Counted from the first letter of the stretch, positions 1 to 64,000 are shown. The stretch is 64,000 nucleotides of DNA from Bacteroidota bacterium (GCA_043787975.1 JAYVUK010000001.1:38347-102346); one strand, 5' to 3'. Notes: a model not told the origin generated them from the letters alone. Program-made: numbers and translations.

Positions 1-1
1 A

Positions 2-2527
2 AGTATCCGCGATTTTTATCCTGCCGTTGAATCTCTTCCTGCTTCTGCGAATGGTTTCCAGGTATATGCTGAAAGTTTGGGTAATTTAAACCGGGAGCAA
101 CAGGATGAACTCGTAAATAAAATCGGTAGCAGAATTGAATTACATCAACTGAAAGAGAAAATTGATTTTGCTTTCCTATGTCTTCATGGAACCAATGGAG
201 AAGACGGACGCATGCAAGGCTTGCTTGAATATTTAGAGATTCCATATTCAGGATCGGGAATACTTTCTTCTGCAATTGGTATGAACAAAGCCATTCAGAA
301 AAAGTTAATGGCAGATGCAGGATTTTCCGGTCCGCCATTTTTTACGATGAATCGACACGAATGGAAAGCAACAAAAAATGTTTCCGTTATTTTTCAAAAA
401 GTAAAGGACGAAATTGGGTTTCCATGTGTTGTAAAAGCTGCGAATCAAGGTTCGTCTATCGGTGTTACAATTGTTGCGGACAGTGAGGTGAAACTGAGTG
501 AAGCGATCGACAAAAATTTTTTTATTCAGCGATTGTATAAAAAGGATTGGGACAAAAAGAGTGTTGAACAGAAGATTGTATTCGTTCGAACGCTGACTGA
601 CATCCGGGAAGGAATCGGAATTCCGATGGTTGTTTCGACAGCATCTGTGAAAAAGATAACCTATCATCCGGAAGAATTGCTCGCTTTCCTGAATGCACTT
701 TTTTCTTCCGAAGAAGAAGTGATGCTTGAAAGCTGCGATACTGAAAGCGAAATTATCATCGAAGGATTTATTACAGGGAAAGAATTTTCTTGTATTGTCA
801 TTCGCAATGAGCAAGGTGAGACCGTTGCCTTGCCGCCAACTGAAATCAGGAAGGGAAAGGAATTGTTTGATTACCGCTCAAAATATTTACCCGGACTGTC
901 ACGCAAGATTACTCCGATCAACCTTCCTCACGATTCGATCCGGACTATTCGCAAAGAGTGCGAACGATTATTCTTATCTCTTCGGTTCAATGTATATGCG
1001 CGCATTGATGGTTTCATCACAGAGGAAGGAACAGTTTTTCTGAATGATCCGAATACCACTTCGGGCATGATGCCATCTTCTTTTTTCTTTCACCAGGCAG
1101 CTGAGATCGGTTTAAATCCTTCGCAGTTTCTCACCTATATCATTCGCACTTCTTTGTATGAGCGCATTGCTGATTTGAAAAATGTAACATCACTTCCGAA
1201 TATGCTGTCGCAACTAGATCAGCAAATTTTATCACTGCGAAAAGAAGGAAGAAAGAAAATAAAAGTAGCGGTAATACTTGGCGGCTATTCTTCAGAGCGC
1301 CATATTTCCGTAGAGAGCGGACGGAATATTTATGAGAAGCTTTCGTCTTCTGATAAGTATGAACCAATTCCGGTTTTCCTTATCGGGAACGAAAACGAGC
1401 ATTCGCTTTTTCAGATTCCTGTAAATCTTTTATTGAAAGATAATGCAGATGACATCAAAGAAAAAATTCAGCATTATTCTGTGCATGAAGTCGTACAGGA
1501 AATCATGGATCAGTGTGAAGACATCACCATCAAATATTCTTCGTCTCAAAATGTTCTTCAACCACATCCGTTAACGTATCCCCAGTTAGCGGAAGCGGTG
1601 GATGAAGTGTTCATCGCGCTGCACGGTCGCCCGGGCGAGGACGGAGAGATACAACGACAGCTGGAGCAGGTTGGTTTGCCTTACAACGGATCCGGAGTTT
1701 CATGCTCGCAACTCACCATCAATAAATATGAAACCAATGAAGTGTTGAAGAAGAACGGATTCCTTGTAGCTCATCATGGATTGGTTTCTTCCGAAGATTG
1801 GAAACATGACAAAGATGGTTTTGTAAAGAATATTATCAGCTGGTTTTCGTTTCCATTTATTGCAAAGCCGGTCGATGACGGTTGCAGTTCAGCCGTGAAA
1901 AAAATAAAAAATGAAAAAGAGTTGAGTGCCTTCGCTGAATTAATTTTCAGGAATGATGAGGAGTTATCGCCAAATGAAGCGTCTGTTCTCAATCTGAAAC
2001 TGAAAGAAGAGTTTCCAAGAAAACGTCAGTTCCTCGTTGAAGAGCTGATTGAGAAGAAAGATGCAAAACATTTTCTTGAAATAACCGGAGGAATGTTGAC
2101 GACACTGAATTCAAAGGGAGAACGCGAATACCAAATCTTCGAAGCATCAGAAGCGTTGTCGGAAGGTGACGTTCTTTCTTTGGAAGAAAAATTTTTAGCG
2201 GGCGAAGGTCAGAACATCACACCGGCACGTTATGCAAAAGACAAAATTCAGCGGGATAAAATTTCAGAAAAAGTAAAAGAAGAATTTCTTCGTGCTTCCA
2301 AAGTGTTGAACATTGAAGGATATGCGCGTATCGATGCCTTTGTCCGGATTTATGATGAGAGAAGGGTGGAAGTGATTTTCATCGAAGTGAATTCACTACC
2401 GGGAATGACTCCTGCGACATGCATCTTCCACCAGGCGGCGATGGCTGGTTACAAGCCGTACGATTTTATCGACGGAATTCTTGAATACGGGAAGCAACGG
2501 AACAAGGCATTGGAAAAAATTAACTGA
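2..2527 (+). CDS. ddl: D-alanine--D-alanine ligase-like protein with two tandem ATP-grasp Ddl modules (5'-truncated by window edge)
   Basis: Frame is open from nt 2, upstream of the listed TTG at 77. Module 1: LHGTNGEDG, IPYSGSG, GSSIG, FDYRSKY, ARIDGF, NDPNT. Module 2: VILGGYSSERHIS, LHGRPGEDG, LPYNGSG, ARIDAF, EVNSLPGMT. Confidence 0.88.
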   Translation, partial: SIRDFYPAVESLPASANGFQVYAESLGNLNREQQDELVNKIGSRIELHQLKEKIDFAFLCLHGTNGEDGRMQGLLEYLEIPYSGSGILSSAIGMNKAIQKKLMADAGFSGPPFFTMNRHEWKATKNVSVIFQKVKDEIGFPCVVKAANQGSSIGVTIVADSEVKLSEAIDKNFFIQRLYKKDWDKKSVEQKIVFVRTLTDIREGIGIPMVVSTASVKKITYHPEELLAFLNALFSSEEEVMLESCDTESEIIIEGFITGKEFSCIVIRNEQGETVALPPTEIRKGKELFDYRSKYLPGLSRKITPINLPHDSIRTIRKECERLFLSLRFNVYARIDGFITEEGTVFLNDPNTTSGMMPSSFFFHQAAEIGLNPSQFLTYIIRTSLYERIADLKNVTSLPNMLSQLDQQILSLRKEGRKKIKVAVILGGYSSERHISVESGRNIYEKLSSSDKYEPIPVFLIGNENEHSLFQIPVNLLLKDNADDIKEKIQHYSVHEVVQEIMDQCEDITIKYSSSQNVLQPHPLTYPQLAEAVDEVFIALHGRPGEDGEIQRQLEQVGLPYNGSGVSCSQLTINKYETNEVLKKNGFLVAHHGLVSSEDWKHDKDGFVKNIISWFSFPFIAKPVDDGCSSAVKKIKNEKELSAFAELIFRNDEELSPNEASVLNLKLKEEFPRKRQFLVEELIEKKDAKHFLEITGGMLTTLNSKGEREYQIFEASEALSEGDVLSLEEKFLAGEGQNITPARYAKDKIQRDKISEKVKEEFLRASKVLNIEGYARIDAFVRIYDERRVEVIFIEVNSLPGMTPATCIFHQAAMAGYKPYDFIDGILEYGKQRNKALEKIN

Positions 2528-2533
2528 TCGTTT

Positions 2534-3295
2534 ATGTGGAGTCGTGTAAAAGAATTTTTTACAAGTAAAGTGTTTCTCATCAACCTTGTTTTGGTACTGG
2601 TGTTTGTGGCGGCTGTTTTTGGAATCACGTATAAATATCTGGACAGCTATACGCATCATGGCGAAAGTATTTCTGTGCCGGATCTTCGCGGATTGAAAAA
2701 GGAGCGTCTCGAATCTTTTGTAAACGATAAGCACCTTCGGTATGCAATTGTAGATTCTCTGTTTGAACTGGACAAAGTTCCGGGAACGGTGGTTGACCAG
2801 GATCCTGCACCCGATTCGAAAGTGAAAGAAGGTCGTACGATTTACCTTACAGTTAATGCAAGCCTTCCACCAAAAGTAAAAATGCCGGACCTCGTAGATG
2901 TATCTTACAGGCAGGCGGAAGCCATTCTTCAAACGTTCGGGTTGAAAGTTGGCAGTCTTATTTATAAACCCGACCTTGCCAAGAATGCCGTGCTGGGACA
3001 GCGTTACAGAGGTTCTGAAATACATTCCGGAACCGAAATTCCGAAAGGTTCTGTCATTGATTTAGTGCTGGGTGACGGACTCGGGAATACGCGTGTACCT
3101 GTTCCTGAGTTAATAGGTCTTACAAAAGGCGAAGCGATGTTTGTGTTGAAAGGGTCGTCACTCAACATCGGTTCATTGTATTATGAGCATGGTGTAAAGG
3201 ATTCAAGCAATGCAAAAGTGTATAAGCAATCTCCTCAACCTTCTGACAGTGCGACCATCAACCAAGGCGAAGCTGTAGATTTGTATCTGCATTAA
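2534..3295 (+). CDS. PASTA domain-containing membrane protein (3 PASTA repeats)
   Basis: N-terminal TM helix, then VPDLRG / MPDLVD / VPELIG repeat starts and QDPAP/QSPQP motifs; directly follows ddl. Confidence 0.88.
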   Translation: MWSRVKEFFTSKVFLINLVLVLVFVAAVFGITYKYLDSYTHHGESISVPDLRGLKKERLESFVNDKHLRYAIVDSLFELDKVPGTVVDQDPAPDSKVKEGRTIYLTVNASLPPKVKMPDLVDVSYRQAEAILQTFGLKVGSLIYKPDLAKNAVLGQRYRGSEIHSGTEIPKGSVIDLVLGDGLGNTRVPVPELIGLTKGEAMFVLKGSSLNIGSLYYEHGVKDSSNAKVYKQSPQPSDSATINQGEAVDLYLH

Positions 3296-3308
3296 AAAAA
3301 TAATTGTT

Positions 3309-5228
3309 ATGATTCGTAAAGTAGTATTTAAACTGTTTTTTATTTTTTCTCTCACATGCATTGGTCAGGCAAATGCACAGGAAGTTTTATTTCCGCTTAC
3401 TGAGAATCCTGTAATTAAACAATACTTAAAAACACATGTTATTTCTGATGATGCTGCTTATCGGGTTCAATCGGTCACAGATACAATTACACTTCCTTTC
3501 AGAGAAGATTTTTCCGGACGTGGAATATATCCTGTTGACACCAATTGGATAGATAGCTCAGCGTTTATTAATTCAACATTTTGTTTTATGCCGGTTACAA
3601 TTGGTGTTGCAACCCTGGATGGAATAAATAAATATGGGAATCCTTATGATCCTTTATCAGGAGCATCCGATACTGCTGATTTTTTAACTTCTAAATACAT
3701 CAAGTTTTCTTCTCCAACATACGATCCTTTGAATCCTTTAGATACTACTATTTGGTTTAGTTTCTATTATCAGCCACAAGGATTGGGTGACGAACCCGAA
3801 ACAGAAGATTCGCTGACGCTACAATTTAAAAATTCGCATGGCGTCTGGAATGAAGTGTGGAGTACTCCGGGACATGCAAACATGGCTTTTCAGCGAGTGA
3901 ACATTCATCTAACGGATTCCAGTTATTTGTATGACGGTTTTCAATTCAGGTTTATGAATTATGCAACTCAAAATGGTAACCGTGATCACTGGAACATTGA
4001 TTATGTTTATCTTGATAATGATAGAAGCAACAATGATTCCTTAAACGAAATCACATTTGTCAATCCTATTAAATCCTATCTGAATGAATTTACTGCAATG
4101 CCATATTCGCATTATAAGTATACGGTTGCTCAAGGAAACAATCCTATTAGAAGTGTAATTTCTGATACTATTCGTTGCTTTAGAATTCCAGGTCTCCAAA
4201 CAGGAATTACTGCAAGGCATACCATTACTGATGAAAATGGAAATGTGGTTCTCCCGGTTGTTACATTTTCTTCTCCGCTGTCTCCTATAGCAGGTCAACA
4301 AAATTCATTCATTGGCATTTCCGATCCTTTACCAAGTGCTGTATTTACTCCAACTTTAAGTTCTGAATTTGCGGACTTTTTTATAAAGCATTTTTTCACT
4401 GCAACATTTGCTGGTTTAAAAACCAATGATGAATCCAATTTCATACAACATTTCCAAAACTACTATGCTTATGATGACGGCACTGCTGAAACTGCTTATG
4501 GAATTCCTGAAGCAGGAGCAAAAATTGCGTATCGCTTTAATGTGAAAATGCAGGATACATTGATCGGAGTTCAGATCTATTTTAACCAGGTTGGCCAGGT
4601 CGTGCACAACAATTTATTCCAGCTTTGCTATTGGAGTGATATCAATGTGACTGCGAATACAGACAATCTTGTTTATAATATGACCGATAATCATCCGGCT
4701 AATATTGACAGCATCAACGGTTTTGCAACATATGTTTTTGATACACCACAAATCGTAAATGCAAACACCAACATTTGGGTCGGCTGGATTCAGAATGATG
4801 CTACTCAACTTGGAATCGGAGTGGATAAAAATACCATTGCGACAAGTAATATGTTTACCAAGTTCACAAGTGGCGGCATACTTAAATGGCGACAGTCGAT
4901 CATACAAGGATCGTGGATGATGCGGCCGATATTTAAGAGTTCACTCAATGTAGGAATCAACGAACAGGAAGCTTCAGCTTTCTTCTTTAATGTATATCCG
5001 AATCCTGCATCAACAGAAGCATTCATTGATATTCGTGTGGAGAATAAACAGCGTTATGAATATGATCTTTTCAATAACCTTGGAGAAAATGTTTTGCACG
5101 GAAATGCTGCTTCTGAAAAAATAAATATTTCGCATCCGCCTTTGGCGGATGGTTTTTATTTTGTCAGGCTTACTGATAAGAATACAGAAGAATCAGTAAC
5201 GAAGAAACTGGTTATTCAGCATTACTGA
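3309..5228 (+). CDS. Secreted protein with T9SS type A C-terminal sorting domain
   Basis: Signal peptide (..ANA|Q); C-terminus VYPNPAS...GFYFVRL...KKLVIQH. Confidence 0.85.
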   Translation: MIRKVVFKLFFIFSLTCIGQANAQEVLFPLTENPVIKQYLKTHVISDDAAYRVQSVTDTITLPFREDFSGRGIYPVDTNWIDSSAFINSTFCFMPVTIGVATLDGINKYGNPYDPLSGASDTADFLTSKYIKFSSPTYDPLNPLDTTIWFSFYYQPQGLGDEPETEDSLTLQFKNSHGVWNEVWSTPGHANMAFQRVNIHLTDSSYLYDGFQFRFMNYATQNGNRDHWNIDYVYLDNDRSNNDSLNEITFVNPIKSYLNEFTAMPYSHYKYTVAQGNNPIRSVISDTIRCFRIPGLQTGITARHTITDENGNVVLPVVTFSSPLSPIAGQQNSFIGISDPLPSAVFTPTLSSEFADFFIKHFFTATFAGLKTNDESNFIQHFQNYYAYDDGTAETAYGIPEAGAKIAYRFNVKMQDTLIGVQIYFNQVGQVVHNNLFQLCYWSDINVTANTDNLVYNMTDNHPANIDSINGFATYVFDTPQIVNANTNIWVGWIQNDATQLGIGVDKNTIATSNMFTKFTSGGILKWRQSIIQGSWMMRPIFKSSLNVGINEQEASAFFFNVYPNPASTEAFIDIRVENKQRYEYDLFNNLGENVLHGNAASEKINISHPPLADGFYFVRLTDKNTEESVTKKLVIQHY

Positions 5229-5339
5229 TTCAACCACTCGTTATGTCTGGATGTGTGAATGATGTAAGTTATATCTAAAATTGTGTAAAGATTAACCAGG
5301 CAACGAAGCAGACTTTTACGTAATCGTAAATCCAACTGG

Positions 5340-5367
5340 AACGGGTTGCAAAGTGCAACCTGTTTTT
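5340..5367 (+). terminator. Terminator-like hairpin with U-tract just upstream of mlaE
   Basis: AACGGGTTGCA-AAG-TGCAACCTGTT stem (one G-U pair) ending in a T run. Confidence 0.5.
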
Positions 5368-5386
5368 GCTTTAATACACTACATGG

Positions 5387-6181
5387 ATGAGTCAACCACG
5401 GACTGCAAGATATTTTTTTTCAAAGGGAATTGATGCGTACTTTGCGCGTGTTTATAAGGCGTATAAGTTTACTGCGCGTTTTTTTAAGGAAGCATTCAGG
5501 TTACCATTTCACATACGGGAAGTAATTAATCAGTGCTTTGAAGTTGGTTTAAAGTCCTTGTTGTTAATTACGGTAACAGGTTTTATTATCGGAATTGTAT
5601 TTACAAAACAATCGCGTCCTTCGCTTGAGGATTTTGGTGCGACATCGTGGTTGCCATCGTTGGTGGGGATTGCGATCGTAAAAGCATTGGGCCCTTTGGT
5701 TACTGCCCTTATTTGTGCCGGTAAAGTGGGTTCGAGCATTGGTGCCGAACTTGGTTCAATGAAGGTAACGGAGCAGATAGACGCCATGGAAGTCTCTGCA
5801 ATCAACCCGTTTAAATATTTAGTGGTGACGCGAGTACTTGCTACGTCCATTACCATTCCCATCCTTTCTTTCTATTGTAGTTCGGTGGCACTTTACGGTG
5901 CGTATGTAAATGTACATGCTGAAGAAGCGACCAGCATCATCAGTTTTTATCAAAGCGCTTTTAGCACCATTACCTTTCTGGACATATTTACTGCCGTAGC
6001 AAAGTCAATTGTCTTTGGTTTTACCATTGGCATGGTGGGTTGTTACAAAGGGTTTCATGCTTCCCAGGGTACGCGCGGGGTTGGCAGGGCAGCAAATAAA
6101 GCAGTAGTGCTTTCCATGTTTCTTATATTTATTGAGGAAATTGTAATTGTACAAGTCTCAAACTGGATTCGAAATTTTTAA
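5387..6181 (+). CDS. mlaE: MlaE family ABC transporter permease
   Basis: LGPLVTALICAGKVGSSIGAELGSMKVTEQIDAMEV signature; GVGRAANKAVV. Confidence 0.92.
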   Translation: MSQPRTARYFFSKGIDAYFARVYKAYKFTARFFKEAFRLPFHIREVINQCFEVGLKSLLLITVTGFIIGIVFTKQSRPSLEDFGATSWLPSLVGIAIVKALGPLVTALICAGKVGSSIGAELGSMKVTEQIDAMEVSAINPFKYLVVTRVLATSITIPILSFYCSSVALYGAYVNVHAEEATSIISFYQSAFSTITFLDIFTAVAKSIVFGFTIGMVGCYKGFHASQGTRGVGRAANKAVVLSMFLIFIEEIVIVQVSNWIRNF

Positions 6182-6184
6182 ATC

Positions 6185-6961
6185 ATGGAGAATCAGAAAC
6201 CACATGTTATAAACAAAGATGAATCTGTAATTTCCATCAGAGGACTCTATAAATCGTTTGATGAACTGCATGTGTTAAAGGGAATTGACTTTACTGTTTT
6301 TAAAGGGGAGAATGTAGCCGTGCTGGGAAAATCAGGTACGGGTAAATCTGTACTCATAAAAATTATTGTGGGACTGCTTGCCCCGGACCAGGGTGAAGTT
6401 ATTGTATTGGGAAAGCAGGTGAATAAACTGGATGGAAAAGAATTGGATGCGCTGCGGTTGCGTATCGGGTTTTCATTTCAGAACAGTGCCTTGTACGACA
6501 GCATGAATGTGTATCAAAATCTTTCATTTCCACTAACGATGAATGTAAAACATCTTTCTAAAAAGGAAATAGATGCCGCGGTAATCGAAGCACTGGAAGC
6601 AGTGGGCCTGAGAGATAAGATAAAGCAAATGCCGTCTGATCTTTCAGGAGGCCAGCGAAAAAGAATCGGCATTGCACGAACATTAATTCTTAAACCCGAA
6701 ATCATGTTGTATGATGAACCGACATCAGGCTTAGATCCTATAACAAGTGCCGAAATTAATGAGCTTATCAATGAAGTCCAGCAACAGTATAATACCAGTT
6801 CTGTCATCATCACACATGACCTTACCTGTGCAAAGGCTACCGGTAACCGGACAGCCATGTTACTGGACGGAAAATTTTCAAGGGTGGGTAAATTTGAAGA
6901 CGTGTTTGAGAGTGAAGATGCGGAGATAAAAAAATTTTTCAATTATAATTTTATACAATAA
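6185..6961 (+). CDS. mlaF: MlaF family ABC transporter ATP-binding protein
   Basis: Walker A GKSGTGKS, LSGGQRKR signature, Walker B MLYDEPTSGLDP; lies between mlaE and an MCE gene. Confidence 0.92.
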   Translation: MENQKPHVINKDESVISIRGLYKSFDELHVLKGIDFTVFKGENVAVLGKSGTGKSVLIKIIVGLLAPDQGEVIVLGKQVNKLDGKELDALRLRIGFSFQNSALYDSMNVYQNLSFPLTMNVKHLSKKEIDAAVIEALEAVGLRDKIKQMPSDLSGGQRKRIGIARTLILKPEIMLYDEPTSGLDPITSAEINELINEVQQQYNTSSVIITHDLTCAKATGNRTAMLLDGKFSRVGKFEDVFESEDAEIKKFFNYNFIQ

Positions 6962-6964
6962 GCT

Positions 6965-7939
6965 ATGAATGAGACATCAAATAAACGTCCAGTGATTGTC
7001 GGTCTTTTTGTTTTGTTAGGACTGGTTTTCCTGATCATCGGAATCCTGATGGTTGGTAACTTACATGAAACCTTTAAACAAAAAATGAGTGTGGTTTCTG
7101 TTTTTGATGATGTGAGCGGATTGCAATCGGGAAACAATGTAAGCTTCTCCGGAGTAAAAATAGGGACTGTAAGTGAACTGCGTTTTTTCGGAATCTCTCA
7201 GGTGGAAGTGAAAATGAAAATTGAAACAAAAGCCAGGCAGTTTATTCGCAGGGATGCGAAAGTGAAGATCGGTTCAGACGGAATTATCGGGAATAAGATG
7301 CTTGTTATTTACGGAGGTACTGAAGGCGCAGGTGAGGTGCAGGAAGGTGATACATTGATCGTTGAAAAAACTTTTACTTCGGAAGACATGATCAATACCT
7401 TGCAGGAAAATAATAAAAATTTTCTTGCGATCACCACAGATTTTAAAATCATCAGCAGGAAGATGGCAGAGGGAGAAGGGACGATCGGAAAAATGTTGAC
7501 CGATAATTCCCTGTATGCAAATATGAATTCGGCAACAGCCTCACTTAAAAGCGCATCAGCAACAGCTCAACAATTGGTAAACTCCCTCGCTGATTTTAGT
7601 GCCGGCTTGAATAAGAAAGGCACCCTTGCAAATGAACTGGTTACTGATACAACGGTTTTTAATTCGTTGAGAAGTTCTGTTTTGCAGTTACAACGGATGG
7701 CTGATACCGCAACGTTGTTTATCACGAACCTGAAAGAGGCAACAGGTAATGCGAATACACCCATTGGTGTTTTGCTTCATGATGAGAAAGCTGGTGGACA
7801 ATTAAAGGAAAGCATTAAGAATCTGGAAAGCAGTTCTAAAAAATTGGATGACGACCTGGAAGCCGCACAACATAATTTTTTGCTGAAAGGTTTTTTTAAG
7901 AAGAAGGCGAAAGCCGGGAAGAGTTCTCCTGAACAATAG
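6965..7939 (+). CDS. mlaD: MlaD/MCE family substrate-binding protein
   Basis: N-terminal TM, FDDVSGLQSGNNVSFSGVKIGTV MCE motif, helical C-terminal region. Confidence 0.9.
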   Translation: MNETSNKRPVIVGLFVLLGLVFLIIGILMVGNLHETFKQKMSVVSVFDDVSGLQSGNNVSFSGVKIGTVSELRFFGISQVEVKMKIETKARQFIRRDAKVKIGSDGIIGNKMLVIYGGTEGAGEVQEGDTLIVEKTFTSEDMINTLQENNKNFLAITTDFKIISRKMAEGEGTIGKMLTDNSLYANMNSATASLKSASATAQQLVNSLADFSAGLNKKGTLANELVTDTTVFNSLRSSVLQLQRMADTATLFITNLKEATGNANTPIGVLLHDEKAGGQLKESIKNLESSSKKLDDDLEAAQHNFLLKGFFKKKAKAGKSSPEQ

Positions 7940-7967
7940 AATATGGCAGGTGAGAAATGAAGTATGC

Positions 7968-8123
7968 GTAGTGTATCAGTTTGAAAGAAGATTCCTCGCT
8001 TTGCTCGGAACGACACTTATGAGAGTGACGATAGGCGGGCTTAAGCCCGCCTCGCAGCTTTAATTTGGATTGTCATTCCGAACGAAGCGAGGAATCTAAA
8101 TATAATTCAAACTGAGACACTAC
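7968..8123. mobile_element. Non-autonomous nested palindromic element (MITE/REPIN-like)
   Basis: 18-bp terminal IR GTAGTGTATCAGTTTGAA / TTCAAACTGAGACACTAC (1 mismatch); inner 27-bp IR 7989-8015 / 8071-8097 (3 mismatches); central perfect 20-bp palindrome 8033-8052. Confidence 0.7.
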
Positions 8124-8161
8124 CGAAGTACTCAACAAATCGCTTCTCCGAATTTGATTGA

Positions 8162-8169
8162 TACCTTTG
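8162..8169 (+). promoter_or_regulatory. Bacteroidota housekeeping promoter -7 element (TACCTTTG)
   Basis: Matches TAnnTTTG; ends 24 nt before ATG 8194. Confidence 0.6.
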
Positions 8170-8193
8170 CACTTTAATCCCGAATCTTATTTT

Positions 8194-9255
8194 ATGATGG
8201 AACCCACTCAATCATCCATGTCATCGGAAGAACTAGAAATAAACGATCAGGAAGAACTCTACGAGCATTATCGCATCGTGATTGAGAAAGGTCAGATGAT
8301 GCAGCGTATCGATAAATACCTGCACAATCATTTGCCGGCAACATCGCGTAACCGGATTCAGAATGCCATCGAAGCCGAGAACATTCTTGTAAACGGAAAA
8401 CCGGTAAAATCAAACTACAGGGTAAAACCGCTGGATGTCATCCAAGTTGTATTGCCGCATCCTGTGCGCGAGTTTGAATTAATTCCTCAGGACATTCCGA
8501 TCAATCTTGTTTACGAAGATGAGGATGTCGCCATCGTTAACAAACCTGCCGGCATTGTTGTTCATCCTGCGTATGGAAATTACGATGGTACACTGATGAA
8601 TGCATTGGCGTATCATTTTAAAAATCTTCCGCAAAGCGGCAACCGGATGGAGCGCCCGGGTTTGGTGCATCGCATAGATAAAAATACTTCGGGGTTGCTC
8701 GTGATTGCAAAAACAGATTTAGCAATGAATCTCCTCGCGAAAGAATTTTTTGACCGGACAATCGATCGCAAATACATTGCGTTGGTGTGGGGAGATTTCA
8801 AAGAAGAACAAGGAACAGTCACCGGAAACATCGGTCGCAATTTAAAGAACCGGAAAGTGATGGATGTTTTTCCGGAAGGCGATCACGGCAAACATGCAGT
8901 GACACATTATAAAGTGATTGAACGATTTGGATATATAACCCTGATCGAATGTAAGCTTGAAACGGGACGAACACACCAGATTCGTGTTCACATGAAACAT
9001 ATTAACCATCCTCTTTTTAAGGACTTTGAATATGGTGGTGACCGGATTTTAAAAGGAACAACATTTACCAAATACAAACAGTTCGTCGAAAATTGTTTTG
9101 ATATGTTTCCCGGGCAAGCGCTACATGCAGCTTCGCTTGGGTTTATTCATCCAACCACAAAGAAGAAAGTTTATTTTGAAGCAGAACTTCCTGACAATTT
9201 CAAAGCGGTGTTGGAAAAGTGGAGAAACTATGTGAAGTACCAGAAGGAAAATTAG
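8194..9255 (+). CDS. rluD: RluA/RluD family 23S rRNA pseudouridine synthase
   Basis: S4 domain (RIDKYL..SRNRIQ), NKPAGIVVHP, VHRIDKNTSGLL catalytic Asp, LETGRTHQIRVH. Start moved to ATG 8194, after the -7 element. Confidence 0.93.
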   Translation: MMEPTQSSMSSEELEINDQEELYEHYRIVIEKGQMMQRIDKYLHNHLPATSRNRIQNAIEAENILVNGKPVKSNYRVKPLDVIQVVLPHPVREFELIPQDIPINLVYEDEDVAIVNKPAGIVVHPAYGNYDGTLMNALAYHFKNLPQSGNRMERPGLVHRIDKNTSGLLVIAKTDLAMNLLAKEFFDRTIDRKYIALVWGDFKEEQGTVTGNIGRNLKNRKVMDVFPEGDHGKHAVTHYKVIERFGYITLIECKLETGRTHQIRVHMKHINHPLFKDFEYGGDRILKGTTFTKYKQFVENCFDMFPGQALHAASLGFIHPTTKKKVYFEAELPDNFKAVLEKWRNYVKYQKEN

Positions 9256-9483
9256 GATACTTCTCAGTATGAATGAAACCAATAACTCGTATACGAGACC
9301 ATTCCTTTTATTATTATTCATTTTAGAATCCAGCGATCATTCCGTTTCTTGCTTCAAAGTTTAGTGTGTTTGTTGAGAAACGAATTCGGAAATGTGATAA
9401 ATATTCATGCGTTTAACAATTATTTAATCTACGTTTACCAGTGTAGAAAAGAGATTTTAGCGCCTTTCAAAAATTAATGAAGT

Positions 9484-11160
9484 ATGAAAGAGAATAACAT
9501 TATTAGTTTACTTGTCTTCCTGTTTTGCTTTAGTTGTGATTGCTACTCACAATGGAATCCAAATCCTTCTGTTAATACATCTGTTTGTGTTCAGCCGAAT
9601 GACCAACAGGGTGTTCGGCTTGTTACTGATGGAAAAGGAGGAGCAATTATTACGTGGACTGATTACCGCAATGATGTGACACAAAATTCAGGAGATATTT
9701 TCGTGCAGCGTATTGATAAAAATGGAGTGAATTTATGGACATCCAATGGCGTTAGTGTTTGCACCGATTCTTCTGACCAAACTGCTCAGGCAGTCGTTGA
9801 AGATGGAAAAGGAGGAGCCATCATGGCATGGACAGATTCACGGAACGGGAATAAGGATATCTACGCTCAGCGGATTGATTCTTCCGGCGTTGTTTTATGG
9901 ACTGCAGATGGCATTGGTGTTTCTGTGAAAATAAGAAGTCAGCAAGATCCGCATATCATTTCTGACGGGGCAAATGGTGCCATCATCGTTTGGGAAGATT
10001 CTGTCAATGGTTTATGGGATGTCTACGCACAACGGCTGGATGCTTCAGGGGTTGCCTTATGGGCGAGCGGAGGTGTGGTTGTTTGTTCTGCTGTGTTGTC
10101 TCAACTAAATGCAAGGTTGACAACAGATGGAAATGGTGGAGCCATTTTTACCTGGCAGGATTTCCGGAATACAGTGGATTACAATATATATGCTCAGCGT
10201 CTGAATTCTTCAGGCACACCGCAATGGACAGTAAACGGAATCATCATTTCGAATAATGCCGATACTCAGAACAATCCGAAAATAAAATCAGATGGTTTGG
10301 GCGGTGCTATTATCGCCTGGCAGGATAAAAGAAATGGAAACGATTACAATGTGTATGCGCAGCGAGTTAATGCATCGGGAGCTATTCAATGGACGAGCAA
10401 TGGAGTTGCCATCTGTAGCGCATTGGACAATCAGAGCGCGCTCGACATGGCAACCGATGGGATAAACGGAGCCATTATTTCCTGGAAGGATAATCGCAGC
10501 GGTAATTTAGACATCTATACACAGAGAATAAATCAGAGTGGATCCATTCAATGGACAGCCAACGGAGTTTTGCTCTCGACAGGTTCTGCTCCTCAAATAA
10601 ATCCGAATACTGTTGGTGATGGATTTGGCGGAGCAACCATTGTTTGGCAGGATTCAACAGCCGGAAACTGGGATGTCATGGCGCAACGAATTGATTCAAG
10701 TGGTGTGGTGCAGTGGACAGTGGGAGGAGAGGCGGTGGGAACGGCAGCCGGTAATCAAACAGATCCCAAAAACGTTTCGGATGGATCCGGCGGATGTATT
10801 TTCGCCTGGCAGGATAAAAGAAATAACACGGACTTTGATGTGTATGCTCATCATCTTTTTTCGAATGGAAGTGCACTCGGAATCAACGAAGAAACGAATC
10901 CTCTTGAAAGCGTCTGTTTCCCCAATCCTTTTTCTCAATCGACAATAATCAGTTGGCAAACGGCAAATCAAAATAGTCAAGGTTTCTATATTATAATATA
11001 CGATGTGAGCGGCCGGGTTGCATTTCAAAAAACAAAAATTGAAAATGACCGGTTTAAGTTTGAGAGGGGAAATTTAGAAAGCGGAATATATTTTTACGAA
11101 ATCAGATCGGAGCTTACTCATACAATTAGTTCAACAGGGAAATTTATCATCATCGATTAA
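9484..11160 (+). CDS. T9SS type A cargo with eight ~54-aa repeats (probable beta-propeller)
   Basis: 8 copies of xDGxGGAIIxWxDxR...DIYAQRxxxxGxxxWxxxG; C-terminal FPNPFS...GIYFYEI...GKFIII. Confidence 0.85.
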   Translation: MKENNIISLLVFLFCFSCDCYSQWNPNPSVNTSVCVQPNDQQGVRLVTDGKGGAIITWTDYRNDVTQNSGDIFVQRIDKNGVNLWTSNGVSVCTDSSDQTAQAVVEDGKGGAIMAWTDSRNGNKDIYAQRIDSSGVVLWTADGIGVSVKIRSQQDPHIISDGANGAIIVWEDSVNGLWDVYAQRLDASGVALWASGGVVVCSAVLSQLNARLTTDGNGGAIFTWQDFRNTVDYNIYAQRLNSSGTPQWTVNGIIISNNADTQNNPKIKSDGLGGAIIAWQDKRNGNDYNVYAQRVNASGAIQWTSNGVAICSALDNQSALDMATDGINGAIISWKDNRSGNLDIYTQRINQSGSIQWTANGVLLSTGSAPQINPNTVGDGFGGATIVWQDSTAGNWDVMAQRIDSSGVVQWTVGGEAVGTAAGNQTDPKNVSDGSGGCIFAWQDKRNNTDFDVYAHHLFSNGSALGINEETNPLESVCFPNPFSQSTIISWQTANQNSQGFYIIIYDVSGRVAFQKTKIENDRFKFERGNLESGIYFYEIRSELTHTISSTGKFIIID

Positions 11161-11162
11161 AT

Positions 11163-11564
11163 ATGAAAAAAAGATCATTACTACTAGTGCTATTCGTTTC
11201 TCTTGTAGTTGCATTCTCTGCCTGCAAGAAGGGGCCGGGTTCTGGCGGAACAACATCAATCATTGGCAAAGTATGGGTTGAAAAGTGGGATCCTGATTTT
11301 ATCGTCCATGCCGATACGCTCGATTATTGGGCCATGGATGCCGATGTCTACATCATTTATGGAGATGATGCAACGTATGGTGACCGGACCAAAACCGGAC
11401 CCGGTGGTGTTTTTGAATTCCATTACCTCCGTGAAGGGCATTACACGATTTATGTTTATTCGGATTCCCCTAATCCGGGTGGAAAAGTCGCTGTCATTAA
11501 AGAGCTTGATATTCCCGGCGACGGAACGACAGACATAGGAACCCTGACGATCAAAAAAAATTAA
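11163..11564 (+). CDS. Small lipoprotein with carboxypeptidase-regulatory/prealbumin-like beta-sandwich
   Basis: Lipobox FSA|C followed by KK; TGPGGVFEFHYLREGHYTIYVYS motif. Confidence 0.7.
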   Translation: MKKRSLLLVLFVSLVVAFSACKKGPGSGGTTSIIGKVWVEKWDPDFIVHADTLDYWAMDADVYIIYGDDATYGDRTKTGPGGVFEFHYLREGHYTIYVYSDSPNPGGKVAVIKELDIPGDGTTDIGTLTIKKN

Positions 11565-11569
11565 GGAAA

Positions 11570-12145
11570 ATGAAAAAGCGATTCATCGTTTTAGCAGGAT
11601 TTTGTTTGTTTTTTATTTTTAACGCATCATCGCAAAGCAAGAAAGATGTTAAGAAGCATGATATCAAATCCGTAACAGTTGCTGTGCATGAAATAGATGC
11701 CAATGGAAAAGAAATAATATTTACTGATTCGTATCAGAAGTTTGATAAAAACGGAAAATTGATTGAAGAAATTGAATACGATAAAACCGGTGTTTTTCGC
11801 AGGCATGAGTACTGGAAGTTCAATAGGAACAACGATGAAACTGAACATACAGAAAATGATGCAAAAGGAAGTATCTTAAAAAGAACGGTGACCGAGTACA
11901 ATTCAAATGATAAAAAAATATCGGAGACCATCTATGACGGGAACAATGTGATCACTGAAAAAATGCAGTTCACCTACAATCCTGATGGAGAGAAAGTGAC
12001 TGAGGTCACCTCAAACGGATCCGGAAAAGTTCTCAGCAAATCTGTTTTTACGTATGACAACAAAGGATTGAAATCAGGACGAAAAACTTACAATCCTACA
12101 GGACAACTGATCATGACTAAAAAATTCAGCTACGAATTTCATTGA
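11570..12145 (+). CDS. Exported protein with YD/MORN-like beta-hairpin repeats
   Basis: Signal peptide (..ASS|Q); repeated (F/Y)(D/N)xxG(K/N) turns at about 12/24-aa spacing. Confidence 0.7.
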   Translation: MKKRFIVLAGFCLFFIFNASSQSKKDVKKHDIKSVTVAVHEIDANGKEIIFTDSYQKFDKNGKLIEEIEYDKTGVFRRHEYWKFNRNNDETEHTENDAKGSILKRTVTEYNSNDKKISETIYDGNNVITEKMQFTYNPDGEKVTEVTSNGSGKVLSKSVFTYDNKGLKSGRKTYNPTGQLIMTKKFSYEFH

Positions 12146-12148
12146 CGG

Positions 12149-12916
12149 GTGGAGAACATCAAGGAGATACTGGAAATTTTTGCACCCATTACCTTAACGG
12201 AGATGAGTGAGAAGATGCTGATGAATCGTGTGGACACAAAATATGTTTTCCCGGCATCACAGATACCGTTATTCCTGGACCAACTAAAAGACGATTACCG
12301 TGTGCTGGATGTAAACGGTGTAAGGTTGAGCCGCTATGAATCGCTTTATTTCGATACAGAAAATCTCGATTTGTTTCACAAGCATCAGCGGGGCAGAAGC
12401 AACCGTCACAAAATACGCTACAGGAAATACGTGGAATCGGATTTGCATTTTTTTGAAATCAAATTCAAGAACAACAAAGGGCGCACCATTAAGGACCGTG
12501 TGAAACAGTATGCGATTGCGGACACCATCAGCAATGTCGCTGAAAAATTTCTTCACGAAAAAACTCCGATTCAATCGTCTGAATTGTTTCCGCAATTCTG
12601 GGCGAACTATTCACGCATTACACTGGTGAATACTGTTTTGGACGAGCGCGTTACACTTGATCTGGACATTGTGTTCAAAAAAAATAAGGATGAGTATGGT
12701 TTTGATGATTTGGTCATTGCAGAAGTCAAGCAGGAAAAATTTGTTTCATCTTCTTTTCTCAAACTGATGAAAAAATACCATGTACGTGAAGGATCAGTCA
12801 GCAAATACTGTCTTGGTGTGATTCGTATTGATAATTCCGTCAAGCATAATAATTTCAAACCCAATTTAAGAAACATTAATAAGGTACTGTATGGCAATTC
12901 TTCAGGTTCTAAATGA
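12149..12916 (+). CDS. VTC (polyphosphate polymerase) domain protein, CYTH/TTM superfamily
   Basis: NRVDTKY, SLYFDT, KIRYRKY, EIKFK, RVTLD, IAEVK, SKYCLG motifs. Confidence 0.88.
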   Translation: MENIKEILEIFAPITLTEMSEKMLMNRVDTKYVFPASQIPLFLDQLKDDYRVLDVNGVRLSRYESLYFDTENLDLFHKHQRGRSNRHKIRYRKYVESDLHFFEIKFKNNKGRTIKDRVKQYAIADTISNVAEKFLHEKTPIQSSELFPQFWANYSRITLVNTVLDERVTLDLDIVFKKNKDEYGFDDLVIAEVKQEKFVSSSFLKLMKKYHVREGSVSKYCLGVIRIDNSVKHNNFKPNLRNINKVLYGNSSGSK

Positions 12917-13514
12917 TTCAACTGTTGTAGACACAACATTCAGCTTGTTTGATAAATTATCTCCGAAATTTTTTATGCGGTTGGGAATCGACATTGCTTC
13001 CGTACTCGTGCTTGTTCGGTTCATTTATTTTCCGGCTCACAAAAGCAGGGAATATTTTTTTACTTTTTTTATTTTCAACCTGCTGATTTTCCTAATTACG
13101 TATTTGCTGAACAAAGTTGACATGAGTATGGGCGCTGCGTTTGGATTGTTTGCCGTTTTTTCAATGCTGCGATATCGTACCGAAGGCATCACGATAAAAG
13201 ACATGACCTATCTTTTTTTGGTGATCGCCATCGGACTGATCAATGCCGTTGCCAAAGGAAACTGGGATGAATTCCTGTTGCTGAATGCGATCATTCTCGG
13301 GTTTACCTACCTGCTCGAAAGCAATTTGCTGATGAAAAAGGAAACGACAAAAATTATTGAATATGAAAACATCGAACTCATCCGGAAAGAAAGACAAGGG
13401 GAATTGATCAGTGACTTGGAAAACAGAACAGGAATTAAAATCAACAGGATCAACATCAGTGAAATTAATTTCCTGCGTGATACTGCGATCATCATCATCT
13501 ATTATTACGAATAG
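12891..13514 (+). CDS. DUF4956 domain membrane protein
   Basis: GAAFGLFAVFSMLRYRT and KDMTYLFLVIAIGLINA motifs; several TM helices; overlaps the VTC gene by 26 nt. Confidence 0.88.
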   Translation: MAILQVLNDSTVVDTTFSLFDKLSPKFFMRLGIDIASVLVLVRFIYFPAHKSREYFFTFFIFNLLIFLITYLLNKVDMSMGAAFGLFAVFSMLRYRTEGITIKDMTYLFLVIAIGLINAVAKGNWDEFLLLNAIILGFTYLLESNLLMKKETTKIIEYENIELIRKERQGELISDLENRTGIKINRINISEINFLRDTAIIIIYYYE

Positions 13515-13535
13515 TTTTATTCGGCTTATTTTCAA

Positions 13536-14216
13536 GTGAAGAAAAAAATTCTTTTAGGGATACTTTATGTTTTTATTTTTTCTACTGCTTCTGCTCAGTA
13601 TGATGATGCAGGAATGTGGAATACATTTAGTGTTGAAAAGAAGCTGAAGAATAATTTCTCACTTCTTTTTACAGAGGAATTCAGGCTGAAGGAAAATTTT
13701 TCTCAGATCAATTTATTTTACTCACAGGCCGGAATAGGTTATCGTCCATATAGTTTTTTGAAAATTGAATTGCAATATCGCTTTATTCAAAAAAAAATGA
13801 TTGACGATTTTTACAGTTTCCGTCACCGGTTGATGCTTGATATAACGGTGAAGAAGAAGTATGGTAACTGGACTGGTTCATACCGTCACCGGTTGCAGGT
13901 AGAAGAAAGAAATATTTACTCGAGTGATAAGGGAGCCATTCCCGAATGGTATTCAAGAAATAAAATTGCTGTGAAATACGATCTGCATAAAAAAGTCACA
14001 CCTTATTTGTCGTGTGAACTTCGCTACCAGTTAAGCGATCCGCGAAACCTCGAGTCTGATCAGACATGGCACCGGGGCCGTTACGTAGCCGGAATGGATT
14101 ATGAACTAAACAAAAAGAGTACGTTCGGATTGTATTATCTCATCCAGCATGAATGGAATGTTTCCATTCCTGAAAACCTGTACATCGTGGGTTTAGAATA
14201 TTCACTTACGTTATAA
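13536..14216 (+). CDS. DUF2490 family outer-membrane beta-barrel protein
   Basis: Signal peptide, DAGMW start, alternating amphipathic strands, RHR motifs, C-terminal strand GLEYSLTL. Confidence 0.82.
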   Translation: MKKKILLGILYVFIFSTASAQYDDAGMWNTFSVEKKLKNNFSLLFTEEFRLKENFSQINLFYSQAGIGYRPYSFLKIELQYRFIQKKMIDDFYSFRHRLMLDITVKKKYGNWTGSYRHRLQVEERNIYSSDKGAIPEWYSRNKIAVKYDLHKKVTPYLSCELRYQLSDPRNLESDQTWHRGRYVAGMDYELNKKSTFGLYYLIQHEWNVSIPENLYIVGLEYSLTL

Positions 14217-14217
14217 A

Positions 14218-14292
14218 AGTTCTTAGTCCTTAGTTGTTAGTTCGGAGACTCTCTTTTTTTTCTTTGAACTCCGAACGAATGACTACCAGCTA
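14218..14292. repeat. Heptamer tandem repeat with degenerate inverted arm (AGTTCTT family)
   Basis: AGTTCTT AGTCCTT AGTTGTT AGTTCGG ... TGAACT CCGAACG AATGACT, between convergent genes. Confidence 0.6.
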
Positions 14293-15450
14293 ATTCAATG
14301 TTGCTTTCTCAAAGTCAATCTCCGAAAAATCTTTTATGACATTATACAACGTGTCTCTTTCAACCGGAGTTCTGTTTGATTGCCTGATGAGCGTCACCAA
14401 TTCTTCTGTTGAAAGAACCGGTTTTTGTTCTTCCGCACCGGCCATTGAATAAATTTTTGTTGTGTCATCAATGGTTCCATCCAGATCATCCACACCAAAG
14501 GCTTGTGAAAGTTGTGCTGTGCTTCTCCCGATCATCGGCCAATAGGCTTTGATGTGATTGAAATTGTCAAGGTAAATTCTTGACACGGCATAGTTACGCA
14601 AGTCTTCAGTCACTGTTGTTTCAGGAACTTGCGACATGTCATTATCTTTATTCCTGAACTTTAAAGGAATGAACGTATTGAAACCTCTGGTCTTATCTTG
14701 TAGTGTTCTCAGTCGTTCAAGATGATCAATGCGATGGCGATAGTTTTCGATATGTCCATACAACATGGTAGCATTGCTGTGCATTCCGAGCTTATGAGCG
14801 GCCTCATGAATACTGAGCCACTTTTCCGAGGAGCATTTGTCAGCGGAAATTTCCCGACGAATCTCTTCGTCAAAAATTTCTGCGCCACCACCGGGAATGG
14901 AATCCATGCCTGCGCGTTGAAGAATTTTTAATCCTTCTTCAAGAGAAACTTTTGCTTTGCTGAACATGTAATCCAGTTCAACTGCAGTAAATGCTTTGAT
15001 GTGCAAGGATGGACGGTGCGATTTTATTTTTCGGATTACATCTACAAAAAAATCAAGATTCATTTTCGGATGTACACCTCCAACCATATGAACTTCAGTA
15101 ACCGGTTTCCCGTCAAATGATTTTACGATGTCAAGAATCTGCCGTTCGCTTAATTCCCATCCGTCTTCGCGGTGTTTATAAATGCGGGAGTAGGAGCAGA
15201 ACTTGCAGGTGAAAACGCACACATTGGTTGGCTCAATATGAAAGTTGCGGTTGAAAAAAGTACGGTTTCCATTTTTATGTTCTCTCACAGAATTTGCAAG
15301 TGATCCCAAGAAACCAAGATCTCCTTTCTCAAAAAGTAGTTCACCTTCGTCAAATGAAATGCGCTGATGATTGAAAACTTTTTCTGCAATATTTTTTAAT
15401 TCTTTTGGAAGTGACTCTTGAAGAACCATGTTAAAACCGGGTTGTGACAT
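14290..15450 (-). CDS. mqnE: Aminofutalosine synthase (radical SAM, CofH/MqnE family)
   Basis: CxxxCxxC (CVFTCKFC), GGVHP, HIKAFTAVE, PGGGAEIF, NATMLYGHIE, HIKAYW. Start set at ATG 15450 (15429 also possible). Confidence 0.85.
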   Translation of the reverse strand: MSQPGFNMVLQESLPKELKNIAEKVFNHQRISFDEGELLFEKGDLGFLGSLANSVREHKNGNRTFFNRNFHIEPTNVCVFTCKFCSYSRIYKHREDGWELSERQILDIVKSFDGKPVTEVHMVGGVHPKMNLDFFVDVIRKIKSHRPSLHIKAFTAVELDYMFSKAKVSLEEGLKILQRAGMDSIPGGGAEIFDEEIRREISADKCSSEKWLSIHEAAHKLGMHSNATMLYGHIENYRHRIDHLERLRTLQDKTRGFNTFIPLKFRNKDNDMSQVPETTVTEDLRNYAVSRIYLDNFNHIKAYWPMIGRSTAQLSQAFGVDDLDGTIDDTTKIYSMAGAEEQKPVLSTEELVTLIRQSNRTPVERDTLYNVIKDFSEIDFEKATLN

Positions 15451-15484
15451 AACGAATAAATTTGATAATTTCCTTTGCAGGTTC

Positions 15485-16756
15485 TTAGCGATGAACAACA
15501 ACTACTTTTTCAGTGATTGAGATGTTATTTGCTGTTGCAGAAACAATGTAAACTCCGCTCGGTATTGTAGTTACATTGAAGGGAATAACTTCATAATGGT
15601 TCAATGTTCCGGTCTCATGCATCCATTCTCTGCCAAAAATATCTTTCAATGAAAAGACAAGAGTAGCAGGAACATTGAAATACGTGTGAACAGAAAGAGT
15701 CTGATCAACCGGGTTCGGATATAGTTTTAGTGGCAGCGAGACCGTAATTGCACCGTTGCAACTCGTTACATTATCTCGAATGCTTATACGGTTATTATCC
15801 AGGACATAATGCATTCTTAAAACCTGGTCGTTTGTAAATAGGTTCATGCAAGCATCATCGGTATAATCCATGTAATCCATAAACATAATACCGGGATAAT
15901 TTGGTGAACAAACATCTGTAACAGGAAACAACGGGCAACCAAATGTATTGTCTGCCTGGTTGGGAGTATCATTAATACCATCCGTCCCGGTACAAGCGCC
16001 AAAATCATCTCCCCAGGTGTGCGTTAATCCCAACCAGTGACCGGCTTCATGAGTAACAGTTCTTCCGAGATTATAACGATGATCCAAATGATTCCCGACT
16101 CTTCCAAACGCTTTGTATGAAATACACATTCCATCATATTGTGGCTGTATTGCAAGAGAAGAAGTAACACCTAAAAAATTTCCTCCTAAGTTCCCGACCC
16201 AGATATTCATATAATAATCCCTGTTCCAAACATTCAATCCGTCACTGCTCGCAAATTTCATGTCGTCATAATTTGCCCACGAAGTATTGTCTGTAAATTT
16301 TCTCTCAATACCATTTGTAGGAACGCTATCAGGAGTAATGGCTGCAAGGCAAAATTGTACACCAACATTTGCCGCAATTGCTTTCCAGGGAACAGGTGTA
16401 AGAAATGTATCCTCGTTCAATCTTGCATAGTCTGTATTCAGTACATCAATCTGGGATTGTATTTGAGCATCTGAAATATTCTCAGCATCGGTATGATAGA
16501 GAACGTGCACAACAACGGGAATTGTAATGACGGAGTTTGTGATCCGTTCATTCCTGTGCTCATTCACCCATTTAGTTGCTTCTCGATTCATTCTTTCTTC
16601 TTCCATAGCAAGTGATGGGGTTTGTTGTTTCATCTTTTGCCAATACTCGAAGGTGCCGCAACGCTTCACCTGTTGTGGGAAAGCAATGAGCGGAATAAAG
16701 GCAAGAATAAATGCACAAATATTTTTCACCCTAGCTGTTTTGATTTGAAAATTCAT
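15485..16756 (-). CDS. M43 family (pappalysin/ulilysin-like) zinc metalloprotease with T9SS CTD
   Basis: RCGT cysteine switch, TIPVVVHV, HEAGHWLGLTH, Met-turn MDYTDD, C-terminal LYPNP...GVYIV. Confidence 0.9.
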   Translation of the reverse strand: MNFQIKTARVKNICAFILAFIPLIAFPQQVKRCGTFEYWQKMKQQTPSLAMEEERMNREATKWVNEHRNERITNSVITIPVVVHVLYHTDAENISDAQIQSQIDVLNTDYARLNEDTFLTPVPWKAIAANVGVQFCLAAITPDSVPTNGIERKFTDNTSWANYDDMKFASSDGLNVWNRDYYMNIWVGNLGGNFLGVTSSLAIQPQYDGMCISYKAFGRVGNHLDHRYNLGRTVTHEAGHWLGLTHTWGDDFGACTGTDGINDTPNQADNTFGCPLFPVTDVCSPNYPGIMFMDYMDYTDDACMNLFTNDQVLRMHYVLDNNRISIRDNVTSCNGAITVSLPLKLYPNPVDQTLSVHTYFNVPATLVFSLKDIFGREWMHETGTLNHYEVIPFNVTTIPSGVYIVSATANNISITEKVVVVHR

Positions 16757-16854
16757 ACTGATTTAATCGACCAAAAATATCAAAAGTTTAGCTGGGGAAC
16801 GAAATACTTTGTGAGAACTTACGATTTAGGGGAATTATTTGTTATTTTGTAACG

Positions 16855-17565
16855 ATGAATGCAGATGCCGTTTTCAGAATTTTGCTGGTGGAAGATGAGG
16901 AACATCTCCTGGAGGTCATTAAGTTGAATCTTGAACTGGAAGGTTATAAGGTAAGTACGGCTGTAAACGGAACTTCAGCAGTAAAAATTTTTAAGCAGGA
17001 AAGATTTAACCTGGTTGTTCTGGATGTGATGTTACCCGAAATGGATGGCTTCAGCGTGTGCGAGGCAATCCGCCTGACGAATTCCGCGGTTCCGATTTTG
17101 TTTTTGTCTGCAAAGAACACATACGAAGATAAAATTATGGGATTGAAACGCGGAGCAGATGATTACATCACGAAGCCATTCAACCTCGAAGAATTCCTGT
17201 TGCGTGTGAAAGCTCTCATTAAAAGAGGAATGAACAAGGATGAGAAAACAGCCTTGAATGATACGTTCCGGTTCAGCGGATTTGAAGTGAATTTTTTGAC
17301 CTATGAAATTACCGGGAAGGACAGGAAAACAATCCGCCTCACAAAAAAAGAAATCATGCTGTTGAAATTGTTGATTGAAAGAAGGAATGAAGTGGTGAGT
17401 AGGGAACAGATTCTTGAAACGGTTTGGGGATATGATATCTATCCTTCTACTCGAACTGTTGATAATTTCATTTTATCATTCCGGAAATATTTTGAAAAGG
17501 ATCCGAAGCAACCGAGGTATTTTTTTTCAATACGTGGAGTCGGATACAAATTCATGCATGAATAG
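16855..17565 (+). CDS. OmpR/PhoB family response regulator
   Basis: ILLVEDE, LDVMLPEMDG, GADDYITKPF, winged helix with RTVDNFI..SIRGVGYKF. Confidence 0.93.
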   Translation: MNADAVFRILLVEDEEHLLEVIKLNLELEGYKVSTAVNGTSAVKIFKQERFNLVVLDVMLPEMDGFSVCEAIRLTNSAVPILFLSAKNTYEDKIMGLKRGADDYITKPFNLEEFLLRVKALIKRGMNKDEKTALNDTFRFSGFEVNFLTYEITGKDRKTIRLTKKEIMLLKLLIERRNEVVSREQILETVWGYDIYPSTRTVDNFILSFRKYFEKDPKQPRYFFSIRGVGYKFMHE

Positions 17566-17580
17566 ATTCAGGAATTCTTC

Positions 17581-18018
17581 CTATTCTTTTACGGGTTCAT
17601 TTTTAGGAGGAAGAATAAAATCAATAGGCAAAATATACTGAACATCGATGTTTTCACCGGCTCTTGTTCCCGGTTTCCAGTCAGGCATTGCTTTTACAAC
17701 ACGCATGGCTTCATCGTTTAGTTCATCCGTTACTCCGCTCAGCAGGCGCTGGTTTTGTAGTTTGCCTGTTTTGTCGATGAGGAAACCGATGTACACGCGT
17801 CCCTGAATTCCTGCAAGTTTTGCATGACGTGGGTATTTTAAGTTGGTCGTGAGAAAATTGAAAAGCCCGTCGGGTCCTCCCGGAAATTCAGGTTGAGTCT
17901 GAGCAACGGTTACTCCAAAACCGGCTTTTACTTTTTGATTTTCTTTTTTATCCGAAGTTTGCGCAAGGGATACTTTCCAAACTAAAAAAGCAATTGTGAA
18001 GTAGAGAATTTTTTTCAT
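17581..18018 (-). CDS. TonB C-terminal domain protein
   Basis: PEFPGG...LKYP..A...GIQGRV..F.IDKTG...EAMRVVKAMPDWKPG. Confidence 0.88.
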   Translation of the reverse strand: MKKILYFTIAFLVWKVSLAQTSDKKENQKVKAGFGVTVAQTQPEFPGGPDGLFNFLTTNLKYPRHAKLAGIQGRVYIGFLIDKTGKLQNQRLLSGVTDELNDEAMRVVKAMPDWKPGTRAGENIDVQYILPIDFILPPKNEPVKE

Positions 18019-18244
18019 ATGAATTGTATTTAGTCATTTTGTATAACCCGCTATGGAAGCACGATTCACGGGTCTTATCTATCAAAAATAAGAAAAAAGC
18101 AGCAGGAAAGCAATAGTAATTGATAAGATTTCCCTTGTTGTGCATCCTAAGCCGTTTACCATTTGCAAGTGTCAATTTACCACGTATCTGAAGGTTCTGA
18201 ATCAGGGAACTTTCTATATTTGCGCTCCTAAAAAAAGCTACTCA

Positions 18245-20050
18245 ATGAAAAAAATAGCCTTGTTCATTTCTCTTATTGTGGTTTTTACTTCCTGTAAAAA
18301 TGATGCTCAAAAGCACAAGGAAGAAGTTCAAAAGTATCTTGATGGATATAACAATACATACCGTGAACTCTATACTGCTTCGAGTGAAGGGCAATGGAAA
18401 GTGAATACACACATTGTGGAAGGTGATTCTTCAAATGCGTTGGAGTCAAGAAAGGCGGATGAAGCGATGGCGAAATTCACAGGCAGCAAGGAGAACATTG
18501 ACAAAGCAACGTCTTATTTAAAATGGGAAAAAGATTTAAGTCCTATCCAGGTAAAAGAGTTGAATAAAATTTTGTTTCTCGCCGCAGGCAATCCCGAAAG
18601 TGTTGAAGACAAAGTAAAGGAACGTATCAAAGCTGAAACGGACCAGACTGAAAAATTGTATGGTTTTAAATTTTCGATTGATGGAAAAGAAGTGACTCCC
18701 AATAATGTTGATTCCATTCTTACATCTTCAAAGGATTTGACAGCAAGAAAAAAAGCGTGGGAAGCAAGCAAGGAAGTCGGGAAGTCATTGAAAGGCGGGT
18801 TGATTCATTTGCGCGAGTTGAGGAATGAAGTGGTACAGGCGCTTGGTTACAAAGATTTTTTCACCTACCAGGTTTCCGAATATGGAATGTCCACGGAAGA
18901 AATGATGGACTTGCTCAAAAAATTTAATAAGGAACTCAATCCATTGTTCAGGGAGCTCCACACGTATGCGCGTTATGAACTGGCGAAGAAATATGGCGTG
19001 AAAGAAGTTCCCGATTACATTCCTGCGCATTGGCTGAGCAACCGCTGGGGACAGGATTGGGGTGAGATGATTACAGTTGAAGGATTGAATCTCGATAGCT
19101 CATTGAAGACAAAAGATGCTGAATGGATTGCAAAGCAGGGAGAAAAATTCTACGTCTCTTTAGGATTTGATTTACTGCCAAAAACTTTTTGGGAGCGGTC
19201 AAGTTTATATCCGGTTGCAAAGGACGCAGGTTATAAAAAGAACACACATGCTTCGGCATGGCACATTGATTTGCAAAAGGATGTTCGCTCCCTGATGAGT
19301 ATTGTTCCGAACTCAGAATGGTATGAGACTGTTCATCATGAATATGGACACATCTATTATTACCTCGCATACAGCAATCCTGATGTTCCTTACTTGCTCA
19401 GGGAAGGAGCTAACCGTGCTTACCACGAAGCATTGGGAAGCATGATGGGACTGGCGGCGAAACAAAAACCGTTTGCAGCCGGTTTGGGTTTGGTTGATGC
19501 GACAGCAAAAATAGATTCGATGAAGCAGCTGTTGAAAGATGCTCTTCATTATGTTGTATTTATTCCATGGAGTACCGGAACGATGAGCGTTTTTGAAAAG
19601 GAGTTGTATGCGAATAATCTTCCGGCTGATCAATTTAACAAACGCTGGTGGGAAATTGTAAAGGAATACCAGGGTATTGTTCCGCCTTCAGACAGGGGAG
19701 AGGAGTATTGTGATGCGGCGTCCAAGACCCACATCAACGATGATCCTGCACAGTATTATGATTATGCATTGTCATTCATTCTTCTTTTCCAGGTTCATGA
19801 TTACATCTCAAAAAATATTTTGCACCAGGATCCGCATGCAACAAACTATTTCGGCAACAAAGAGGTCGGTCGGTTCATCCAGGATATCATGCGCCCGGGA
19901 GGTAGTGGCGATTGGAGAAAGCTGTTAAAGGATAAAACAGGAGAAGACCTGAGTGCGCGTGCCATGCTCGATTATTTCTCTCCTTTGATGGATTGGTTGA
20001 AGAAAGAAAATACCGGAAGGAAATATACATTTCCTGCGATAGTCAATTAA
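18245..20050 (+). CDS. M2 family peptidyl-dipeptidase A (ACE homolog), lipoprotein
   Basis: HASAWH, HHEYGH zinc motif, REGANRAYHEALG; lipobox FTS|C. Start at ATG 18245, after TATATTTG (18215-18222). Confidence 0.9.
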   Translation: MKKIALFISLIVVFTSCKNDAQKHKEEVQKYLDGYNNTYRELYTASSEGQWKVNTHIVEGDSSNALESRKADEAMAKFTGSKENIDKATSYLKWEKDLSPIQVKELNKILFLAAGNPESVEDKVKERIKAETDQTEKLYGFKFSIDGKEVTPNNVDSILTSSKDLTARKKAWEASKEVGKSLKGGLIHLRELRNEVVQALGYKDFFTYQVSEYGMSTEEMMDLLKKFNKELNPLFRELHTYARYELAKKYGVKEVPDYIPAHWLSNRWGQDWGEMITVEGLNLDSSLKTKDAEWIAKQGEKFYVSLGFDLLPKTFWERSSLYPVAKDAGYKKNTHASAWHIDLQKDVRSLMSIVPNSEWYETVHHEYGHIYYYLAYSNPDVPYLLREGANRAYHEALGSMMGLAAKQKPFAAGLGLVDATAKIDSMKQLLKDALHYVVFIPWSTGTMSVFEKELYANNLPADQFNKRWWEIVKEYQGIVPPSDRGEEYCDAASKTHINDDPAQYYDYALSFILLFQVHDYISKNILHQDPHATNYFGNKEVGRFIQDIMRPGGSGDWRKLLKDKTGEDLSARAMLDYFSPLMDWLKKENTGRKYTFPAIVN

Positions 20051-20169
20051 TTTTCTCATTTTCCTTGTTGTCTTCATGGTTAATCCATTTGAGAATTTGC
20101 TCATCTTAAAATGGAATTGCTATCTTCGCGCGCTCAAAAAAATTAATCAAAAACTAGATAAAAAAATTC

Positions 20170-20862
20170 ATGAAAAGAAAATCAATAGTACTTGCTGTAT
20201 GTTTCAGCTTTAGCGCTCTTATTTCCTGTGAGGGACAAAAGGGTGGAGGAGATGTATCAATGAAAACAAAAACTGATTCAGTTGCTTATGCCATTGGAGT
20301 TACGATTGGAGGCAACATGAAAAAAGACGGACTTGATTCATTAAATCTTGACATCCTGATGAAAGCTATTCGGTCATCCATAAAAGGAGATAGCCTTAAG
20401 TTGAATGCGCAACAAGCGCAAGCATCTATCCAGTCTTATCTTGGTGACAAACAAAAGCAAAAAGCGGACGCTAACATTGCTGCTGGAAAGAAATTCTTGG
20501 ACGAAAACAAAGGTAAACCCGGTGTCATTACTCTGCCTGACGGATTACAATACATGGTTATGAAAGAAGGTACCGGACCAATGCCTGTAGCTACGGATAC
20601 GATCGTTATTCATTATCACGGAACCTTGATTGACGGAACTATATTCGACAGTTCAGTTGATAAAGGACAACCTATTACATGGGCTGTTAGCGGTTTTATT
20701 AAAGGATGGACGGAAGCTCTTCAAATGATGAAAGTTGGTTCAAAATGGAAATTATTTGTTCCTTCTGAGTTAGCCTATGGCGAAAGAGGTCAGGGTGCGA
20801 AGGTTCCCCCAAATGCAACGCTTATTTTTGAAATGGAACTTCTTGCTATCAAAGGAAAATAA
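20170..20862 (+). CDS. FKBP-type peptidyl-prolyl cis-trans isomerase (FkpA/Mip-like lipoprotein)
   Basis: DSVAYAIG N-domain, HYHGTLIDGTIFDSS, IKGWTEALQMM, PSELAYG. Confidence 0.93.
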   Translation: MKRKSIVLAVCFSFSALISCEGQKGGGDVSMKTKTDSVAYAIGVTIGGNMKKDGLDSLNLDILMKAIRSSIKGDSLKLNAQQAQASIQSYLGDKQKQKADANIAAGKKFLDENKGKPGVITLPDGLQYMVMKEGTGPMPVATDTIVIHYHGTLIDGTIFDSSVDKGQPITWAVSGFIKGWTEALQMMKVGSKWKLFVPSELAYGERGQGAKVPPNATLIFEMELLAIKGK

Positions 20863-20887
20863 GAGGTTCAATTTCATAGATTTTTTT

Positions 20888-20915
20888 AAAAGGCTGCCCT
20901 AAAGGCAGCTTTTTT
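20888..20915 (+). terminator. Intrinsic terminator
   Basis: AAAAGGCTGCC-CTAAA-GGCAGCTTTTTT. Confidence 0.8.
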
Positions 20916-20989
20916 GTTTGGAACAGTCCGTTAGCTCCTATTTTTGTAAAATTTATTCATTTATAATCAATAAGTTATATATTATTTGG

Positions 20990-21030
20990 TACTATGTATT
21001 GCAAAGTAATATTTAATAACAGTATCTTTG
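20990..21030 (+). promoter_or_regulatory. Promoter of the DUF2807-padR-pspC operon with a putative PadR operator
   Basis: Palindrome TACTATG-N5-CAAAGTA (20990-21008) overlaps a TTG -33 element; -7 element TATCTTTG at 21023-21030. Confidence 0.55.
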
Positions 21031-21081
21031 CTTCGCATTTAAAGAGGTTATACAAAGTACTAAATATAAAAACAAGTTAAC

Positions 21082-21804
21082 ATGAAAACTACGAACAGAA
21101 ATACCAACTCACAAAAATCAAATTCAATGAAATCTATGATTCACGAATCCTCAAATTCATCTTTTAGAAAGATGAGTAAAACAAAATCAATGTTTGTTGC
21201 AGTGATGATATCACTCACAACAATTTTATTCGCAAGTTGCAAATCTGCTTCAGCATCTGTTTCTGAAAACAGGATGGCCAACAACAATTTTTATGGATTG
21301 ATCTTAAAAGCGAATGCGCAGGTAATCCTGAGTCAGGGAACAGAAACATCGGTTCGTATAGAAGGGGATGAGAGCAGTGTTTCATCGGTTGAGACAACGC
21401 TTGATAATGGAGCGCTTGTTATCAACGGAACGAATGATCTTCCTGTTACGATCTATGTAACGATGGACGACATCAGTTTGATTGAAGTGAATGGAATAGG
21501 AAAAATTTTCAGCAATCAAATTTTGTACTCTGATATTTTGCTGCTGAAAGTGGTCGGATCAGGAAGCATCCAGGTGGATGTACGCACACTTTCATTGGGA
21601 ATGATTGTGAAAGGCAACGGAAAAATTTATGCGAAAGGAAGTACCGGTGACAGTTACACCAGGGTGCTCGGCAGCGGACAAGTGGTTGCAATGAACCTGG
21701 ATTCTGTAAAAATTACGACTGAATCCAGCACAGACAATGTGATGCTTAAACAGCCTTCTGAATTCAGTGGCAGACACGGTTCAGCTTTAAGAATCCGCAG
21801 GTAA
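21082..21804 (+). CDS. DUF2807 (GIN/Toastrack-like) beta-helix lipoprotein
   Basis: Repeated GxGxI motifs (NGIGKI, GSGSI, GNGKI, GSGQV); lipobox FAS|C. True start may be downstream. Confidence 0.78.
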   Translation: MKTTNRNTNSQKSNSMKSMIHESSNSSFRKMSKTKSMFVAVMISLTTILFASCKSASASVSENRMANNNFYGLILKANAQVILSQGTETSVRIEGDESSVSSVETTLDNGALVINGTNDLPVTIYVTMDDISLIEVNGIGKIFSNQILYSDILLLKVVGSGSIQVDVRTLSLGMIVKGNGKIYAKGSTGDSYTRVLGSGQVVAMNLDSVKITTESSTDNVMLKQPSEFSGRHGSALRIRR

Positions 21805-21876
21805 AAAATAATTGCTGCGTACAACGAATAAAAACAATAAGAATAACTAATCAATCAAACCCTAAATCTAAAAGCT

Positions 21877-22224
21877 ATGAGTAGTAACCTTGAAAATACA
21901 CAGGCTCAGATGCGCAAAGGGGTATTGGAGTTTTGCATTCTCTCCATCTTGTTACATACAGAAGTATATCCTTCTGATATCATTGCGAGGTTGAAAGAAG
22001 CAAAACTCATCGTGGTGGAAGGAACATTATATCCTTTACTCACACGATTAAAAAATGCCGGCTTACTTACGTATCGGTGGGAGGAAAGCAAATCAGGTCC
22101 TCCACGGAAATATTATTCTCTCACACCTCTCGGGGAAAAATTTTTAGAAGAACTTAGTCAGACATGGAACGAGTTAGTAGAGGCAGTTCACCAGACAACA
22201 AAAAAACCACAATCTCATGAATAA
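21877..22224 (+). CDS. PadR family transcriptional regulator
   Basis: QMRKGVLEFCIL, EGTLYPLLTRL, GPPRKYYSLT. Confidence 0.93.
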   Translation: MSSNLENTQAQMRKGVLEFCILSILLHTEVYPSDIIARLKEAKLIVVEGTLYPLLTRLKNAGLLTYRWEESKSGPPRKYYSLTPLGEKFLEELSQTWNELVEAVHQTTKKPQSHE

Positions 22225-23995
22225 AACAGTCACTGTCAACATCGGTGGAATCGTATTCCACATTGACGAAAACGCGTATGAAAAATTCAAACAGTACCTC
22301 GAATCCATCCGGAGCCATTTTACAACCTCTGACGGAAGAGATGAAATCATGCAAGACATTGAAGCGCGTATTGCTGAAATGTTCCAGGAACGTGTAAAAG
22401 ACAGCAAGCAGGTAATTACGCTTGAAGATGTGAATGAAGTCACACTCCTGATGGGTAAACCCGAAGAGTTTGCTGGTTCGGAACAAAAAGAAACAGAAGA
22501 AGAACCGGTTTTCACAGGTCCGGTAAAAAGAAGATTGTTCCGCAATCCTGACGACAAGCTTTTGGGTGGAGTTTGCTCAGGAGTTGCTGCCTACTTTGAT
22601 ATTGATCCGGTGTGGGTAAGGTTAATCCTGGCGGTTTCATTCTTCGTATTCGGATCTGGATTTCTGTTGTACATCATTCTTTGGGTCATCATTCCTGAAG
22701 CTAAAACGGCTGCGGAAAAATTGCAGATGAAAGGTGAAGCAGTAACCGTTTCAAACATTCAGAAGAATGTGAAAGAAGAAATGGAAGCGCTAAAAAAAAG
22801 AATGGATGAAATGAGCAAAGGCGGAACCAAAAAGGCAGGTACCGTAATCGGGAGAATATTTGAAGCGATCGGCGAGGTATTCGTTTTTATTTTTAGAGTA
22901 ATCGGAAAAATATTTGCAGCCTTCTTTATTTTCATTGCCATCGTTGTTCTTTTTGCATTGTTCGTTTCATTCTTTGCAGTCATCCATGTTCCGGGAACGC
23001 ATTATCCGTATATATGGAATCATGTTTTTGTTTCGGGCACACAATTCTTCTGGTCTTACATCGGTGTACTCTTATTGGTTGGAATCCCTTTCCTGATGAT
23101 AGGTTATGCCGCCGTAAAAATGCTTTTCAAAATTAAGAGGAGTTCAAAGATATTCGGGCTTTCTGCATTGGGGCTATGGATTCTTGGTTTGATAATCTGT
23201 TCAGCGATTGGAATAAAAATAGCGAGGCAGTTCAGTGAAAAGGAAAGTATCCGCAAAGAAGTCTCATTGATGCAACCTCCTGCGAAGAAGCTTTCCCTGG
23301 AAACGGATGAAATGAAAAACAATGAAAAGGACTACGGTGACGGATGGAAGATAGATTGGGATTCGGATGACATGGACCTGGTGGAGCGTGATAGCATACT
23401 CATCTCGCGCGACGTAAAATTAGATATTGTAAAAAGTCCGAACGATTCGTTTCAGTTGGTGGAAATAGTGTATTCCAGGGGTACTTCAAAAAAGAATGCT
23501 GCTGAAAACGCCACACACGTTGGCTATTCGTTTGTTCAAACAGATTCATTGCTTCGCTTCAATCGTTATTTCTCTCTGTATAAAGATGACCGTTACAGGG
23601 GACAACATGTTCAACTGGTATTGAAAATGCCTGTAGGCTCAACTGTGTATTTCGACAAAACCCTTCGTCATTTTATTTATGATGTTGAAAATGTTCAGAA
23701 CATATATGATAAAGACATGCTGGAGCGTACATGGAAAATGACAGACAAAGGTTTGGTCTGTGTTGATTGCACAGGTGATGAATCAACGATTGGCGGTGAG
23801 CGCGTTTCAGTTCATGACGAAGACGGAAGCCAGGTGGACATTGATGAAAATGGAGTCCATGTGAAAAGTGGAGACGGAAACCATGTTTCCATTGACAGCA
23901 ATGGAGTAGTCATCAAAGAGAATGGAAAGGAAATTATAAAGATTGATAAAAAAGGAATGCGCATTGATGCTGATGAAAAGAAAAAGAAAAAATAA
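22217..23995 (+). CDS. PspC domain-containing membrane protein
   Basis: N-terminal MNKTVTVNIGG..IDENAY..DIEARIAE; PspC motif RRLFRNPDDKLLGGVCSGVAAYFDIDP; multiple TMs; overlaps padR. Confidence 0.9.
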   Translation: MNKTVTVNIGGIVFHIDENAYEKFKQYLESIRSHFTTSDGRDEIMQDIEARIAEMFQERVKDSKQVITLEDVNEVTLLMGKPEEFAGSEQKETEEEPVFTGPVKRRLFRNPDDKLLGGVCSGVAAYFDIDPVWVRLILAVSFFVFGSGFLLYIILWVIIPEAKTAAEKLQMKGEAVTVSNIQKNVKEEMEALKKRMDEMSKGGTKKAGTVIGRIFEAIGEVFVFIFRVIGKIFAAFFIFIAIVVLFALFVSFFAVIHVPGTHYPYIWNHVFVSGTQFFWSYIGVLLLVGIPFLMIGYAAVKMLFKIKRSSKIFGLSALGLWILGLIICSAIGIKIARQFSEKESIRKEVSLMQPPAKKLSLETDEMKNNEKDYGDGWKIDWDSDDMDLVERDSILISRDVKLDIVKSPNDSFQLVEIVYSRGTSKKNAAENATHVGYSFVQTDSLLRFNRYFSLYKDDRYRGQHVQLVLKMPVGSTVYFDKTLRHFIYDVENVQNIYDKDMLERTWKMTDKGLVCVDCTGDESTIGGERVSVHDEDGSQVDIDENGVHVKSGDGNHVSIDSNGVVIKENGKEIIKIDKKGMRIDADEKKKKK

Positions 23996-24025
23996 TTTTA
24001 GTTAGACAACGAGTGGTTTCGTTAT

Positions 24026-24064
24026 AAGGCCTGTTCTTCTTTTGAAGAACGGGCTTTGTTTTTT
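24026..24064 (+). terminator. Intrinsic terminator
   Basis: AAGGCCTGTTCTTC-TTTT-GAAGAACGGGCTTT followed by a T-rich tail. Confidence 0.7.
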
Positions 24065-24164
24065 GCAAATGGTTTGCATATTGAATCGTATCTTTGTTCA
24101 TTATATTCAACTAAACGGATAGGTCGAAACCGATCAAAGTAGGCGACAAATAAAAAATACTACC

Positions 24165-24845
24165 ATGAAAAAATTACAAACTACCTTATGGCTGATCACA
24201 CTAGTTGCAGTTCTGTCTTCCTGTGATGCAACCAAGAAAATGAGTAAACAAGATAAAGGAGTTGCCATTGGTGCGACTTCAGGTGCCGTTATCGGTGGAG
24301 TCATCGGTCATTCCGGCGGCAACACAGCGATGGGTGCCGTCATCGGAGGTGTACTTGGTGGCGTTGCAGGTGGCGTGATTGGACATAAGATGGATAAGCA
24401 GGCGGAAGAAATAAAACAAATCAAAGATGCCAAGGTTGAAAAGGTAAATAATGGTGAAGGATTAAAAGTGACTTTCGATGCCGGTATTTTATTCGCCACC
24501 GGATCCAGTACGTTGAGTGCGGATGCCCAGGAGTCACTTTCAAAATTTGCTCAGACGTTGCTTAATAATCCCGAAACGAATATTGCTGTTTCCGGTCATA
24601 CTGACAACACAGGAAGTGATGCCATCAACAATCCTTTGTCTGAAAAAAGAGCAGCAAGCGTAGTCAATTTCCTCGTTTCAAAAGGAGTAGCTTCTTCCCG
24701 AATGACTTCTGTGGGAAATGGTTCTAATCAGCCGGTCGCAAGTAACTCAACTGCAGAAGGCCGTACAAAAAACAGGCGGGTTGAAATTGTCATTGTTGCA
24801 AACGAGAAAATGATCAAACAGGCTCAGGACGGAACTCTTAAATAG
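24165..24845 (+). CDS. OmpA family lipoprotein with glycine zipper
   Basis: Lipobox LSS|C, GAVIGG zipper, GHTDNTG, LSEKRA, NRRVEI. Confidence 0.93.
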   Translation: MKKLQTTLWLITLVAVLSSCDATKKMSKQDKGVAIGATSGAVIGGVIGHSGGNTAMGAVIGGVLGGVAGGVIGHKMDKQAEEIKQIKDAKVEKVNNGEGLKVTFDAGILFATGSSTLSADAQESLSKFAQTLLNNPETNIAVSGHTDNTGSDAINNPLSEKRAASVVNFLVSKGVASSRMTSVGNGSNQPVASNSTAEGRTKNRRVEIVIVANEKMIKQAQDGTLK

Positions 24846-24939
24846 GCTTGTATCCTGTCTCAATTTTTAGCAACCTCGATATCTGAAGCTTTGTTGTAAT
24901 AAACTCTACTTTTGACAATATTTATGTTATAATAAATAC

Positions 24940-25253
24940 ATGTCGAAAGAAGAAATACTTTACGTTTCAATTGGACAAAAAATGAAGAGTGCTGAACAAA
25001 GCCAGCTATTCGGCAAACCTTGTTTTAAAATAAACGGGAAAGCATTTATTTGCTTTTCCAAAACGAAATGGTTTTTAAACTTACAGGCGATATGCACAAA
25101 GAAGCATTAAGTCTGGATGGCTCCCAATTGTTTGATCCTTCAGGAAAGAAGCGACCGATGAAAGAATGGATCCAGGTATCGTTTGATCATAACGACAAAT
25201 GGGCTAACTATGCAAAGGCAGCGTTGAACTATGTAAGTGGAAAACCTGTTTGA
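24940..25253 (+). pseudogene. Small TfoX/YjbR-like protein split by a single-base frameshift (pseudogene or sequencing error)
   Basis: ATG 24940 frame reads MSKEE..SQLFGKPCFKINGKAFICF. It continues in another frame as FQNEMVFKL..FDPSGKKRPMKEWIQV. Adding one T to the T4 run at 25054-25057 joins them. Confidence 0.72.
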
Positions 25254-26605
25254 AACCAATTCCCAAAAGAACTTTAATACCCGTCATCACCGACTTGCTC
25301 GAATACAGTGAGGCGGCTAACAACACCATTTCCTATACGCGAAAGAAAATAGAGAAATATGGTGATGTCTGTGAATGTTCTTTTACGGGCGTCAAGAATT
25401 ATTTTATTCACGATCCTGAAGTGATTAAAGAAATTCTGACAACGGAAGGACACAAAATGAAACGCACGTATTTTTTTCGGGCGTTCAGGAAATTTTTAGG
25501 AGATGGTTTATTCACCAGTGATGGTGACTATCACAAGCGGCAAAGACGCCTGATGAAACCTGCATTTTATCCGCAGCGGATTGAAGAGTATGCAAACATC
25601 ATGGTGGCTTGCGCTGACGAGGAAATAAAAAACTGGAAGGATGGAGACATGATCAACATCAACCAGTCGATGACGAGAATTACATTGAAGGTAATTACCA
25701 AAGCCATGTTCAGTTCCGGGTTGGAGAATAATGCAATCGAAGAAGTCGGTGAAGATTTATCGATCGCTTTTGACGTGATGAATAAAATTCTTTCCAACCC
25801 TTTTTATGTGTATTGCCTCGATAAGGGAATTCACATTTCCATTGTGAAAAGGTTTTATAAACAAAGAGCCAAACTGGATCGTGTGGTGAACGGCATTATT
25901 GCATCCTACCGGAAAGAAGGAGACATGAGTAAAAAGGATTTGCTCACCATGTTGATGGATGCAAAAGACGAAGACACCGGAACAGGAATGACCGATGAGC
26001 AAATTCGTGATGAAGTAATGACATTCTTTTTAGCGGGGCATGAAACCACCAGGCTTGCTTTAACATGGACGTTGTATTTAATCGGTAAGCATCCCGACAT
26101 TGAAAACAAATTTCATGAAGAAATAAATGCAACCATTCATAACCGGTTGCCACAGGCATCAGATTATCAAGCACTGAACTTTACGAAAAATATTTTCAAA
26201 GAGTCATTGCGGCTGTATCCGCCGGCGTGGACATTTGCCAGGGAAACCAGGGAAGATGTGACCATCTGCGATTATCATTTCCCAAAAGGTTCGGTGTTAT
26301 GGACGATTACTTACCTGATGCATCACAATGAAAAATATTTTCACGATGCTGAAGAATTTATTCCGCAAAGATGGAATGAAGAAACTATAAAAGATATTCC
26401 GAAGTATGCTTACTTTCCTTTTGGAGGCGGGAGCAGAATGTGCATCGGTGAAGGATTTGCATGGATGGAAGGCATGTTGGTTTTGGCAACCATTGCGCAG
26501 CAATTTCGTTTACAACTCGCTGACGGTTTTTCAACTGAAATAAATCCGGTATTCACCTTGAAGACAAAGCAACAGGTGATGATGAGAGCAGTGAAGAATA
26601 CATGA
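25250..26605 (+). CDS. Cytochrome P450
   Basis: I-helix FLAGHETT, ExxR (ESLR), heme motif FPFGGGSRMCIG. Confidence 0.95.
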   Translation: MKPIPKRTLIPVITDLLEYSEAANNTISYTRKKIEKYGDVCECSFTGVKNYFIHDPEVIKEILTTEGHKMKRTYFFRAFRKFLGDGLFTSDGDYHKRQRRLMKPAFYPQRIEEYANIMVACADEEIKNWKDGDMININQSMTRITLKVITKAMFSSGLENNAIEEVGEDLSIAFDVMNKILSNPFYVYCLDKGIHISIVKRFYKQRAKLDRVVNGIIASYRKEGDMSKKDLLTMLMDAKDEDTGTGMTDEQIRDEVMTFFLAGHETTRLALTWTLYLIGKHPDIENKFHEEINATIHNRLPQASDYQALNFTKNIFKESLRLYPPAWTFARETREDVTICDYHFPKGSVLWTITYLMHHNEKYFHDAEEFIPQRWNEETIKDIPKYAYFPFGGGSRMCIGEGFAWMEGMLVLATIAQQFRLQLADGFSTEINPVFTLKTKQQVMMRAVKNT

Positions 26606-26654
26606 ACGAACATAAGAAGCAGAATAGACTGCTTATGAAAAAAAATATTTTTTT

Positions 26655-27674
26655 ATGATTACAAAGAAACTTGAGCTCATTGATGAGCAAACATCTCCGC
26701 TATTCAGAATCATGTGGGCTTACAACATCGATGAACCTGCGAGGAAACAATTCGGCAATAACATTTGTGCTTTTCACATCGGCAATGGTTTCGTCTTATC
26801 GGTCGCCCATAACCTGAGATCAGAAGCAGGTGCGATTAATTCGATAAGTGATGATATCTTTCAACAGGAAATTCAGCCGCACCTGAATCCGGCACAAAGC
26901 CAGGTTTTTGCACAATGGTATCCGTTGGATTCGGCTACGAATAAAAGATACCTAAGTGTTGCTGATCCGAATCATTCGAAAACCATTGTTGAAACCTTCA
27001 GGCAAATTAATTTTGATACACGTTGGCAGACGCTTGTTCAGAAAAAGATCTGCAAACCTCATTTGATTGTCCAGTTTAGAAATGATCAGTTTTACAATGA
27101 TGCATCACTAACAAAGAATTTTAATCCCTCTACATATTTTCATGAGCCGGCATTGAACCGCCATACATTTTTAATTGAGTTGGAATTTGTCCGGGCGTTT
27201 TATAGCGATGATATTTCCCTTTACAGGATTACGAATACGAACCAGGATATCATAGATAAACTTCCTTGTGTTGAAGTAAGCTATTCAATGTTGGATGACA
27301 GTGGATCGAATCTTTACTGCGTGCAGAGTTCGTCCGGCAGTTCATTAGGGCGACTTTTAAATACAGCAAGGATAGAAGGATATGCCGATAGCTGGTCGTT
27401 ATTCGCTGACAGGATAGGTGGGAACTACATCATGGATGGTAATCGTTATTTAATCAGGGGATATTTCAGGTTTGGTTCTTCGGGAGCACCGTATGTTGTA
27501 TATGATAGTACAGAAAAACAATTTAAAGTAAATGCCATTCAAAGCGAAGCGAGCGGTATTCAACTCTCCATTAACAACAACAGAGAGGGGAATTTTCAAT
27601 ACGTCAATGCAATCGCTTCGCCTTTAAAAAATATCAGGGAGGAACTTGAACGTCACATTAACCCTGCGTTGTGA
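26655..27674 (+). CDS. Divergent trypsin-like serine protease, no signal peptide
   Basis: Putative triad: AFHIGNGFVLSVAH (His), DDISLY (Asp), FGSSGAP (Ser). Confidence 0.62.
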   Translation: MITKKLELIDEQTSPLFRIMWAYNIDEPARKQFGNNICAFHIGNGFVLSVAHNLRSEAGAINSISDDIFQQEIQPHLNPAQSQVFAQWYPLDSATNKRYLSVADPNHSKTIVETFRQINFDTRWQTLVQKKICKPHLIVQFRNDQFYNDASLTKNFNPSTYFHEPALNRHTFLIELEFVRAFYSDDISLYRITNTNQDIIDKLPCVEVSYSMLDDSGSNLYCVQSSSGSSLGRLLNTARIEGYADSWSLFADRIGGNYIMDGNRYLIRGYFRFGSSGAPYVVYDSTEKQFKVNAIQSEASGIQLSINNNREGNFQYVNAIASPLKNIREELERHINPAL

Positions 27675-27765
27675 TGACAAATTTGTTGATCAGAGAACAA
27701 TGCCAGGCGAGTTAAAACTATTATTCATCATTTCATCTACAACTACAGGAATGTAACTTGCCGCC

Positions 27766-29010
27766 ATGAAACTATGCAAACCAATTGTTTTCTTTCTCAC
27801 TATTCAGCTTTCGATTTTAGGTGGAGTAAAGGCACAAGTAAAAATTTTATTTGATGCGAGCAAAGCGCAAATGGCCGGCAATGCTGATTGGGTAATAGAT
27901 GCTAACCTACACAACATCGGAACCAATTCAAGCGGTGTCATGGTTGTTGGCCTGGGAGATGAAGCTAATCCTCAACGGGTACCTGCGCCGGCACAAAGTA
28001 CGGTCACCGCAAGTACACCTGAAACGTATTGGAATGGTTCGCTTTCATCTTGGGGAATAGCTTTGGTAAAGCTCGGTTACGAAGTAGAAACATTGCCTTA
28101 CAATGACAGCATTACATTTGGCAATACAACCCATGCGCAGGACTTGTCGAATTACAAAGTCTTTATTGTGGATGAACCGAACATCCGTTTCAAATTAAGT
28201 GAACGCAATGCGATTGTGCAATTCGTTCAGAATGGTGGTGGCTTGTTTATGATTTCTGATCATACTATCAGCGACAGGAATAATGACGGTTGGGATTCGC
28301 CCCAGATTTGGAATGATATCATGACCACGAATACAGTTCACATCAACCCGTTTGGTATTACCTGTGATTACCAGAATTTTTCTGAAACAACCTCGAATTT
28401 TAATTCTCTTCCAACTGATTCTGTTCTTCACGGTTCACAAGGCAACCCGACTCAAATGAAATACAGCAACGGAACAACATTTACATTATCTCCCACAGAT
28501 AATACTACAGTTGTTGGGCTCGTTTACAAAACCGGTTCATCACATGGCAATACGAATGTATTCATGGCGCGTTGCCATTATGGCTCCGGAAAAGTTGTGG
28601 CGCTGGGTGATAGTTCTCCACCTGATGACGGAACTGGCGATCCGAATGATGCTCTTTATAGTTCGTGGAGTGGCGAGGCCAATGGCGACCATGCGCGGAT
28701 TCTGTTGAATGCCACGATCTGGCTTGCTTCAAGTTCATCTTCGACAGGAGTTAATTCACCGGTTGATGAAATCAATTTTTCTGTTTTTCCAAATCCGACT
28801 TCCGGATTGATAAATGTTCATTCGGATATTAAAAATTTTCTTTCAGCTGTTACAATTGTTGACATGACAGGTAGATTAATCAGAAGCCAGATCATACATT
28901 CATCTCAACATGATTTCACGATTCAGATAAATGAATCAGAAGCCGGAATTTATTTTCTCTGCTTAAAAAATAAGGAGAGGAGTATCATAAAAAAGATCGT
29001 AAAGTTCTGA
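27766..29010 (+). CDS. T9SS type A cargo with class I GATase-like (DUF4350-like) domain
   Basis: Signal peptide; KILFD..AGNADW, DLSNYKVFIVDEPN, FVQNGGGLFMISDH, GKVVALGDSS; C-terminal VFPNPT..GIYF..KKIVK. Confidence 0.72.
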   Translation: MKLCKPIVFFLTIQLSILGGVKAQVKILFDASKAQMAGNADWVIDANLHNIGTNSSGVMVVGLGDEANPQRVPAPAQSTVTASTPETYWNGSLSSWGIALVKLGYEVETLPYNDSITFGNTTHAQDLSNYKVFIVDEPNIRFKLSERNAIVQFVQNGGGLFMISDHTISDRNNDGWDSPQIWNDIMTTNTVHINPFGITCDYQNFSETTSNFNSLPTDSVLHGSQGNPTQMKYSNGTTFTLSPTDNTTVVGLVYKTGSSHGNTNVFMARCHYGSGKVVALGDSSPPDDGTGDPNDALYSSWSGEANGDHARILLNATIWLASSSSSTGVNSPVDEINFSVFPNPTSGLINVHSDIKNFLSAVTIVDMTGRLIRSQIIHSSQHDFTIQINESEAGIYFLCLKNKERSIIKKIVKF

Positions 29011-29037
29011 GCTGTTTCGGCAAGATTAGATTATAAA

Positions 29038-29919
29038 TCAATCAGTAAGTTTTGCCAGTCGGTGAAGCACTGTTTCAATCAGGTTGTACATTGTTTCCTC
29101 GCCTTTATGAGTATGTTGCTTAGTGATTCTGTTCGCCACGATGGCATTGATCGAGCAGCAATGATGACCTAAAATTTTTGCTAAGCCATACATGGCGCCG
29201 GTTTCCATTTCAAAGTTAGTGATGAAGTTATTTTCAAATTGAAAACTCGTTAAACGGTCAATTACTTCAGGAAAGGCGAGCTCATAACGTAATACTCTTC
29301 CTTGTGGAGCATAAAATCCTGAACAACTTGCAGTTATACCTTTGAACATTCCGTCACTTAATGCGCTTTCGAGTTTGGAAGATGATCTTATCAAATACGA
29401 TTGTGGAAGTATGCCTTGTCCAAGATAATGGTTTCTGAATGCAGCTATTAGCTTCATTTCTTCGTCTGTATTAGTATAACGGTAAAAATTTAATAAACCA
29501 TCTAAACCCAATCCAAACTTAGAAAAAACAAATCCGTCAACAGGAATATTCTCTTGTAAAGAACCTGAAGTGCCGATGCGTATAAGGTTGATTGATTTAA
29601 GTTTATCCTTGATTATTCGATTCTTTAAATCGATGTTGACTAAAGCATCCAGTTCGTTGTAAACAATGTCAATATTGTCTGTGCCGATACCGGTAGAAAT
29701 TACAGTGATCCGTTTTCCCTTATAAGTGCCAGTATGTGTAACGAATTCACGCTTTTGTTTTTTCAACTCCACGGTATCAAAAAACTTACTCACCATGGCA
29801 ACACGATCAGGATCCCCGACATTAATTATTGTATCAGCGACCTCTTCAGGATGAAGGTTGAGATGATAGACACTGTTATCATCATTGAGGATAAGTTCTG
29901 ACTCCGGTATTTTGTTCAT
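29038..29919 (-). CDS. Nucleoside phosphorylase (uridine phosphorylase-like)
   Basis: VGDPDRV, STGIGTDNIDI, IRIGTSGSL, GFYAPQGR, NFEMET. Confidence 0.9.
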   Translation of the reverse strand: MNKIPESELILNDDNSVYHLNLHPEEVADTIINVGDPDRVAMVSKFFDTVELKKQKREFVTHTGTYKGKRITVISTGIGTDNIDIVYNELDALVNIDLKNRIIKDKLKSINLIRIGTSGSLQENIPVDGFVFSKFGLGLDGLLNFYRYTNTDEEMKLIAAFRNHYLGQGILPQSYLIRSSSKLESALSDGMFKGITASCSGFYAPQGRVLRYELAFPEVIDRLTSFQFENNFITNFEMETGAMYGLAKILGHHCCSINAIVANRITKQHTHKGEETMYNLIETVLHRLAKLTD

Positions 29920-29972
29920 GTGTTTGAATAATATATTTTTGCTCAATAATAAGAAATAATTTTTCCATCATT

Positions 29973-30836
29973 ATGGCGTCTTTAAAAAATCACATTCTTG
30001 TTCCGTTAGATTTTACTGAACAATCGCTCACAGCTCTCGGGCAGTCATACAATTTAGCACGGCTCACAAAAGCAACGCTCACACTCATTCATGTGATTGA
30101 TGAATCTTTTCATCTGCCTTTCGTTTCGAAAAAAGAAGACAAGGGAATGGAGAAAAAAATTCAGAAGGAGCTCGACAAGCTCGCCCTTGAAGTAACAGAG
30201 AAAGTAGGAGTGAAGGTGGAGACGATGATTGCCCGCGGTAAGGTGTATGAAGAAATCCAGGAGGCAGCGAAAAAATTAAAATGTTCTTTTATCGTTATGG
30301 GAACGAAAGGTAGCCGTTTCAAGAAATTTATCGGATCCAATGCATTGCGTGTAATTCGGGAGTCTCCTTGCCCCGTAATTACCATTCATGGTAAGAAGCA
30401 TCGTCCCGGCTGTAAACACATTGTGTTACCTCTTGATTTAACAAAGGAAACCAAAGAAAAGGTGACCAAGGCAATAGAGATAGCGAAATTATTCGGGTCT
30501 GTTATTAACCTGGTTACAATATTAAATACCGATGATGAGTTTATAGTAAATAAGCTGAAACGTCAGATGAACCAGGTTCATGCGTTCATAATGCAACATG
30601 ATGTGCCTTGTACCGTAGAAAACGTCCAAGGTGATGATATCTCTGAAGATATTGTGAAATATGCCAAGAAGATAAAAGCCGATTTGATTCTCATTATGAC
30701 GCAACAGGAAATGAACTGGACCAATATGTTTATCAGCTCACAAGCCCAGGAAATTATTAATAGCAGTGAGATTCCTGTCATGAGCATTCGTCCGGTAAAA
30801 CGTAAAGACACGACAGTTTCTGTTTTTGAATATTAA
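29973..30836 (+). CDS. Universal stress protein (tandem USP domains)
   Basis: ILVPLDF, IVMGTKG, IGSNALRVIRESPCPV; second domain IVLPLD..IPVMSI. Confidence 0.92.
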   Translation: MASLKNHILVPLDFTEQSLTALGQSYNLARLTKATLTLIHVIDESFHLPFVSKKEDKGMEKKIQKELDKLALEVTEKVGVKVETMIARGKVYEEIQEAAKKLKCSFIVMGTKGSRFKKFIGSNALRVIRESPCPVITIHGKKHRPGCKHIVLPLDLTKETKEKVTKAIEIAKLFGSVINLVTILNTDDEFIVNKLKRQMNQVHAFIMQHDVPCTVENVQGDDISEDIVKYAKKIKADLILIMTQQEMNWTNMFISSQAQEIINSSEIPVMSIRPVKRKDTTVSVFEY

Positions 30837-30854
30837 ACTCAAACCACTCAAGCT

Positions 30855-31742
30855 ATGAGCAAGAAATTCCAGATTCAACGCATTCTTATCCCGTATGATT
30901 TTTCTGAAACGGCTGAGCTCGCATTGGAACATGCCACGTTTATGGCAAAACTTCACAAAGCCGAGATTCATCTTCTTCACATTGTTGAGTCTTATTCTTT
31001 CACCTCCGCAATCAGTAATGCATTTTCAAAATCTCAGACTGAGTATGAAACTAAAATTGAAACCTCAGCCAACGTTCGCCTAAAAGAAATTGCTGACAAA
31101 ATTCATTCGACCAGTGGAATGAAGATCATTGCGACCACGGAGGCAGGAAAGATATATAAAAAAATTATTGGCATAGCAGAAGAAAAGGAGATTGATGTCA
31201 TTGTAATGGGAACACACGGCTCGAGCGGTTTCCAGGAATTTCTTGCAGGAAGCAATGCCTTTCGGGTGGTGATGGGTGCTCCTTGCCCGGTCATTTCAGT
31301 TCAGACACATGCAAAGAAGATAGGGTTTAAAGACATTGTTCTCCCGATTGATAACTCTTCTGTTTCTCGTCAGAAAGTAAAGTTCGCCATCGAGATAGCA
31401 AAGCATTACAATTCCATACTTCATATTGCTGGAATCATGACAATGAATGACGTTGAGTTGCAACGCAGGTTTGAAGTAAAAGTACACCAGGTTAAGGAAT
31501 ATGTGGAAGAACATGAGGTCCCTTATACGGTCAAAATGTTTAAAGGGGATAATGTCGCGACACTTACTACTGACTATGCAAATCAAATTAACGCAGATTT
31601 GATTGTTATCATGACGGAACAGGAAAGCTCCAGCTTGTTTATGGGATCGTATGCGCAGCAGATCATTAATCATTCTAAGATTCCTGTGATGAGCGTTCGT
31701 CCTCAGGAAGGGGATCCCGAAAAAATTTCATTGGGATATTAA
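30855..31742 (+). CDS. Universal stress protein (tandem USP domains), paralog of the upstream gene
   Basis: ILIPYDFS, IVMGTHGSSG, GSNAFRVV..PCPVI; second domain IVLPID..IPVMSV. Confidence 0.92.
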   Translation: MSKKFQIQRILIPYDFSETAELALEHATFMAKLHKAEIHLLHIVESYSFTSAISNAFSKSQTEYETKIETSANVRLKEIADKIHSTSGMKIIATTEAGKIYKKIIGIAEEKEIDVIVMGTHGSSGFQEFLAGSNAFRVVMGAPCPVISVQTHAKKIGFKDIVLPIDNSSVSRQKVKFAIEIAKHYNSILHIAGIMTMNDVELQRRFEVKVHQVKEYVEEHEVPYTVKMFKGDNVATLTTDYANQINADLIVIMTEQESSSLFMGSYAQQIINHSKIPVMSVRPQEGDPEKISLGY

Positions 31743-31764
31743 GTTTCTGTGTTCTTTTTAAGAC

Positions 31765-31800
31765 AACAAAAAAGCTGCTCGAATGAGCAGCTTTTTTGTT
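31765..31800. terminator. Bidirectional intrinsic terminator
   Basis: Perfect IR AACAAAAAAGCTGCTC-GAAT-GAGCAGCTTTTTTGTT between convergent genes. Confidence 0.85.
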
Positions 31801-31819
31801 GAAAGATATTTTTGCTCTA

Positions 31820-32482
31820 TCAGATTTTGACATATGCTGCAATACCGGAAGCTGAAGCGCCACCGGCTGAGTTATTCACATCAGTATATGTGAAACCAAA
31901 ATTGTTTCCGGAAATGGTACCGGTACCGTTAAAAGTATGGCTTTCGCTCAGCGTTCCGATACCGGTTGCGGTCTGAGAAGGAATATCAATTGAAGTAGCT
32001 GTGGTCATTGTTCCATAGATGTTTGTGTTATTGTTGTAATCAGCAAATTTGCTGAAATGAAAACGTTTGTTCACGTGATTATCAGTCGTTATTGTCTGAG
32101 TATAATGATACGTAGTTACAGGAATAACTGAATCACTTACATTGTAGTTGCCAGCCATTGACTCAGCATCATTCACGACATGTACGGTACGGGTAGCAGT
32201 ACCTGTGTTACCGGCAGCGTCAGAAGCAGAATACGTTAGTGTATAATCTCCCTTGGTATCCTTATCAACGGTTCCTGAAACCGATACTGAAACAGTTCCG
32301 TCCTCTGCATCATTTGCTGTAGCACCTGGATCTGTAAAGGTTGAGTTGAGGGAAATAGTCATGCTGGAACTTCCGCCTAAAGTCACATCAGGAGCAGCAG
32401 TATCATCTTTTTTACAGCCGCTGATAAGCGTAGCGGACAAAGCCAGCGCAAAAGCGCCCATAATCAGAATATTTTTTTTCAT
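31820..32482 (-). CDS. Lipoprotein with DUF5011/HYR-like Ig domain
   Basis: Lipobox ISG|CKKDD; FTDPGATANDAEDG...GDYTLTYSASDAAGN..TATRTVHV. Confidence 0.85.
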   Translation of the reverse strand: MKKNILIMGAFALALSATLISGCKKDDTAAPDVTLGGSSSMTISLNSTFTDPGATANDAEDGTVSVSVSGTVDKDTKGDYTLTYSASDAAGNTGTATRTVHVVNDAESMAGNYNVSDSVIPVTTYHYTQTITTDNHVNKRFHFSKFADYNNNTNIYGTMTTATSIDIPSQTATGIGTLSESHTFNGTGTISGNNFGFTYTDVNNSAGGASASGIAAYVKI

Positions 32483-32619
32483 TTTAGCTTAGGTTTTTTA
32501 GGTTAGAAATTGAAGGTGCAAAGTTAAAAGGATTCAAGAAAGTTTTTCATTTTTTTTTTATTAAATAATCATTCTATATTTGCGCCCACAAAACCAATTA
32601 ATTAAAATCACTTAACAAA

Positions 32620-32940
32620 ATGAAAAAAGTATTCTCTATTTTATTAGCTGCAAGCATCGCTACATTCGTTGCTTGTGGTCCAAGTGCTGAAGAAAAAGCA
32701 GCGATGGAAAAAGCAAAACAGGATTCTATTGCTACAGTTCAAAAAGCGTATGACGATTCAGTGACTACTGTCAATGCTGCTGCTGCTGAAAAAGCCCGTC
32801 AGGATTCAATGGCTTCTGCTAACATGGAAAAAGCCCGTCAGGATTCTGCTACTGCTGCATCAAAGAAAAAACCTGCTGTAAAGACTCCTACTCAGAAAAA
32901 GGTAGAAGAAGCAAAAAAGGCGACCAGAGGAAGAGGATAA
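32620..32940 (+). CDS. Small Ala/Lys-rich lipoprotein (paralog 1)
   Basis: Lipobox FVA|CGPSAEEKAA; biased codon usage; own promoter TATATTTG at 32575; exact 20-bp internal repeat at 32788-32807 and 32827-32846. Confidence 0.85.
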   Translation: MKKVFSILLAASIATFVACGPSAEEKAAMEKAKQDSIATVQKAYDDSVTTVNAAAAEKARQDSMASANMEKARQDSATAASKKKPAVKTPTQKKVEEAKKATRGRG

Positions 32941-32970
32941 TATCCTTATTTCATAGTCATTTATAAATAG

Positions 32971-33016
32971 AAATTAACGCTTGTGTGTTGTTATAAACAT
33001 ACAGGTGTTAATTTTT
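32971..33016 (+). terminator. Long G-U-rich hairpin with T tail after lipoprotein 1
   Basis: AAATTAACGCTTGTGTGTT / AACATACAGGTGTTAATTT stem, then T-rich sequence. Confidence 0.55.
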
Positions 33017-33085
33017 ATTTTTTTTAACCCTTGTAAGCTGATAAAATTAACCTACATTTGCGCCCATAAAATCTAAAAAAACACA

Positions 33086-33304
33086 ATGAAAAAAGTTCTC
33101 TCTACATTATTAGTTGCCGGAATGTTCGCATTCTACGCTTGCGGTCCGAGTGCTGAAGAAAAAGCTGCTGCGGAAAAAGCTACTCAGGATTCAATTGCTG
33201 CTGCTGACGCAAGTGCAAAAGCTGCTATGGAAGCCGACTCTATGCAAAAGGCAGCAATGCCTGCTGATACAGCGGTTAAAATGGCTGATCCTGCAAAGAA
33301 ATAA
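33086..33304 (+). CDS. Small Ala-rich lipoprotein (paralog 2)
   Basis: MKKV..FYA|CGPSAEEKAA; promoter TACATTTGCGCCCATAAAA (33053-33071) nearly identical to that of paralog 1. Confidence 0.85.
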   Translation: MKKVLSTLLVAGMFAFYACGPSAEEKAAAEKATQDSIAAADASAKAAMEADSMQKAAMPADTAVKMADPAKK

Positions 33305-33327
33305 GCAGATACTATCTGTTTAGCAAT

Positions 33328-33365
33328 AAAAAAGGAGTCTTGCTTATAGCCAGACTCCTTTTTTT
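33328..33365. terminator. Bidirectional intrinsic terminator
   Basis: AAAAAAGGAGTCT...AGACTCCTTTTTTT between convergent genes. Confidence 0.8.
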
Positions 33366-33388
33366 GTGAGCAAGTTTTAAGAGAACAA

Positions 33389-35797
33389 TTATTCCTCTTC
33401 TCTAAGTAAGCCTGTATCTGTTTCACGATTAATCGCATCCTCAGACTTGTTCCTATTGATCAGGCTTTGATCCGGTTGCAAGCTTTTTTGTTGCAATGTT
33501 TTTGGCGTAGGGCTCGGATTTACATCCCGATGATTTCCTGCAGCTATGGAAGAAGTAAAATCAAAAATAGTATCAGGATAGTCAAACAAAAAGAAAAATG
33601 GCTGATAACTCCATGTTTCAACACTGCTGCGGTGATTAACTGAAATATAATAATTGCCAAAGCCCGCATTGAAGGGGAGTGAGCAACGTGCTACACCACC
33701 GGTGCTAAGCAATGCTTTTGTTGAGAAGAGTACCTGGTAAGGAGATAGATTGTACCGTAATGAAACGGTAATGGAGTCTGCAACCCCCGGCGGCATAAAA
33801 GGAGCGGATCTCATTGTTCTGTTCCCTGTATAGTATCCCTCAAGGAATGCTTTTACTACCAGGACAACATCCGGAGGGGTTGTCGCAAACAAGTGAACAT
33901 TGCAACCACCCGAATTTCCAAGTGCATTTTTTGCAATTACGCTCCAATAATAAGTCCTTCCTTGTAACAAAGGTCCTGTGGCAACACTCGTGTCGGTTAC
34001 ATTGGGAAAAAAGAAAAGCGATGCTGCCGGAGGAGAAACCGGAACAGTATCCATATAAATATCATAGCTTGAAGCATTCGTAGCCTTTTTCCATCTTAAA
34101 GTAACACCTGATGCATTCACGTAATTATTAGTAGGGGGGGCAAAATTGTTAGGGTCAGGACATGCAGGTAAGATTGAATAAGCTACCAGGGAAAAACTTC
34201 CTGTACCGAAACCTGAAGGAGCATGATACACACGCACGTAATAAATTCCGTTCAGCGTTAGATTTGTGAGGACAACCGTTTCATTGCTCCCGTTGGCTGT
34301 GTTGGCATTAACACATTGAAGAGAGGTTAATCCAACGCCACAAGGTCCTGAGAAAACCTGCACGGCAGGATCAAATCCACCACTGCCCTGAACGAATACA
34401 GTAACAGAGGAAGTGATAGCGGTAAATTTATACCATACATCATCATCTGCGGTTCCTGTACAAACAGCAACAGGCGAAGCGGTTGCTGTAGTGGTATTTG
34501 TTCCTGCAATCGGTGTAGTTGACGTTGTTATAGGTAAATTAATGGCGCCTGAACAATCATCATTTGCAGGAGGCGGCTGTACGTTATTAATGCAAATTGA
34601 AAATACTCCGTTTGTTCCTGATCCCGCTGCGGCATGATATACCCGAACGTAATACGTATTTCCGTTCGAAAGACCCGTGCCGGTAAGTGTTTCAGTTAAT
34701 CCCGACGTTGCAGAGTTCTGGCATGCAAGACTATTCAAAGAATTATCCAGTAACTGAATAGCGGCATCGTAACCCCCTGCGCCCCGCACTCTGACTGCTA
34801 CTGCTGAATTTGTAGCAACAAAGGAAAACCATACATCGTCATCAGCTGTTCCGGTACAAACGGGAACACTTGAAAGTGTTGCACCGGCAGAGGAGTAATA
34901 AGTACCACAAAAATCGGTACAAGGGGAACTGTTAACAGCAAGAGGAATTGCTCCTGCAGGGTCATCATTTGCTACTGTATTGACCACAGGAACATAAGGA
35001 GTATAACTTCCCGGAGTGAAAAGTATACTGCTGTTACACTGGGGAACAATACTTAGACTATTAGTAGCTGTATTGCCGAAGTTTCTGGTGTTCGCAGTCA
35101 TTTGGGTGAACAATTCTCCCGAAAGAGGAGGAACACTGATCAGAGAATCATTGAGACCAGCTGAGTAAGAATAAAATTGGCTATGCGAACCATCAAAAGC
35201 ACTCATGGTTCCATACACAAATTGGATGTTATTAGAAGTTTCAAATAACTTAACCTGGAAATTCAAATTGGCTCCATCAGACTGGTAATCCATACCGATC
35301 CACTCGACCGTAAATACCCTGCTTCCCGCAGCACCTGCCGTCTGGTATTTGAAAGATGTCGACAAACCCTGTGAGCTAAGATCATCATAAAAAGGTGCAA
35401 TCGCTAACCGCGAAATAGAAGAGAAGTTGTTGTTTGATGCACTATACGCGATGGTTGAATTACCATTACCTACCGCTGTAGTTCCTGTATTGAATGTAAT
35501 GAAACCATTGGTTGAAACCAATACGTTCGTGTAACCCACTCCATGGTACAAAAACGTAAACCCAATTGGAATAGCATTACTTAAATTATCATCTGAAGAA
35601 CCGCTTGGATTTCTCCACGATGAAATGGTATTACCACTTCCTGAAATGGAGCTGTAAGAAATTCCTGTTGTCCTCGTTACATCATAATTAAGCGGGACAG
35701 CAAACGAATTGCTAAAAAAGAAAACAGAAGCAATGATAATCACGCTGTATCGAAAGCAATGAATACTTGCTTTCGTCTTATTTTTTAGTTGTACCAT
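33389..35797 (-). CDS. Large secreted multidomain protein (two PPC-like repeats, FN3-like domain, C-terminal 'FLEG..HR..ETWS' domain)
   Basis: Signal peptide; two ANDD..DDDVW..YYVRVYH repeats; LRWKKATNASSYDIY..TYYWSV FN3-like segment; no T9SS CTD visible. Confidence 0.75.
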   Translation of the reverse strand: MVQLKNKTKASIHCFRYSVIIIASVFFFSNSFAVPLNYDVTRTTGISYSSISGSGNTISSWRNPSGSSDDNLSNAIPIGFTFLYHGVGYTNVLVSTNGFITFNTGTTAVGNGNSTIAYSASNNNFSSISRLAIAPFYDDLSSQGLSTSFKYQTAGAAGSRVFTVEWIGMDYQSDGANLNFQVKLFETSNNIQFVYGTMSAFDGSHSQFYSYSAGLNDSLISVPPLSGELFTQMTANTRNFGNTATNSLSIVPQCNSSILFTPGSYTPYVPVVNTVANDDPAGAIPLAVNSSPCTDFCGTYYSSAGATLSSVPVCTGTADDDVWFSFVATNSAVAVRVRGAGGYDAAIQLLDNSLNSLACQNSATSGLTETLTGTGLSNGNTYYVRVYHAAAGSGTNGVFSICINNVQPPPANDDCSGAINLPITTSTTPIAGTNTTTATASPVAVCTGTADDDVWYKFTAITSSVTVFVQGSGGFDPAVQVFSGPCGVGLTSLQCVNANTANGSNETVVLTNLTLNGIYYVRVYHAPSGFGTGSFSLVAYSILPACPDPNNFAPPTNNYVNASGVTLRWKKATNASSYDIYMDTVPVSPPAASLFFFPNVTDTSVATGPLLQGRTYYWSVIAKNALGNSGGCNVHLFATTPPDVVLVVKAFLEGYYTGNRTMRSAPFMPPGVADSITVSLRYNLSPYQVLFSTKALLSTGGVARCSLPFNAGFGNYYISVNHRSSVETWSYQPFFFLFDYPDTIFDFTSSIAAGNHRDVNPSPTPKTLQQKSLQPDQSLINRNKSEDAINRETDTGLLREEE

Positions 35798-36130
35798 GTA
35801 GTTGTTGATTCGATAACTTGTTAAGATTGATAGTTGGTGTATTAATTTAATTTATTCAGACACGATAATTTTACTACTCAAACAGAGAGCCGATACAATT
35901 AACTAAGCAGAGAATTAATTTACAACGCAGCCCCAAATAAATAGTTCATTGAATAATCAACTATTCCTTACTTTGTTTAGTCTTCAGGGAGAGCAAATAT
36001 AACAAATTTTGTCCCTTGAAAGCAAAACATGTAAATAATTTGGTGAATCAATAAAAACCTTCCTTGAATGTCATTTTATTCAACGTGAAGATGAACACAG
36101 AATAAGTACTTTTGCCGGCAAAGTTTTTTT

Positions 36131-37744
36131 ATGATTCCATTCTCAAAGAAATTAATTGATTTTGATTCGACCCATTCCTTTTCGGCTCTTGTTTTAGATT
36201 ATCTCTCCGCAACAAAAACGATTCCCGACTTTCAGTCTTTTTCATTTGACGAAAATGGTTTCAAGCATGCCATTGAAAACAGGTTAAAGCCCAGATATGA
36301 AGTAAACAGGGAGGTTCTTTCAAATGTTTTGCTGGAACAATATGAAAGACTATCCGGGAAAATTTCGACATTCGATCAGACAAAAAAAATAATTTCGACG
36401 TTGACAAAAAAAACAACGTTCACGGTGACAACCGGTCACCAGTTGAATCTTTTTACCGGTCCTCTTTATTTTATTTACAAAATCATCAGCACGATTAATC
36501 TTGCTGATGAATTAAAAACTAAATTTCCGGAATATGATTTTGTCCCGATTTATTGGATGGCAAGTGAAGATCATGACCTTGAAGAAATCAATCACATTCA
36601 TCTGTTCGGAAAGAAAATAGAGTGGGAGCCAACATCAAAAGGTGCTTCGGGAAAAATAACATGTGAAGGCATTTCTAAAACGCTAACGATTGTAAAAGAG
36701 ATGCTGAACAATGCAAACGCGGAAAAGATTATCTCTCTTTTTGAAAAAGCGTATCATCCGGAAAATAAGTTGTCTGAAGCTGCACGAATTATTATTCACG
36801 AGCTGTTTTCAGAATATGGTTTGGTAATCCTGGATGCGGATGATGCGAGATTGAAAACGAATTTTGTGAGCGAGATGAAAGATGACGTAATCAATCATTC
36901 CGCCTTTAAGTACGTCGAAGAAACAATCCAGGAGCTGGAAAAAAATTACAAAGTCCAGGTTCATCCACGTGAGATTAATCTTTTTTACCTCGGTGAAAAT
37001 TTTCGCGAACGCATTGTGGAAGAGGAGGGACGCTATAAAATATTAAATGACAAGGGTTCATTCTCCAAAGAAGAATTACTGATTGAAATAGAAAACCACC
37101 CTGAAAAATTTAGTCCGAACGTAGTTCTGCGTCCTCTTTACCAGGAGAAAACATTGCCCAATATTGGCTATATAGGCGGGCCGGCAGAAATCTCTTACTG
37201 GATGGAATACAAAAAGATGTTTGAGCATTATGGTGCAAAATTACCAGTGTTGGTTTTGCGCAGTTGTGCGTTGGTGATGGATGCTTCCTCGACTGATAAA
37301 TTTAAAAAACTCGGCCTGGAACCGGAAGATATTTTTATGAATGAGGATGAGCTCGTCAACAACTATTTGAAATTAAAAATGCCGGAGGAATTCTCATTCG
37401 AACCGCTGCTTCAGCAAACAGCTTCCTTGTTTGAAGAAGCGATTTCAAAAATTAACCTGGTTGATCCAACGCTGAAAGCAACAGCGGAAGCCGAGAAACA
37501 AAAGGTTCTGAATAGCCTGAAGTCGCTTGAGGAGCGCGTTCGCAAAGCCGAGAAGAAAAAACATGAAGTTGCAATTAACCAAATTCGGAAATTGAAGGAA
37601 AAGTTTTTTCCGGAAAAAGGGTTGCAGGAACGGTATGAAAACATCCTTACCTTTTATTCAAAGTACGGAGATGATTTCCTAAAAGTGCTCATCAAAAACA
37701 TGCATCCTTCAGCGAAGAAATTTATTTTGTTGAGTGAAGAATAA
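36131..37744 (+). CDS. bshC: Bacillithiol biosynthesis cysteine-adding enzyme
   Basis: TTGHQLNLFTGPLYFIYK, YWMASEDHD, FSPNVVLRPLYQE, GGPAEISYW, GLQER. Confidence 0.93.
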   Translation: MIPFSKKLIDFDSTHSFSALVLDYLSATKTIPDFQSFSFDENGFKHAIENRLKPRYEVNREVLSNVLLEQYERLSGKISTFDQTKKIISTLTKKTTFTVTTGHQLNLFTGPLYFIYKIISTINLADELKTKFPEYDFVPIYWMASEDHDLEEINHIHLFGKKIEWEPTSKGASGKITCEGISKTLTIVKEMLNNANAEKIISLFEKAYHPENKLSEAARIIIHELFSEYGLVILDADDARLKTNFVSEMKDDVINHSAFKYVEETIQELEKNYKVQVHPREINLFYLGENFRERIVEEEGRYKILNDKGSFSKEELLIEIENHPEKFSPNVVLRPLYQEKTLPNIGYIGGPAEISYWMEYKKMFEHYGAKLPVLVLRSCALVMDASSTDKFKKLGLEPEDIFMNEDELVNNYLKLKMPEEFSFEPLLQQTASLFEEAISKINLVDPTLKATAEAEKQKVLNSLKSLEERVRKAEKKKHEVAINQIRKLKEKFFPEKGLQERYENILTFYSKYGDDFLKVLIKNMHPSAKKFILLSEE

Positions 37745-37801
37745 TCGGTTTGATTGTTTTCATTTTTGTTTGCATATTTGCCTTGAAAAATTAATTCCAA
37801 C

Positions 37802-37942
37802 ATGGAACATACAAACGATCATTCAGCAGAAAAGTCCGGATTATTTTATACCTATCTCGGTGAAGGTGGAAGCGCTGTAGTCGCCTTCCTTTATTTCCTG
37901 ATCCTGTTGGGTTGCCTGTATACTTTTTTAAGGTGGGGTTGA
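37802..37942 (+). CDS. Putative 46-aa single-pass membrane small protein (not in ORF track)
   Basis: MEHTNDHSAEKSGLFYTYLGEGGSAVVAFLYFLILLGCLYTFLRWG*; A-rich leader and CATATTTG (-7-like) upstream. Confidence 0.55.
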   Translation: MEHTNDHSAEKSGLFYTYLGEGGSAVVAFLYFLILLGCLYTFLRWG

Positions 37943-38088
37943 TTTTACTCCCTGTTGATTTCCTTTTTTTATCCCTTCGCGTTTCCGTATGTTGGAGTAA
38001 AGGTGAATTATAAATCACGCACCTGTTTTTTTGATTATTGCTTTCCTTTTTTCTTATATTTGAGACTGAAACAATCATCTTCAAACGG

Positions 38089-41000
38089 ATGTTTATAAAA
38101 AAGGGGTGCCTCTTTTTTTTTCTGTTATTTTTTTTGGTGACACTCAAGTCGCAGGCGACTCATATTGTAGGTGGTGAACTTAATTACACATACCTTGGCA
38201 GTAATAACTACGAGATAAGGCTTGTTGTTTACCGTGATTGTTTTGGTGGAGGTCCGGCATTTGACAACCCTGCTTCCATTGGAATTTTTAATTCCGGCAA
38301 TTTTTTGATTGATGAATTGCAGGTATTCATTACGACAGAAGCGAATATTCCCAACTTTATTAATTCGCCTTGTTTACAACCACCGAATGATATTTGTTAT
38401 GAATATGCTGAGTACATTACAACGGTTAATCTTCCTCCGATTCCGGGTGGGTACCAACTTGCTTACCAGAGATGCTGCCGCAATAGTTCGGTGGCCAATA
38501 TCTTTGATGTATCAAATGTAGGGGCCACTTATTATGCAACCATACCGGATCCGGCGATTGCGGCATTTAACAGCAATCCCCAGTTTATCAATGAGCCTCC
38601 TACCTTTATTTGTTTAGACGCCCCATTTCATTTTGATCATTCAGCAATTGATTCCGATGGGGATTCATTGGTATATGAATTATGTATACCATTAGCAGGC
38701 GGAGGTTCCGGATTCGGGCAGGCAATGCCTCAACCACCCAATCCTCCTCCGTATAACACGATCACTTACCAGGCGCCTTATAGTTTGGGTAATATTATGG
38801 GTGGAGTTCCTATGATGATTGATCCTGTAACAGGAATGTTGACGGCCACTCCGAATTCATTGGGTCAGTTTGGATATGAAGTATGTGTGAGTGAATACAG
38901 GAATGGAGTTTTTCTTGGTCAAACAAGGAGAGATTACCAGGTGAATGTGGTGCCTTGTCCGAACATCACAGTTGCTTCTATCTTCTCACCGACACTTGTT
39001 TGCGGGACACTGCAGGCAAATTTCATTAACAATAGTTTTAATGCTTCTACATACAATTGGGATTTTGGCGATCCCACAAATACCGGTGATTCATCCACGC
39101 TGTCGAACCCATCTTATACCTATCCGGATACCGGTATATATCATGCAATGTTAATTGCTCATTCACCCGTCAATCCTTTGTGCACCGATACTGCCTACTC
39201 CGAGGTTCGCGTTTTTCCGGCATTCTTTACTGAGTTTCAAAGTACCAATGAGCATTGTTCCAATGTTTTTAATTTTTATGATGAATCTTACGGACTACAT
39301 GCTCCTGCTAATTTCTGGCAATGGAATTTTGGAGACGGAAATTTTTCTTCACTTCAAAATGCAAGTCACTCCTACACTTCCGGCGGTCTTTACAATGTGA
39401 CATTTATTTCTTCCGCGGATTCGGGTTGCACGGATACTATTTCAATCGCTGTTCGTGTCCTGGATGTTCCGGTGATTTCGTTTTCGTCAACGATTGATAC
39501 CTGCCTTCTGCAACTCACGCTGGTTGACCATACGATCTTTGCAAACAATTACGCATGGAGTTTCGGTGACGGATTTTTTTCTGCTTCAGCAAACGCTACT
39601 CATACATACAACGCAGCGAGTTCTTATACCATCGATTTGATTGCCGTTTCAGATTCCGGTTGTTCAGACACATCACAGGTTGCTATCTCGTTACCGCCAT
39701 TACCAGTTGCATCGTTTGTGTATCAACACAATCTTTGTGACTCGATGGTAACTTTCTTTGACAATTCCAGCAATGCAATTTTATATGATTGGGATTTTGG
39801 CGACGGAAATCTAAGTAACAACATCAACGCTGTTCATTATTATGAAACTTCGGGAACTTATTTCCCTTCCTTGATTGTCAGTTCAGGACATTGCAGTGAT
39901 ACACTTATACAAACGGTCACGATCAATCCGATTCCTCATGCATCCTTTACACATCCTTTTATTTGCGGATTGACGGGAGATTTTATGGACCAAAGTATGG
40001 ATGTAGATTTCTACAACTGGAATTTTGGTGACGGATTTTTTTCGACGAATCAAAATCCTTCCCATAATTATCCAAGTCCCGGTTATTACGATGTGACTTT
40101 AATTGTTTCTACCCAGGCCGGATGTGCTGATTCAACCGTTCAACAAATCAGGATGTATCCAATCGTTACTGCAAATTTTACATCGTTCATTGTTCCTTGC
40201 AATGCGACTGTGCGCTTTGAAAATAATTCGGTGAACAGTCAATTGTATGATTGGAATTTTGGTGACAGCACCGGCACGATGTCATCCAATTCAAATCTTG
40301 TTCATGTCTACCAGGAAGCAGGAAACTATACGACTACGCTCATTGCAAACCCAGGAGTTTGCGCGGATACAATAACAAAAAGTTACAGGGTAACGATAGC
40401 TCCTGTTGCTGCTTTTGTTACTCCTGAAGAATGCGGATTGACTGCTCATTTCCTGAATCAAAGCAGGGACAATAGTTTTAATCATTGGAACTTCGGTGAT
40501 AGTTTCTCAAGTACAGCAATAAGTCCTGAGCATACATTTGTTGCAGAAGCAACCTATCCTGTTACACTTGTTGTAGAAAATAACGATGCCTGCAAAGACA
40601 GTTCGTTCAATCGAGTCACGGTTCGTTTTCCGGCCATCGCTGCGTTTAATGATTTCACAGATACATGCGAAGAAAGTTTAAATCTCTTTAACAAGTCACA
40701 GCGCTCTACGAATTATTTATGGGATTTCGGAGACGGTACACAATCCGATAAGCTAAATGCTACGCATCAATATTATAGTTCCGGACTTTACAACGTCATG
40801 TTGATTGCAGATCCGAATACGGTTTGCGCTGATACAATGAACAAAACTATTTTCGCTTTCGGAGCTGTTGAATCTCATCTTTACATTCCCAATGCGTTCA
40901 CACCAAACAGTGACGGGAAAAATGACGGGTTTTTTATTTCAGGATACAACAAATGTTTATTCTATCACCTGGAAATCTTTAGCCGTTGGGGAGAGAAGTT

Positions 41001-41133
41001 GTATGAGTCAAATGATATTTCAAAATCCTGGGATGGCTACTATCATGGCAATCCTCTTGAAGCAGGAGTGTATGTTTACTACCTGACGGGAGGCGGAAAT
41101 GAGTTGATGGGTCACGTGACCGTTTTAAGATAA
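38089..41133 (+). CDS. PKD-repeat surface protein with T9SS type B (gliding motility-associated) CTD, paralog 1
   Basis: ATHIVGGE..YRDC..YQRCCRN N-domain; 8 WxFGD PKD repeats; YIPNAFTPNSDGKND..RWGE..WDG..GHVTVLR. Confidence 0.9.
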   Translation: MFIKKGCLFFFLLFFLVTLKSQATHIVGGELNYTYLGSNNYEIRLVVYRDCFGGGPAFDNPASIGIFNSGNFLIDELQVFITTEANIPNFINSPCLQPPNDICYEYAEYITTVNLPPIPGGYQLAYQRCCRNSSVANIFDVSNVGATYYATIPDPAIAAFNSNPQFINEPPTFICLDAPFHFDHSAIDSDGDSLVYELCIPLAGGGSGFGQAMPQPPNPPPYNTITYQAPYSLGNIMGGVPMMIDPVTGMLTATPNSLGQFGYEVCVSEYRNGVFLGQTRRDYQVNVVPCPNITVASIFSPTLVCGTLQANFINNSFNASTYNWDFGDPTNTGDSSTLSNPSYTYPDTGIYHAMLIAHSPVNPLCTDTAYSEVRVFPAFFTEFQSTNEHCSNVFNFYDESYGLHAPANFWQWNFGDGNFSSLQNASHSYTSGGLYNVTFISSADSGCTDTISIAVRVLDVPVISFSSTIDTCLLQLTLVDHTIFANNYAWSFGDGFFSASANATHTYNAASSYTIDLIAVSDSGCSDTSQVAISLPPLPVASFVYQHNLCDSMVTFFDNSSNAILYDWDFGDGNLSNNINAVHYYETSGTYFPSLIVSSGHCSDTLIQTVTINPIPHASFTHPFICGLTGDFMDQSMDVDFYNWNFGDGFFSTNQNPSHNYPSPGYYDVTLIVSTQAGCADSTVQQIRMYPIVTANFTSFIVPCNATVRFENNSVNSQLYDWNFGDSTGTMSSNSNLVHVYQEAGNYTTTLIANPGVCADTITKSYRVTIAPVAAFVTPEECGLTAHFLNQSRDNSFNHWNFGDSFSSTAISPEHTFVAEATYPVTLVVENNDACKDSSFNRVTVRFPAIAAFNDFTDTCEESLNLFNKSQRSTNYLWDFGDGTQSDKLNATHQYYSSGLYNVMLIADPNTVCADTMNKTIFAFGAVESHLYIPNAFTPNSDGKNDGFFISGYNKCLFYHLEIFSRWGEKLYESNDISKSWDGYYHGNPLEAGVYVYYLTGGGNELMGHVTVLR

Positions 41134-41326
41134 TTTTTTTAAATAATCTTCGCTCACGTTTTCCGTAAATCATTTTAATAATTCCTGTTCATCTGCAGAT
41201 TGCTTTTTGCATTCCCTAAATTTTGTGATATGTTGGAATAAACATGAATTAGTAAGGTGAAAAACGGTTTGGATGATTTTCGCCTCTGATTTTTGTTATA
41301 TTTGAAACTGAAATAATCATTTGGGA

Positions 41327-44300
41327 ATGATGCTTATAAAGAGAAGCTGCCTTTTTTTATTTTTTCTTTCCTTATTCACAACTTCTGAGTTGAAGGCAAC
41401 TCATATTGTGGGTGGGGAACTTAACTATACATACTTAGGCGGAAATAATTACCAGATACGTCTTATCGTTTACCGCGATTGTACTTTCGGGATTGCATTT
41501 GATGACACGGCTCACGTAGGATTTTTCAATTCCGCCAATATGCTGGTTGATAGCCTGTACATGGACACTACAAGTGGAGCTTCGAGAATCATTGGTCCTA
41601 TTCCTAATTTTATTAACTCTCCTTGTATTATTCCTCCAAGCAATATCTGTTATGAATATTGCATATACACTGATACGATTAATCTTCCCCCGATTCCGGG
41701 TGGTTACCAGGTTGTTTACCAGCGATGTTGCCGGAATTTCTCTATCGTTAATCTTACTAACCCCTTGACTGTCGGATCAACCGATTATGCTACGATCCCG
41801 GATACATCAATCGTTTCTTTTGACAGCAATCCAAGGTTTACAAATTTACCACCCAATTATATTTGTGTGAATGAACCGTTGATTTTTGATCATTCCGCAA
41901 CCGATGCCGATGGTGATTCCCTGGTGTATGAATTATGTACACCGCTTGACGGAGCTACGCCAATGACTCCTGAACCTCATCCACCCAATTCACCTCCATA
42001 TACACCAGTAACTTTTCAACTTCCTTACAATTTAGGAAATGTTCTTGGGGGAGTTCCTATGACGATTAATTCCGCAACAGGATTGTTGACTGCAACTCCG
42101 AATGCAACGGGACAATTTGTATATGGTGTTTGTGTGAATGAATATCGTAACGGAGTTCTCATCGGTAGAACCAGCAGGGATTTCCAGGTGAATGTGGTTC
42201 CATGTCAGAACATCACCGTGGCATCTCTTTTTGCCCCGGCTTTTGTTTGCGGAACTAATCAGGCGACTTTTATCAATACTAGTTCAGGAGCGTCATCTTA
42301 TAATTGGAATTTTGGAGACACGACCACACTCGGTGATACGTCTATCCAGTTTAGCCCTTCATATACGTATCCTGATTCAGGAACGTACCATGTGATGCTG
42401 ATCGCACATTCTCCGGTTAATCCGATATGCGCCGATACTACATACGGAAATGTACATGTCTTTCCTTCTTTCTACAGTGCTCTTAATATGACGAATCAAC
42501 ATTGTTCCAGCGTATTTAATTTTTATGATGCCTCGTTTGGAGTCAGTGCGCCGGCAGATTACTGGCATTGGGATTTCGGAGATGGAATTTTTTCTGCGAA
42601 TCAAAATCCTGTTCATTCCTATTCGGCAGCCGGTACTTACAATGTTACATTCATTTCATCTGCCGATTCAGGATGCACGGATACCGTTTCGATGATCGTC
42701 CATGTGCTGGATGTGCCCGTCAGTTCATTCTCATCTATTATTGATACCTGTCTTTTACAAATTACGTTAGCGGATAGTAGCTCGTTCACCAGTATGCATC
42801 AATGGAGTTTCGGTGACGGATATTATTCGGGCTTAGCAACAGTTTCACATACCTATCTTTCGGATGGTACGTATCACATTGATTTGGTTGCCATGTCCGA
42901 TTCAGGATGTTCAGACACATCCAATCTGACAATCTTATTACCACCTCTTCCCGTCGCTTCTTATTTTTATCAGCATCCTTTATGCGATTCAGTCGTATCG
43001 TACTTCAGCAATTCTCACGATGCAATTCAATACAGTTGGGATTTCGGAGACGGAAATTCAGCGATCACTCCCAATGTCATTCACACCTATAGTAATCCCG
43101 GAACATACGTGTCTACTCTCGTTGTAAATTCTGCTTATTGCAGTGATACGATATCTCATCCTGTAACGATTGATACCATACCTGAGGCAGCATTCAAACA
43201 TCCTTTTGTTTGCGGACTGGCCAATGATTTTATCGATTCAAGTAGGAGTGCAATTTATTACGATTGGAACTTTGGTGATGGCAACTTGTCAACCATTCAA
43301 AATCCGACGCACAATTATCTCAATCCCGGAGTTTACAATGTAACGCTTGTCGTAACAACGGAAGTTGGTTGCACCGATTCAACCGCTCAGACCATCACAG
43401 TCTACCCGACGACGATTGCTGCCTTTGCGCCACAGGTTACTCCATGCAATTCGTATGTGACTTTTATGAACAGTTCGACGAACGGACAATTGTTCAACTG
43501 GAATTTCGGAGACAGCACCAGTGCAATTTCACCCGTTATAAATCCACCGCATATTTATCATCATGCAGGCAACTATACGGTAACGTTGATTTCAAATCCC
43601 GGAGTATGCGCAGACTCTACTTCAAGAAATCTAATGATTAGCGTTCCTCCTGAAGCTTCTTTTATTCATCCGGATGAGTGTGGGTTAACAGCGCACTTTA
43701 CCAATCAAAGCACTGACAACATTTTTAATAATTGGAATTTCGGCGATGGTATAACAAGTAATAGCCTCAGCCCTTCACATGCATACTCAGTCGGTGGTAC
43801 GTATCCTGTTACGCTTGTTGTTGTCAACAATGATTTATGCAGTGACACAGCAGCATCTTCATTAAGGGTACAATTGCCTTCCATTGCGCAATTTTATAAT
43901 TACATTGATACCTGTGAACAAAATGTAAAGCTGATCAATCAATCGCAACTGGCGAGTTCTTACCTGTGGGATTTCGGAGACGGAACATCATCAACGGAAG
44001 TAAATGTGATACATCAATACAGCAGTTCCGGACTTTACAATGTCATGTTGATTGCCGAACCGAATTCAGCATGCCCGGATACGATGGTGAAACCTGTTTC
44101 TGCTTTCAGGCCTGAAACATCCGGTCTTTATATTCCAAATGCATTTACACCCAATGGAGATGGCAAAAATGACGGGTTTTCAATTACGGGATACAACCGA
44201 TGTTTATTCTATCACCTGACGATCTTCAACCGTTGGGGAGAAAAGATATTTGAGTCGGATGACATTTCAAAACCATGGGATGGCTACAGCAATGAAAGCC

Positions 44301-44380
44301 CTGTCCAGGAAGGAGTGTACGTTTACCTGTTGTCAGGGGGAGGAAAAGAACTGCTGGGACACGTCACTGTTTTAAAATAA
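41327..44380 (+). CDS. PKD-repeat surface protein with T9SS type B CTD, paralog 2
   Basis: Colinear with paralog 1: same N-domain, 8 WxFGD repeats, YIPNAFTPNGDGKND..GHVTVLK. Confidence 0.9.
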   Translation: MMLIKRSCLFLFFLSLFTTSELKATHIVGGELNYTYLGGNNYQIRLIVYRDCTFGIAFDDTAHVGFFNSANMLVDSLYMDTTSGASRIIGPIPNFINSPCIIPPSNICYEYCIYTDTINLPPIPGGYQVVYQRCCRNFSIVNLTNPLTVGSTDYATIPDTSIVSFDSNPRFTNLPPNYICVNEPLIFDHSATDADGDSLVYELCTPLDGATPMTPEPHPPNSPPYTPVTFQLPYNLGNVLGGVPMTINSATGLLTATPNATGQFVYGVCVNEYRNGVLIGRTSRDFQVNVVPCQNITVASLFAPAFVCGTNQATFINTSSGASSYNWNFGDTTTLGDTSIQFSPSYTYPDSGTYHVMLIAHSPVNPICADTTYGNVHVFPSFYSALNMTNQHCSSVFNFYDASFGVSAPADYWHWDFGDGIFSANQNPVHSYSAAGTYNVTFISSADSGCTDTVSMIVHVLDVPVSSFSSIIDTCLLQITLADSSSFTSMHQWSFGDGYYSGLATVSHTYLSDGTYHIDLVAMSDSGCSDTSNLTILLPPLPVASYFYQHPLCDSVVSYFSNSHDAIQYSWDFGDGNSAITPNVIHTYSNPGTYVSTLVVNSAYCSDTISHPVTIDTIPEAAFKHPFVCGLANDFIDSSRSAIYYDWNFGDGNLSTIQNPTHNYLNPGVYNVTLVVTTEVGCTDSTAQTITVYPTTIAAFAPQVTPCNSYVTFMNSSTNGQLFNWNFGDSTSAISPVINPPHIYHHAGNYTVTLISNPGVCADSTSRNLMISVPPEASFIHPDECGLTAHFTNQSTDNIFNNWNFGDGITSNSLSPSHAYSVGGTYPVTLVVVNNDLCSDTAASSLRVQLPSIAQFYNYIDTCEQNVKLINQSQLASSYLWDFGDGTSSTEVNVIHQYSSSGLYNVMLIAEPNSACPDTMVKPVSAFRPETSGLYIPNAFTPNGDGKNDGFSITGYNRCLFYHLTIFNRWGEKIFESDDISKPWDGYSNESPVQEGVYVYLLSGGGKELLGHVTVLK

Positions 44381-44383
44381 TTT

Positions 44384-44746
44384 TCAGACGGCCATTGCTA
44401 CAATGTAATTTTCTTCTGCCGATTGAAACGGAGTGCTGATTTCCCGTGCTTCCAGTTTTTCAAACAAGTGTTCAATAAATTCCTGCTCATTCACAGGGTC
44501 GTGATAGATGTTCCCGAAAATGTTTGACATCGTGCTGGAGATAACCGCAATGCTGACAGAAAATTTTTCGGAAGAAAAATTTAAATCCAGCAGCGAGGAC
44601 AACGAACTGAATGTTTCCCCTTTTACGGCACTGATTATTCCTCTTTTAAAATCGGCATGTTGAACGTGGTAATTCATTTTCCGGAGTACATTATCGCAAT
44701 AGCTGAATACGATGGGCATACTGTAATTGTAGAGATGTATTTTCAT
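44384..44746 (-). CDS. Hypothetical protein
   Basis: 120-aa ORF with ATG start that fills the gap between PKD paralog 2 and mltG; no recognised motif. Confidence 0.6.
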   Translation of the reverse strand: MKIHLYNYSMPIVFSYCDNVLRKMNYHVQHADFKRGIISAVKGETFSSLSSLLDLNFSSEKFSVSIAVISSTMSNIFGNIYHDPVNEQEFIEHLFEKLEAREISTPFQSAEENYIVAMAV

Positions 44747-44875
44747 GGTTCAGTTTTTTACAAAATAAATTCCGGCGTGTTTCGTAGCGATTAACCAGAT
44801 GTTAATGAATCGTGATTTTATTTTTATTTCAATGAGTCGATTCCATTACTTTCGCACCTGATTTAGTAAACCGTT

Positions 44876-45934
44876 ATGCCGAAAAGAAAAAAGGGAAGCA
44901 TGCTTAAGAAGATCGTTTGGTCAATTGTACTGGTGCTTGTATTGGTGGCAGGAACCGGAGGTTTTTTGCTTTACAAGGAGTTCCTGAAACCGAATGTTCA
45001 GCTGGTAAAACCAAAGCAACCGTATCTGTATATCCCCACAGGTTCAACTTTTGAAGATGTTGTAAAGATACTTACGCAACAGAATTTATTGCTCAATGAA
45101 AAGACGTTCCGATGGACTGCTGAGCGAATGAAATATACCACCGGCATAAAACCCGGAAAGTATTTACTGAAGCCGAAAATGAATAATAAGGAATTGATCA
45201 CCTTGCTTCGGTTAGGAGAACAAACTCCTGTGCTCGTAATTTTTAACAACATCCGGACGAAAGACCAGCTTGCGCAAAAAGTTGCTGAACAAATTGAAGC
45301 TCCTTCATCAGCGATTTTAAATTTGCTGAATGATCGCGATTACGCAAGGCAACTGGGATTCACTCCCGAAAATATTCTTTCGTTATTCATTCCGGATACC
45401 TATGAATTTTATTGGAACACGTCTGCTGATCGATTCATCAAACGGATGAAAACGGAATACAATAAATTCTGGACGGACAGCATGAGACAAGCTGCAAAAA
45501 ATATTGGTTTTAAACCGACTGAAGTTTCTGTTCTCGCTTCCATTGTTCAGCAGGAAACGAATAAAGCAGATGAAAAAAGTTTGATTGCCGGAGTGTACAT
45601 TAACCGTTACCATAAAGGATGGAGACTCGAGGCCGATCCGACTCTTGTTTTTGCCTTGGGAGATTATTCAGTGAACCGTGTACTGAATGCTTACAAGCAA
45701 ATTGATTCTCCTTACAACACATACATGTACGGAGGTTTGCCGCCCGGACCCATTTGTCTGCCTACCATCGCGTCTCTGAAAGCTGTTCTGAACTATACGA
45801 AACACAATTACATGTACTTTTGTGCACGCGATGATTTCTCCGGGCATCATAGTTTTGCAGCCACGTACGACCAGCATTTGGCAAATGCTCATCGGTTTCA
45901 AAAAGCGTTGAATAAGCGCGGAATAAAATCCTGA
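44876..45934 (+). CDS. mltG: Endolytic transglycosylase MltG
   Basis: N-terminal TM, PDTYEF, LASIVQQET, LEADPT, SPYNTY..GLPPGPI. Confidence 0.93.
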   Translation: MPKRKKGSMLKKIVWSIVLVLVLVAGTGGFLLYKEFLKPNVQLVKPKQPYLYIPTGSTFEDVVKILTQQNLLLNEKTFRWTAERMKYTTGIKPGKYLLKPKMNNKELITLLRLGEQTPVLVIFNNIRTKDQLAQKVAEQIEAPSSAILNLLNDRDYARQLGFTPENILSLFIPDTYEFYWNTSADRFIKRMKTEYNKFWTDSMRQAAKNIGFKPTEVSVLASIVQQETNKADEKSLIAGVYINRYHKGWRLEADPTLVFALGDYSVNRVLNAYKQIDSPYNTYMYGGLPPGPICLPTIASLKAVLNYTKHNYMYFCARDDFSGHHSFAATYDQHLANAHRFQKALNKRGIKS

Positions 45935-46001
45935 TTTCAGTAAATGAGAAAGGAATTTTAATTTCGTTACCATGAATGAATAGTAACATCAAAATTTTCA
46001 C

Positions 46002-47414
46002 ATGCAAAAAATAAAATTCGGAACAGACGGATGGCGTGCCATCATTGCAAAAGATTTCACCGTTGAAAATGTAGCGCGTGTTGCAGAAGCAACGGCGGAT
46101 TGGCTTTTGAAGCAGAAAAAAAATCCTTCGGTAATAGTCGGGCACGACTGCCGTTTTGGAGGACAGCTGTTTGCTGAAACGGTTGCGAAAGTCATGGGAT
46201 CGAAAGGTGTGAAAATATTTTTTACCGAAGGGTTTGTTTCCACACCCATGATTTCTATGGGAACGCTTGTCAATAAATGTGATGTTGGAATTATCATCAC
46301 GGCTAGCCATAACCCTCCTGCATACAATGGTTTCAAGCTGAAGGGTTCGTATGGCGGACCACTTACTCCGTCAAAGGTGCAGGAGATTGAAGACATGATT
46401 CCTCCTAAATCAGCTGTTGATGTTGACAGGATTTATTTGAATGAGCTTGTTGAAAAAGGATTGATTGAGGTGATTGATCTCGAAACAGAATATGTGAGAC
46501 ACGTAGAAAAGAATTTTGATCTGGATACCATCCGTAATTCAAAAATGAATTTTGCGTACGATGCTATGTATGGATCAGGAATGAATGTGATGAAACGTTT
46601 GTTCCCCGATATCGTCAAGTTGCACTGCGACGACAACCCGGGTTTTCACGGACAGGCACCGGAACCGATTCACAAAAACTTGAAAGAGTTTTCTGAGCTG
46701 ATTAAGAAAGACGGGAAAATTGATTGCGGGCTTGTTACCGATGGTGATGCAGACCGTATCGGGCTGTATGATAACAAAGGAAATTTTATTGACTCACATC
46801 ATATCATTCTGCTGCTCATTCATTATCTCTACAAGTATAAAAATATGAGAGGTAAAGTTTGTACGGCTTTCAGCACCACTCCGAAAGTGGAGAAACTTTG
46901 CAAGCATTACGGACTGGAATGTGAAACAGTGAAAATCGGTTTCAAATACATTTGCGAGATTATGATTCACGAAGATGTGTTGTTGGGTGGAGAAGAGAGT
47001 GGAGGTATTGCGATTAAAGGACACATTCCTGAGCGTGATGGAATCTGGATGGGACTTGTGATTTGGGAATTTATGGCGAAGAGTGGAAAATCATTGACTG
47101 ACCTGATTAAAGAAGTATATGATATTGTCGGAGCATTTGCATTTGAACGCTCTGATCTGCATCTGAAAGAAGAAATTAAAAACAAAATTGTTGCGAACAC
47201 GGCGAAAGGAGCGTACAAAAACTTTGGTAAATATGTAGTGAAACGTACGGAAGATTTGGATGGCTATAAATATTTCTTTGATGACGAAAATAAGGAATGG
47301 CTTCTCATTCGTGCTTCGGGTACAGAACCTGTGTTACGCACCTATGCTGAATCTGCGACGGACGAAGGTGCTTTTGCCATTCTCAAAGCTGCTGAAGAAA
47401 CGTTATTGAATTAG
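46002..47414 (+). CDS. Phosphoglucomutase/phosphomannomutase
   Basis: FGTDGWR, TASHNP, DGDADR, GGEESGG, RASGTEP. Confidence 0.94.
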   Translation: MQKIKFGTDGWRAIIAKDFTVENVARVAEATADWLLKQKKNPSVIVGHDCRFGGQLFAETVAKVMGSKGVKIFFTEGFVSTPMISMGTLVNKCDVGIIITASHNPPAYNGFKLKGSYGGPLTPSKVQEIEDMIPPKSAVDVDRIYLNELVEKGLIEVIDLETEYVRHVEKNFDLDTIRNSKMNFAYDAMYGSGMNVMKRLFPDIVKLHCDDNPGFHGQAPEPIHKNLKEFSELIKKDGKIDCGLVTDGDADRIGLYDNKGNFIDSHHIILLLIHYLYKYKNMRGKVCTAFSTTPKVEKLCKHYGLECETVKIGFKYICEIMIHEDVLLGGEESGGIAIKGHIPERDGIWMGLVIWEFMAKSGKSLTDLIKEVYDIVGAFAFERSDLHLKEEIKNKIVANTAKGAYKNFGKYVVKRTEDLDGYKYFFDDENKEWLLIRASGTEPVLRTYAESATDEGAFAILKAAEETLLN

Positions 47415-47441
47415 TAATTTTCTAAACTAAGACCAAATATT

Positions 47442-48455
47442 TTGAAACCGCAAAGAGCGCTGAGTTGGCGCAGAGGTTCGCAGAGGAAAAAAAATGAAAA
47501 AGAATCTCGGCGATTTTCTCTGCGTTCTCTGCGAACTCAGCGGTTATTTTTTTTTCTTTTAGCCATGCTTTTTTTTCAGAACGTGTATGCTCAAAACGAT
47601 ACACTGAGATTTTTGGAATCTTCACCTGTATTGAATCATCATCGCATGAACCTGGTTAAGTACTCTGCCATCGGGTTGTATCCGGTAAGTATGTATTGGC
47701 TTTACAAACAGTGGTACAAAGATTATCCGCAATCATCCTTTCATTTTTTTAATGACGAAGGTGAGTGGCAGCAAATGGATAAATGCGGACACGTTCTTAC
47801 TTCATACACGGTTGGCAAGGCAGGATTCAAAGCATTGCAATGGGCGGGAGAGGAAAATAAAAAAGCAATTTGGTATGGAGCAGGAATTGGTTTTTTGTTC
47901 CAGGCAACGGTGGAGGTGTTCGATGGCTTTTCATCGCAGTGGGGATTTTCCGCAACGGATATTGCAGCAAACACATTGGGAACGGCCATCTTTATCAGTC
48001 AGCAACTTGCATGGAATGAACAACGGATTCAACTAAAATTTTCTTTTCATCAAAGCGACTATTCAAACTATCGTCCCAATGTGCTTGGATCCAATCTCGC
48101 GGAGAATATTTTGAAAGATTACAACGGTCAAACCTATTGGATTTCGGCAAATCCGTATTCATTCATGAACAAAGATTCAAAATTCCCGAAGTGCTTAAAT
48201 GTTGCTGTGGGTTACGGAGCGAATGGAATGATCGGAGGATATTCAAATCCTTCTGTTGTTGGTGATCAAACTGTTCCCCAGTTTGATCGTTATCGCCAAT
48301 ATTATTTATCACTTGATGTTGATCTTACGAAAATTCAGACACGCTCGAAATTTTTGAGCGCAGCATTTAAGCTGATCAATGTCATCAAACTTCCGGCTCC
48401 AGCCATTGAATTTAACAACGGTCACAAAACAAAATTCCATGCGCTCTATTTTTGA
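47442..48455 (+). CDS. DUF2279/YfiM family protein (start uncertain)
   Basis: FHFFND..W.QMDKCGH, EVFDGFS..WGFS..D..AN..G, LKDYNGQTYW, RQYYLSLDVD. Confidence 0.82.
   Translation: MKPQRALSWRRGSQRKKNEKESRRFSLRSLRTQRLFFFLLAMLFFQNVYAQNDTLRFLESSPVLNHHRMNLVKYSAIGLYPVSMYWLYKQWYKDYPQSSFHFFNDEGEWQQMDKCGHVLTSYTVGKAGFKALQWAGEENKKAIWYGAGIGFLFQATVEVFDGFSSQWGFSATDIAANTLGTAIFISQQLAWNEQRIQLKFSFHQSDYSNYRPNVLGSNLAENILKDYNGQTYWISANPYSFMNKDSKFPKCLNVAVGYGANGMIGGYSNPSVVGDQTVPQFDRYRQYYLSLDVDLTKIQTRSKFLSAAFKLINVIKLPAPAIEFNNGHKTKFHALYF
47446..47545. repeat. CGCAGAG/CTCTGCG inverted-arm repeat element
   Basis: AACCGCAAAG AGCGCTGAG ..GCGCAGAG ..CGCAGAG ... CTCGGCG..CTCTGCG TT CTCTGCG AA CTCAGCGGTT. Confidence 0.7.
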
Positions 48456-48538
48456 TTCGTTGTTTTTCTCAAATAATTTTAGTTTAACCTTGGTGAAATG
48501 AATCATGTATCTTTGATTTTTCAATTCAAAATTATTTC

Positions 48539-49624
48539 ATGAGACTTCATGTTGGTGATAAAGTGCGTTTTCTGAACGAAGCCATTGAAGGTCAGGTTTC
48601 GAAAATTCTTAGTAACGATCGTGTTGAAATAGTGACTTCAGAAGGGTTCTCCCAAACGGCTTCCGAGCACCAGTTGGTCAAAGTGGAGTTCAGCATGGAA
48701 GAAAAGGTTGTCGAGGACAAAGAGCCGGTCGAACAGGAAGTTGTTGCAAAGAAGAAAAGGTATGAAGAAATTCCCAATCCGGTTGCACCATCGAGGCTTC
48801 CCGTTATTCCTTCGTTAGAGAGCGATGAAACTATTTACGTGGCCATTGTGCTGGAAGATGAACGTTCACCTTTGACAAGTGACATCGAAATGACATTGGT
48901 AAATAATTGCAGTTACTCGATTGTCTTTTCAGTATCGAAGAAAAAAGATGACATTCGTTCGGGAGCTGCTGCCGGAATTTTAAAACCAAAATCGGAACAA
49001 TTTATCGGCGCGTTTTCACAGGATGAGCTACATAAGTTTGATGGTTTCATCCTGGAGATTCTTTTTTTTAGTGAAAAGGATTATGTGCCGAAACCTCCTT
49101 TTGAGAAACACCTAATTTTTACTTCCTCTGATTTTATGAATCATGAATATTGGGAAGTGTTGAAAGGGAGAGAAGACCAGGTTTTACTGATGCCTGTGTA
49201 TGTCGTCAACCAGGAGCGCGATGTCAACGTGAAAAAATTATTGGAGCGTTACCAGCGGAAAGATGATGAAGATAAAGCGCGCGCGGAAACATATTCTAAA
49301 AATTCAAAAGGGAAATTGCGACCGCAAAAATTTGTGCTGCTCTCAAAGGAAAAAGTAGTTGACCTTCACATTGAAGAATTGGTGAAGGATTTTTCTGACA
49401 TGAGCAATGCGCAAATCATATCGTACCAGTTGAATTTTTTTCTCTACGAAATGGACCAGGCCGTTTTGAATAAACTGAATAAAATTACATTCATTCACGG
49501 AGTAGGGCAAGGTGTGCTGAAAAGTGCGATCAAAGAGCAACTGAAAAAATACCCGAACATACGTTACCGTGAAGCGCCGGCAGAAAAATTCGGTTACGGG
49601 GCGACGGAGGTGGAATTCATTTAG
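48539..49624 (+). CDS. DUF2027/Smr domain protein
   Basis: N-terminal VGDKVRFLN; C-terminal Smr VDLHI..FIHGVGQGVLK..GYGATEV. Confidence 0.88.
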   Translation: MRLHVGDKVRFLNEAIEGQVSKILSNDRVEIVTSEGFSQTASEHQLVKVEFSMEEKVVEDKEPVEQEVVAKKKRYEEIPNPVAPSRLPVIPSLESDETIYVAIVLEDERSPLTSDIEMTLVNNCSYSIVFSVSKKKDDIRSGAAAGILKPKSEQFIGAFSQDELHKFDGFILEILFFSEKDYVPKPPFEKHLIFTSSDFMNHEYWEVLKGREDQVLLMPVYVVNQERDVNVKKLLERYQRKDDEDKARAETYSKNSKGKLRPQKFVLLSKEKVVDLHIEELVKDFSDMSNAQIISYQLNFFLYEMDQAVLNKLNKITFIHGVGQGVLKSAIKEQLKKYPNIRYREAPAEKFGYGATEVEFI

Positions 49625-49637
49625 AAAGCGCTGAGAG

Positions 49638-49697
49638 AGTTCAAAGTTCTTAGTTCAAAGGTTTGTCTGCAAAACTTTGAACTAAGAACTTTGAACT
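49638..49697. repeat. Perfect 23-bp inverted repeat built from heptamers
   Basis: AGTTCAAAGTTCTTAGTTCAAAG-N14-CTTTGAACTAAGAACTTTGAACT between convergent genes. Confidence 0.85.
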
Positions 49698-50307
49698 ACT
49701 GTACCTTGACAGTTAATAATTTGATGTCCTCTAAGTATGCTTCTAACAAATCATTTGCATGCACTTGCCCGACTCCTTTCGGTGTTCCGGTAAAAATTAG
49801 ATCTCCTTTTTTCAGGGTAATAAATTTAGATACATAGGAAATTATTTTATCGAATGAAAAAATCATCAGTTCGTTATTCCCTTGCTGAACAGTCTTTCCA
49901 TTGATGTCAAGATGGAAATTTATTTGTTGAAGATCCGATAGTTTGTTATGTGAAATAAATGCTCCGACCGGAGCTGAATGGTCAAATGCTTTTGCCGCTT
50001 CCCAGGGCAATCCTTTTTCTTTTTGCTTTTGCTGAATGTCGCGTGCTGTGAAATCAATTCCAACGGAGATTTCATCGTAGTAACGATGTGCAAATTTTTC
50101 ATCAATGTGTTTTCCTTCTTTACAAATTTTCAAAACTAATTCCACTTCATGATGAATGTCGTTCGAAAATTCAGGAAGATAAAAGTTACGTTGTTTAGGA
50201 AGCAACGCTGTGTCCGGCTTGAGAAAAAAAACAGGCTCTGTCGGAACTTCGTTTTTTAATTCCTGCGCATGTTCAACATAATTACGACCGATGCAGATGA
50301 TTTTCAT
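49696..50307 (-). CDS. Fumarylacetoacetate hydrolase family protein
   Basis: MKIICIGRNYVEH, HHEVEL, DFTARD, GDLIFTGTPKGVG. Start at ATG 50307; the listed extension is repeat DNA. Confidence 0.93.
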   Translation of the reverse strand: MKIICIGRNYVEHAQELKNEVPTEPVFFLKPDTALLPKQRNFYLPEFSNDIHHEVELVLKICKEGKHIDEKFAHRYYDEISVGIDFTARDIQQKQKEKGLPWEAAKAFDHSAPVGAFISHNKLSDLQQINFHLDINGKTVQQGNNELMIFSFDKIISYVSKFITLKKGDLIFTGTPKGVGQVHANDLLEAYLEDIKLLTVKVQ

Positions 50308-50313
50308 TTTAAA

Positions 50314-50391
50314 AGTTCTTAGTTCAAAGTTTTTAGTTCTTGTGTGACTGTTTTTAAAACGACAACAACTAGGAACTAACAACGAGGAACT
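50314..50391. repeat. Heptamer tandem repeat with inverted arm
   Basis: AGTTCTT AGTTCAA AGTTTTT AGTTCTT ... AACAACT AGGAACT AACAACG AGGAACT. Confidence 0.75.
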
Positions 50392-50396
50392 TCTTC

Positions 50397-51170
50397 TCAT
50401 ACTTTATTAAAATCTTTTAATCGGATTTGAGTGATCACATTTTTTGTATTGGTTGCGAAATCTCCTTTCATCATCCAATCGTAATAAGAAGGTTCTGTCT
50501 TAAAAATATCAGAAACTAATTTGCCTTTGTACTTACCGAAATTAAAAGTCTCTTCTCCTTTTTCATTGAATACAATTCTTCCTGCGAGATCAACATTTTT
50601 TGTGATAGAACTGAATTGAGAGAGCGAATCCACATCATTTTTTAAGGATTCATATTTTTCCAGCTGCGCAACCAATACTTCATACGTAGCAAGTGTATCC
50701 GCTTCCGCGCTGTGCGCATTCTCAAGGCTCTTGTCACAATAAAATTTATAAGCTGCAGAAAGTGTGCGTTGCTCCATCTTGTGAAAGATGTTCTGTACAT
50801 CGATCAGTTTTCGTTGGCTTAAATCGAAATTGATATCAACACGGGTAAACTCTTCAATGAGCAGCGGAACATCAAATTTGTTGGAGTTGTATCCTGCTAA
50901 ATCACAGCCACCGATAAATGTATGGATGTCTCTCGCTATGTCTTTAAATGTCGGACAATCCTTTACGTCTTCGTCAGCGATGTGATGAATGGCTGTAGTT
51001 TCAGGTGGAATTGGAATGGTCGGATTAACTTTCAGTGTCTTTGATTCGCGATTTCCGTTCGGGTGAATTTTTAACAAGGATATTTCTACAATTCTATCTG
51101 CACCAACATTGACTCCTGTTGTTTCAAGATCGAGAAAAACGAGCGGACGGGTAAGTTTTAACTGTGTCAT
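50397..51170 (-). CDS. DEDDh 3'-5' exonuclease (DNA pol III epsilon-like)
   Basis: DLETTG, GYNSNKFD, AHSAEAD, C-terminal FNFGKYKG. Confidence 0.9.
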   Translation of the reverse strand: MTQLKLTRPLVFLDLETTGVNVGADRIVEISLLKIHPNGNRESKTLKVNPTIPIPPETTAIHHIADEDVKDCPTFKDIARDIHTFIGGCDLAGYNSNKFDVPLLIEEFTRVDINFDLSQRKLIDVQNIFHKMEQRTLSAAYKFYCDKSLENAHSAEADTLATYEVLVAQLEKYESLKNDVDSLSQFSSITKNVDLAGRIVFNEKGEETFNFGKYKGKLVSDIFKTEPSYYDWMMKGDFATNTKNVITQIRLKDFNKV

Positions 51171-51176
51171 TTAAAT

Positions 51177-51218
51177 AGTTCTTAGTTCTTAGTTCTTAGT
51201 TATTAGTTATTAGTTATT
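51177..51218. repeat. Heptamer tandem repeat (AGTTCTT)3(AGTTATT)3
   Basis: Read directly; the last unit overlaps the stop codon of the TPR/PD40 gene. Confidence 0.85.
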
Positions 51219-52836
51219 GCTTTCCGGTCTTTACCGTTACTTTTTTCTCAATGTTCTTCAACGGGAATTCATTTTCGATTGACATGTCGGCAACATACGG
51301 TTGAAAATTAAAGCCTTCAACGGTCAGCACATATTCACCGGGCTTTGCTGAAAAAATAAATTCATTTCCCGGTGAAGCAGGCCGGTAAACCATTAACACT
51401 TTGCCATCTGATTTACTGGCAAGCGTTGCTTTTGTAATTTCAACTTTTGTATTGGACTCCGAAGAAACAATTCCGGAAATCAACGCAAGAAAGGGATGAT
51501 CAGTCGTATCGTTATACGTAACCTGGTAAATATCTTTATCACCAAATCCTCCTTCACGCATGCAAGCAATGTACGCGTGCTTTAGATCGCCGGTCATCGA
51601 GAAGAAGAGATTGTCCTCAGCCGTATTAATCGGGTAACCGACATTCACGGGCTCACTCCATTTTCCTGATGATTCGTCAAACACAGAACGGAAAACATCA
51701 TAACCACCCATGCTGTTATGACCTTTGGAACTGAAGTAAAGTGTTTTTCCATCGATTGAAATGGACGGCGCATCTTCATCGTAACGACTATTGATCACCG
51801 AACCAAGATCCGTTGGTTCTCCCCATGCACCATCGTCTTTTCGTTTCGACATAAAAATATCACTGCCTCCAAGTGTTCCTTTTCGTTCGCTTGCAAAATA
51901 AATTGTTGATCCGTCCAATGAAATTGAAGCTGCGGTTTCAATAGACTTTGTACTCACAGGAGGTTCCACCAACATGGACTTCAGCCAGGTTTTCCCTTTC
52001 AGTATAGAAGATGCAATATCACTTGATGCATCTATATTGTCGAGAAAGATGAGCATTAAATTTCCATCGGCGGATAAGCCGACGCACTCTTCATCCCATT
52101 CTGTATTGATGGCAGCACCCACACTTTTCGCTTTCGACCAACCGGTATCTTTCAACATAGAAAAATAAACATCGGATGAATACATTCCCAAATCTGCAAT
52201 GAAACCACCCATATTTCCTTTCCTTCGTGTAGTGAACACCAGCAGTTTTCCGTCGGCTGAAACAAGCGGGTTGCATTCAAGGAACGGTGTGTTGATAGCT
52301 TTGCCAACATTTTCAAATGTGACATTGACAGGATGCTTTGTCAGTTCCTTTGCATTGTTGCACATTTCGATTTGACGTTCGACATCTAAAAAATCAATGA
52401 TCGGTTTTGAATGCGCATTCACTTTGTAATCTTCATAAGCTTTGATGGCATCATCCCACCGTTCAGCATACATGTATGCAAGACCTAAAAAGTATTGTGT
52501 TTCTTTGCGAGGCGTTTTTGATTTCGCGACCGCTTCAAAATATTCAATGGCTTTTGCCTTGTTCACATTGGTTTGAAGATAACAAATACCCAAACGGTAA
52601 CTCGCTTCAGGATTATTCGGATCATCTTTGATCACTTCCTGGTAACCTTTTAAAGCGCTGTTGTAATTTCCGGCATTAAAAAAGGAACCGGCATCTTTTT
52701 TCGCAACCTTGACTTCTTCCGCAGTGAGTGTATGTGTTTTTGCTTTTTGAGCATTCGAGCACAAACCGGCACTCACAAAAAATAATACAGACAGAAATTT
52801 TTTCGCTGATGGGGAATTGAATAGAATATTGCTCAC
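51214..52836 (-). CDS. TPR + PD40 beta-propeller exported protein
   Basis: Signal peptide, TPR helices (YRLGICY, YFLGLAY), PD40 repeats (SADG, SLDGSTIYFAS..GGSDIF, GGYDVF); no OmpA domain. Confidence 0.85.
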   Translation of the reverse strand: MSNILFNSPSAKKFLSVLFFVSAGLCSNAQKAKTHTLTAEEVKVAKKDAGSFFNAGNYNSALKGYQEVIKDDPNNPEASYRLGICYLQTNVNKAKAIEYFEAVAKSKTPRKETQYFLGLAYMYAERWDDAIKAYEDYKVNAHSKPIIDFLDVERQIEMCNNAKELTKHPVNVTFENVGKAINTPFLECNPLVSADGKLLVFTTRRKGNMGGFIADLGMYSSDVYFSMLKDTGWSKAKSVGAAINTEWDEECVGLSADGNLMLIFLDNIDASSDIASSILKGKTWLKSMLVEPPVSTKSIETAASISLDGSTIYFASERKGTLGGSDIFMSKRKDDGAWGEPTDLGSVINSRYDEDAPSISIDGKTLYFSSKGHNSMGGYDVFRSVFDESSGKWSEPVNVGYPINTAEDNLFFSMTGDLKHAYIACMREGGFGDKDIYQVTYNDTTDHPFLALISGIVSSESNTKVEITKATLASKSDGKVLMVYRPASPGNEFIFSAKPGEYVLTVEGFNFQPYVADMSIENEFPLKNIEKKVTVKTGKQ

Positions 52837-52889
52837 GTGTTAATTGGAATTTTGAAATTGAAAAACGGAAAGTCCTGTTGTTGACGGAA

Positions 52890-54218
52890 TCAGATGATTC
52901 TGTTTACATCAAATTGTTCAAGGTAATCAGCGATGCGTTTGAGAAAACTTCCACCCAACGAACCATCCACAACACGATGATCGTAGGACAAAGAAAGAAA
53001 CATCATGTGACGGATGCCGATGCTATCACCTTGTGGAGTTTCAATGACAGCGGGCTTTTTGCGAATAGCTCCCAGCGCCAAAATAGCAACCTGCGGCTGG
53101 TTGATGATCGGAGTTCCCATCACGTTTCCAAAGGTTCCCACATTGGTAATGGTAAATGTTCCGTCCTGGATTTCTTCGGGCTTCAGTTTGTTGTTGCGTG
53201 CACGTGATGCAAGATCGTTCACCATTTTTGTGATGCCTGTCAGATTCAGGTAGTCGGCTTTCTTTATAACAGGAACAATCAAATTCCCTGACGGCAATGC
53301 AGTTGCCATTCCGATGTTGATGTCTTTCTTGATGATAATTTTTGTTCCATCAACGGATACATTGATCATCGGAAAATCTTTGATGGCTTTCACAACGGCT
53401 TCAATGAAAACGGGTGTATACGTGATTTTTTCTTTCTCACGTTTTTCAAAATCATTTTTCACTTTCTCTCTCCACTTCACCAAATTGGTTACATCCGCTT
53501 CCACAAACGAAGTAACGTGCGGAGAAGTATGTTTACTCATCACCATGTGATCGGCAATAAGTTTTCGCATGCGATCCATTTCGATAATCTCTGTATTTCC
53601 ACTCACGGAGATTGAAGGAGAAGAATAAGAAGGTTGGGAAGGAATTGCAACAACAGGAACCGGTTGCTGAACAGTTGTCTTTCCTTTTTGTTGAATATGC
53701 TTTAGAAGATCTTCTTTGGTAACACGTTCATTCATACCGGAACCTTTGATGGATTCCAGCTCCGACATGGCAATTCCTTCTTGCTTTGCGATGTTGCGCA
53801 CCAGCGGAGAATAAAATTTTCCGGAAGATGATTTAGAAATTATTTCGGAAGAAATACTTACTAAAGAAGGAGTAGAAGTGGTTGCCGAAGGAACAGGAAT
53901 TTTTTTCTCCGCAGTTCCATTGGAAGAAATTGATTTAGATGCGGGAGTTGATGGAGCAGGAGCTGAAGTTTGAGCAACTTCGCCTTCTGCAGCAATCAGC
54001 GCAATTACTTCACCGACCTTTACGACTTGTCCTTCTTCAAATAATATTTTAGAAAGAACTCCGGCAGCAGGAGAAGGAATTTCTGAATCTACTTTGTCGG
54101 TTGCAATTTCGAGAACCGTTTCATCGGCTTCAATTCTATCGCCTTCCTTTTTCAGCCACTTTAATATAGTTGCTTCTGCAACACTTTCGCCCATCTTGGG
54201 CATTATCATTTGAATCAT
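52890..54218 (-). CDS. 2-oxo acid dehydrogenase E2 (dihydrolipoamide acyltransferase)
   Basis: Lipoyl domain EIATDKVDSE, E3-binding SPLVRNIA, catalytic SYDHRVVDG. Confidence 0.94.
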   Translation of the reverse strand: MIQMIMPKMGESVAEATILKWLKKEGDRIEADETVLEIATDKVDSEIPSPAAGVLSKILFEEGQVVKVGEVIALIAAEGEVAQTSAPAPSTPASKSISSNGTAEKKIPVPSATTSTPSLVSISSEIISKSSSGKFYSPLVRNIAKQEGIAMSELESIKGSGMNERVTKEDLLKHIQQKGKTTVQQPVPVVAIPSQPSYSSPSISVSGNTEIIEMDRMRKLIADHMVMSKHTSPHVTSFVEADVTNLVKWREKVKNDFEKREKEKITYTPVFIEAVVKAIKDFPMINVSVDGTKIIIKKDINIGMATALPSGNLIVPVIKKADYLNLTGITKMVNDLASRARNNKLKPEEIQDGTFTITNVGTFGNVMGTPIINQPQVAILALGAIRKKPAVIETPQGDSIGIRHMMFLSLSYDHRVVDGSLGGSFLKRIADYLEQFDVNRII

Positions 54219-54222
54219 TTCA

Positions 54223-54250
54223 GGTTTACGGTTTACAGTTTACGGTTAAG
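54223..54250. repeat. Heptamer tandem repeat (GGTTTAC family)
   Basis: GGTTTAC GGTTTAC AGTTTAC GGTTAAG. Confidence 0.7.
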
Positions 54251-54295
54251 CAAACAGACGGACAAAATTAGAAATTAAAATGATAAGAGAATCGA

Positions 54296-56278
54296 TTATC
54301 TGCCCAACTTTTGTAGACCTTTTTTCACTATTTTCAAATCAATATTGACGTGATAATCTTTCGCATACAAAGAATTCAGGCGATGAATGGTTTGTTCGTC
54401 GAGTTTTTTATCTGAGAAAAGATCAAGAGGAGTTAAAACTCCATTCCTGATTTTAGGTAAATTATTATTTGCCGATTCAATTTGAGAGTAATAACCAATC
54501 CACGAAATTTTTCCAATCAACACAGTAAAAATGTTTTTCAGATAACCGATTGGATTTTTCTGAAGAAAAATCAGAACCGGACTTGCAACTAAAAACACGA
54601 GACTCAATAAAATATCTATCACGCGCTTGTTCCTTTTGTTTACATTTTTTGAAATGCTGTTGATGTCGATGACGTACAGTTCTCCGGGATTGTCAATGGA
54701 ACTGCTGCCGATGATGAACAAACTTTCAGGAGGTGCAATTTTATATTCAACTTCCTTCATCGTGGAAACTGACATGTAGTTGATAATTTGATTCGACGGA
54801 ATATCCTTCGCGCAAAAAATTACTTCATCAATCGAATATACTTCCATGATCTCCCCGAATCTTTCAGAAGTTCCAAGAACATATTTTTCAAATTCGGGAA
54901 TTGATTTTCCTGAGCCGTTCGGAATTGAATCAACTGTTGGTTTTATAAAGCCAATAAAATTATGTGTGGAACCTGATAACTTTAAAAGCGATAACACACG
55001 GCTTCCTTCTTCTTCATCGCCTGCAATTAGCAGGCGTTTCCGTGCATTGCTTTCAAGCATGAAACCATTCCAGTGAAAAAGGTTGATGATGAGTCGGGAA
55101 ACAATCATAGAAATGCTCGCCCAAATGGCACCCAATAAAATCAACGCACGCGAGAAACGAAACGATTCAGGGAGCAATGCATAGATGACGAGAATTAAAA
55201 TGGTTCCTCCGAAAATTCCACGAATGATTTTTTGCAATCGTACCGGCTGATCATATCCACCGCTGAAATAAACAGCTACGATCCATGCAAAAATATAACA
55301 GGGAACGGCAAAGAGAATGAACGTGTCAGGATAATTCACAAACATGTTCTCACTCCAGTAATTCTTTAGAAACGTCATTCCTGCGAAAAGAATGAGTACA
55401 TCCAGCAAAACAAAAATGATTTTTTTGAAAAAGCGGACGGCGATGGCAGAACCTGCGCGCAGGTAAATGGCAATCCGGATGATGAAAGAAAAAAGAGATG
55501 CGTTCTTTTTTGAAAAATGTTTTTGCGCGAAAATGATCATCGCGTTATAAAACACGAACACATAATTCACACTGCTTTTTTTGGTGCTCTCGCCTTTGTA
55601 ATGAATGATGCGTGTTTCAGGGAAATAATAATTTTTAAATCCGGCTTGGGTAATGCGATAGGATAAGTCGATGTCCTCACCATACATAAAGAATGTTTCA
55701 TCCAGCAACCCGATCTTATCCAATACAGACTTCCTGAGAAGCATAAATGCTCCTGCAAGCACATCCACTTCATGAATTTTATTTTGATCGAGATAGGAGA
55801 GATGATACTTGCCAAATGTTTTTGATCGCGGAAATAATTTTGCCAAACCGAACATTTTATAAAATGCAACGGTCGGAGTAGGCAAGCCGCGTTTTGATTC
55901 GGGTAAAAATTTTCCGCTACCGTCAATCATTTTTACGCCGAGCCCTCCGGCTTCAGGATGAGCATCCATGAAGCGGACAATTTTCCCAAAGGTATCTTCC
56001 TCGACAATGGTATCCGGATTCAACAACAAAATATATTCACCTGTTGAAAGCTCGATGGCCTGGTTGTTTGCCTTTGAAAATCCTTTGTTGTCTTTGTTCG
56101 GGATTAATTTTACGTCGGGAAATTTTTTTTCAACCATGTCAATGGAACCATCCACTGAATTATTGTCCACGACAAAAATCTCAGTATCCGTTTTTGCAGA
56201 CGCCTTCAGTACAGAATGAAGACATTGCTCAAGGAAATATTTCACATTGTAATTGACAATGACAACCGATAGCTTCAC
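54296..56278 (-). CDS. GT2 glycosyltransferase fused to TM, CoA-binding-like and partial sugar-transferase regions
   Basis: LSVVIVNYN, VVDNNSVDGS, LLNPD, FFMYGEDIDL, HYKGES; four TMs; KRVIDILLS. Confidence 0.88.
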   Translation of the reverse strand: MKLSVVIVNYNVKYFLEQCLHSVLKASAKTDTEIFVVDNNSVDGSIDMVEKKFPDVKLIPNKDNKGFSKANNQAIELSTGEYILLLNPDTIVEEDTFGKIVRFMDAHPEAGGLGVKMIDGSGKFLPESKRGLPTPTVAFYKMFGLAKLFPRSKTFGKYHLSYLDQNKIHEVDVLAGAFMLLRKSVLDKIGLLDETFFMYGEDIDLSYRITQAGFKNYYFPETRIIHYKGESTKKSSVNYVFVFYNAMIIFAQKHFSKKNASLFSFIIRIAIYLRAGSAIAVRFFKKIIFVLLDVLILFAGMTFLKNYWSENMFVNYPDTFILFAVPCYIFAWIVAVYFSGGYDQPVRLQKIIRGIFGGTILILVIYALLPESFRFSRALILLGAIWASISMIVSRLIINLFHWNGFMLESNARKRLLIAGDEEEGSRVLSLLKLSGSTHNFIGFIKPTVDSIPNGSGKSIPEFEKYVLGTSERFGEIMEVYSIDEVIFCAKDIPSNQIINYMSVSTMKEVEYKIAPPESLFIIGSSSIDNPGELYVIDINSISKNVNKRNKRVIDILLSLVFLVASPVLIFLQKNPIGYLKNIFTVLIGKISWIGYYSQIESANNNLPKIRNGVLTPLDLFSDKKLDEQTIHRLNSLYAKDYHVNIDLKIVKKGLQKLGR

Positions 56279-56282
56279 GACG

Positions 56283-56325
56283 GATTTGAAGATTTGATAA
56301 TTTGCAGACGGGCTGATTAGCCGAT
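56283..56325. repeat. Degenerate octamer tandem repeat
   Basis: GATTTGAA GATTTGAT AATTTGCA GACGGGCT GATTAGCC. Confidence 0.55.
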
Positions 56326-56439
56326 CGCAAACCTAATTAATTTTAACGATAAGGGAATTGATCTAACGAAAGCTTCGTAAATTAATTGACCAGTTTCACA
56401 AGAATTATTTTCTACCTTAGCCGGACTAAAACACACATC

Positions 56440-57291
56440 ATGAAAAAACTACTACTTACTTGTTTAATAATTGTGTCTGCGTTGAGTCAATCGCATTCTC
56501 AAAATGTTTTGAATCCCGGTTTTGAAAACTGGACAGTCGGAGATCCGGATTATTGGTTAACCAATAGCTTTGTCGGAAACGTTTGTGTTTCACAATCTGC
56601 TGATGCGCATTCAGGAAGTTCAAGTGCTCGTGCTGATGTGATCAGTTTTAGCGGGACTCCTTATACTCCTGTTGTATCTTCTGATTCAACGTATGGTTTT
56701 CCTGTGAGCCAGGCATTTACCACACTTGAATTCTGGTATAAACTAAATAGTGGTGTGTCAAATGACGCCATTGAAATGTTCGGCTTTATCTATGACGCAG
56801 CACATTCAGTAATTGGTTATACGGGCACGATCATCGGGACCAATACAAATACGTATGTGCATGTAGCCATACCCATTGCTTATTCAGGAACTGGACCGGC
56901 TAACTGCCTGATTTATTTTACGGTCGTAGATACCACTGCAACAAGCACCGGCACTCACATTGGCACCTATTTCCTGTTGGATGATGTACAGCTGACAAAC
57001 AATTTGGTTGGAGTTACGGAAAATACTGTTGATGCAATATGTCTGAAAGCTTTTCCAAATCCGACTGTTAATAAAACCGTGTTGAGTTATTCTTTGAAGA
57101 GTACTTCGACAGTGAACATTAGCTTGTTTGATTTTGGAGGAAGGAAAATGTATACACGGACGCATGAACGTATGAGCGCTGGAAGACAAGAGGAATCCAT
57201 TGACTTAACTGATATTGCTGCGGGAAAATATATTTGCCTTGTGCGAACAGATTCGGGGACAGCGTCAACACTGATTGAAGTGGTAAAATGA
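56440..57291 (+). CDS. T9SS type A cargo with carbohydrate-binding-like jelly-roll domain
   Basis: MKKLLL signal peptide, NPGFENW..AHSG..LLDDVQL; C-terminal AFPNPT..GKYIC. Confidence 0.82.
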   Translation: MKKLLLTCLIIVSALSQSHSQNVLNPGFENWTVGDPDYWLTNSFVGNVCVSQSADAHSGSSSARADVISFSGTPYTPVVSSDSTYGFPVSQAFTTLEFWYKLNSGVSNDAIEMFGFIYDAAHSVIGYTGTIIGTNTNTYVHVAIPIAYSGTGPANCLIYFTVVDTTATSTGTHIGTYFLLDDVQLTNNLVGVTENTVDAICLKAFPNPTVNKTVLSYSLKSTSTVNISLFDFGGRKMYTRTHERMSAGRQEESIDLTDIAAGKYICLVRTDSGTASTLIEVVK

Positions 57292-57321
57292 TGTGGAGAT
57301 TTGCAAATGTGCAAATGTGAA
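57290..57321. repeat. Octamer tandem repeat, left arm flanking the four-helix-bundle gene
   Basis: GATGTGGA GATTTGCA AATGTGCA AATGTGAA. Confidence 0.7.
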
Positions 57322-57350
57322 TGCTGCACCAAAAGGAGTAATTGGAAAAA

Positions 57351-57695
57351 TTATTTTCTTGATGAAGAAATAATTTTTCCAATTATTCTCTTTATATTTT
57401 TTAAATCTTCAATTAATTGATCACATTCAGGATAATTTTTTGAATTCTTGCAAAGTTGTAATCTATATTCCGTTTCTTCCGCTTCTTTGTCTGCGATTTT
57501 CATTTTATGAATAAAATCTGCTTTGCTTTCTGCGCTTTGCGCTTCTTTTACATTTGAACCGATCGAAGTACCACATCTGTATAGCTGATTCGCCATGATG
57601 TATTTTCTTTTACTTTCAAGAAGTTCACAGTATTCGATTATTCCTATCGCAAAAGCAAAAGTTAAATCAACAATCAGGTTTTTCTTTTCTTCCAT
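57351..57695 (-). CDS. Four helix bundle protein (23S rRNA IVP / TIGR02436-like)
   Basis: QLYRCGTSIGSNVKEAQSAESKADFIHKMKIADKEAEETEY. Start at ATG 57695. Confidence 0.9.
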   Translation of the reverse strand: MEEKKNLIVDLTFAFAIGIIEYCELLESKRKYIMANQLYRCGTSIGSNVKEAQSAESKADFIHKMKIADKEAEETEYRLQLCKNSKNYPECDQLIEDLKNIKRIIGKIISSSRK

Positions 57696-57702
57696 AGCGA
57701 TG

Positions 57703-57767
57703 AATCTAAAAATTTGAATATTGAGACGGCATATTTGCACAGCTTCACATCTGCTAATTTGCAAATT
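57703..57767. repeat. Octamer tandem repeat, inverted right arm flanking the four-helix-bundle gene
   Basis: TGCACAGC TTCACATC TGCTAATT TGCAAATT (57736-57767) resembles the reverse complement of the left arm; AATCTAAA AATTTGAA at 57703-57718. Confidence 0.65.
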
Positions 57768-57774
57768 CTGAAAA

Positions 57775-58404
57775 TTACTTCACGAGACTATTTTCATACA
57801 GCGTCCTGTTCACAATGGACCGGCCGAGTGTTGCTTCATCAGCGTATTCAAGTTCATCACCGATGGAAACACCGCGGGCGATGGTAGAAAATTTTAAGTC
57901 ACCGCAATCTAACTGAAATATTTTTTTGTAGAGATAAAAGACAGTGGTGTCACCTTCCATGGTCGCGCTTAGCGCCATGATTACTTCATTGATTTTATCC
58001 GATGCGATTTTATTTAATAAGGTATCCACATTCAGATCACTTGGGCCGATACCATCCATCGGAGAAATGATTCCCCCGAGCACGTGATATTTACCATGGA
58101 ACTGATTGGTGTTTTCAATCGCAATCACATCACGCACATCTTCCACCACACAAATCAGTGATGCATCACGTTTGTGATTGGAGCAAATGGAACAAACTTC
58201 TGTTTCTGAAATGTTGTGACATTCGACACAATACCTGATTTCATTGCGTAAGCGGAGAAACGTGTGACCAAATTTTTCCACTTCATCAGGAGATTGTTTT
58301 AAAAGATGAAGCACCAGTCGCAAGGCGGTTCTTCTTCCAATACCCGGCAATTTTGCGAATTCACTGACCGCTTCCTCTAATATTTTTGATGAATAGTTAG
58401 TCAA
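57775..58404 (-). CDS. recR: Recombination mediator RecR
   Basis: [12 protein letters not shown] HhH, C4 zinc finger, [28 protein letters not shown]. Probable TTG start at 58404 (209 aa). Confidence 0.94.
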
Positions 58405-58486
58405 AATTTCGTGTTGATAAATTGTGAAGCACTTAGAAATTATTTCTCTGCTAAAATACTTACTTACTCTTGGTTCCGCAACCATT

Positions 58487-58589
58487 ATTAGAAATGAGAA
58501 ATTAGAAAAATGGAAATTGGAAAATTGCCAGATCATTCCTGTAAACCATAAACCATAAACTGTAAACTGTAAACTGTAAACCGTAAACT
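58487..58589. repeat. Two heptamer tandem tracts (ATTAGAA-like; GTAAACT-like x7)
   Basis: ATTAGAA ATGAGAA ATTAGAA ..; GTAAACC ATAAACC ATAAACT GTAAACT GTAAACT GTAAACC GTAAACT. Confidence 0.8.
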
Positions 58590-58595
58590 ATCCCT

Positions 58596-60074
58596 GTGTC
58601 ATCGACTCTCATACTCATTTGTGTTCTTGCCTATTCAGCATTGCTTTTTTTTGTTGTCTGGCTTACCAGCCGCAACGCCGACAATGAATCTTATTTCATT
58701 GGTAACCGGTCATCGCGTTGGTATGTGGTTGCCTATGGAATGATTGGCGCTTCACTTTCCGGGGTTACGTTTATGTCAGTTCCGGGCGCTGTTGCTACGA
58801 CGCAGTTTTCTTACATGCAGGTTGTGATGGGTTATTTGGTCGGTTATTCGGTGATCGCTTTGATCCTGATGCCTGTTTTTTATAAACGCAACCTGACTTC
58901 CATTTATACCTATCTTGAACAGCGTTTTGGATTTTGGTCATATAAAACAGGATCGTTCTTTTTTATTTTATCACGTGTGATCGGAGCATCATTCAGGGTC
59001 TTTATTGTCGTGAATGTGTTGCAGACGTTTGTTTTTGATCAGTGGGGAATTCCGTTTTATGTTACAGTCGGAATTTTCATCGCACTCATTCTTCTTTATA
59101 CTTACAAAGGTGGAGTAAAGACCATTGTGTGGACCGATACGTTGCAAACTACGTTCATGCTGCTTGCAGTGATATTAAGTGTGGTGATGATTTCAAAACA
59201 ACTCGGATTAAGTTTTGGAGACCTGGTGACAAAGGTGAACAACAGTGATTATTCAAAGACGATTGTTCACGATTTTTTAGCACCGAATTATTTCTGGAAA
59301 CATTTTCTTGGTGGCGCATTCATCGCGATTGCAATGACCGGACTGGATCAGGAGATGATGCAAAAAAATCTAAGTTGTAAAAATATTGGGGAAGCAAAAA
59401 AGAACATGTTCACTTTTGCGGTCGTATTGTTTTTTGTGAATTTACTTTTCCTGGTATTGGGAGCGGTACTTTGTTTTTATGCAACACAAAAAAATATTGC
59501 TATCGATCCGAAACATACCGATGATTTGTTTCCGAATGTGGCCTTACATTATCTTGGAACCATTCCGGGTTTACTGTTCGTCATCGGACTGATTTCGGCC
59601 GCTTATCCAAGTGCAGATGGTGCACTCACTGCTTTAACAACGGCTTTCTGTTTTGATTTTCTTGGAATCAACAAAAATGAAAAACTGAATGATGAGAAAC
59701 GAAAACGAATTCGTTACATAGTACATGTGAGTTTTGCCATTGTTCTTTTGCTGACAGTTACAATTTTCAGGGTTATCAATGATGATTCAGTTGTCACCAA
59801 ACTTTTCAAAGCTGCTACATATACGTACGGCCCGTTGCTGGGATTGTATGCCTTCGGATTTTTTATGAAGGCAGATGTGAAAGATAAATTTGTTCCGGTA
59901 GTATGCCTACTGTCACCTGTTATTTGCTGGATTATAAACGATAACGCACCCGGCTGGTTCAATGGCTATAAGTTTGGTTTTGAATTACTGATTTTGAACG
60001 GAGCCATTACGTTTTTAGGATTGATGCTTTTGCGTATAAAAAAAACGGCCGTTCAGCAAGTGAAAATTTCCTGA
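58596..60074 (+). CDS. Sodium:solute symporter family transporter
   Basis: YFIGNRSSRW, SGVTFMSVPG, SIYTYLEQRFG, GGVKTIVWTD, GLDQEMMQK; many TMs. Confidence 0.93.
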   Translation: MSSTLILICVLAYSALLFFVVWLTSRNADNESYFIGNRSSRWYVVAYGMIGASLSGVTFMSVPGAVATTQFSYMQVVMGYLVGYSVIALILMPVFYKRNLTSIYTYLEQRFGFWSYKTGSFFFILSRVIGASFRVFIVVNVLQTFVFDQWGIPFYVTVGIFIALILLYTYKGGVKTIVWTDTLQTTFMLLAVILSVVMISKQLGLSFGDLVTKVNNSDYSKTIVHDFLAPNYFWKHFLGGAFIAIAMTGLDQEMMQKNLSCKNIGEAKKNMFTFAVVLFFVNLLFLVLGAVLCFYATQKNIAIDPKHTDDLFPNVALHYLGTIPGLLFVIGLISAAYPSADGALTALTTAFCFDFLGINKNEKLNDEKRKRIRYIVHVSFAIVLLLTVTIFRVINDDSVVTKLFKAATYTYGPLLGLYAFGFFMKADVKDKFVPVVCLLSPVICWIINDNAPGWFNGYKFGFELLILNGAITFLGLMLLRIKKTAVQQVKIS

Positions 60075-60166
60075 ACTCCTTGTTGATAAAGATGTTTATT
60101 ACTAATGCATGAAACATCAGGCGGTTAAATCCGTTCAGGTAATTTTGCAAAATGATACCGAATAAA

Positions 60167-61129
60167 ATGAAAAAAGCATTTGCATTGCTGGTTGTATTGA
60201 TGATCATCGTGATGGAAGGATTGTTTGCTGCTCCCGTGCCTGTTGATTCCGTTGGAGTTAAACAACTGAACAATAAAAAATTTATTGAATACAAGGTGGA
60301 GGAACACGACGGATGGTACGGTATCGCCCGGAAATTCGGAGTCGGATATGCCGACATCAGGCTTGCCAATAAGGAAGTGGATGATATACTTCATATCGGC
60401 CAGATCATTCTTATTCCCGCAGGAAAAGCAAAGTTGAATGATCCGCGCAACCAGAAAAATTATATTCAGAAGGAACAGGAGGAGCCGGTTTATCATAAGA
60501 TAAAATCGAAAGAAACATTGTATTCGATTTCTAAAAAATATGAAGTATCAACGGCTGATCTGAAAAAATGGAATCATCTTCAGTCGAACGACCTGAAAAA
60601 TGGTGAACAGTTTATTATCGGTTACAAGAAGACAAAGGTTAAAATGAAGGCTGAACAGGTATTGGCGGAAGAGAAGAAGGCGGTACCGGCTGAAAAAAAA
60701 GAAGTCATCGAAAAGGAAACTCCTTTGTTTGGAGCAGAAAATAAAAAAGGAATTAAAGCCGATACAGCAGGTTTAAAGTCAACGGCTGAGAATAAGACAA
60801 ATGCAGAGACGCTAACAATAAAAAAATCGTTTGTGGCGCTAAGCAGGAAAGAGGTTTCTGAACAGGGTGTTGCAACCTGGATTGATGATGAGAATATAAA
60901 TCCTAATAAATATTTTGCGTTGCATAGAACTGCACCTGTTGGTACCATCATCAAAGTGACAAACAGGATGAACAAGAGAGCCGTTTTTGTAAAGGTTGTC
61001 GGAAAACTTCCTGACACCGGCGACAATGACAACACTGTTATCAAAGTTTCCAAAGCATCCGCGGAAAAACTTGGAGTACGTGATCAGCGGTTTCAGTCGG
61101 AGCTGACGTATGGGATTAATGAGAAATAA
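60167..61129 (+). CDS. LysM x2 + RlpA-like double-psi beta-barrel protein
   Basis: YKVEEHDGWYGIARKF and HKIKSKETLYSISKKY LysM repeats; ALHRTAPVGTIIKVTN..VFVKV..KVSKASAEKLG. Confidence 0.85.
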   Translation: MKKAFALLVVLMIIVMEGLFAAPVPVDSVGVKQLNNKKFIEYKVEEHDGWYGIARKFGVGYADIRLANKEVDDILHIGQIILIPAGKAKLNDPRNQKNYIQKEQEEPVYHKIKSKETLYSISKKYEVSTADLKKWNHLQSNDLKNGEQFIIGYKKTKVKMKAEQVLAEEKKAVPAEKKEVIEKETPLFGAENKKGIKADTAGLKSTAENKTNAETLTIKKSFVALSRKEVSEQGVATWIDDENINPNKYFALHRTAPVGTIIKVTNRMNKRAVFVKVVGKLPDTGDNDNTVIKVSKASAEKLGVRDQRFQSELTYGINEK

Positions 61130-61132
61130 AAT

Positions 61133-61187
61133 TGTTTACGGTTTACAGTTCACAGTTGCAGCCAGTTGTAAACTGGAAACAGTAAAC
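61133..61187. repeat. Heptamer tandem repeat with inverted arm (GGTTTAC family)
   Basis: TGTTTAC GGTTTAC AGTTCAC ... GTAAACT GGAAACA GTAAAC between convergent genes. Confidence 0.72.
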
Positions 61188-61188
61188 G

Positions 61189-61839
61189 CTATACTAACTT
61201 TTTCAGTTCACCGCTTTCAACAATCGTTTTATCAGAACCGTTTTTAACAATGTGCAACATTGCTTTCGCTAACTCCTCTGAGGTGATAACCATCGATGGA
61301 ATTACAACTTTCAAAAAGGGATACAATCGAAAAAATAGTTTTTCGTACCACGGCGCACTCTTCTTAATGTGTTCAGGCTTTATCCCGGCTGGTCGGGCGA
61401 TGTAAATTTTTTTAAACGCAAGATCCAACAAGGCGTTTTCAGTTTCTCCTTTTACACGCGCAAAAAGAGTTCTGCTTTTTTCCTTTGAATCAGCGCCTGA
61501 TCCACTCAGAAATAAAAATGAAATGAACGGATTTGCTTTTAGCATGGCAGTGGCTCCCGCCACTGTATAATCGTACGTGATCACGTGATATTCTTCTTTG
61601 CTCACCAACGTTTGTGAGATTCCAAGACACCAGATGCAAGCGTCACTATTCCTGAAAATATTTTCTAAAGCAGAATAGGCTAAAAAATTTTCATGAAAGA
61701 CTGTTGTTAATTTTGGATGTGAAAAGTCAATGTTGTTTCTCACAATAGCAGTGATGTGTGTGATCTCAGGATCAGCGATGGCCAGTTTCAACACTTCTGA
61801 GCCAACCATTCCGGTTGCTCCGGTAAGAATGATTTTCAT
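61189..61839 (-). CDS. NAD(P)-binding epimerase-like protein
   Basis: ILTGATGMVG Rossmann motif, ACIWCLG, ARVKGETEN, RPAGI. Confidence 0.88.
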   Translation of the reverse strand: MKIILTGATGMVGSEVLKLAIADPEITHITAIVRNNIDFSHPKLTTVFHENFLAYSALENIFRNSDACIWCLGISQTLVSKEEYHVITYDYTVAGATAMLKANPFISFLFLSGSGADSKEKSRTLFARVKGETENALLDLAFKKIYIARPAGIKPEHIKKSAPWYEKLFFRLYPFLKVVIPSMVITSEELAKAMLHIVKNGSDKTIVESGELKKLV

Positions 61840-61844
61840 GGTGA

Positions 61845-62648
61845 TTAATTATTCTTCTGTGGAAATTTTTCCTGTATGACTTCAAGGAATTCTTTGGCAA
61901 TTTTTTCATTGGAAGCAACGATCTCTCTGCCGAAAATAAAATTATTTTTTCCTGAAAAGTCAGATACTTTTCCGCCGGCTTCCTTTACGATAATTGTTCC
62001 GGCAGCTACATCCCACGAGTTCAAGCCGTATTCATAAAAACCTTCAAACCGTCCGCAGGCAACATAAGCGAGATCAACAGCGGCAGAACCTAGCCTTCGC
62101 AAACCATGTGTGTTGTGCATGAAGTGATTGAATACGTCCATGTATTCTTTCATCCGGGAATAATTGGAATAGGGGAAACCGGTTGCAAGCAACGAGTCCT
62201 TTAATTTGCTGACTGATGAAACAGAAATTTTATTTCCATTCAGAAAAGCTCCTCCATGTTCAAATGCATAAAAACATTCATCAAGATTGACTTCGTAAAT
62301 GACACCGATCGCAAGTGTTTCTTCTTTCATCAATGCAATGCTGATGCAATAACACGGAACTCCATGAATAAAATTGGTGGTCCCATCCAGCGGATCAATG
62401 ATCCATTGGTAGGTTTTCCCTTTTAAGTTGGATGTGTTTTCTTCTGTGATGAAACCGGACTCAGGCAATAACTTGCTCAATCCATCGACTAACTTTTGTT
62501 CAGCTGTTTTGTCAACATACGATACTAGATCGTTTGTGCCTTTGTATTCAATAGAAGCCTGTGAAAAAGTTTTCCGTTCGGTGCGAATAAATTCACCGAC
62601 TTGTTTTGCCAATTCGCAAACACTGTTACAAAGAGATTGAAGTTCCAT
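61845..62648 (-). CDS. suhB: Inositol monophosphatase family protein
   Basis: WIIDPLDGTTNF, RRLGSAAVDL, WDVAAG. Confidence 0.92.
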   Translation of the reverse strand: MELQSLCNSVCELAKQVGEFIRTERKTFSQASIEYKGTNDLVSYVDKTAEQKLVDGLSKLLPESGFITEENTSNLKGKTYQWIIDPLDGTTNFIHGVPCYCISIALMKEETLAIGVIYEVNLDECFYAFEHGGAFLNGNKISVSSVSKLKDSLLATGFPYSNYSRMKEYMDVFNHFMHNTHGLRRLGSAAVDLAYVACGRFEGFYEYGLNSWDVAAGTIIVKEAGGKVSDFSGKNNFIFGREIVASNEKIAKEFLEVIQEKFPQKNN

Positions 62649-62657
62649 ATTGATTTT

Positions 62658-63209
62658 TCAATTAGCAGTATTGGAAAATATATCCTTGTTCCACTCGACC
62701 GGATTGTTTATGATATAATTAGAGATGTGATAATATTCTTCCGTGGAACGAATGATATGATCGTGAAATCGCGCTTGCCATTCGAACACTATTTTATTTT
62801 TCCTGGCATAGGTGGTTATGGCCGATTTATAACCTCGAATAATGGATGCGATATTTTTTGATTGTGGCCCGAATTTGTTTGTAGAGACGCCATGCATGGC
62901 GTCTCTACGGGTTACGTTGAATTTATTTTCTCCAATCATAATAATTCCATGAAAATGATTCGGCATCACAACACATTCACCCAATTCCAAATTCATATCC
63001 GGACGTAAATCAATGGTTTTCATCCACTGGATTTCTGCAATTTTCCCCAATTCTGATAATTGTATTTTTCCGTTATCCGTAATTTCTCCAAAATAATTTT
63101 CACGGTTTAAGGTACATATCGTAATGAAATACATTCCTTCATTTGAATAATTCCATGTTTGTAACCGGGCGGAAGGAATTCTATATTTATTTTGAAATAG
63201 AGATGACAT
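62658..63209 (-). mobile_element. REP-associated tyrosine transposase (RAYT/TnpA-REP, Y1 HUH)
   Basis: YFITICT, HUH motif VMPNHFHGII, WQARFHDHIIR, catalytic Tyr YIINNPVEW. Confidence 0.9.
62881..62908. repeat. Perfect 28-bp REP-like palindrome inside the RAYT CDS
   Basis: GTAGAGACGCCATGCATGGCGTCTCTAC equals its own reverse complement and starts with GTAG. Confidence 0.9.
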
Positions 63210-63227
63210 TTTCGGATCCAAAATATT

Positions 63228-63998
63228 TTAAGCAGAATATTTTTTCTTCCTGAAATAAAAAATACCAAAAACACCGAGCAGAATGAGGCAGGAAGAAATG
63301 AGTTGTGCCTGCGTAAACGCAAATCCATTCACATGGTATTTTGTATTGACGCGAATCAGTTCAACGAAGAAACGCTCGATACCATTCAGCAACAAATACA
63401 CAGAGAACATCATTCCCGGAACGGTGAATTTTTTTCTCATGCTCCAGAGAAAAAAGAAAAACGCAATGCAAACGATGCTTTCATAAAGTGGAGTAGGAAA
63501 GACGGGTTGATCCAGCATGAAACAATGTTTTCCGACACAATCCGGAATCGGAATTCCTTCACTAACTACATTGTGCGGATAACGATAACTCCAGAACCAG
63601 TCCGGCAGAAAGCTCATCCAACCAGGCTTAGGAGCATTGTTTACAATTCCCCAATCTCCGTCACCTGCAACCTGGCAACCGATTCTTCCAAAACCATATG
63701 CCAGCATTAAACCCGGAGCGTTTCCATCGCAATTGTGCAAGGGAGCAATTCCATTTTTTTTGCCATACCAGATCAGCGCAGCTCCACCGACTATCAAACC
63801 TCCATACATCGTCAAACCGCTGAATGAAAGTAATGCATCAACCGGATCTTTCGCAAAATCATCCAGGTTCTCCAGGTTGTGAAAAATTTTTGCTCCGAGC
63901 AAACCTGCAACGGCAGCCAACATGGTTATGTTACCGACCAATTGATACGGATGAATTGTTTCTTCCACCCATTCCGGTTTTTCCTTTTTTGTTTTTTC
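63228..63998 (-). CDS. lgt: Prolipoprotein diacylglyceryl transferase (5'-truncated by window edge)
   Basis: GLLGAKIFH, GLTMYGGL, GRIGCQVAGDGDWG, PTPLYE, ERFFVELIR; frame stays open to the window end. Confidence 0.9.
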   Translation of the reverse strand, partial: EKTKKEKPEWVEETIHPYQLVGNITMLAAVAGLLGAKIFHNLENLDDFAKDPVDALLSFSGLTMYGGLIVGGAALIWYGKKNGIAPLHNCDGNAPGLMLAYGFGRIGCQVAGDGDWGIVNNAPKPGWMSFLPDWFWSYRYPHNVVSEGIPIPDCVGKHCFMLDQPVFPTPLYESIVCIAFFFFLWSMRKKFTVPGMMFSVYLLLNGIERFFVELIRVNTKYHVNGFAFTQAQLISSCLILLGVFGIFYFRKKKYSA

Positions 63999-64000
63999 TT

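Follow-up and report, generated by a model that had tools for sequence, protein, structure and literature searches.

A Bacteroidota operon described here may act as a supply line that brings energy-rich cytoplasmic phosphate, in this case probably polyphosphate, to the cell surface for use by secreted CotH kinases. This reading is tentative, and we hold it with somewhat less than even confidence. It builds on the gene content of the operon, the predicted compartments of its products, a Vtc4-type active site and the joint gain and loss of the module and CotH genes. Many Bacteroidota encode several secreted CotH kinases, whose phosphate donor outside the cytoplasm is unexplained. For the spore-coat CotH enzyme, the ATP source is termed an open question in the part of PMC7821199 available to us.

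Composition and conservation of the operon

The operon comprises six co-directional open reading frames at positions 9484-14216 (+ strand) of the window, that is, the whole 64,000-nucleotide stretch of DNA that was analysed. They encode proteins of 558 (9484-11160), 133 (11163-11564), 191 (11570-12145), 255 (12149-12916), 207 (12891-13514) and 226 aa (13536-14216), and are separated by gaps of 2, 5, 3, -26 and 21 nt, the negative value marking the overlap of the VTC and DUF4956 genes. ORF calls and Pfam searches re-found the genes, spacing and domains of the original prediction. The flanking genes are rluD and mqnE, the latter convergent with the operon, and pel genes are absent from the flanks. 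In a same-genus genome, rluD and mqnE lie about 0.2 kb apart and the entire block is absent. The conserved core consists of the lipoprotein, hairpin protein, VTC, DUF4956 and DUF2490 genes, in exactly this order in 67 of 124 loci; this recurrence, together with the absence of the whole block from the same-genus genome, indicates that their linkage is not due to chance. Between DUF2490 and mqnE, a hairpin at 14217-14290 (no strand assigned; RNAfold -18.2 kcal/mol, without shuffle control) is a possible terminator. It was missed by the terminator scan, and the scan for sigma-70 promoters and terminators performed at chance level (12 vs 13.5).

The first gene (9484-11160, + strand) encodes a T9SS-sorted protein with eight propeller-like repeats of about 54 aa each and a T9SS tail (PF18962, E 8e-9); a match to TIGR04275 (E 1e-13) falls below the cut-off. 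The protein is the T9SS cargo that had been predicted, but it does not belong to a conserved system, as it lies near VTC in 8 of 124 loci and has relatives in 3 of 5 module-less genomes. We therefore rejected the six-gene unit as the conserved system. At most 3.5 kb upstream of VTC, lipoprotein-bearing loci contain CotH in 37 of 90 cases and the propeller protein in 6 of 90. The propeller protein is a variable passenger in an upstream slot often occupied by CotH.

The second gene (11163-11564, + strand), present in 86 of 124 loci, belongs to the core of the DUF2490-type module and encodes a small predicted lipoprotein of no named family. Its lipobox-like Cys21 and a K-x-x-G-x-G-G motif are invariant in 34 of 34 aligned sequences, and comparison with Pfam gives just weak beta-sandwich-type scores (E 0.02-0.09). 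Some versions carry the domain in tandem (L045, L060); longer fused forms were looked for and not found, although as evidence this is weak. The third gene (11570-12145, + strand) occurs in 78 of 124 loci, and both genes are thus syntenic with VTC elsewhere. Its product is a YD/RHS-like beta-meander with a signal peptide, predicted to be periplasmic and modelled by AlphaFold2 as a single layer of 12 strands (pLDDT 93), in agreement with the exported beta-hairpin-repeat protein originally proposed. The N-terminus carries a conserved basic QSKK..KK stretch; the charge pattern alternates K and E, with a small net positive charge (median +3) and no clear basic groove. VIA-align ranked RHS shells and a functionally uncharacterised Bacteroides protein highest (Z 11.4, rmsd 3.2, 141 aligned; Z 10.0, rmsd 4.2, 116 aligned). 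This likeness is local: RHS/YD-repeat proteins form a long closed beta-shell around a cargo domain, whereas the hairpin protein has 12 strands in 191 aa and no cargo domain. Both the lipoprotein and the hairpin protein remain below every curated Pfam cut-off, bar a weak YD-repeat score. Nine loci with the lipoprotein and DUF2490 genes have no hairpin gene, which is dispensable in some loci.

The VTC enzyme and its membrane partner

The fourth gene (12149-12916, + strand) encodes a cytoplasmic VTC/triphosphate-tunnel enzyme, a predicted polyphosphate polymerase (PF09359, E 1e-27; residues 26-224 of 255). It contains the anticipated basic tunnel motifs TKY, KIRYRKY, EIK and SKY, and its profile matches Vtc2 (3g3o) and Vtc4 (3g3q) at E 0.003-0.004. 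Residues K31, R90, R92, K105, Y154, R156, E192, S218 and K219 occupy all nine Vtc4 catalytic positions (K200, R264, R266, K281, Y359, R361, E426, S457 and K458, respectively), as matched by a profile alignment to 3g3q whose second and third stretches score weakly. These nine Vtc4 residues are called critical in the available part of 10.1101/2023.01.27.525886. Across 157 VTC sequences, eight of the nine are conserved in 153-157 and Y154 in 124. The active site is thus Vtc4-like.

The enzyme shares with the CYTH/TTM triphosphatases and cyclases (AtTTM3, ygiF, CyaB; PMC4641920, seen in part) the tunnel family, the metal-1 glutamate (E192) and basic substrate-binding residues. Unlike them, it has R-x-D-x-K in place of ExExK (R-x-D/E-x-K in 156 of 157 sequences) and a lysine at the E171-equivalent position (K194; again 156 of 157). 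In the window enzyme, basic residues (R27 and K194) replace two of the three acidic ligands at hydrolase metal site 2, and the same excerpt describes such a replacement in Vtc4. Within the hydrolase acidic patch, R27, K115 and K194 are basic and D29 is acidic, the equivalence of K115 with AtTTM3 E90 being our own inference. The D29 position is acidic (D or E) in 157 of 157 sequences, Thr in Vtc4 and Glu in hydrolases. In the case of AtTTM3, tunnel residues held in common failed to predict polymerase activity.

With the eukaryotic VTC complex (yeast Vtc4/Vtc3/Vtc1, 3g3q; PMC9911596, in part), the likeness covers the tunnel domain, the nine catalytic residues, basic exit residues and, here at the gene level, the coupling of the enzyme to a small membrane protein. 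However, the window enzyme (255 aa) has acidic D29 and neither a fused membrane part nor an SPX domain, for which Pfam gave no match in any of the six proteins; its partner is MgtC-like and also occurs without the enzyme, and periplasmic and outer-membrane genes are added. In G283, VTC lies within a 778-aa open frame that resembled a fusion, but the extra length is low-complexity upstream read-through in GC-rich DNA. A role as PPK1 replacement was rejected as well: the genome carries PPK1 and PPK2, which makes VTC superfluous for ordinary storage.

The fifth gene (12891-13514, + strand) encodes a DUF4956 inner-membrane protein (PF16316, E 2e-53) with four predicted membrane helices and a small alpha/beta cytoplasmic domain (model pLDDT 81). 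Residues G85, L86, R94 and R96 are at least 90% conserved in 43 diverse sequences. Using a diverse DUF4956 alignment, hhalign identified a remote relationship to MgtC (95.9%, E 5e-9, 197 columns, 11% identity) that includes both the membrane domain and the C-terminal cytoplasmic domain of that family, whereas an alignment of close relatives gave 1.4%. PF02308 (MgtC) matched 0 of 40 DUF4956 members at E 0.05, and DUF4956 differs from the MgtC family in its own invariant G-L...R-x-R-T motif. Against a bacterial DUF202 alignment, hhalign yielded 6.5% over 23 columns, and DUF202 had no match in the genome of the window. These comparisons ruled out DUF4956 as a Vtc1 homologue; the split synthase-translocase first proposed is not supported as far as it implies a Vtc1-type channel subunit. 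Foldseek returned no match for the DUF4956 model at E 0.001, and another fold search gave only moderate helical matches (best Z 9.3, rmsd 2.9, 84 aligned). Profiles of DUF4956, the hairpin protein, the lipoprotein and DUF2490 found nothing below E 0.005 among PDB sequences. Modelling VTC in complex with a single DUF4956 chain gave a score of 0.00, which counts neither way.

Candidate envelope exits and CotH partnership

The sixth gene (13536-14216, + strand) encodes a DUF2490 protein, predicted to be an outer-membrane beta-barrel (PF10677, E 3e-24) and a candidate anion conduit. R50, R82, R141 and R182 are invariant, and R96, R117 and R119 at least 90% conserved, among 34 sequences. The conserved arginines of DUF2490 fall in alternating strands; anion-selective porins such as KdgM and OprP have a barrel with an arginine ladder facing the lumen, and the match to KdgM reaches just E 0.48. 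In a second VTC clade, a HlyD/EmrA-type adaptor adjoins VTC-DUF4956 (EmrA profile E 3e-14); Pfam HlyD_3 was found in 9 of 23, and one adaptor locus contains TolC. Near VTC, DUF2490 is present in 88 of 124 loci and the adaptor in 21, with no locus having both. On a quick VTC tree, this split follows one deep branch and hence represents one contrast rather than many. HlyD and TolC parts are known from export systems, and the pairing of such an adaptor with VTC-DUF4956 points to export. In this respect the sister clade, where DUF4956 lies next to the adaptor gene and in some cases a TolC-like one, resembles tripartite efflux (EmrAB-TolC, MacAB-TolC, HlyBD-TolC). The window locus, in contrast, has DUF2490, the lipoprotein and the hairpin protein in place of adaptor and TolC, and the six adaptor-like genes of its genome are all on other contigs. 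From what is available of the two sources, DUF2490 is listed as TC 1.B.81, a putative porin without function (PMC4827864), and its arginines could be engaged in buried salt bridges (10.64898/2026.07.29.741452).

No CotH gene lies inside the operon, as first reported, but the genome has three unlinked copies, all with T9SS tails (one below the Pfam cut-off), and two of them share 53-76% identity with CotH proteins encoded at the operons of relatives. Its absence from the operon misleads, because CotH is the best genome-level partner of the module. Among 61 relatives (counts read by hand from tables), 50 have VTC and CotH, including the unpublished G050, ten have neither, one, a 58% complete genome, has CotH only and none has VTC only. 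The ten relatives without either gene span five genera and three families. Unlinked CotH genes, numbering 1-15 per genome, are gone in the relatives that lost the module, which suggests dependence rather than mere co-regulation. In 301 genomes of the phylum, CotH occurs in 48 of 48 with VTC and in 88 of 91 with DUF4956, while no DUF4956 was seen in 31 of 119 CotH-positive genomes.

VTC is not an obligatory component: it went undetected in 43 of the 91 DUF4956-positive genomes, 34 of these 43 coming from one family. A check with a broader profile detected VTC in all 5 positive controls but in none of the 25 test genomes at E<0.1. Since CotH is kept in 40 of the 43, the envelope route is the constant part, and its cargo may be ATP. 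A single-contig genome carries DUF4956-DUF2490 beside cotH, with PPK2 and without VTC and PPK1. Two secreted neighbours of VTC-less DUF4956 genes (341 and 356 aa) look CotH-like by eye and have no CotH-profile score. Fisher tests were set aside, since related genomes are not independent samples.

A possible phosphate supply line

If the operon is a supply line, VTC would lengthen a chain with the gamma-phosphate of ATP, and a DUF4956 oligomer would carry the product across the inner membrane, with R94-x-R96 on the cytoplasmic side as the entry. The hairpin protein and the lipoprotein would span the periplasm or hold the barrel, and the arginine-rich DUF2490 barrel would release the product outward, to be used by T9SS-exported CotH encoded elsewhere in the genome. 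VTC would then be an optional loader of a constant envelope route. The relationship of DUF4956 to MgtC rather than Vtc1, the genomes with DUF4956 but no VTC, those with CotH but no DUF4956, D29, the AtTTM3 precedent and the small net charge of the hairpin protein weigh against this reading. More broadly, and with marginally greater reserve, we propose that DUF4956 may be the core, in the inner membrane, of a so far undescribed class of systems that export phosphoryl donors. Its exits would be interchangeable (DUF2490 barrel, lipoprotein and beta-meander; adaptor and TolC; none in single-membrane cells). It would be loaded with polyphosphate by a Vtc4-type polymerase, or with ATP where VTC is missing, and would power CotH enzymes, some of them polyphosphate-dependent protein kinases.

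Alternatively, the envelope route could export ATP to secreted ATP-using enzymes, with VTC in an accessory role, binding, gating or recycling nucleotide or contributing polyphosphate as a by-product. We judge this unlikely, though the most probable of the alternatives. Besides the VTC-less genomes that retain CotH, it draws on the VTC-less DUF4956 loci read, where an adaptor gene comes next in 14 of 19 and a TolC-like gene of about 410 aa is also present in 13. In two loci DUF4956 converges on a gene whose product has a signal peptide and an ATP-grasp PPDK_N domain (E 3e-32, 6e-24), and G194 and G258 have neither VTC nor PPK1. Moreover, CotH was demonstrated to use ATP in vitro (PMC7821199, in part). 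However, ATP export fails to explain why most loci couple a VTC with an intact polymerase site translationally to DUF4956, most of the VTC-less genomes represent a single family, and such genomes have other polyphosphate sources, namely PPK1 in 25 of 27 tested and PPK2 in the remaining two.

In the parts of the literature available to us, systems of this kind are known solely from Gram-positive bacteria, as a gene trio without an explanation. Genes for CotH, a polyphosphate polymerase and DUF4956 are accessory genes of pel loci (PMC7112168, PMC12345266), and Clostridium perfringens NELoc-2 holds the same families (PMC2879425). The available text of PMC12345266 states that the trio was not found outside pel loci, which the Bacteroidota loci contradict. 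The three families are the same and linked in operon or genome, but the window host has two membranes, adds the lipoprotein, beta-meander and DUF2490, and has no flanking pel genes and an unlinked cotH. According to the same text, deletion of the membrane gene or cotH in S. intermedius lowers aggregation in sputum medium by >50% and shifts Pel levels in opposite directions, and aggregation and Pel production persist after deletion of the polymerase gene. The drop in aggregation speaks for the supply line, whereas the opposite Pel shifts and the polymerase result speak against it.

Such changes in Pel amount would suit an MgtC-like regulator, through which the module would control phosphate/ATP balance or envelope-polymer synthesis by protein contacts, with no cargo crossing. 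MgtC itself acts via PhoR and ATP synthase, as far as the sources seen in part report, its homology with DUF4956 is full-length, and a lone VTC copy elsewhere follows genes for a glycosyltransferase and a response regulator. Yet a pure regulator needs neither an outer-membrane barrel in one clade nor an efflux adaptor with TolC in another, and the MgtC match depends on the diverse alignment; we consider this reading distinctly improbable. Slightly less credit still is due to import and breakdown of external polyphosphate or phosphate compounds, with a porin leading in, DUF4956 across and VTC as hydrolase or reverse, ATP-forming enzyme. In other lineages the module has phosphate-linked neighbours (phytase-like proteins, a phosphate transporter, purple acid phosphatases, one weak phosphate-porin match), and D29 retains one hydrolase-type ligand; against this, the acidic patch is mostly basic, HlyD/TolC parts belong to export and import would leave the co-loss with secreted kinases unexplained. 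Polyphosphate export for its own sake (to serve as a surface polyanion, a metal trap or a store in the periplasm, with CotH a co-regulated neighbour) shares the active-site and conduit evidence and fits alphaproteobacterial loci without cotH within 7 kb, but is the least probable, given the loss of unlinked CotH wherever the module is lacking.

A gene set gained and lost with CotH kinases makes the question of their donor testable by a few knockouts. If the supply line is real, it would explain bacterial phosphorylation outside the cytoplasm and represent a third bacterial polyphosphate route besides PPK1 and PPK2. DUF4956 and DUF2490 would also gain their first function, and one branch of the MgtC superfamily would take on a role in transport.

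The six-gene block and its neighbourhood

The block at 9484..14216 (plus strand) encodes a T9SS propeller protein, a lipoprotein, a hairpin protein, VTC, DUF4956 and DUF2490. Its six open reading frames, the gaps of 2, 5, 3, -26 and 21 nt between them and the motifs named in the original prediction were all confirmed in the sequence. Pfam labels the T9SS tail, VTC, DUF4956 and DUF2490, and assigns no family to genes 2 (lipoprotein) and 3 (hairpin). The block is flanked by rluD and a convergent mqnE, and no GC anomaly was found across it. The sequence TACGTTTA at 9430-9437, 47 nt upstream of gene 1, has one mismatch to the Bacteroidota -7 promoter consensus; this candidate is weak because the region holds seven equally loose matches. 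Upstream of rluD, at 5387-7939, we noted a three-gene operon presumably encoding a permease, an ABC ATPase and an MCE-like protein, as labelled from a look at the sequence. The frame at 15485-16756, on the minus strand by translation, encodes a protein of 423 aa that has a signal peptide and an HExxH motif.

The window's relatives are Bacteroidota, and its genome carries a single VTC gene. The same-genus genome G002 lacks the block, with about 0.2 kb between rluD and mqnE; VTC was found in 0/3 same-genus genomes. The G002 spacer (L084:1445-1610) has inverted repeats of a GAAAGTG-type unit at the block's place. In a quick tree, the window's VTC pairs with that of locus L034 (support 95), away from most family members, so the gene may have been either retained or re-acquired.

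We examined 160 VTC loci (40 from relatives, 80 from the closest GTDB records and 40 from the phylum sample). Removal of three duplicates and of one locus below the profile threshold left 156, of which 124 were flanked on each side by 2.5 kb or more. By our own profiles, DUF4956 lies within 3.5 kb of VTC in 114 of these 124, DUF2490 in 88, the lipoprotein in 86, the hairpin protein in 78, CotH in 40 and the propeller in 8, and the order lipoprotein-hairpin-VTC-DUF4956-DUF2490 is kept in 67; since close kin dominate the samples, these counts are valid for this lineage and not for the phylum. The DUF4956 misses are mostly divergent copies, visible at a looser threshold. The lipoprotein and hairpin genes thus recur with VTC elsewhere and are core members of the module. 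In contrast, the six-gene unit originally proposed does not hold for the propeller, whose scarcity near VTC and whose relatives in 3/5 module-less genomes mark it as a passenger.

Several unusual arrangements were also observed. In L127, L129, L131, L137 and L142, the lipoprotein, hairpin, DUF4956 and DUF2490 genes share one strand and VTC is convergent just past DUF2490, as if shifted outside the operon with adjacency retained; at least four of these genomes have a second, standard module copy. At L122:4365-7771, genes for a family-2 glycosyltransferase and a response regulator precede a lone VTC that has no DUF4956. In an archaeal record (Ca. Methanoperedens, L133:5910-7277), VTC and DUF4956 stand alone; this VTC is 53% identical to the window's and nests among Bacteroidota sequences in the quick tree, reflecting either transfer or mis-binning. 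Genome G006, with no VTC or CotH match, encodes a full-length hairpin homologue (C10:198444-199001, E 8e-34), possibly a remnant.

The VTC enzyme and its envelope partners

A VTC profile of 40 homologues matches yeast Vtc2 and Vtc4 (E 0.003-0.004). With Vtc4 numbered as chain index plus 185, K31, R90, R92, K105, Y154, R156, E192, S218 and K219 of the window align to Vtc4 K200, R264, R266, K281, Y359, R361, E426, S457 and K458. 10.1101/2023.01.27.525886 reports nine Vtc4 residues (K200 to K458) as critical, and non-catalytic Vtc2 and Vtc3 as lacking K458. The equivalent K219 is present in 157/157 sequences. In hydrolytic tunnel enzymes, the second metal is held by an acidic patch (PMC4641920), for which R27 and K194 stand in at two of the three ligands. 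The D29 position is acidic in 157/157 sequences. Basic R27 and K194 but acidic D29 place this VTC nearer the polymerase than the hydrolases, although not identical to it. As AtTTM3 shows, tunnel likeness can mislead. The genome also encodes PPK1 and PPK2. The likeness to yeast VTC lies at the enzyme, and the bacterial module is not a member of that system.

The DUF4956 model combines four membrane helices with a small alpha/beta domain. From a diverse alignment, it matched MgtC at 95.9% over 197 columns and DUF202/Vtc1 at 6.5%; a narrow alignment did not reach MgtC. The MgtC link of the membrane protein is already stated in PMC12345266. The hairpin protein, whose relatives are unnamed, is modelled as a 12-strand single sheet resembling part of an RHS shell; its start is conserved and basic, and its strands carry charges of both signs. 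In DUF2490, seven arginines are highly conserved and the median net charge is +6; buried charge networks are described in 238 family members, with no function given in the part of that source available (10.64898/2026.07.29.741452).

Two predicted exits on one core, and DUF4956 without VTC

VTC is present in 48/301 phylum genomes. A distinct VTC clade (support 99 in the quick tree) has as its neighbour a membrane-fusion protein of about 355 aa that matches EmrA (E 3e-14), with TolC beside it once. This adaptor lies near VTC in 21/124 loci, with DUF2490 in none of them, by a profile built from these same genes; its identity comes from separate EmrA and Pfam matches. DUF2490 exceeded the Pfam cut-off in 2/22 adaptor-type genomes, on other contigs. 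That one core is joined to two unrelated exits points to movement across the envelope, and the adaptor-TolC parts favour export as its direction, barrel versus adaptor being a single contrast. A Deinococcus plasmid record carries CotH-VTC-DUF4956, and three alphaproteobacterial plasmid records carry DUF4956-VTC-phytase-like, one also with a phosphate transporter; the Streptomyces record among them was unannotated. The protein at L213:7925-8926, encoded after VTC-DUF4956 and before cotH, weakly matches phosphate-selective porin O/P (E 1e-4) and is possibly a third exit.

The original prediction took VTC and DUF4956 together as a split polyphosphate synthase-translocase. This pairing breaks down in 43 DUF4956-positive genomes without a VTC match, of which 34 belong to one family. 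With a wider VTC profile, 25 test genomes (15 single-contig) gave nothing at E<0.1 and 5/5 controls were recovered; a separate test found VTC in 0/5 genomes. R94 and R96 of DUF4956 are kept across both clades and in 7/7 VTC-less copies checked. Among 19 VTC-less loci read, 14 have the DUF4956-adaptor order, 13 with a TolC-like gene of about 410 aa (E 6e-14 against L224 TolC), and one has DUF4956-DUF2490 converging on cotH. Genomes G194 and G258 miss PPK1 and have PPK2. The presence of DUF4956 without VTC in 43 genomes indicates that the secreted-kinase link runs through DUF4956 and makes ATP a serious alternative cargo. We consider it rather unlikely that ATP is the phosphoryl donor exported for CotH kinases.

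The remaining four of these 19 VTC-less loci form two pairs. At L303:7419-9868 and L304:7387-10155, the genes after DUF4956 encode an unnamed secreted protein of 341-356 aa, in which CotH-like motifs can be seen by eye, and a purple acid phosphatase. At L308:6207-8667 and L309:6063-8494, DUF4956 is convergent with a signal-peptide PPDK_N ATP-grasp protein, a candidate extracytoplasmic ATP user.

CotH kinases as possible customers

The window's genome encodes three T9SS-tailed CotH proteins, two of them close to operon-linked CotH of relatives. Among 61 relatives, 50 (including the unpublished G050) have VTC and CotH, ten have neither, one (58% complete) has only CotH and none has only VTC. The ten double losses are spread over five genera and three families, and DUF4956 was found in 0/5 of those tested. 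CotH matches number 1-15 per VTC-positive genome and are mostly unlinked. In the phylum sample (n=301), CotH occurs in 119 genomes, DUF4956 in 91 and VTC in 48; by overlaps counted across tables by hand, 48/48 VTC-positive genomes have both CotH and DUF4956, CotH is present in 88/91 DUF4956-positive genomes, and DUF4956 was not seen in 31 CotH-positive genomes.

In the literature, cotH, a polyphosphate polymerase and DUF4956 adjoin pel genes (PMC7112168), VTC and cotH occur in C. perfringens (PMC2879425), and DUF4956 appears in expression tables (PMC10434189, PMC13454231), the first of which lists BT3498-99. In Bacteroides thetaiotaomicron, used as control genome, VTC, DUF4956, DUF2490 and CotH all gave matches. 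In S. intermedius, aggregation in sputum medium falls by over half in the membrane-gene and cotH mutants; the polymerase mutant still aggregates (PMC12345266). Within the literature searched, which covered few subscription papers, we found neither a characterised bacterial VTC enzyme nor a publication proposing such export.

The gene set is genuine and occurs widely. The tests newly show that the module is lost together with unlinked CotH at the genome level, that the lipoprotein and hairpin genes belong to the core and the propeller is a passenger, and that a VTC-less DUF2490-type locus exists. Altogether, the window's module is a two-membrane version of the trio already in print, whose mechanism was left without explanation. 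Our best reading, offered tentatively, is that the module may export a phosphoryl donor, polyphosphate made by VTC, for secreted CotH kinases.
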